Shown: positions 1-32,000 of the stretch, in pieces | Layout: each line of letters starts with the position of its first letter | How positions within the stretch are numbered: the stretch's first letter is position 1 | NCBI RefSeq assembly: GCF_000400465.1 | Contig: NW_008806287.1 | Coordinates: 60,001 to 92,000, forward strand | Origin: Wallemia ichthyophaga EXF-994 | Taxonomy: Eukaryota; Fungi; Basidiomycota | DNA length: 32,000 nucleotides | Direction: 5' to 3' | Notes under the pieces: generated by a model | What the model saw: the letters and a program-made list of their open reading frames with translations, nothing else | Databases searched by the model: none | Told to the model about the DNA's origin: nothing | Made by a program: the position numbers and the translations under genes

Positions 1-1
1 A

Positions 2-226
2 AAAGTATTAGATAGTCTACAATTTGAATCACCTTTGACAGATTTACAATTTGATAATAGAAAGGTAATGATTTCAGGTGTTGGGGATGGTTTAGCTTTA
101 TATAACCGAGTTTCAAAACAAATTCAAGATCTTTCGAGTGATGATACAGTTACATCGCTTCAATATATAGATACCTATATGGTTACAGGATCATCTAATG
201 GACAAGTAAAATGCTGGGCAATTTAG
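2..226 (+). CDS. MDV1: 3' end of WD40 protein, Mdv1/Caf4 mitochondrial fission adaptor-like (5' truncated by window)
   Basis: Open frame from base 2: KVLDSLQFESPLTDLQFDNRKVMISG...YIDTYMVTGSSNGQVKCWAI*. The LQFDxRK motif and terminal 'Y.VxGxxDxxVKxW' repeat resemble the last WD repeats of fungal Mdv1/Caf4 (from recall, no search run). Confidence 0.65.
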   Translation, partial: KVLDSLQFESPLTDLQFDNRKVMISGVGDGLALYNRVSKQIQDLSSDDTVTSLQYIDTYMVTGSSNGQVKCWAI

Positions 227-347
227 ACTTGTTCCAAGACAAAGACACAGACATTTCAAACGACAAAGACACGTACAATCAACACAGCATTAATAAAATG
301 ATATTTATCGATATAAATGATATTTTATACCTATTTACTACACAGCG

Positions 348-943
348 ATGAACTTTCTGGTCCAAGCATCAACACGCAGAGCATTACCTGTATTTTCAAG
401 AAGCTTACATAGAACACCAGTGAGTATGTTTAGCGATGGATTCAGGGATGCTCCAAGGTTACAATACAAGGATATAAAGCCATTAACCAAAGCTCCAACT
501 GAGGTGAGTTGAGGGGAATATTGTGAGTATATGGCTAACATTGGAGTGTCTTAGGACAGGGTTTTGATTGGTAAGTGCATTTAAACCCACCAAACAACCC
601 CACCCACCAACTTCATTCAGATGTTCGTGAACCAAATGAAGTAATCCAGGGTAGTATTCCATCAAGCGTGAATCTGCCACTGTCAAACTTTGAGCACGCT
701 TTAGACCTCGATGATGCAGAATTCAAGCATAACTATGGCTTCAACAAGCCATCAGATGGGATTGATGATAAGCGTAACTTCATCTTCTATTGCCGCAGTG
801 GAAAGCGTTCAGCTACGGCATGTGATTTGGCATTCAGAAGGGGAATAAAGAATATCAACAACTACCAAGGCAGTTATATTGATTGGTTGGCTAATGAGCA
901 AGCCAAAGACAAAGCGGGTAAAGAGGAAGAGGAAGATGATTAA
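348..943 (+). CDS. Single-domain rhodanese / thiosulfate sulfurtransferase (Rdl1/Rdl2-like), probably mitochondrial, 164 aa
   Basis: join(348..503,555..570,621..943); introns 504..554 and 571..620 are GT..AG. Spliced protein has a presequence-like N-terminus (MNFLVQASTRRALPVFSRSL), RVLIDVREPNE and active-site loop FYCRSGKRS. Confidence 0.9.
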
Positions 944-1015
944 CATAAAGGTATTTTTGTAGACGTTGCAGCAATAATTGAATATTCAATTTGAATAAAT
1001 GATTTGAACAAAATT

Positions 1016-1683
1016 TTAAGCCTTCTTACCGGCACGGAGCTTACGAATGTAGAATTCGAGTTCCTTGCCTTCGAGGATAGAGCCGTCACAGCGACCAGAT
1101 TGACCAGGTCTAGAAGTGATGAGAGCGTAAAGACGACCAGCAGCGAATTGAGATTCGAGGAGAGGGTCGACCTTACCGGACTTCTTACGTTCATCTTGCT
1201 TAGCGGAGACGGAGTTTGATCTCTTTACGTTCTCGACTTGCTGGTCAGCTTCCTTGCGACCCTTCTTGGTGACTGGCTGGCCGTAGTGAGATTCATACCA
1301 TTGTCTGAATGGGTGAGCATCAATTTGAATGATAGCGCCCTTAACCAAAGTGTTAGTTCTGACCAATTCGTTGTTTGATGCGTTGTAGACAACACCAATC
1401 AATCTAGTCTTTCTGGTGCAGTGCTCAGAGCCCCAAGCAAAGTTACCAGAGTCTAATCTAAGAGCTCTGTGCTTGAGGTTACCACCACGAACTCTTACTG
1501 CTCTAACTCTCTTTTGGCCAAGACGAGTGTTGGCTGCTTGACGACCGAGCTCGTGGACACGCTTCTTACGGAATTGAGCGCGCTTGGCACCTGTAGCTGA
1601 ACGTTTGTGGAGCGTATCGCGAGTGATACTGAGAAAAGAGAAGTGAGAATGAGTTGAATAAAGAAATTGATTACTAACCCCAT
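1016..1683 (-). CDS. RPS8: 40S ribosomal protein S8 (eS8), 205 aa
   Basis: complement(join(1016..1628,1679..1683)). Reads [18 protein letters not shown]...[24 protein letters not shown]...[22 protein letters not shown]. Confidence 0.98.
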
Positions 1684-1686
1684 GGT

Positions 1687-1737
1687 CTATTCAACGCGTT
1701 AACTTGATTTATTCTCATTCTTAAGAAATTCACTCAC
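1687..1737 (-). other. Putative 5'-UTR intron of RPS8 (51 nt)
   Basis: Minus strand reads GTGAGT...GTTAAC...AATAG and ends 3 nt before the ATG; size matches other introns in the window. Confidence 0.6.
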
Positions 1738-1824
1738 TCTATGCTACGTCGTCGTAAGGAGAGAAATTTGATCGATGAAAATCGACTTTGATAACGAAAA
1801 AATTAAAAATATTTTAAAATTGAA

Positions 1825-2136
1825 ATGAGTGGTTATCTAGTAATAGGAATTGGAATATTATCATTAATTACTGCATTTCTTGCTTTTTATTTGACTAAAT
1901 CTGGTCCAAATCAGATGTGAGTGGTCGGATTCTTAGTGGGATTATTGGTGGCTTATTATGCACTTCAGAATTATACGAACATCCTTATTACTTACAATAG
2001 CCTGTTGTTATATCATGTGGGCTATAGTTTATATGGCTCAATTACATCCAATTATAAGTGAGTTTATTTAATAGTAACATTAATAGCAATTGCTTATATT
2101 TTTATAGCACCAAAGAAATCCACTAATGAAATATAA
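1825..2136 (+). CDS. VMA9: V-ATPase V0 subunit e, 69 aa (missed by ORF track)
   Basis: join(1825..1916,1969..2057,2108..2136) gives MSGYLVIGIGILSLITAFLAFYLTKSGPNQIIIRTSLLLTIACCYIMWAIVYMAQLHPIITPKKSTNEI. Two TM helices and the MWAI..MAQLHP.I.P signature. Confidence 0.93.
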
Positions 2137-2182
2137 AAAAACACTTGAAATTTCCTATACGCGTCTCTTTCTTTCAAATACC

Positions 2183-4069
2183 ATGTATCACAACAAAGAC
2201 ATAATAAATAAACTAGCGAGAGTTAGAAATAACATTAATACCGTTCAATCCAGGATCGACTCGACTGATACCTCCAATGGCAATAACACTCAACTCGACT
2301 TTCTACCTTCCTTACACTACCTATCCACCCTATCCACCCTATCACAACAACTGCACACCTTCAGATCTGCAGGTATTTCAACTTTTCAAGTAAACATTCA
2401 AAATGGTAAAAGAGAGAAATCTAGAAATGACATCACCCAAAAAGGTTTGGCAGTTAGAATTGAAGTATTTACCTCGAAAAAGTACTTGGAGCCTTTCTAT
2501 TTGATCATGTCTAGGGAAAAAGGCGTTGAAAATGTTATAAATATCAATCACCACACTATACCAAGTTTCATCGATATTGACTCACTTGGTAAACGTTACT
2601 TGGGTTGGTCAGATTACTCTTCTTTTAGCAAATATCACATTCCTTCATCTATAAACACTTGGGCTTTCATCGAATCTGTCCAACTTCATCTTACTGCTTT
2701 TGCTCAAAGAAGGCTACAAGCTAATCTATGCAAACAACATTTAAAATTCCTTGGTGAATCCCTAGAAATTATCGCAAACGATGGTTATCAGAACATTCAA
2801 TTCGAATGGGAAATTAATCCTCTACGCATTCAAACTAATCAAATTGGTAGGGGTCAAGACCTCGGTAAACTCCCCTACAAACGTAAAGTTAGAGTTCAAA
2901 TAGAGTTTACCAATCTTTGCTTCTCTCATTTGCACATTGAACGTCGTCAAAAAGGTGGTCATATATCTGTCGAAATTATCCTGAATTCCCTTCCAATTAA
3001 TAGCATTAGAGGTTATGAATCTAACCCACCTTTTGTCTTTCCACAACAATTTGAACACCTCTTTTGGTCTCGTGAACAGGCTTCTCAAGTGAACAATCCT
3101 TGGATGATGGACTTACATTTAGGCATATCTAAAGTCGTGAAAGCTATAAAAAAGGGTGACTACGTCGCTCACTTCCCTAAAACTGTTAGAATTCCCGTTG
3201 AAACTCCCCCACAACCTTATCAAGTTGAAGATGATGAAGTCTTGCCATCTGAACAATACAATCAAAGAATTGATAGAGTTCAAAAACGCATTGCCGTTGG
3301 CCCTCCTGAAGACGCTCAAGATAATCAGCTTTGGCTAGACACCGAACGAGCGTACGAGTCTTTCAGTGAAAGATGGCATAATTTACCTAAAGATAAGAAG
3401 ATTCAAAAGAATCAAGCTGCAAATCTCAACAAGTTTGCTCATAAGTTTGACGCAAATCTTAGAAAAACCCTTCCAAACCAAATGAAGGAGGTTAGAAATA
3501 AAGTTAACTCAGCTGAGGATTCTCGAGCAGAAGACGGAATTTCTCATTTCCTTTCGCCTGGTCCATTGGAGGGGAAGAGATCACAAGCATCAGAACAACC
3601 GCTATCTCATGACATAACTGCTTCTAGTCTCAAACAAGCTGAAGTCCCAGCAGAGGGTACAATGATTGAAGGGATACCAATGCAGAACAAACGAAAAGAA
3701 ACTTCGACTCAAAGAAGTGAGCGCAAAACAAGAACTACTAAAGCACGCAGGACTTCAATGCAGAAATATCTTGACAGGCTTAGAGAATCTAAAGAGAAGA
3801 AATCCAGTTCATCGGAAGAAGGCGAAGCGTCTGTACCGGCCAAGAAAGGGTATAAAACATCATCCAATATAAGCGAGAGAGGTCCCACACCATTTAGATC
3901 TCAATCGCAATTTCTCCAAGAGCAAGTGAAAAGCTTGAAGAGAAATCGTATCAGGAGTGAGAAACAGTCAATACGTAATAGAGAACAAATTCAAGCGACG
4001 AAAGAGAGACAGAAAAGCTCTGGTGCAAGAAATGAAAAATCCAAAGGTAGAAAGCAGCGGAAACAATAA
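2183..4069 (+). CDS. MCM21: CENP-O/Mcm21-family kinetochore protein with long basic C-terminal extension (628 aa from ATG 2183)
   Basis: Intronless. N-terminal coiled-coil-like segment, then RSAGISTF...LAVRIEVF...YLEPFYLIM...INHHTIPSFIDIDSLGKRYL, matching the CENP-O pattern (GIT.F / LG.R.E / PYY..L / HTIP..I.L..L...YL) as recalled. The track ATG at 2126 overlaps VMA9. Confidence 0.7.
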   Translation: MYHNKDIINKLARVRNNINTVQSRIDSTDTSNGNNTQLDFLPSLHYLSTLSTLSQQLHTFRSAGISTFQVNIQNGKREKSRNDITQKGLAVRIEVFTSKKYLEPFYLIMSREKGVENVININHHTIPSFIDIDSLGKRYLGWSDYSSFSKYHIPSSINTWAFIESVQLHLTAFAQRRLQANLCKQHLKFLGESLEIIANDGYQNIQFEWEINPLRIQTNQIGRGQDLGKLPYKRKVRVQIEFTNLCFSHLHIERRQKGGHISVEIILNSLPINSIRGYESNPPFVFPQQFEHLFWSREQASQVNNPWMMDLHLGISKVVKAIKKGDYVAHFPKTVRIPVETPPQPYQVEDDEVLPSEQYNQRIDRVQKRIAVGPPEDAQDNQLWLDTERAYESFSERWHNLPKDKKIQKNQAANLNKFAHKFDANLRKTLPNQMKEVRNKVNSAEDSRAEDGISHFLSPGPLEGKRSQASEQPLSHDITASSLKQAEVPAEGTMIEGIPMQNKRKETSTQRSERKTRTTKARRTSMQKYLDRLRESKEKKSSSSEEGEASVPAKKGYKTSSNISERGPTPFRSQSQFLQEQVKSLKRNRIRSEKQSIRNREQIQATKERQKSSGARNEKSKGRKQRKQ

Positions 4070-4153
4070 TAAAAATTCCCTTGTATTGTAAATTATTTTG
4101 TAAGCATATATTTAATGTTTAATAGTTTAAGATTGGTATATATTTAGCTCAGC

Positions 4154-4834
4154 TCAGCTATTTTGTTCAGATGGTGGAACATGTCCAGCCTTTTCAAAGT
4201 GTTTGACATGAGCGAGGAGTGTTTCCAAGTAATGGTCTGTGCTTTCTGGACAGATACGTCGTACGTGCTCTGCCAACTGATATAAATAATCCTTGTTAGT
4301 TCCACTCGGACCCTCGTGTGTGGCAATCAACATAGCAAGTTCATCGATAGGTTGAGGACCGACAAAAGCCGGATTATCAAGTCTTCCAACATAAATCAAA
4401 ACGTTTTCGAATGCAACTTTATTATCAGCGCCGTAAACGTGAATACGTTCCTCGGTGTAGCCGTTCTTTTCTCTGTCATCTAGGTACGCTTTTATCTCGG
4501 ACGAATGCTCAGGAGCTATCTCGTAAATGACACCCCAAACTTGGTCGTCTTCGGGAAATGCGTCTCCTTTGCCGCAGGGATGACTCGCTCCGTACATGGC
4601 CCACTCGTCGCTGTGTACGATTGTGCATACACGGCCGGGATTTTCAACTGTACCTCTATGGTCACTGCTGGACTGGGCAAATCTTCGAGCAAATCCTTTA
4701 ATGAAGCCAGGATAGCAATTAACATACTAACGTGGGTGGTTAGGAGCACATAGCACATAGACTATAGACTACAGACTAACATGAGGAACTGGTTTGTATA
4801 ATAAACTGCCATATCCGAATACAAATAAGCTCAT
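4154..4834 (-). CDS. GCG1: ChaC-family glutathione-specific gamma-glutamylcyclotransferase, 208 aa
   Basis: complement(join(4154..4726,4781..4834)). Motifs VFGYGSL, GFARRFAQSSSDHRGTVENPGRV, LDDREKNGY, GPSGTNKDYL. Confidence 0.93.
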
Positions 4835-4843
4835 TCCGGAGAC

Positions 4844-4860
4844 TGATTGATTGATTGATT
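4844..4860. repeat. (TGAT)4 microsatellite just upstream of the ChaC start codon
   Basis: tgattgattgattgatt read directly. Confidence 0.8.
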
Positions 4861-5209
4861 TATTGATTGTTGGTGGTGGACGGATTACAACCACGCTGGG
4901 TCACCTCAGCTGAAATGCATGCACAAAACACTCAATACTTAATGTAGATTATCGGCTAGTCGTCACCTTTCGGCGGTATATTCTGCGCGCAATACCCGCG
5001 ATAAATCCAAATCGGGAGCAGCGAACAGGGAACCAGAGCAAGAAGGATAGAAGAGGAGGTAAATTCAACAATGAATTTGCAACTTTACTAGCTTGCTTGT
5101 TTTCGCATTCGCTTTCACGTGCCGCGGTGGCGTGTTATCCCCGAAGACCGAGGAGAGAGGAGACACTAGACACGCGTGACGGCTATCAACCAACAACAAG
5201 ACAAGACAA

Positions 5210-6288
5210 ATGAAAGACGAACTGAAAGACGCAAATTTCCCAACCACAGCAGACAAGCGTGTGTATCACTTGGGTAAGTGTCAAGTGTGGATGCTATGCG
5301 TCCGCTTCAGCTTGTCGCTTACAAAGTCAAGGTCTGCGCAAGGGTGAAGTAGCCAATAGGATGCTAGTCGTTGGTGATAGTGGACGCGCTAGAATGCTCG
5401 CTGAGAATTTCGATACGCCCCCTTTCCATCTCAGGAGCGATAGAGGGTTCGAATGCTACACGGGAGTGTACAAGGGCGTCCCTATCTCTGTACATGCTAT
5501 TGGAATGGGCTTCAGCGCCATGGACTTCTTAGTGAGAGAAGCTAGAGCTTGCGTCGACGGTGATATGGTTGTCGTTAGGTGCGTCATTGTTGATTGCACT
5601 GAGAACCATCTAATTGCGGTTGTGATTACTACGTAGGATGGGTAGCTGTGGCAGTATGAATCCAGATGTCGGCGTTGGCAGTACAGTCACGCCAGCCGCT
5701 GCTTGTGCAGTCACATCGAACTACGACTATTTCACCCAAGACGACTACCCAGGAGAGCCCTATCTGATCAGTAAGCCTGTTAAAGCGGATGCGGAGCTCC
5801 ATCAGGCATTATTCGATACCGTCAGGCAAGCACACGAGTATACCTACGAGTCAAACCAAGACAGTGGTCCATTATGTCTTGGAAACACAGTAAATGCATC
5901 CGCGGACTCCTTCTATAGCAGTCAGGGCAGAATCGACCCCAGCTTCCCTGACACTAATAGCAGCTTGATGCAGAACATCATGGACCAGGTTCCCAATGTT
6001 ACGACATTGGAAATGGAGACACATCAGCTGTACTTCTTGGCTCACCTTGCTAACAAGCGTAAGGGCATTACTGACGAGTCAGCTCTTCAACAAGCTCCTG
6101 CTTCCCATGGCAAGATCCGTGCTGCTGCTGTGCAGATGGTCTTTGCTGCTAGAGCATCTCGCGCTTTCATTTCACCAGCTCAAGTGAAGCAGCTGCAAAC
6201 ATGGATTGGCAAAGCTTCTTTGGATACTTTGGCTGGTTTCGATATACCACCTCAATCAACCCAGAAAGATGGTATTTGGAATAAATAA
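5210..6288 (+). CDS. Uridine/purine nucleoside phosphorylase family (PNP_UDP_1), 320 aa
   Basis: join(5210..5273,5332..5578,5637..6288). Motifs DANFPTTADKRVYHLGLRKGEVANR, GDSGRA, GMGFSAMD, RMGSCGS, SADSFYSSQGR, LEMET. Confidence 0.88.
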
Positions 6289-6352
6289 TTAGAATAAAGA
6301 TAATTATGCATCGCGTGATCCCGAATTAATCTGATAATTAAGTTTAGAAATA

Positions 6353-7650
6353 TTACATTCCTGCTTCCTTGGCGTTGTTGTCGGCTTCCTTCTTGATGGT
6401 ATTCATGGCATCTTGAGTCAACACCATCGTTGGTGGGAGTGTGGAGATTGGTGGGAGGAGAGAAGCAGTTGCTTTGCGCGAGTTTTGAATGAGTAATTGA
6501 TCCATTATGACAATAGATGCCATTGCTTCTACGATTGGTACAGCGCGTGGGACGACACATGGATCATGTCTACCGCGAGCTTCTAAAACACCAGCCTCAC
6601 CGTTATACTTTGCAGTTTGTTGGGCTTGTGAAATGGTTGCTGGTGATTTGAAACCCATTCTGTGAAAAACATGTTAGTGGATGTATTTTAGTGATTAATT
6701 CATAAAACCCACTTGAAGTAGATGTCTTCACCGTTGGATATTCCACCTTGGACACCGCCAGACCAGTTAGTGGCGGTACCAAGACCGTTCAAGCCCTTGT
6801 TAGATTTAACAAAAGGATCGTTGTGTGCGGAACCAGGAACCTCAGTGCCTCTAAAACCGGAACCAATCTCAAAAGACTTGGTGGCAGGTATACTGAGCAT
6901 AGCGTGTCCGAGCTTAGCTTCGAGCTTATCGAAAACAGGTTCACCCAAACCGACAGGACAGTTTCTGATAACACAAGTGACAGTACCACCAATACTATCG
7001 TTAGCTTCCTTTGCTTTGATGATACGCTCAGTCATTCTTTTAGCTGTTTCAGGGTGTGGGCATCTAGTAGTATCTTTGTCAACATCTTCACGAGTGGTAT
7101 TTTCCAAGATGTGTCTGAATTCTTTTGAGATGGGTTCATCTGAATCTGTTGGAATGAAAGGGATGTGTTCTTTACCAACTGAGCTAACGAAAGCTACAAT
7201 TTCAACATTGTGTGCCAATTTTAAGTATTTTTCAGCGACAGCACCTGCAGCGACTCTACCGATAGTTTCACGAGCAGAGGATCTGCCACCACCAGAGCTA
7301 GCTTTAATCCCATATTTACCAAGATAAGTCCAATCCGCGTGACTAGGTCTTGGATATAAATCGGTCTCAGTGTAATCGTGAGGGCGCTGATCTTTATTTT
7401 GAACGAGTAAACCGATTGGGGTGCCTAGAGTGACGCCATGTTCAATACCAGATTGCAATTGAACAGCATCAGCTTCGTTTCTAGGCGTTGTGAGGTTTGA
7501 TTGGCCAGGTCTGCGTCTAGACAGCTGCGCTTGAATATCAACATCCTCAAGTGGCAATCCAGGGGGAATTCCATCGATTATACACCCAACGGACTTGCAG
7601 TGACTTTCACCGTAGGTTGTAACTTTATAAAGGCTCCCGAATGTGGACAT
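6353..7650 (-). CDS. ARO2: Chorismate synthase, 414 aa
   Basis: complement(join(6353..6659,6713..7650)). Motifs [59 protein letters not shown]. Confidence 0.98.
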
Positions 7651-7787
7651 TGATGGTGGTGGTTTGAAATGAAATTACAAGCTGAATTTGGTAATTAACT
7701 TGAAATTTACTTGAAAATTAATTTTAAATTTATTTCATTTTAGTAGAAATGTTATCTTTGAATATAACCGTCGTCATTAGAAGTAGA

Positions 7788-8659
7788 ATGATCTCAGCAG
7801 CACTCAGATTCAGCACCTTTGGTAGAATTCAATCGAGATCTTTAACCAAATTGGCAGGTAGATCTACAAATTCAAATGTTCCCTTGAAATTTCCAAGGTT
7901 TAATCAAAGTTAGTCATAGCCACACGGGTATATGCAGGTATGGACTAACAATCCACAGCCAGATCCATGTTCATTCAAACTGAATCCACTCCCAATGAGG
8001 ATAGTTTGAAATTCATTCCAGGAGTTCCTGTCATGTCCAACAACGGCACCGCTGAATTTACCGAAGCTAAATCTTCAATTGGTTCCCCCTTAGCAATCAG
8101 ATTATTCGGTATTGATGACGTTAGATCGGTTTTCTACGGTCCTGACTTCGTCACCATCTCAAAACACCAAGAATCTAAATGGAACCTTCTTAAACCCGAA
8201 ATATACTCCATCTTGATGGAGCACTTCTCATCTAAAGCTCCTTTATTTAGAGACGCCGCCGCTGAAGAAGCTGCTGGCCCTCAAGATACTAAAATTCTCG
8301 ACACAGACACTGAAATTGTTGCAATGATTAAAGAACTCTTAGACACTCGTATAAGACCTGCCATCATGGAAGATGGTGGTGATATCGAATATAGAGGCTT
8401 CGATGAGGTCTCTGGTATGGTCAAACTTAAACTCAAAGGTAGCTGTAGAGGTTGCTCTTCTTCCTCCGTCACCCTTAAATCAGGTATCGAAAGAATGTTA
8501 ATGCATTACATTCCTGAAGTCAAAACGGTTGAACAAGTTTTAGACCAAGAAGAAGAAATCGCTCTCAATGAATTCTCAAAGTTGGAGCAACGCCTTGAGG
8601 AGAAGGAGAATGACAAGAAGGATAACAAACAAGATCTCAGTCAATACATGTCTGTATAA
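7788..8659 (+). CDS. NFU1: Mitochondrial Fe-S cluster carrier Nfu1, 273 aa
   Basis: join(7788..7908,7959..8659). Presequence exon, then MFIQTESTPN Nfu N-domain and NifU domain with GGDIEY...LKGSCRGCSSS (CxxC). Confidence 0.96.
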
Positions 8660-8762
8660 TCTCACCATTTCTGATTCAATTTTGCTCACATTTGTATATC
8701 TCCTTACGATTTATTTTATTTGCATAGATTCATTTTAATTCACATTAATTCATTAAGCTTGG

Positions 8763-9476
8763 TTATTTAAACCATTTTATTATTTTATCAGTTGACTCAA
8801 TCACCCATTGCACACCCACATCGGATGCAATCCAACCAAACTCACTCTCACCAGCCTTCTGTAGACCATAAGCATGACTTAATAGTTGGGGTTTGACGCC
8901 GCCTTGGGTTCTCAAACAGGCCACAGCTATTATACTTGTCTCTACACGGCCGATTGGATTGTCTGGTGAAGGAGGTGCTAGTAATGCTGCGTAATGGTTA
9001 TCAATGATATACCTCCCCATATCTGGATGGTTTTGATTGAGGATATTTACCAGCTTTTCGTGGAATGGGTGATATATAGATTCCCAGAGATCCTCACCGC
9101 GTGCTTTGAATTGATCGAGATTTTCACTGGTCAAAGCTCTTGATTGAGGTTGATTAGATATTCTTTCCTTTATTATTTCAGGTATAACACCCCTTATTGC
9201 AGATAATGAGTTTATTGCTTTAGGAACGCCATTGAGAGTGATTGTCTTGAGACAGCATTCGCGTATAACGTGAGTTAGATTTGTAGCTTTATTCAAGTCA
9301 TCTGAGTTGGTCAGATTGAGTGGTTCTAAGTAAGATTCGTAGAGTTGAACCAATGCGTTAGGGTTGTTGAGTGTTTCTATTGTTGAAGTGAGTATGATGA
9401 ATGGTGAAAGATGATTGGATGGCGTGAATGCGTGGTTGATTGGTGGAGTATTAACAGATCTAATCAATTCTGACAT
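8763..9476 (-). CDS. AhpD/carboxymuconolactone decarboxylase-like fold protein (Pxp2/YJR111C-like), 237 aa
   Basis: Intronless ORF with RE..LK.....GVPKAINSL, RGEDLWESIY, HPD, SIIAVACLR, QLLSHAYGLQKA; pattern recalled from fungal AhpD-like proteins. Confidence 0.7.
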   Translation of the reverse strand: MSELIRSVNTPPINHAFTPSNHLSPFIILTSTIETLNNPNALVQLYESYLEPLNLTNSDDLNKATNLTHVIRECCLKTITLNGVPKAINSLSAIRGVIPEIIKERISNQPQSRALTSENLDQFKARGEDLWESIYHPFHEKLVNILNQNHPDMGRYIIDNHYAALLAPPSPDNPIGRVETSIIAVACLRTQGGVKPQLLSHAYGLQKAGESEFGWIASDVGVQWVIESTDKIIKWFK

Positions 9477-9676
9477 ATTGACTGAATTCAGTCTGGTATT
9501 GTAATCAATATCATTGATTAATGACTTAGTATTACTTGATAGGTACCCTACGTATCATTATAAACCATTGAAGACCTCAAGCAACTTGAAGAAAAATCCA
9601 CTTACGCCTCAAAGACATGATTCCTTGAATATCCCCAATGAGCAATTCAAGCAATTTGAGCAATTAATTAAACAAA

Positions 9677-11242
9677 ATGAACCTCAAACTATTTTTAATT
9701 CTATTCGCTGTTATTATATTACATATCATAATCACTCCCTATACAAAAGTAGAAGAATCTTTCAATCTACAAGCAATCCACGACCACTTGATCCACAAGC
9801 CAAAAAGACTTGATAAATATGATCATATAGAATTCACTGGGGTAGTCCCACGTACATTTGTTGGCAGTTTGATAATTTCACTTCCACTGTCTCTACTGAA
9901 AATATTCAAGCTACGTCTATTCAATTATCAGTACGCAGCTAGAATATTAATTGGTGGTATCAATGCACTCACAACGCAAATCATATTCGATGAAGTAGAT
10001 AGCTCATTTGATTTCAATTCAAACACCTGGATGACGCTCCTCACTATAACTCAGTTCCACTACCCCTTCTGGTCATCAAGAACACTGCCAAATTGTTTTG
10101 CACTGCCTTTAGTAAACCTGAGTCATTACTTCTACATCAAGTCATCAACTAGAAAGAATAACAAGTCTAGATATGCTGCTATATCACTCATTTATATCAC
10201 AGCTGCTGCTGTCATCTTTAGAATAGAGTTGGTTGCAATGATCTTACCGATGGTGTTTCAACTGTGGTTTAATAGACGTCTGAGCACCTTTAAGATTGCT
10301 TTGATTGGTGGTGTTACTGGATTGACAGCGTTATGTTAGTATTTTTTTTTTGGTAGGGTGAAGTCATCTAACACCGTTGTAGTCACTACTATCCTTGTAG
10401 ACAGCTATTTCTGGTCATCTAAACTTCTCTGGCCGGAGTTAAACGGATTATTGTTCAACGTATACAACAACAAGTCTTCTGAATGGGGTGTATCACCTTG
10501 GTACACGTACTTTCTAGCGCACCTACCAAAACTGCTGATGACAGGATTACCGCTGAGTATTGCAGCTTTATTACCAAAGTCTTCCTTCCTTCCCAACGAG
10601 ATAAACCAAAAGTTCATTACGATACACAACAAAGTCGCCTCGTTCCAGCCAGTATCTCTGCTATTCCCGTCAATCAATTATATATTTATTCTCAGCTTTC
10701 TAGGACACAAGGAGTGGAGGTTTATCATCTACACCATCCCTCTCTTCAATGCTTTAGCTGGGTTGGGGATGGGTCGATTGAATGATTTGTGGAAAATGAA
10801 TACGGTGCAGATGAAATTAATGGCTCTCGTTCCCGTACTTGCATTGGCGGTTAATTTCTCTGCTACTTTTCTAGTTACTGCGTTAAGCTCACTCAATTAT
10901 CCTGGCGGTAGTGCACTCAGTCAGTTCCATCACCTGGTTGCTCAGCAGCCACCATCTACTGTACACCTAGACGTACTAACCGCAATGACTGGCGCTAGTA
11001 GATTCGGTGAGCTGTACAGAGATGTAGGGTGTGATATTGGCGAAGAGAAGGTGTGCACTGGCTGGTCTTACTCTAAGAATGAAGATCATATACCAAGTGA
11101 AGCTCAATGGAAGATTTCTGCTGACACTGATGATGAATGGACGGTTGTCGATTCTGTCAGAGGATTCAAAGGTGTCAGTCTTCGTAATCTCAACATCGAT
11201 ATTGGCGAGTTACTTCATATACAGAAAAGGAAAACTACTTGA
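9677..11242 (+). CDS. ALG12: Dol-P-Man:Man7GlcNAc2-PP-Dol alpha-1,6-mannosyltransferase, 505 aa
   Basis: join(9677..10334,10383..11242). Motifs PYTKVEESFNLQAIHD, DHIEFTGVVPRTF, SRTLPNCFALP, LGHKEWRFIIY, SSLNYPGG, TGASRF. Confidence 0.95.
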
Positions 11243-11312
11243 TGCTTATTTGTAGACATTATTTTACAACACTGATTTGAATGAAATAATTTAATTTGAT
11301 AGATACTTTCAA

Positions 11313-12480
11313 TCATAGTGGCAACAAAGGGAATGATTGAGTCGATGCAGATTTTGAAGTTGCGTATGAGTTTGTGATGGATTCAGATTGTCGGGTGTTT
11401 TTGTCATTGCTCTTGAGTCTCGCTTTCGGGGGAAGAAAAACGGTAAGCGACAACCTGCGCTCTTTTTGCGATAGCTGTGACTGTGTAGGTGGTATGAGCG
11501 GATCAGATGATGGTGTTTGGTTGGTGGTGATTTGCGTGTTGTGTGAATATGACTGTGAATTTGAATTTGACTGTATTTGTGACTGCGTCATACTCACGCA
11601 CCCACTAAACACCCTCAACACATCAGCTTGTATTAGAAAGGTTAAAAAAGCAACTAAACCAGTCGCAGCAAATGCTAACGTGGAACCATTCTCGAATCCT
11701 CGAAATTTTATAGTCGACTTGAGTAGAATCACAAGCGAGGTTACGCTGTAGTATAAAAATAGAAATATTCTACTTATCAGCTGGATGTCAATGGATAATC
11801 TAAACTTCAATAAACCTATTTGAGATAAACGTAACTTGAATAGTAAGACACCTGTCCATAAAGCCATGATCATTAGGAAAAACATAATGAGAGTAGCAGT
11901 TAAAACGGTTGCCAAGTTGAGCTGCGCGTTTAACACCACACAAAAGTAAGGTGTGCGTACAACAAGATCAGTATTTTTGAGTGAAGTGATTAAATGTGCA
12001 ATAAAGAAGGGTATACCAAATAGCCAAGGGACGAGTATGAGGATGGGACTGTCAATGTACTCCTTTAAATAGAAAGTTGAAGTTGCTTTTGCTGTGTTCA
12101 CAGTTGACCAGATACGTATGGTTACGATCAACGAAGAAGAGCTATTCATAATCATACCAACACCTCTGACTGTTGCGTTGATAACCCTTATCGATGTCGG
12201 TATATCTTCAGTGTGACTTGACTTATGTCCTGTCCAGAATAAAATAGCATCAAACCATAGAATTATTGAAAATAGCGCGTAAAATTGTAATAATAGTAGA
12301 TTTCGTTTGATTCTTTTTGAGTAGATTGTTGCAATGAACAAGAACAGATGACCTATGCTACCTTTATCATGTTAGCGGGATTAATACCAACCAGAAATTA
12401 CACAAACCTGCTACAAGAATACCGTAATAAGCATTGAGATAACGTTCATGTGCAATATCAAATACACCGTGATTGCTCAT
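11313..12480 (-). CDS. Orphan seven-transmembrane GPCR-like membrane protein, 373 aa
   Basis: complement(join(11313..12361,12408..12480)). Seven hydrophobic segments counted by eye, a Cys in the loop after helix 4 (PYFCVV) and a Ser/Thr/Gln-rich C-tail. Confidence 0.7.
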
Positions 12481-12809
12481 ATATCGTTTAACATTTGTTT
12501 GAATGATTATGTTTACACTAAGCCAAGTTGCTCCGACCAACTAATTAGTTATAATTAAAAATGATTATCTCTGGTATGAATATGGCGTGGTGAAGATGCG
12601 TTAATTAAATTCTTTATCCTTGAGGGGGCGAGGTGGCGAGGCGGTTGATAACGTTAATTCACATTAATCATTTTTCCTTGACAAGTTTAATTGAACAGGC
12701 TGTCAAAGGTTGTAGTTATACTATACCCTGATTACCCCGGAAAATTTTGACGATTGAATCCAATTTAGAAAGACATGTATCAAAAGCTATTTACATTGTG
12801 ATATGGATA

Positions 12810-13833
12810 TTAGGAGTCTCTTGATTTTCTGCGCAAAGTTATTTAGTAAAGATGAGCCAAGTGATAAGGTAATAACCTACTTAAAATCATCCTCTGCAGA
12901 TCTCTGAATATCCTCAAGATCACCTTGGATAGTATTCAAAGCCTCAACTGAAGCAGAGTGGTATGAGATTTGACTGGAGATGATGAGTTAGTAAAACGAG
13001 GTAGAAAACACTATACGCACGCTTTAACGAGCTTGTTGAGAGAAGTTAAAGGTTCGGGGTTTTCCAAAACATTCTTCATTAAAGAGATGGCAGTTTCAGT
13101 TTGAGTGACGAGTTTATCTTCTGCAGATTCCATTTCTAATCTAGCTTGTTCAACTTTTTGAGGAGAGGCAGTTTTGAGACCTTGTTTACAACTATCCAAC
13201 CATAATCTGGAGTTCCTAACTTGAGATCTAGCATTTTTGGCGAGTTGGATTGAAGTGTTTAGGGTGGTTTGCCAAGGTTGTAAGAAGCCAATAAGAATAT
13301 CGTTATCTTGTACGAGTCTACCGTTGCCAATTTTATCATGAGCGAGTGCAAACTTAGTGAGAGCGTTACCCAAGTGATCAATTTCACCAATTTCCAAAGC
13401 CGAGGTAGCAGCAGCTCTAGAGAGAGCATGTGATAAGGTTTTAGGTTGAGGGACAGGGGCAGTTGGTTGAGGTATGTTAACATTTTTTAAGTTTGAGTTA
13501 GCAAATGAGCTGAACGAGTGCCACAATTGGCCGGATTGTTCAGATATAGAGTTATGGAATTGAACGGGGTAGTCATAGCTTTCATTCTCGTAGACTTTAG
13601 TAACCTTGAGTAGGTGCTTGTGTACGGATTCCAAAGCATCGACTTTGTTCTCTAACTCGATGTAGTCATTTGGGAGTGTTGTTATGTCTGCTTCATCCAC
13701 TGCACCAAATTTCTCCCTATTGGGGGTTAAGGGGTTATCAAACAATCAACAACACAACCGACCTCGCAGCTTGCAATTGATTGAAAATTGACTTGTTTGT
13801 GTTTAAATTTGAGAATAAGTTTAGTTTGTCCAT
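12810..13833 (-). CDS. GVP36: BAR-domain protein, Gvp36-like, 292 aa
   Basis: complement(join(12810..12828,12881..12973,13021..13716,13763..13833)). Motifs REKFG...DITTLPNDYIELENKVDAL, YENESYDYP, PKTLSHALSRAA, AEDKLVTQTETAISLMKNVL. Confidence 0.85.
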
Positions 13834-13857
13834 ATGACAAGAAAGTACAAGAGTAGA

Positions 13858-14407
13858 TCAGTTAATCGGCTTTATCTTAAAGTGGAGAGTGATTAAACTA
13901 AAAATTAAACATTTAAGATCTTGAATGAGGTAGTAGAAAACGCGTAAACCTTCTGGGTCCTCGGAGTCTTGTACTTCAACCAAAGAACCCAGTTTACACG
14001 TTTGAAATGATATGTGATTGTTATCTAGCTTTATTTCTAACTCTTGTGTACCATTAACGTTCTTCTTTGGCCAATTTACGTCATTTTCCCTTAGTATTTC
14101 TGCCTCCTCAACGACCTTCTTCAGTTGATTAGCAAGTAAGCCACCTAGCCACAACTCCTTTCTAATCAAGTCATCATTTCTGTAATTTGAGTTGTTGGCG
14201 TATCTCAGCCTTCCTCTGGTGTATTCAAATTCTAAAAATTCGTGTCCGTATTTTCCACTATGGCCTGAGTAGTAGCGCAGATAGAAAGGGCTATGAACGT
14301 GTGTATTAGAAGTTGAATAACATTGCAACTAACACGCACTCATGTAAAAGCTCTGTAGACCTATAAACCTTATTAGAATATTCTCAATTTCAACGCTAGA
14401 CTAACAT
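13858..14407 (-). CDS. MAGO: Mago nashi, exon junction complex core subunit, 151 aa
   Basis: complement(join(13858..14290,14340..14360,14406..14407)) gives [30 protein letters not shown]...[14 protein letters not shown]...LHFKIKPIN. Identity is certain; the split-ATG 5' model is my reconstruction. Confidence 0.95.
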
Positions 14408-14441
14408 GATTGATTGTGGTTATTACCTATTATCAACAACC

Positions 14442-15129
14442 ATGTTTAGACATATAAATAAAAATATTCATAAATCCACTCCGAATCTTTTAACCCGTGG
14501 AAATGCGTGGGTTTACCTATGTATCCACACACACATACTCACCCACTCCACCCAGCAACTTCCCAAGAATTTTACAACCAATCCAATACGACGACCAGCC
14601 ATCCACTAACAATCTCTACAACGACATTCATAACGCTCCCATTTCCTTCAAATCCCCTGTAAATTTACCAAAGACACACAACATCCCGATCGCTACCCTT
14701 CAACTGAAAGCTCACTCAACAGATAACTTGGATTTCTTCGCTGACTTTGCACAAAGATCTGCTTACCATTTGGGAATCGTTCTCACTGGCCCTGTGCCCC
14801 TTCCAACCACCCACCAACGCTATTCCGTTCTCAAATCCCCTTTCGTACATAAAAAGTCTCAGGAAATTTTTGAAAAACGTACACACGGCAGACTTATTAA
14901 AGTTTGGGATTCTGACGAGCATGTTGTGAAGAGATGGATCGCTTACCTGGATAGTCATTCTATGTCTGGAGTTCGGATGAAATTTGAACTTAATCAATAC
15001 CTGAAATTGAACTTTGGTGATGCTTTACCGTCAATTGCCAATGACTCTCTTAGATCTGATGATATTAAACATTCAGCTCAATCTCTACAGCATTCTATTA
15101 TTGAAAATCTTCACTCTGAGCACAAATAA
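14442..15129 (+). CDS. RSM10: Mitochondrial ribosomal protein uS10m, 212 aa
   Basis: join(14442..14506,14556..15129). Presequence-like start MFRHINKNIHK, then LDFFADFAQRSAYHLGI..TGPVPLPT...VLKSPFVHKKSQEIFEKRTHGRLIKVWD. Confidence 0.93.
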
Positions 15130-15191
15130 TTCAAATACATTTCATTTATTTCATTTCGTTCGTCCTGTTCATCCTTTTTATTACAAAATCA

Positions 15192-18100
15192 TCACTCAAT
15201 CAATGTCTGATCTTTCTTCATATCCTCAGGCAACATCTCAGCCATAGATGGTCTACGCTTCGCCATTGATGCTCCTGTGCCTTTACCACCTTTACCCTCT
15301 CCGTCATACTCATCGTTGGCCGGTCTAGACAGTCTGCGTCTATCCCCATCCGGTACCTTCTCATTAGGGTTCAGTATCGTTCCATCCTGCTTGACTGTAT
15401 CGTTTAGTGACATCTCACTCATAGACGCTCTCTTTATTCCCGTCAGTCCTGTCATTGATGGTCTGCTTTTGCGTCTTGTCATGGAGTTGCTGCGAGATTG
15501 TGGAGGTGATGCTATATTTTCGCGTACTATAACGCAATTAGTTTATTATCCACAACGAATGAAACCACAACTCACAAGTCGCATCTGCTTTAGCTTCGTC
15601 ATTCAGCGCATTCGACATTCTCCTCCCCTTCATCTGTTCATTGGGCAAACCAGCGAAATCGGAAGGCTTCCCATCCTGCATCTTGGCTCTATTTTCTACG
15701 AGGGTGTTATCGACAGTGAGCTCCTTAGGAAGTGATTGCGACATCATCCTCGGTTTCTCCCTATCGGGTAAAACACCATGTTCGATCTCATCCTCATCGT
15801 CAATTGCCGAATCTCCATACTGCATATACTCATATCTGTTAACAGGTTTGAACTTTTCAATAGGGTTCACTTCCTGTCCGGAGAGCGACATAGATCTCTC
15901 TTTCATTGACATAGATTGAGCCGTGGCAAAACCTGTGTCTTCACGCTCAGCGCGTGGCGGTTTAGTGATATTCTCAAGTTTTGTAGCATCCATCGATGCG
16001 CGCTTATTGAGTGACATGGACATAGCTGGGTAATCGTCGTGGTAATGTGGTCTCAAGTCGCTACCCGCAGTGAGAGGGTAGTCTGATAAAGTAGCTGACT
16101 CTCCCACTGCATTGATTGACGCGCGAGATCCTCTTCTCATAGCTGCCTCTCGAGCCATCTCGCCATCAGCTTCTGGCGCGATAACTGGTTCTCTAATAGC
16201 AGAATAGTTGGTCGTGTCTCTTGCTGAAGCGTTAGTCAAAGAGTCCGCCATATCCATTCTATCATATCCTTCAACCTCAGGTCCAAGTAGGCTGGTACGG
16301 TCAACTTGCGGCTTAGTTATGTTCTCGCGCAGTGTAGCATCCACGACTGAAGTCTGCGTAAGTGAGTCCGCCATAGATTTTCTGCGTCCTCCTTTCGCAG
16401 CTGCACTGGCTGGGTCGTCATGAGAGTTTCGACGACTGCCACCCATACTTGATGGACCACTGAATGGGTTTTCGAGCTGCTTAAGTACGTCACCACGCAG
16501 CTCCGGGTGTTGCTCTACTTCAGCCCTAAATGCATCACGTGCTCCGACGGGGTGCTGCACATAAACACCACCACTTGTAGTAGTCACATAGTTGTTCGCT
16601 TGCATTGACTCCTTGCGCTGTCTAGGCGTTTGGAAGAATTGCTGCGCCGCTGCTGAGGGTCCGTCGCTGTGTAATTGATCATTTGCAACTACTGCCTTCA
16701 AGTCAAAGAGCGCCTTGGTTGCTTCTAGCTGCTCATTTATGTACTTGACCATCGCTTCCTTCACCGTGCTAGCCACACGCTCTTGCACATAAGGCCAGAA
16801 TGTCTTATAGATGTTCGCTTTGATTCCTTCCCCTCCATTCACATCGAATTTAATATCATTGATCTTAATATCGAACCCTTCGAAGTTGCCAGTAGCGGTG
16901 AATTTGAGTAGCACATCAGCATCATATTCAAGATCCCCTGTGCCTTCATCGGATACCCCAACAATGCTCTTCTGTGAATACTGGTAGTTGAGTCCCTTAG
17001 CAAAGAACTTCAAGCCACGCATAACCGCGGTGACGTTGGTGGATGGGTTGAATGAATCCCTCTGCAAGAAAGATATATTCGAGTGAGAGTCGAGTGAAAA
17101 GTCCTGAGGAACCATTGTCGATAGAACCAAATTGATGTTAGAGAAAACATACTTAAAGTCATCATCCTCCCCTTCAAACTTGTCGAGCTGTACATTGATA
17201 AAGTCCTTGGTGGCCTGTCTGGCTATTTCAACAAGTGTCTTACCATACGGAGCATACTGTCTCAAACTCGAAATCGCACGCTGGACACGTGCTATTCTTG
17301 AGTTACCCCTAATAGCATCGGAAAGCTTTCCGAACTCATACGCTAACGCGTTAGATGGCAATTTTTCACCCACGACTGGTTTGAAGCGGTTGGCAATTAT
17401 ACCAACTCTCGTTGTACAGTTTGTTGGTATGTAAGAGTAACCAAGTGAATGAGTCTCAACAGCTGGTTCACCACTTAGTTTAGAATCAATTGCAGAGTTG
17501 AGAAGGGCGGCAAAAGAATCTGAGACATCAGCCTTGTTCTGCTCAAGTGGCTCTGCAATCGCTGAACGAATAATAGATGGAGCCTCGGTCAAAACTTGCT
17601 CAAACCCAATGATAAACTCTCCAAGTGAATATATGGCTGGTGCAATTTGCGAACCTGTGAGCATTTGAAGTATGTTTCTAAGCACGAGGAAGGAGGAGCG
17701 CAGTTGAGAGGATTGATTGCCACCTGCAAGAGCATCCAACAGGACAAAGACGAGATTACGACGTAAGTCAGTCGATAAGTCCAATAAAGTGGTCAAAGGC
17801 TCAAGAGCTGAAAGGAACAGAGAGTGGAATTCTTTATCTTGGGCGATTGAGTGGAGTGATTGGTCGAGATTGGAGATATGTGATGAGAGGGGGTACTTTG
17901 AATAGAATAACTGACCAGCATTCTTGAGAAGACCAGTGAAATGATCGAGGGCTACAACAATTTTGGCCTTATCGACGATAGATTTGCGTTCGAATGACGT
18001 CATCAAGATAGCTGTGATGATATTTTAACGGGTTGAATAAAGTTCAATTAAAGAACTCACCTGTAATCTCAGACAAAGCACCTTTGAAACCTTTTAAACA

Positions 18101-18823
18101 ACCAAAGATTTGGTTGATGAGGGTGTTCTCCACTTGTATTGTACCAAAGAGGTCCTCCCAAGCAAGTGAGAATGATTTGATAGCGTCATCGAGGGCATCT
18201 TCTTGTGGCTTCTCATCAACTTCAAGACCTTGAATCGCACCAAAGAAAGATTTGCGTGGTTTGAGTGGATCAAGACCCTGAGCCTGAGCGAGAGAAGGTT
18301 TCCTTTGACTTGTTGAATCGCCAGGGAAAGCGTTTGAGCGGCGTCTAACGCGTTCACCGGCTGGAGTCAATTGACCAATAGAAGTTCTTGGGGAGGCTGG
18401 TTGGATGATACCGTTGCCGTTGACGTAAGGGTTGCTCGTGTAGGACCTTGGGCGTGGGGAAGCAGAAACGGGGTACTCAGAGGCCGAGTAGATTGCAGAA
18501 GGGGTTGTTGCGAATCTCGATGCGCCTGCGGGGTGTTGAGTGGAGTTGACGGAACCTCTGCGAGAAGGAGGAGCGCCAGGAGGAGGGTTGTACACTTGTT
18601 TGCCTTGACCGGAGATCGGGGTTAGCGGTTTTAATAGGCCAGATAAGCGACCACCGGATTGCCTGGTTGGAGGAGGGGCGTTGAGTTGAATTGGAGTAGA
18701 TGGAGTAGCTGGAGTAGCTGCAGTGGATTTTGCAGATGAGTGGCTGCCGAATGAGGACTATTAAATTATAAGCCTGGTACTTTTAAGTTTACTTCAACTT
18801 ACTTGCCGTGAGCGTGGCTGCAT
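15192..18823 (-). CDS. Large HAM1-like (S. pombe C32A11.02c / BPI-like family) protein with low-complexity termini, 1162 aa
   Basis: complement(join(15192..15526,15576..18011,18061..18757,18803..18823)); phases consistent. Core segment YVFSNINLV...DFSLDSHSNISF...KGLNYQYSQKSIVGVSDEGTGDL resembles fungal HAM1-like proteins (recall only). Gene model confidence is high, family call moderate. Confidence 0.6.
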
Positions 18824-19137
18824 TGTGTATAAGATGATGGTTTGGGTTGGAGATGCGATGACGTTGTTGTTGTGGTTAGTTAATTAAATCAAAAATTTAT
18901 GTTTCAATAGATCCTTGTATTTATCTGGGATGCTTGAATATTTCAAGACGGCTCAGTTGCAGGTGGATAAACATGCAGTTTAACTGAGTAATTTCAAGTA
19001 AAGCGTTTAAAGTTGATTGCTATATTTTTTGCATATTTCACATCTCGAATATATCTGTAAAATATAATTTTTTATTCACGTGAAAATGCCTGTTTCTTTC
19101 TTTGTCGGTTCATCACGCACAGCGCACAGGGAGGAGA

Positions 19138-21673
19138 ATGTCTGGCAGAATACAAGGAGTACAAGGAATACACCGATGTCCACGCACTGGATGTAACAAA
19201 ATGTTCAAGTTTATTGATAATTTGGTTTGTTTACTTGGATTTTTATAAAGTAATTCTAATAAACATTCCAGGAGAGACACACAGCACGTAACAAATGTGG
19301 TCAAGAATACAATCCTGGTGAGTTACTATAAAATCTATAGTATCCATCTAATCAACGTTTAGCCTCTGTCGTCGAATCCATTGAATCAATCGTAAGCTCA
19401 TCACAAACACAAAACATAACTAAATCCTCGTAGAATCTAAACATACAAATTGATCCTCCGTTTAACGAATTTAAACCACCTTCCTCACTTGAACCGCGTT
19501 TAAGAAATCAACCTCAAAGATCAACTAGAGTTACAGTGCGTTGTTGATTGGAATTTTGCATTCAAACTCATTTAACAAACCTTTAGCGGGGAAATAACAA
19601 TCACAACACCGTTGAAAAGCAACACGTCATCGATCATGCCCCTTCCTCACGCGATAAAGTATTCCAATGCGATTGTGGTAAACGATATGGCTACAGGGAA
19701 TCCATCTACAATCACAAAAAACATGGTAAATGCCCCGGCAAACCTTGGGGTGACGCTCTCATCGTTTCTATCCCCGCAAATTCATCCAATTTTCATCCAA
19801 ACGATACTCAAAAACGTCGTAAGCTGACAGATCATTCCTCTCAAGATTCTGACTCGAAATACTCTTCTTCTTCACCTGCTCCTGTCATTCAACCAAATAT
19901 ACGTCAACCACTTACCCTTCCTTTAGAACATCCCGAACATCCCGAACATCCAGAACATCCAGAACATCCAGAACATCCAGAACAACATCCAGACCAAGAG
20001 CATACCATCCAACAACCCGCCAACGATTATCTCCCTCTTCAAGATTCCTCTCCCTCTTTCCCCATCTTGCCCCCTTTATCTGCCTTGGAAGAACGTAAAC
20101 CTGATGTCTCATTGCTTGTCCAACAACCTTTAATCGTACATCCTCCTCAAACTACCATTCAATACCCAAATCAGCCTCTTTACAATAACAGCAATATGGC
20201 TCCCCCTTCTGTTCCCCCTCTCGGTTCTTCCCGTTCAACCCCAACTCCCGATTCCCTCACTTCAAAAAGACCAATGACAAGAGTTCGTCAGCCTGAACAT
20301 GAGAAAGCTTTCGCTTGTGATTGTGGTAAACGTTTCGCTTACAAAACCTCTATTTATCATCATAAGAATAGAGGTGGTTGTCCTGGTAGACCTTGGGTTA
20401 CTTCTGAAGGTGGTCATAGAAATAGAGCAAAGACTGGTAAACACCTCTCCATGTCAAGAGCGCACGAGCTTGCTCAAAAAATGGGTGAAATTGGCACTCT
20501 TAATGTCGACTTTGATAACGTTCCTGACCACTTGAAAGCAGAATTTTACAAGAATGAATCTTTTGCCAAATCAAATAGCACAAATAGGAGAAAAAGCTCA
20601 CTTACAAACGCATCAGACTCGAGTCCTAGTGGCGCTCCAAGTACATCTCAAGACGATATAGTCTCTAGGCAGTCTGTTCGACAAAGACCGAATATTGGAT
20701 TGAGAATTAGAGAATGGAAAGAACCTCACCCGCGTCAAATTGGTAGACCTACTTTAGCTAGACAGCAATTCGAACAAGAGTTGCACTCTAACAAGCCTTC
20801 GTTATCAATTCAACACCCACCTGTAGTAACTCCACCAACAAACCAAATTACAAATCCTATGTCTCAATCACCAAGATCTCAAGGTATCCCTCAATCATCT
20901 CTACCTATACATCCGTCTTTACAAGTTGCTCAATCAGCTCCATCGTCTACAGGGAATGTTGATGGGCAGAGCAACGCATTTGCATCACCCCAGCAAGCTC
21001 TTGTTACCGATGTACCGCTAAACAAACAAGAAGATTGGAACGGTATGAACAATATGAACAATATGGACAATATGAACAATATCACCAGACACACCTCAAC
21101 GCCACCTTCGAATAAACCATCGTATCCACCACATTCGTTCAATCGGAACAACTCTCATCTCGCACCCTCTAATAGTCACAGTCGTCCATCTGTAGGCTCA
21201 GCAACATCATCTCACGCCTCAATCGAGCAGGATGACGGTGGTGATAGTGACGCATACGTTCTTGGTGATGTTGATGATGAAGCCTGCGTGTCTAGGACGC
21301 GCTGGGGACCAGCTGGGGTAGAGTTAGCACAAGAATTGGCAAGGCAGCGTTTTAGTTGTGAGTGTGCAATACTAGCATAATCCATCTCACACCTTTCACA
21401 GTACCTAAACCAGCAACTCCAACTCCGCAAAGACCTTACGTTTGCTTAGTGCCGGGTTGTTGCAGATCTTACAAGAACAGCAACGGACTAGCGGCTCATT
21501 TTTCATCTGTAAGAGAGACAGGACATGGCGAACTGGGACGCAAATTGCGTGATGAGGTTAAAGAGAAAGATAGCAATCCAGGCTATGTCGGTATATTTGA
21601 CTCTATTTTGAGAGAGCAAGATACTATCAAAAAGGCTCAACCTGACGATGAAGAAGATGAAGCAAATGATTAG
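19138..21673 (+). CDS. Multi-zinc-finger putative transcription regulator (three C2HC-type fingers plus one Sfp1-like finger), 768 aa
   Basis: join(19138..19224,19272..19317,19363..19391,19434..19535,19587..21357,21402..21673) = 2307 nt. Five GT-AG introns of 42-51 nt, all in phase. Contains a KRRKL NLS-like motif. Confidence 0.8.
19926..19979 (+). repeat. 9-bp coding tandem repeat (GAACATCCM)x6 encoding (EHP)6
   Basis: gaacatccc x2 then gaacatcca x4, in frame with the zinc-finger gene. Confidence 0.95.
21045..21080 (+). repeat. 9-bp coding tandem repeat encoding MNN-MNN-MDN-MNN
   Basis: atgaacaat atgaacaat atggacaat atgaacaat. Confidence 0.9.
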
Positions 21674-22074
21674 ACATAGGTGCTAATATCACAAATACCA
21701 ACACATTATCAATGTCACATTTTCATTAACATCTTGTAAATAAATTCATGTATCCTGTAATTCGACCTACTTATCCGGCTGTGTTGCTAAATGCGGCGAG
21801 GGTATCTTGCTGAATGCGGTTGAAGATGAAATTTGCTAAATTAAATAACTAAATATTAGCTACAATGACATTTTGACTTGATCACAATGTAAATCTTTAT
21901 TAACGTTGATATTATTCGCGCCTGAAAATCTTACCAAATATGAAAATCGCTTGCACACCTTCCCAATACGGTAGTTGATTATATAGAAAACTAAAAACGT
22001 AAAGTTGATAGAGACGCGCTTCGTGTTTTGAGCTTTATCTGGAGACACTTACTTTAAACGATCTACGACGACCA

Positions 22075-23417
22075 ATGTCTTATTACGAGAATAACCAGCA
22101 AGGCAATGTGAGTAGGATATAGTAATAAATCAGTACTAACGCGTCGCTAAGTCTGCTAATTATCCACCGCAATACGTCAATCCAGCTTCACTGTCTAGCG
22201 GTGAGCAACAACAAAGCAACACAGATGATAGTTTCAAGCTCGATACCATCACGTCAACAAGATTCCCTACGCCACCTTCATCGAATGAGCATCTTATTGA
22301 GTTGGATGGTGGACCAACGGGTGATTTCAACATTGGGTACAATTTTCTCCCAACGCCGGAGTCGTCGCCATATGAGAGCGACTTCAATTTGGAGATTCCA
22401 TCTGCACCTATGAGCCACGCAATGAGCCAAGAGATTTCAAGTGACATGTCGATAGGTATGGCGAACAATTTCGGCAACTCACTCGGAATGTTTTACCCTA
22501 CACCACCGACATCCTCGATGGGATCGATGCAGAGCAACATGTTCAGCGTTGATCAGACAGGAGTAGACCAAGAACTGCACCGTCTCCTAATGCAGTCGGG
22601 TGCTTCTGCACACATTGAGCAGCTGCACCAAGAGGAGAGACAGAGGGTGACACATGCGTACCGCCTGCAGCAGCAAGAGGAGGAAGAGCAGCAGCGCCAG
22701 CAGCAGCAACAGCAGGAAGAACACGAGCAGGAGCAACAGCGTCTGCACCAGAGGATGATGTTTGAGAAAATGCAACAGGTAAACATTAGTCAGCAACAGA
22801 CGCAACAAGCGCAAAACACGCAAACGCATTATCGTCAACCACCACCTCCACCAACTGGGCATCCATACAGAATCGCAGAGCAGAGCACGAGAAGCATTCG
22901 TAGGAAGCAGAGTGCACCTGCATTTCGCAGCACACAAGCACAAAGCACTAGCATGGGAGTGCATCCAGCAGCTACTACGAGCATGAACATGAGCATGGGT
23001 ATACATCCATCTGCTACCATCGCATACCCTCAAGCATCGACGAGCAGCTTGGGTAGAATTGAAGAAAGCCAACCTCAACCTCAAAGAGAGCCACAGAGCT
23101 TGCCTCAGAGACAGCCACAGCCATATGGCCAGCCTCAAGTGACTTCCAACGGCCAAAGCAGCTGCCATAGAAATGTACGCGGCATAAAGTCTAAAAGACA
23201 AGGAGGGCCGCGTAAAGCCATCTCAATGCCGGCAATTCGCCAGGTTTCATCAATTCAAGCTGAAGATAAGAGTCAGCCTAAAATGACCAAGTCGCCAGGT
23301 GGAATAAGTTTCATTAATTTCACTCAAGAACATGCAGAAGCCCTGATTGCAGGAGTTGCACCCTCAGGCTCAAACAAGCGCAAGAAGAAAGCTGCTGCTG
23401 CTGCTGCTCAGCAGTAG
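22075..23417 (+). CDS. WetA/Esc1-related putative transcription factor with polyQ/E region, 432 aa
   Basis: join(22075..22107,22152..23417). C-terminal ISFINFTQEHAEALIAGVAPSGSNKRKKK resembles the conserved WetA/Esc1 motif (FVNFT..D...LLTGVAPSGSSKTK). N-terminus is acidic and P/S-rich. Confidence 0.72.
22668..22740 (+). repeat. CAG/GAG-rich trinucleotide tract (polyQ/polyE)
   Basis: Encodes QQQEEEEQQRQQQQQQEEHEQEQQ. Confidence 0.85.
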
Positions 23418-23570
23418 GTAGAATATTGTTCAAAGATATTCAAATAAATACAAATAATAATAATAATAATGCTTTTTAATCAGTTTAACTTAATTTTATT
23501 GTACTTTGTTTTTTACGATGAATTCTCTCTGTTTGATTACGTTGGCGGCGTATCAAGTTGTTTTCGTATC

Positions 23571-24652
23571 ATGACCACCAGCGCGACATCTACATCAACG
23601 AGCACAGTATGCCAAGTGCATCCACTCGTATTGCTTAGTGTTTGTGTGTAATTTCTCGTGTAGTTTGTGGAGACGCTGACGAGTACACTCTAGCTGATCA
23701 CCACGCTCGAGCTGTGAAAGGGTCAAAGAAGCGCGTCGTTGGCTGCTTGTTAGGCCAGGATAATGGATCTGTCATCAACGTAGCAAACTCATTCGCTGTC
23801 CCATTTGAAGAAGACGAGAAAGACCCAAAAACGTGGTTCTTAGATCACGATTTCATTGAAGGAATGATGGAAATGTTTAAGAAAGTTAACGCACGTGAGA
23901 AGCTGATTGGTTTCTATCACTCAGGTCCAAGTCTCAGAGCCAGCGATTTAGAAATCAATGAGTTATTCAAGAAATGGTCAAATAGACCTGTTATGGTTGT
24001 TATAAACGCTGGTGGTGGCGAGGATGATGTCAACAAAGACCAAGGTGAAATACCCGCAGAGGCTTACGTTCAGATTGAGGAAGTTAGAGAGGATGGCTCT
24101 CCTCCTGCAAAGACTTTCTTACATATCCCTTCACAAATCGTTGCAGAAGAGTCCGAGGAGATTGGCGTTGAACATCTGTTGAGAGACGTTAGACCAACTA
24201 ACACCGCCAACGCGAACATTAGCTTGTTGGGTGGTGAGACACTCACCACACGTGTCAGTGCTCTCTTAGGTGCACTCAGGGGGCTTACTAATAGGCTATC
24301 AACTATCAGCAAGTATTTAGACGACGTTCAATCTGGTAAACTTCGCACAAATCACTCCATTCTTTATGATTTACAGGAGATTGTCAGTTTGCTGCCTTCA
24401 GGTGCAGATGATTCCACTGAGGATATGCTTAAGGCTGTTTCGAGAGAGGGTAACGATGGCCACGTCGTCTTGTACCTCTCCTCTCTCATCAGGGCAGTAA
24501 TCAAACTGCATGATCTGGTTGATAACAAGTTGACCAACTCACGCGCCGAACTTGGTTTACCTGAAATTAGCAAGGAGAGCAAGGACAAGGAGGAGCAAAA
24601 ATCAAGCGATTCAAAGGAGACGAAAGATGCAAAGCAAGATGACAAGAAGTAA
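23571..24652 (+). CDS. RPN8: 26S proteasome lid subunit Rpn8/PSMD7 (MPN domain), 343 aa
   Basis: join(23571..23643,23694..24652). Motifs VHPLVLLSVSDHH, RVVGCLLG, NSFAVPFEEDEKD..WFLDH, GFYHSGP, AEESEEIGVEHLLRD. Confidence 0.97.
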
Positions 24653-25206
24653 AGTGCATATATAAATGATATACATGATAATTAATAGTGTATTGTTCTA
24701 CTAGTGAGTTTCAGCTGTACAAACATGTATGATGTTGGTAATCAGGCACGCTGTGCGAATAAACGTCATAACAGTGGCAGTGTCAGTGAGGTAGGCAATT
24801 GACCTGCAGCCAAATTGATTCATTATCAATGAATGTCTGCGCGTTCAGCGTGTTCATTGTTACATGTGCAGCTCATATTTGTGCCTGCAGGGTTTAGAGT
24901 CAGGAGTCAGGAGTCAGGGCTGTCCCTAGCGTGCATTAAAGGGATTACGCTACGAAATTGCAAGACCCAACTGCCTAATACACTCTTAGTGAATTCCAAG
25001 TCCTTGGCTCAGCCTTCAGAATCGAGCTAATTCAAAACATGTGCGTTAAACAAACGCCATAATTTGAATCAGAGTGGCGCGATTGCAGCAAAGTACCATA
25101 AGAACTATCGATGGGTGCAGTTTAATTTCCACTTTGTATCGCTATGACTGTAATTTTACACCTGCATTAAAAGGCGGAACGCTCTTGACACACACAATTA
25201 TCCGCA

Positions 25207-25858
25207 ATAATCCGTCTTAATCTAGCTAGTTTCCTATTCACAACCCTCAAACCCTTCCTTTGCCATGCTCAAGAGACATGCACCGACTATGAGCTGATTA
25301 CCATTATAGGTACACTAGAGCCACAGGGACCGTCAATCGCTCTCAAATCCATCACAGACAGCGCTTTAGACGAGTTGCAAGGTGTTTCGAAGTACGACAT
25401 CGAGTACCCAGCCAGTATCTTCCAAGACTCTAGTGACGCGGTGAACGACACACTAGGCGAGCTGAACGATAAAATATCACAGTGCAACGATATGCAGTTT
25501 GTTTTGCTAGGATACTCGTAAGGTGCTTCAGCGGTTTTGGAGATGTTGGACAATTTGTCAGTCGAAGAAACGGAGAGGGTTGTTGGTGTGCTATTTCTCG
25601 GTAACCCAAATTTCTCTCAGCTATTCCGTTCAAACAGCTCAACAACGACTGGGACCAATCAGGAAAGGTTCTAGACATCTGCATTGAGGTGAGTAGCAAA
25701 TTGTTTTGCAATCAGGTCACTAAAATTGCTGTAGGATTTAGAACGACTATATCTGTAATCCAGTGATTTGTCGCATCACTAGACATTTCTTCTACTCAAC
25801 TAATCCCAAGGTTGTCTAGCGCTCAGTGAAGCACATAGTGACACAGCTCAATTCATAG
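25207..25858 (+). pseudogene. Cutinase / acetylxylan esterase-like pseudogene
   Basis: Frame reads [ATA]IRLNLASFLF..CHAQETCTDYELITIIGTLEPQGPS...YDIEYPA...FVLLGYS*GA...VLFLGNP. In-frame TAA at 25519..25521 sits inside GYSQG. A frameshift near 25660 precedes KVLDICIE|NDYIC. Intron ~25689..25741; further stop at 25817. Confidence 0.85.
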
Positions 25859-25903
25859 TATTTTGCATCGAATGATTATCAAATGATCAAGTCATTCCTT
25901 ATT

Positions 25904-26233
25904 CTAAATCTCAACATCGTATGCAAGTGCTGTTTCCACTAATGGCTTGATCTGCTCGACTATCTTGACGTGCTCAGGATCGACTATGTATGCATTCAGC
26001 GCGTCGAGGCTGTCGAAGGTGGAATAGAGACCTTGAACAAGTTGATTAGAGAATTCCTACAGTCATCCGCGTGATTCCTCACCGTAGTTGTACACTCCAC
26101 TCTTCTCAGGACGCAATGGCTCGCCTAAAGAGAGCTTGGTTGGGCCATTGAGTGCGTGCAGTGGCTTGAAGACGTCGAGCGTTGCTTGGTCCTTGTTTTT
26201 GAGCTTCCAGAGTACTATGTGAGCGACTGGCAT
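25904..26233 (-). CDS. Stress-responsive alpha/beta-barrel (Dabb) domain protein, 92 aa
   Basis: complement(join(25904..26031,26083..26233)) gives MPVAHIVLWKLK...GVYNYGLYSTFDSLDALNAYIVDPEHVKIV...LAYDVEI, the Dabb pattern H.VL.K / G....F.S..AL..Y...P.H. Confidence 0.85.
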
Positions 26234-26295
26234 TGGTGGTAGTGTGATGAGGGGGATATTGTGAATCAAGACTTAAGTATACATTCATTTACCAT

Positions 26296-27786
26296 TTAAC
26301 TTGCGTACACATCTTCAGCAGCCCTTCGAATATCATTCTCGAGGTCTTGATAGTCCTCCACGCCAACGCTAAACCTAACAAGGTTTTGGTTGATGCCTAG
26401 TTCTTCTCTGAGCGCTTTTGGTATACCTGCATGTGTCATTTTCGATGGCAGCTCTGCCAGGCTCTCTACACCACCGAGCGACTCAGCCAGCGAGAAAAGT
26501 GTGAGACGCTCGAGTATCTTTTCACCAGCTTCAGAAACACTGTCTGAGAAGCTGACACTAAGCATTCCACCTGTTGGTACTCCCAAGGAAACATCTCCAT
26601 TGTTGGCTTTGACGTGCTTTGACATTTGTTCCATCATTATATCATAGTTTGCGTTCCAGGGGAGACCAGGGTACAAAATGTCATGCTTGCTTTTCACCCA
26701 TCCCCTTTTGACGCCCTCTGTTGCAAAGTAGTGGGCCAACTTGAGTGCATTTTCACCATGTCTCTCCGCTCGGAGGTCTGAGAGATGTGTTAGCGTAGAA
26801 AACCACAAGTGGCGCTAGCGTACGCAGCGTTTTTGCTCCCCGCTGTGCCAACCAGCAATCGAAAGCTGACGGTACAGATCCGATGGCATTCTGGAAAAAC
26901 CTCAATCTCTCCGCCAAATGTTGGTGCTTAGTCACAACTACTCCCATTATAACCTAGTGGGTATCGTTAGACTAACTAGTAAGTAAGATTGTCCACGCAC
27001 ATCGCTGTGGCCGTTGATGTATTTTGAGACAGAATGCAAAACCACATCAGCACCGAGATCGAGGGGGTTTGAGTAGTATGGAGATAAAAATGTGTTATCA
27101 ACTACCAAAATTGCGTCTCTTGAGTGTGCAATTCGAGCCAAATGAGGGATATTAACAATTTTCATTGTCGGATTCGTCGGAGATTCAACCCAAATCATCT
27201 ATTATGATCATATCAGATGACTCTTGTAATTACCGAGAGATTATCACCTACTTTAGTATGCTTTTTCCAGTTGCTCGCAATAACAGCCTCCTCGACTGTG
27301 CCTTCGAGTGGCACAAACGATGTTTGTACACCTAACAAAGAAGCGACGTGGGTGAAGTATCTCGAAGTACCACCGTATACATCGTCTATTGAAATTACGT
27401 GGCTTGGGCCATGCCCTAAAAGATGCAAGAGCGTTGAGGCAGCTGCACTTCCACTTGCAAATGCGAATCCATACTTTCCATTCTCGAGCGCTGCGATTTG
27501 TCTTTCTAATGCTTCTCTGTTGGGATTGTTCGAACGTGAGTACTCGAATCCCTATGACGTGTGAGCGATAAGGACGCAAGTGGATATAGCCAGACAGACT
27601 TTGTGATTTCCAACGCCTGTTTGAGCGTATGTGGTGCTTAGAGATATTGGTGGAATTACAGCGCCAGTTGATTCGTCTGGTGTGCTACCCTGTGAAGCGT
27701 TGAGAGCTGAGCAACGACATTCAAAGCATACTAACAACGTGAATAGCTCGAGTGGCAAAGCTTGGGCTCGTCTGGGCATTATCCAT
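26296..27786 (-). CDS. CYS3: Cystathionine gamma-lyase, 416 aa
   Basis: complement(join(26296..26777,26824..26953,27001..27198,27252..27551,27600..27689,27736..27786)). Motifs [40 protein letters not shown]-lysine [20 protein letters not shown]. Confidence 0.93.
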
Positions 27787-27862
27787 CTTAGTGGCAGTTT
27801 CAGTTGCAGTTCAAGTGCAGAAATCACGTCATTTGGTTTTAAAGTAGCAATAAATATCCATT

Positions 27863-28876
27863 TTACTCTGATTTGTAGTCGTACAGATTCACACTTCCAT
27901 CGTCTCCTGCGCTGGCTAGAGTCTTGGTTTTCGGCGTGTAGGCCAAGCTGTTTATATCCGCACCTCCGTGTGCTTTGTCTATTGATTCAACTAAAACCAG
28001 CTTCGTAATCACGCCATCGCTATATCCAAGTTTCCATAGTGATAAAGTTCCGTCTGCACCGCCAGTAGCGATATAATTTTCATCCAGCCAGACGATGGTA
28101 TATATAGAACGCTTGTGAGCGTTATTTAGAATGGCGGTGGGTACACCAGCATCATTCCAAGCAATTATACTCAAATCGTCACTAACACTAACCAAGTGGT
28201 GACCGCTAGGTGACCATTCGCATGCCCAGACGGTGGAAGAGTGCTTCTTAAAGCGTGAACTAACATACCAATCATCGGAAGGATCGTCCTTGTAGATATT
28301 GATGGTATCATCATAGCTAGCACTTGCCAACAGTTCATCCGAGTGAGGGTGGAAAGTGACGTGCTTAACATCTTGAGTGTGCTCCATTAGAACACTAACG
28401 CACTCAGGTTCATTACCAGATGTAACTAGGCTGGTTGTTAGATGAAATTAAGCGTTTGTACGTGAGAAAAGAGAAATACCTTCCCAAATCCAAACTGATT
28501 TGTCTCGTGAGCTTGAAGCGAGCAAAGTAGACGAGTTATTGAAGGCAACAGACTTGCATTCACTCTCGTGGCCTTCTAAGACTGAAGTGCAAGACCAATT
28601 GTCGTGTACATGGTCTTCTTTCTCCCAAATACCAACGGATGCGTCAAAAGAGGCGGTTGCGAGGTAAGAGCCATTAGGTGACCAAGCCAAAGCTCTAACA
28701 GTCCTCTTATGCTCCTGTGGCAAGCTAGCGACTTGTGTCCATGACTCGTTCAGATAAGCGTAAAGATGTACTTGATGATCACCAGACGATGAAGCTAATA
28801 AATTGGTCGCAGGATTAAACGCAACAGACCAAACTTTATCTTGATGAGATTTAAATCTTTTTATTTCCGATAACAT
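27863..28876 (-). CDS. CIA1: Cytosolic Fe-S assembly WD40 protein Cia1, 319 aa
   Basis: complement(join(27863..28425,28480..28876)). Motifs HKRTVRALAWSP, LATASFDA, LEGHESECKSVAF, SRDKSVWIWE, LMEHTQDVKHV, SASYDDTI. Confidence 0.95.
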
Positions 28877-28906
28877 GGTATATCTTCAACGCTGACGTAC
28901 ACCACA
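28877..28906. promoter_or_regulatory. 30-bp spacer between divergent CIA1 and HIS5 start codons, containing TGACGT
   Basis: ggtatatcttcaacgctgacgtacaccaca; TGACGT at 28893..28898 is a CRE/bZIP-like site. Regulatory role inferred only. Confidence 0.4.
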
Positions 28907-30144
28907 ATGTCTAGCCCTAAAATTCGTGGCTTGAATCTTGACGTTTTACCTCAGAATTATCCCCAGCCAAGCCACTTTAACATAGAAAATGTTATAAGGA
29001 ATAATATTTTATCTTTGGAACCATATCGCTGTGCTCGCGATGATTACGATCAAGGTATCCTTCTAGAGTGAGTTGGGTTGTATGCAGCAACAGCAGCATC
29101 TTATATTTGAGCAGCGCAAACGAAAATTCACTTGGCTCAACGGTTCAGGCGGATCAAGAGCAGGAATTACACAGATACCCTTCACCTTCTCACCCAGCGA
29201 TTAAGGAGTCAGTCACAAGGCTTAGATCTTTGCCTTCGATCGATTACGTTTTCTTGGGCGTCGGTTCTGATGAGGTTATTGATCTCCTTTATCGTGTTTG
29301 CTGTACTCCATCTCAAGATAAGGCCTTGACTTGTCCACCAACTTACGGCATGTATGGCGTTTGCGCTGTTATAAACGATGTTCAAGTCGAGAAAATACCT
29401 TTAGATGTCAACCAAGGTAGATTTCAACTTGACGTTGGTCGTATTCAGGATGCTTATGCGAAAGATGTCGACAATAAGCTGAAATTAACCTTCATTTGCT
29501 CACCAGGTAATCCAACTGGGAGTCTCATCAACCTCAAAGACATAATCACACTCCTTGAAGACGAGAACAATAACGGTTTAATCGTAGTTGATGAGGCATA
29601 CATCGATTTCAGTGATAATGATGCATCTGCTGTGCAATTAGTCGAAAAGTACAGCAACTTGATAGTGATGCAAACACTTTCAAAGAGCTTCGGTCTGGCT
29701 GGGATCAGACTTGGCATTGCAATTGCTCAACCACCGCTTATTCAAGTACTATCAAACACAAAAGCACCTTACAACATATCAACTCCTACAGCCAAGCTAG
29801 CTGAGGAAGCTCTTAGCGAGAAGGGAGTTGGGAATATGAAATCATTTGTCGCAGAGTTGAAGAAGAACAGAGATTTCTTGATTAGTGAGTTGAGCTCATT
29901 CAAAAACGTAGATAGAGTGATAGGCTCAAACGACGCCAACTTTGTTATGCTTCCAATATTGAATGATGAAGGTAAAAAGGACAATGAAAAGGCTAAGTAC
30001 ATCTACAAGCACCTGGCTGAAACAGATAAGATTGTGGTGAGATATAGAGGATCAGAAATCGGATGTGAAGGGTGCCTGAGAATATCGATTGGTACAAAGA
30101 CAGAATGTGTAGAGCTGCTTGAGAAGCTCAAGAAGTTACTGTAA
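28907..30144 (+). CDS. HIS5: Histidinol-phosphate aminotransferase, 396 aa
   Basis: join(28907..29067,29115..30144). Motifs LEPYRCARDDY, LLDANEN, LHRYP, GVGSDEVID, CSPGNPTG, VDEAYIDF, TLSKSFGLAGIRLG. Confidence 0.97.
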
Positions 30145-30194
30145 AAGAATAAATTGATAATTCAGTTTGATTTTTAACTTGATCCTGACCAATC

Positions 30195-30799
30195 ATGTTC
30201 GCTACAAGACTAAACTTGATAAAGAATACGCCAAAGATACTCGTTGACGCTTCAAAGTCATTGCCAGAAGCTCCAGCTCAGCGTTTAAAGGCTTCAACGA
30301 GAATAACGGGATTGGCAGTACACCCAGATCCGTGTTAGTTTCAATTGAGTGGTGGAGTGGATTAGGCTGATGATAATCGATAGTATCCGCACTCGCAGAG
30401 ACTTATTCAAGTACATTATCATTCTTACAGCAATTCCCGTCTTCTTCCGTGTACAAGAATAGCGTTGAGGCACTCACGAAGCAGCGTTTGAGCAGAGTGG
30501 TCAGCGCGAACGACAAAGGCGTTAGCCCAGAAGACGTGGAGGCTAACAGCAACTCAGAATACTCTGATTTGTTGGGTACACCGCCTGTACAGTTGGAGGA
30601 AGTTTTAGTTGAAGCTGAGAACGAGCTTGGTTTGGCAGCAAAGATGTTTGAATGGAAAGCGTGAGTTTGCTTGGTTTATTGCTGCATTACTGGCTTAGGC
30701 TTATTGCGCTGCAGATGGGAGCCACTCCAAGTACAGCCACCAAAGGATCAATGGAAGAATCCTTTCAGCGTCGATACTTCAAAATCTTTGAACGAATAA
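30195..30799 (+). CDS. NDUFA5: Complex I accessory subunit NDUFA5 (B13), 166 aa
   Basis: join(30195..30333,30384..30660,30715..30799). Motifs [51 protein letters not shown]...DQW. Confidence 0.9.
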
Positions 30800-30853
30800 T
30801 TTGTACTTAATTTAAACGTATATTTCTATCCACACGTCATCGGTACAGTCACC

Positions 30854-31852
30854 ATGCCTGTCCCAGAAACATTCAATCGACTAAGAATCTTTGAAACGGG
30901 TAATCTAGATAAGCTTGTGATTGACAGCAACTCCACTCTCGATTCTCTTGGTCCCCACGCTATAAATATCAAAGTGTCTTACGCGGGGATCAACTACATC
31001 GACACCTATTTCAGATCTGGTTTATACCCAGTTAGCTTGCCCTTTAATCTCGGTCAAGAGGGTTCTGGCACTGTTGTCGACGTTGGCTCACAAGTTACTC
31101 GCTTCAAGCCAGGCCAATCTGTAGCTTTCTACTCGAATGGTTCGTTGTCTGAGTACACACAGGTTGAAGAATCCAAAGCTGTTGCTTTAGACACCAAGAA
31201 CGTATCAGAATTTGATGCTGCGACGGTCCTTTTGCAAGGTCTCACCGCCTGGACCTTCCTTAAAGAGGCACATAACGTCAAGAAAGGTGACAAAGTGCTT
31301 GTACATGCAGCAGCCGGTGGCGTTGGTTTGATATTGGTTCAACTCGCAAAGTATTTGGGTGCAATCGTCATCGGAACGACTTCAACAGCAGAGAAGGCTC
31401 AACTTGCAAAAGCAAATGGTGCAGACCACGTTATTTTATACACCGAGGAAAACGTCGCAGAGCGTATTAATGAGATAACAAACGGCGAAGGAATCGATGG
31501 TAATTTTGATGGAGTTGGAAAAGATACGTTTGATTTAGCTTTTCAAGTCGCTGCTAGGCGTGGAACTATCGTATCTTTCGGTAATGCATCCGGCGCTGTT
31601 CCCCCATTTAGCATTCTACAACTCACACCTAAGAACATCAAACTACTCAGACCTTCAGTGATGAATTACATTGCTACAGCTGAAGAGCTCGATAGATACT
31701 CTGCTGAGCTGTTCGATCTCATTGAGAGAGGCGTGCTCAAAATACACAGACACGGTGTATACAGCTTCGATATCGACAGTCTCAAACAGGCGCAAGCTGA
31801 TATAACATCGCGTGCAACTACGGGAAAGCTCGTCGTTAAAGTATCAGATTAA
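30854..31852 (+). CDS. ZTA1: NADPH:quinone oxidoreductase, zeta-crystallin/Qor type (MDR superfamily), 332 aa
   Basis: Intronless. Motifs AGINYIDTYFRSGLYP, LGQEGSG, LLQGLTA, VLVHAAAGGVG, DGVGKDTF, FGNASG, TTGKLV. Confidence 0.9.
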   Translation: MPVPETFNRLRIFETGNLDKLVIDSNSTLDSLGPHAINIKVSYAGINYIDTYFRSGLYPVSLPFNLGQEGSGTVVDVGSQVTRFKPGQSVAFYSNGSLSEYTQVEESKAVALDTKNVSEFDAATVLLQGLTAWTFLKEAHNVKKGDKVLVHAAAGGVGLILVQLAKYLGAIVIGTTSTAEKAQLAKANGADHVILYTEENVAERINEITNGEGIDGNFDGVGKDTFDLAFQVAARRGTIVSFGNASGAVPPFSILQLTPKNIKLLRPSVMNYIATAEELDRYSAELFDLIERGVLKIHRHGVYSFDIDSLKQAQADITSRATTGKLVVKVSD

Positions 31853-31945
31853 GTTGTACACATAGCTTACTTAGGTTAATGAAAAACTTGACTGGAATGT
31901 TTGTGAAGATTTAGTGCAATGCGATTTACGCGGTCTACAAACACA

Positions 31946-32000
31946 ATGAAGTTTGCTTTGATCGCATTGGCAGCTGCAGCAAGTGCTGTGCCACTGAACA
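31946..32000 (+). CDS. 5' start of a probable secreted protein (truncated by window)
   Basis: ACAATG context, then MKFALIALAAAASAVPLN, a typical signal peptide. Confidence 0.65.
   Translation, partial: MKFALIALAAAASAVPLN

Follow-up and report, generated by a model that had tools for sequence, protein, structure and literature searches.

In the mago nashi gene of Wallemia ichthyophaga, a short intron of the ordinary U2 type very probably separates the first two bases of the start codon from the third, with a micro-exon of 21 nt and a second short intron following directly. The gene lies on the minus strand of the window, by which we mean the whole stretch of 32,000 nucleotides that was analysed, and comparison of this sequence with related loci gives us high confidence in the following gene model and its predicted junctions (positions are those of the window; here and below, a caret marks an exon–intron boundary):

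14406..14407, minus strand: end of mago exon 1, ...ccacaatcaatcAT, with the AT that opens the start codon; AT^GT is kept in loci L001, L005, L006 and L017
14361..14405, minus strand: mago intron 1, 45 nt, GTTAGTCTAGCGTTGAAATTGAGAATATTCTAATAAGGTTTATAG, phase 2 inside codon 1
14340..14360, minus strand: mago micro-exon GTCTACAGAGCTTTTACATGA, 21 nt, G TCT ACA GAG CTT TTA CAT GA
14291..14339, minus strand: mago intron 2, 49 nt, GTGCGTGTTAGTTGCAATGTTATTCAACTTCTAATACACACGTTCATAG, phase 2 in Asp8
13858..14290, minus strand: mago main exon (exon 3), CCCTTTCTATCTGCGCTACTAC..., C CCT TTC TAT ... ATT AAC TGA, with the stop codon at 13860-13858

The AT, the 45-nt intron, the micro-exon and the 49-nt intron had been described in a first-pass annotation of this DNA, and the letters are all present at these coordinates on the minus strand. 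Both introns pass the sequence criteria for the U2-type GT-AG class (GT donor, YAG acceptor, CTRAY 10-20 nt before the acceptor, genome-typical length). Intron 1 has a GTTAGT donor, the branch site TTCTAATA (CTAAT at 14376-14372, its branch A lying 12 nt before the AG) and a TAG acceptor, and intron 2 has a GTGCGT donor, again the branch site TTCTAATA (CTAAT at 14309-14305) and a TAG acceptor. Their sizes of 45 and 49 nt fit the mean intron length of 55-61 nt for the genus (PMC3849046). Counting against the model, the T at position -1 of the first donor is suboptimal for U1 pairing, although this base is imposed by the ATG. GC content is 42.4%, and the standard genetic code applies, since CTG is found at conserved Leu positions.

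The ATG takes its G from the micro-exon, which also encodes S T E L L H (codons 2-7) and opens the Asp8 codon with its initial two bases. In the pre-mRNA, AU would end a very short first exon; removal of intron 1 would join this AU to the G of the micro-exon, creating the sole AUG in frame with the Mago open reading frame, and removal of intron 2 would join GA to C to give Asp8, leading into the conserved DPFYLRYY beta-strand. The initiator is the only Met in the window Mago, and the N-terminal peptide would be expected to be (Ac-)STELLHDPFYLR. Upstream, the frame of exon 1 meets a TAA 5 codons before the AT, with four sense codons and no ATG between them, and the 5′ end of exon 1 (the transcription start site) is probably within about 33 nt of the AT, given the presence of an upstream ATG and the divergent start codon of a ribosomal protein S10 gene at 14441-14444.

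Joined, the three exonic pieces encode 151 amino acids, MSTELLHDPFYLRYY...HFKIKPIN. The Pfam family Mago_nashi (PF02792) matches this predicted protein with 230 bits against a cut-off of 27 (E 1e-68), the alignment running over residues 10-150 and profile positions 1-142 of 142, that is, the full length of the profile. A homology search returned 2620 matches, among which the closest proteins are all from Wallemia, with identities to the window Mago of 93% for a Logan assembly, 88% for W. hederae and 78% for W. mellicola, the last two being the best named matches (mago nashi). Over the 360 aligned bases of the mago 5′ region, two further Logan assemblies (L010 and L011) show no difference from the window. 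These relationships put the window on the W. hederae / W. ichthyophaga side of the genus. Judged by its predicted protein, the gene is mago nashi, which encodes a core exon junction complex (EJC) subunit.

To place the split start codon in the genus, orthologous loci were fetched and the same gene model was built in each (L001, L005, L006, L012 and L017/L018), with the following result:

Window: AT^GTTAGT (45 nt) TAG^, micro-exon, GA^GTGCGT (49 nt) TAG^C CCT, giving MSTELLHDPF
L006 (Logan assembly): AT^GTGAGT (47 nt) AAG^, G TCA ACA AGT CTA TTA CAA GA^GTTAGT (43 nt) CAG^T CCG, giving MSTSLLQDPF
L005 (W. hederae): AT^GTGGGT (42 nt) TAG^, G TCG ACA GAG TTG CTG CAA GA^GTCAGT (47 nt) CAG^C CCC, giving MSTELLQDPF
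L012 (metagenome; the contig begins at the acceptor): TAG^, G TCC ACA GAG TTG CTA CAA GA^GTCAGT...CAG^C CCT, giving STELLQDPF
L001 (W. mellicola): AT^GTGAGT (54 nt) CAG^, G TCA GGT GAA TTA TTA AAA GAT AAT TTC, without intron 2, giving MSGELLKDNF
L017/L018 (W. mellicola-like): AT^GTGAGT ... CAG^, G TCA GGC GAA ..., giving MSGELL

The layout AT^GTNNGT...AG^GTC is thus shared by five other Wallemia loci (L001, L005, L006, L017 and L018). An AT^GTNNGT placed 35-70 nt upstream of the fixed acceptor arises in 1.2-2% of shuffles per upstream region, and it is present in all four Wallemia lineages that were shuffle-tested, as well as in a fifth (L017/L018). Spliced models of the window and three relatives are all 151 amino acids long and start with M-S-(T/G)-(E/S)-L-L-x-D, and in the window, L006, L005 and L012 alike the micro-exon measures exactly 21 nt. 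All four TCN synonyms (TCT, TCA, TCG and TCC) encode its Ser among the lineages, and its Leu codons likewise vary synonymously (CTT/CTA/TTG/TTA and TTA/CTG/CTA) while the peptide S-(T/G)-(E/S)-L-L-x-D is kept. Identity between species is 71-81% in the micro-exon and 75-78% in exon 3. In the case of intron 1 it is 60-62%, versus 56-58% for shuffled sequence, such that the boundaries are conserved and the interior has drifted.

In the unspliced DNA of all four species, the frame of the micro-exon runs upstream into a stop inside intron 1, and that of exon 1 into a stop 1-11 sense codons before the AT, in both cases with no ATG. Taken together, the synonymous variation, the exon-like identity, the ancestral peptide (see below) and the lack of an alternative start make a codon that ends in the first G of the micro-exon hard to escape. 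The split AT^G and the MSTELLHDPFYLRYY N-terminus put forward in the first-pass annotation are therefore strongly supported, as predictions, by conservation across species. The position of intron 2 is kept in L006, L005 and L012 and is absent in the W. mellicola group (L001 and L017). We note that W. mellicola mago has a 3′ intron of its own between YYL and IQD (L001, 3736-3788; GTGGGT...CTAG), and that this YYL^IQD intron is absent from the window, L005 and L006, which shows that introns turn over within the genus.

Outside the genus, annotated Mago proteins were mapped to their genomic loci in Cryptococcus, Pleurotus and Calocera (Agaricomycotina) and in Cystobasidium (Pucciniomycotina), and the start alone was read directly in Mixia. 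The five orthologues are 65-76% identical and share the N-terminal peptide with Wallemia, but in every one of them (5/5) the ATG is contiguous, whereas that of Wallemia is split. Mago of Cryptococcus neoformans starts with MSTEDLLKDKFYLRYY from a contiguous ATG, which makes the micro-exon peptide ancestral, and that of Pleurotus starts with MSAPEKDPFYLRYY. The Cryptococcus, Pleurotus and Calocera genes have 6-8 introns each and that of Cystobasidium has 5, none of them at either Wallemia 5′ position, and the first intron of all four falls inside FYLRYY. Because the ATG is uninterrupted in five other basidiomycetes, the idea of an intron ancestrally present in the start codon is rejected, and among the basidiomycetes sampled the start-codon intron is, on this comparison of sequences, specific to Wallemia. 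The comparison of intron positions in related fungi proposed in the first-pass annotation thus gives an AT^GT...AG^G kept across Wallemia and a contiguous ATG elsewhere. The position would have arisen in the Wallemia stem lineage, and would have been maintained since failed splicing would abolish an essential protein. For evolutionary studies, Wallemia mago offers an intron placed inside a start codon at a dated, lineage-specific position, and the gene itself has lost every intron position shared by the other basidiomycetes.

None of the Agaricomycotina mago intron positions is shared with Wallemia. The Cryptococcus, Pleurotus and Calocera genes have in common a micro-exon of their own, of 6 nt, in the RYY motif (TTACTA, ATACTA and GTATTA, respectively):

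L007 (Cryptococcus), 1102-1107: 6-nt RYY micro-exon
L008 (Pleurotus), 1089-1094: 6-nt RYY micro-exon
L009 (Calocera), 1091-1096: 6-nt RYY micro-exon

All of the public Wallemia Mago models that we examined (P0001, P0002, P0003, P0057, P0121 and P0123) have a wrong 5′ end. The error is an antisense extension in P0003 (the W. mellicola GenBank model), a truncation in P0057, reading on into intron 1 in P0002 and a start within intron 2 in the Logan open reading frames. P0003 had nevertheless independently picked the same GT-AG boundaries (..LLER^MSGELLKDNFYLRYY; ER^MSGELLKD), and then extended its reading frame upstream, as no ATG was available. An exact look-up of the spliced 151-residue proteins of four lineages in a collection of 15 billion proteins, which includes RNA-seq assemblies, gave no match. 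A homology search with the N-terminal 74 amino acids retrieved no Wallemia-like protein carrying the spliced N-terminus; its only Wallemia-like match, P0123, is a genomic open reading frame fragment that runs into an intron, and the short metagenomic and metatranscriptomic Mago proteins among the homology matches are not from Wallemia. The value of the present model lies chiefly in correcting the annotation and in providing an example of intron evolution and, as gene predictors are defeated by the split ATG, the gene is a clear test case for annotation pipelines.

Translation from another start codon is hardly credible, whether from position 14343, where an ATG combined with a GTGTTA donor would give MSAPFY, or from a longer upstream coding exon that ends in AT, as in P0003. 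It is true that ATG AGT GC^GTGTTA..TAG^C CCT is in frame, and that P0003 places 47 extra residues upstream of MSGELL. However, the ATG at 14343 exists in the window species only, through a CAA-to-CAT change (Gln to His) where the relatives read CAAGA^GT, and GTGTTA has neither the G at +5 nor the T at +6 that every Wallemia donor defined here possesses (GTTAGT, GTGCGT, GTGGGT, GTGAGT, GTAGGT, GTCAGT, GTGTGT and GTCGGT). This model, which the first-pass annotation had named as the alternative to its own, would also fail to account for the synonymous-site conservation seen in the micro-exon, and can in effect be discarded. The extension in P0003 crosses the conserved first coding exon of the S10 gene in antisense and is itself unconserved, and any upstream coding exon would face the in-frame stops described above in all four species.

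With the split start codon retained, there is also a choice of donors for intron 2. In the window, this intron opens with tandem in-frame 5′ splice sites (14328-14339, minus strand), GTGCGT at 14339 and GTTAGT at 14333-14328, 6 nt apart. Use of the downstream GTTAGT, in the main or a minor isoform, would swap Asp8 for Glu-Cys-Val (+2 residues) and yield a protein of 153 amino acids (..HECVPFY..). This is unlikely, even though the two donors are mutually in frame, GTTAGT is the donor hexamer of both window intron 1 and L006 intron 2, and window intron 2 exceeds that of L006 by exactly 6 nt, as if GTGCGT had been inserted before an ancestral donor. Against it, GTGCGT fits the GTNNGT pattern of every Wallemia donor defined here, and Asp8 is shared by the Wallemia, Cryptococcus, Pleurotus, Calocera and Cystobasidium proteins without exception. 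The upstream GTGCGT is therefore the favoured prediction for the donor of window intron 2, since it alone keeps the conserved Asp and the 151-residue length.

The mago gene sits in an exceptionally compact locus, between two neighbours:

14442-14506, plus strand: exon 1 of a divergent mitochondrial-type ribosomal protein S10 gene, ATG at 14442-14444, followed by an intron at 14507-14555 (49 nt, GTGGGT..CAG)
13833-13763, minus strand: exon 1 of a downstream BAR-domain gene, ATG at 13833-13831, followed by its first intron at 13762-13717 (46 nt)

The S10 N-terminus, ML(N/S)R..RG(R/N)A^NFP, and its GC^GT donor are kept in four species, and the S10 protein has 211 amino acids, as in the W. hederae annotation. 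The S10 ATG and the mago AT stand head-to-head at a distance of 34 nt (40 nt in L006, 42 nt in L005 and 24 nt in L001). On the other side, the BAR N-terminus, MDK..NKSIFNQLQAAR^EKFGAVDEADI, is kept in L006 and L005, and the mago stop codon is separated from the BAR ATG by 24 nt (19, 28 and 5 nt in relatives). It follows from this compactness that mago exon 1 is tiny or else the 5′ ends of mago and S10 overlap, that the promoter of each of these two genes lies inside the 5′ exons and introns of the other, and that the 3′ end of mago lies inside the BAR gene. The mago 5′ introns may persist partly as non-coding room for the promoter of the partner gene, and transcription of mago and the BAR gene could be overlapping or polycistronic. 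From the mago stop codon to the first BAR intron the distance is about 95 nt; a mago mRNA that extends past this intron would have an intron in its 3′UTR.

When the split start codon is considered as a possible point of regulation, the extent to which intron 1 is retained would respond, for instance, to salt stress or to the abundance of EJC or Mago, such that Mago is autoregulated via the presence of its start codon and retained transcripts translate an open reading frame of 1-7 codons before being degraded by nonsense-mediated decay (NMD). We regard this as quite improbable. The window does translate, as the first-pass annotation stated, to MLV and a stop when intron 1 is retained (MLV-stop, M-stop, MWVASNL-stop and M-stop in four lineages), and no other in-frame AUG is present. 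Intron retention is the commonest mode of alternative splicing in W. ichthyophaga and is often salinity-specific, with 15% of genes alternatively spliced, mostly by intron retention, and half of those at one salinity only (PMC3849046). There are precedents in plant Barentsz, which is autoregulated via an intron (PMC3711448), and in the 3′UTR introns of Neurospora (Zhang & Sachs 2015, as cited in PMC7746235), and the EJC is able to mask adjacent splice sites (PMC8184009 and PMC6224609). However, short retention reading frames are automatic here, since AT and the G of the donor make an ATG, and GTGA or AT-rich introns soon stop, and the protein of any gene with a coding intron is equally, and trivially, gated. 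Beyond its splice signals intron 1 is unconserved (identity of 0.60-0.62, versus 0.56-0.58 shuffled), the RNA spanning the 5′ splice site and the AUG folds no differently from shuffles in four species (z of -0.98 to +0.97 for the mago 5′ region), and the consensus-like GTGAGT donor in two lineages, together with good branch sites, argues that no weak intron is conserved. The first-pass annotation, which had labelled a feedback switch as inference, is thus supported by conservation in its structural reading. Its functional reading, a splicing gate for Mago output, has no support here: neither the intron interior nor an RNA structure is conserved, and intron 1 has shuffled-level identity, ordinary folding and ordinary splice signals. 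The arrangement does not look like a dedicated switch, and we infer that both mago introns are spliced constitutively. Regulated retention of intron 1, if true, would raise the biological interest of the gene, as Mago belongs to the complex that marks spliced junctions.

The canonical EJC site lies about 24 nt upstream of a splice junction. With a micro-exon of 21 nt, the -24 position for junction 2 falls on the AU^G junction of the spliced mRNA and, were intron 2 excised before intron 1, it would coincide with the acceptor (3′ splice site) of the latter. A high level of EJC (Mago) may therefore mask this splice site, or the start codon, and so lower Mago synthesis; by a second route, a read-through mago mRNA with the first BAR intron in its 3′UTR may be a target of EJC-dependent NMD. 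If true, the masking would be negative feedback at the level of the start codon in an EJC subunit. We nonetheless consider EJC feedback on Mago, whether via the micro-exon geometry or via a read-through 3′UTR intron, highly improbable; the -24 geometry is not conserved across the genus, as W. mellicola is without intron 2.

Returning to the start codon split by a presumably constitutively spliced intron, Wallemia mago belongs to a known and rare class. Introns that interrupt the start codon itself, in phase 1 or 2 of codon 1, are present but “relatively rare” across eukaryotes, and in the same survey of near-start introns those of phase 0 that immediately follow the ATG are in strong excess, with over-representation in fungi, animals and plants (Nielsen & Wernersson 2006, PMC1626468). 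Like the start-codon-disrupting introns of that survey, the predicted Wallemia intron is a spliceosomal intron inside the ATG, with an initiator that would exist only in the spliced mRNA; it differs from the surveyed class in lying in a specific EJC gene, in being conserved across a genus and absent from five other basidiomycetes, and in being paired with a 21-nt micro-exon. The phase-0 “start-codon introns” (PMC1626468) resemble it in their extreme 5′ position and in a first coding exon just a few bases long, but they keep an unspliced ATG in frame with exon 1, whereas the unspliced AT of mago reads, with the G of the donor, into the intron. A literature phrase search for intron-interrupted start codons returned organelle or phage papers only, or nothing. 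What is new here is the EJC core subunit, the position fixed across the genus and the pairing with a micro-exon.

A further likeness, to EJC/NMD autoregulation, lies in the dependence of an EJC component on the splicing of its own transcript, as seen for plant Barentsz and for SMG7 with its 3′UTR introns (PMC3711448), and Neurospora has EJC-dependent NMD via 3′UTR introns (Zhang & Sachs 2015, cited in PMC7746235). In the known EJC/NMD circuits, introns downstream of the stop codon trigger NMD, whereas the Wallemia mago introns lie at the 5′ end. The Neurospora targets reportedly include eif4a3 and y14.

As for other elements in the window, a recursive splice site at the AG^GTC found in all lineages was considered and rejected, the GT being imposed by the Met-Ser codons (G+TCN) and being without the +5 G and +6 T that all real Wallemia donors have. 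A scan of the window for Rfam families and tRNAs gave none, and the mago introns are too short to host snoRNAs. Two long open reading frames on the minus strand, at 15538-18006 (822 amino acids) and 11313-12341 (342 amino acids), have no Pfam match at E<=0.001. Finally, a motif ACAATCA stands 3-9 nt upstream of the AT, in otherwise unconserved sequence, at 14411-14417 (minus strand) in the window, at about 2905-2911 in L006 and at about 2987-2993 in L005. It is conserved in these three lineages, with none seen in W. mellicola, and might be an initiator or transcription start site element, or a shared element of a bidirectional promoter.
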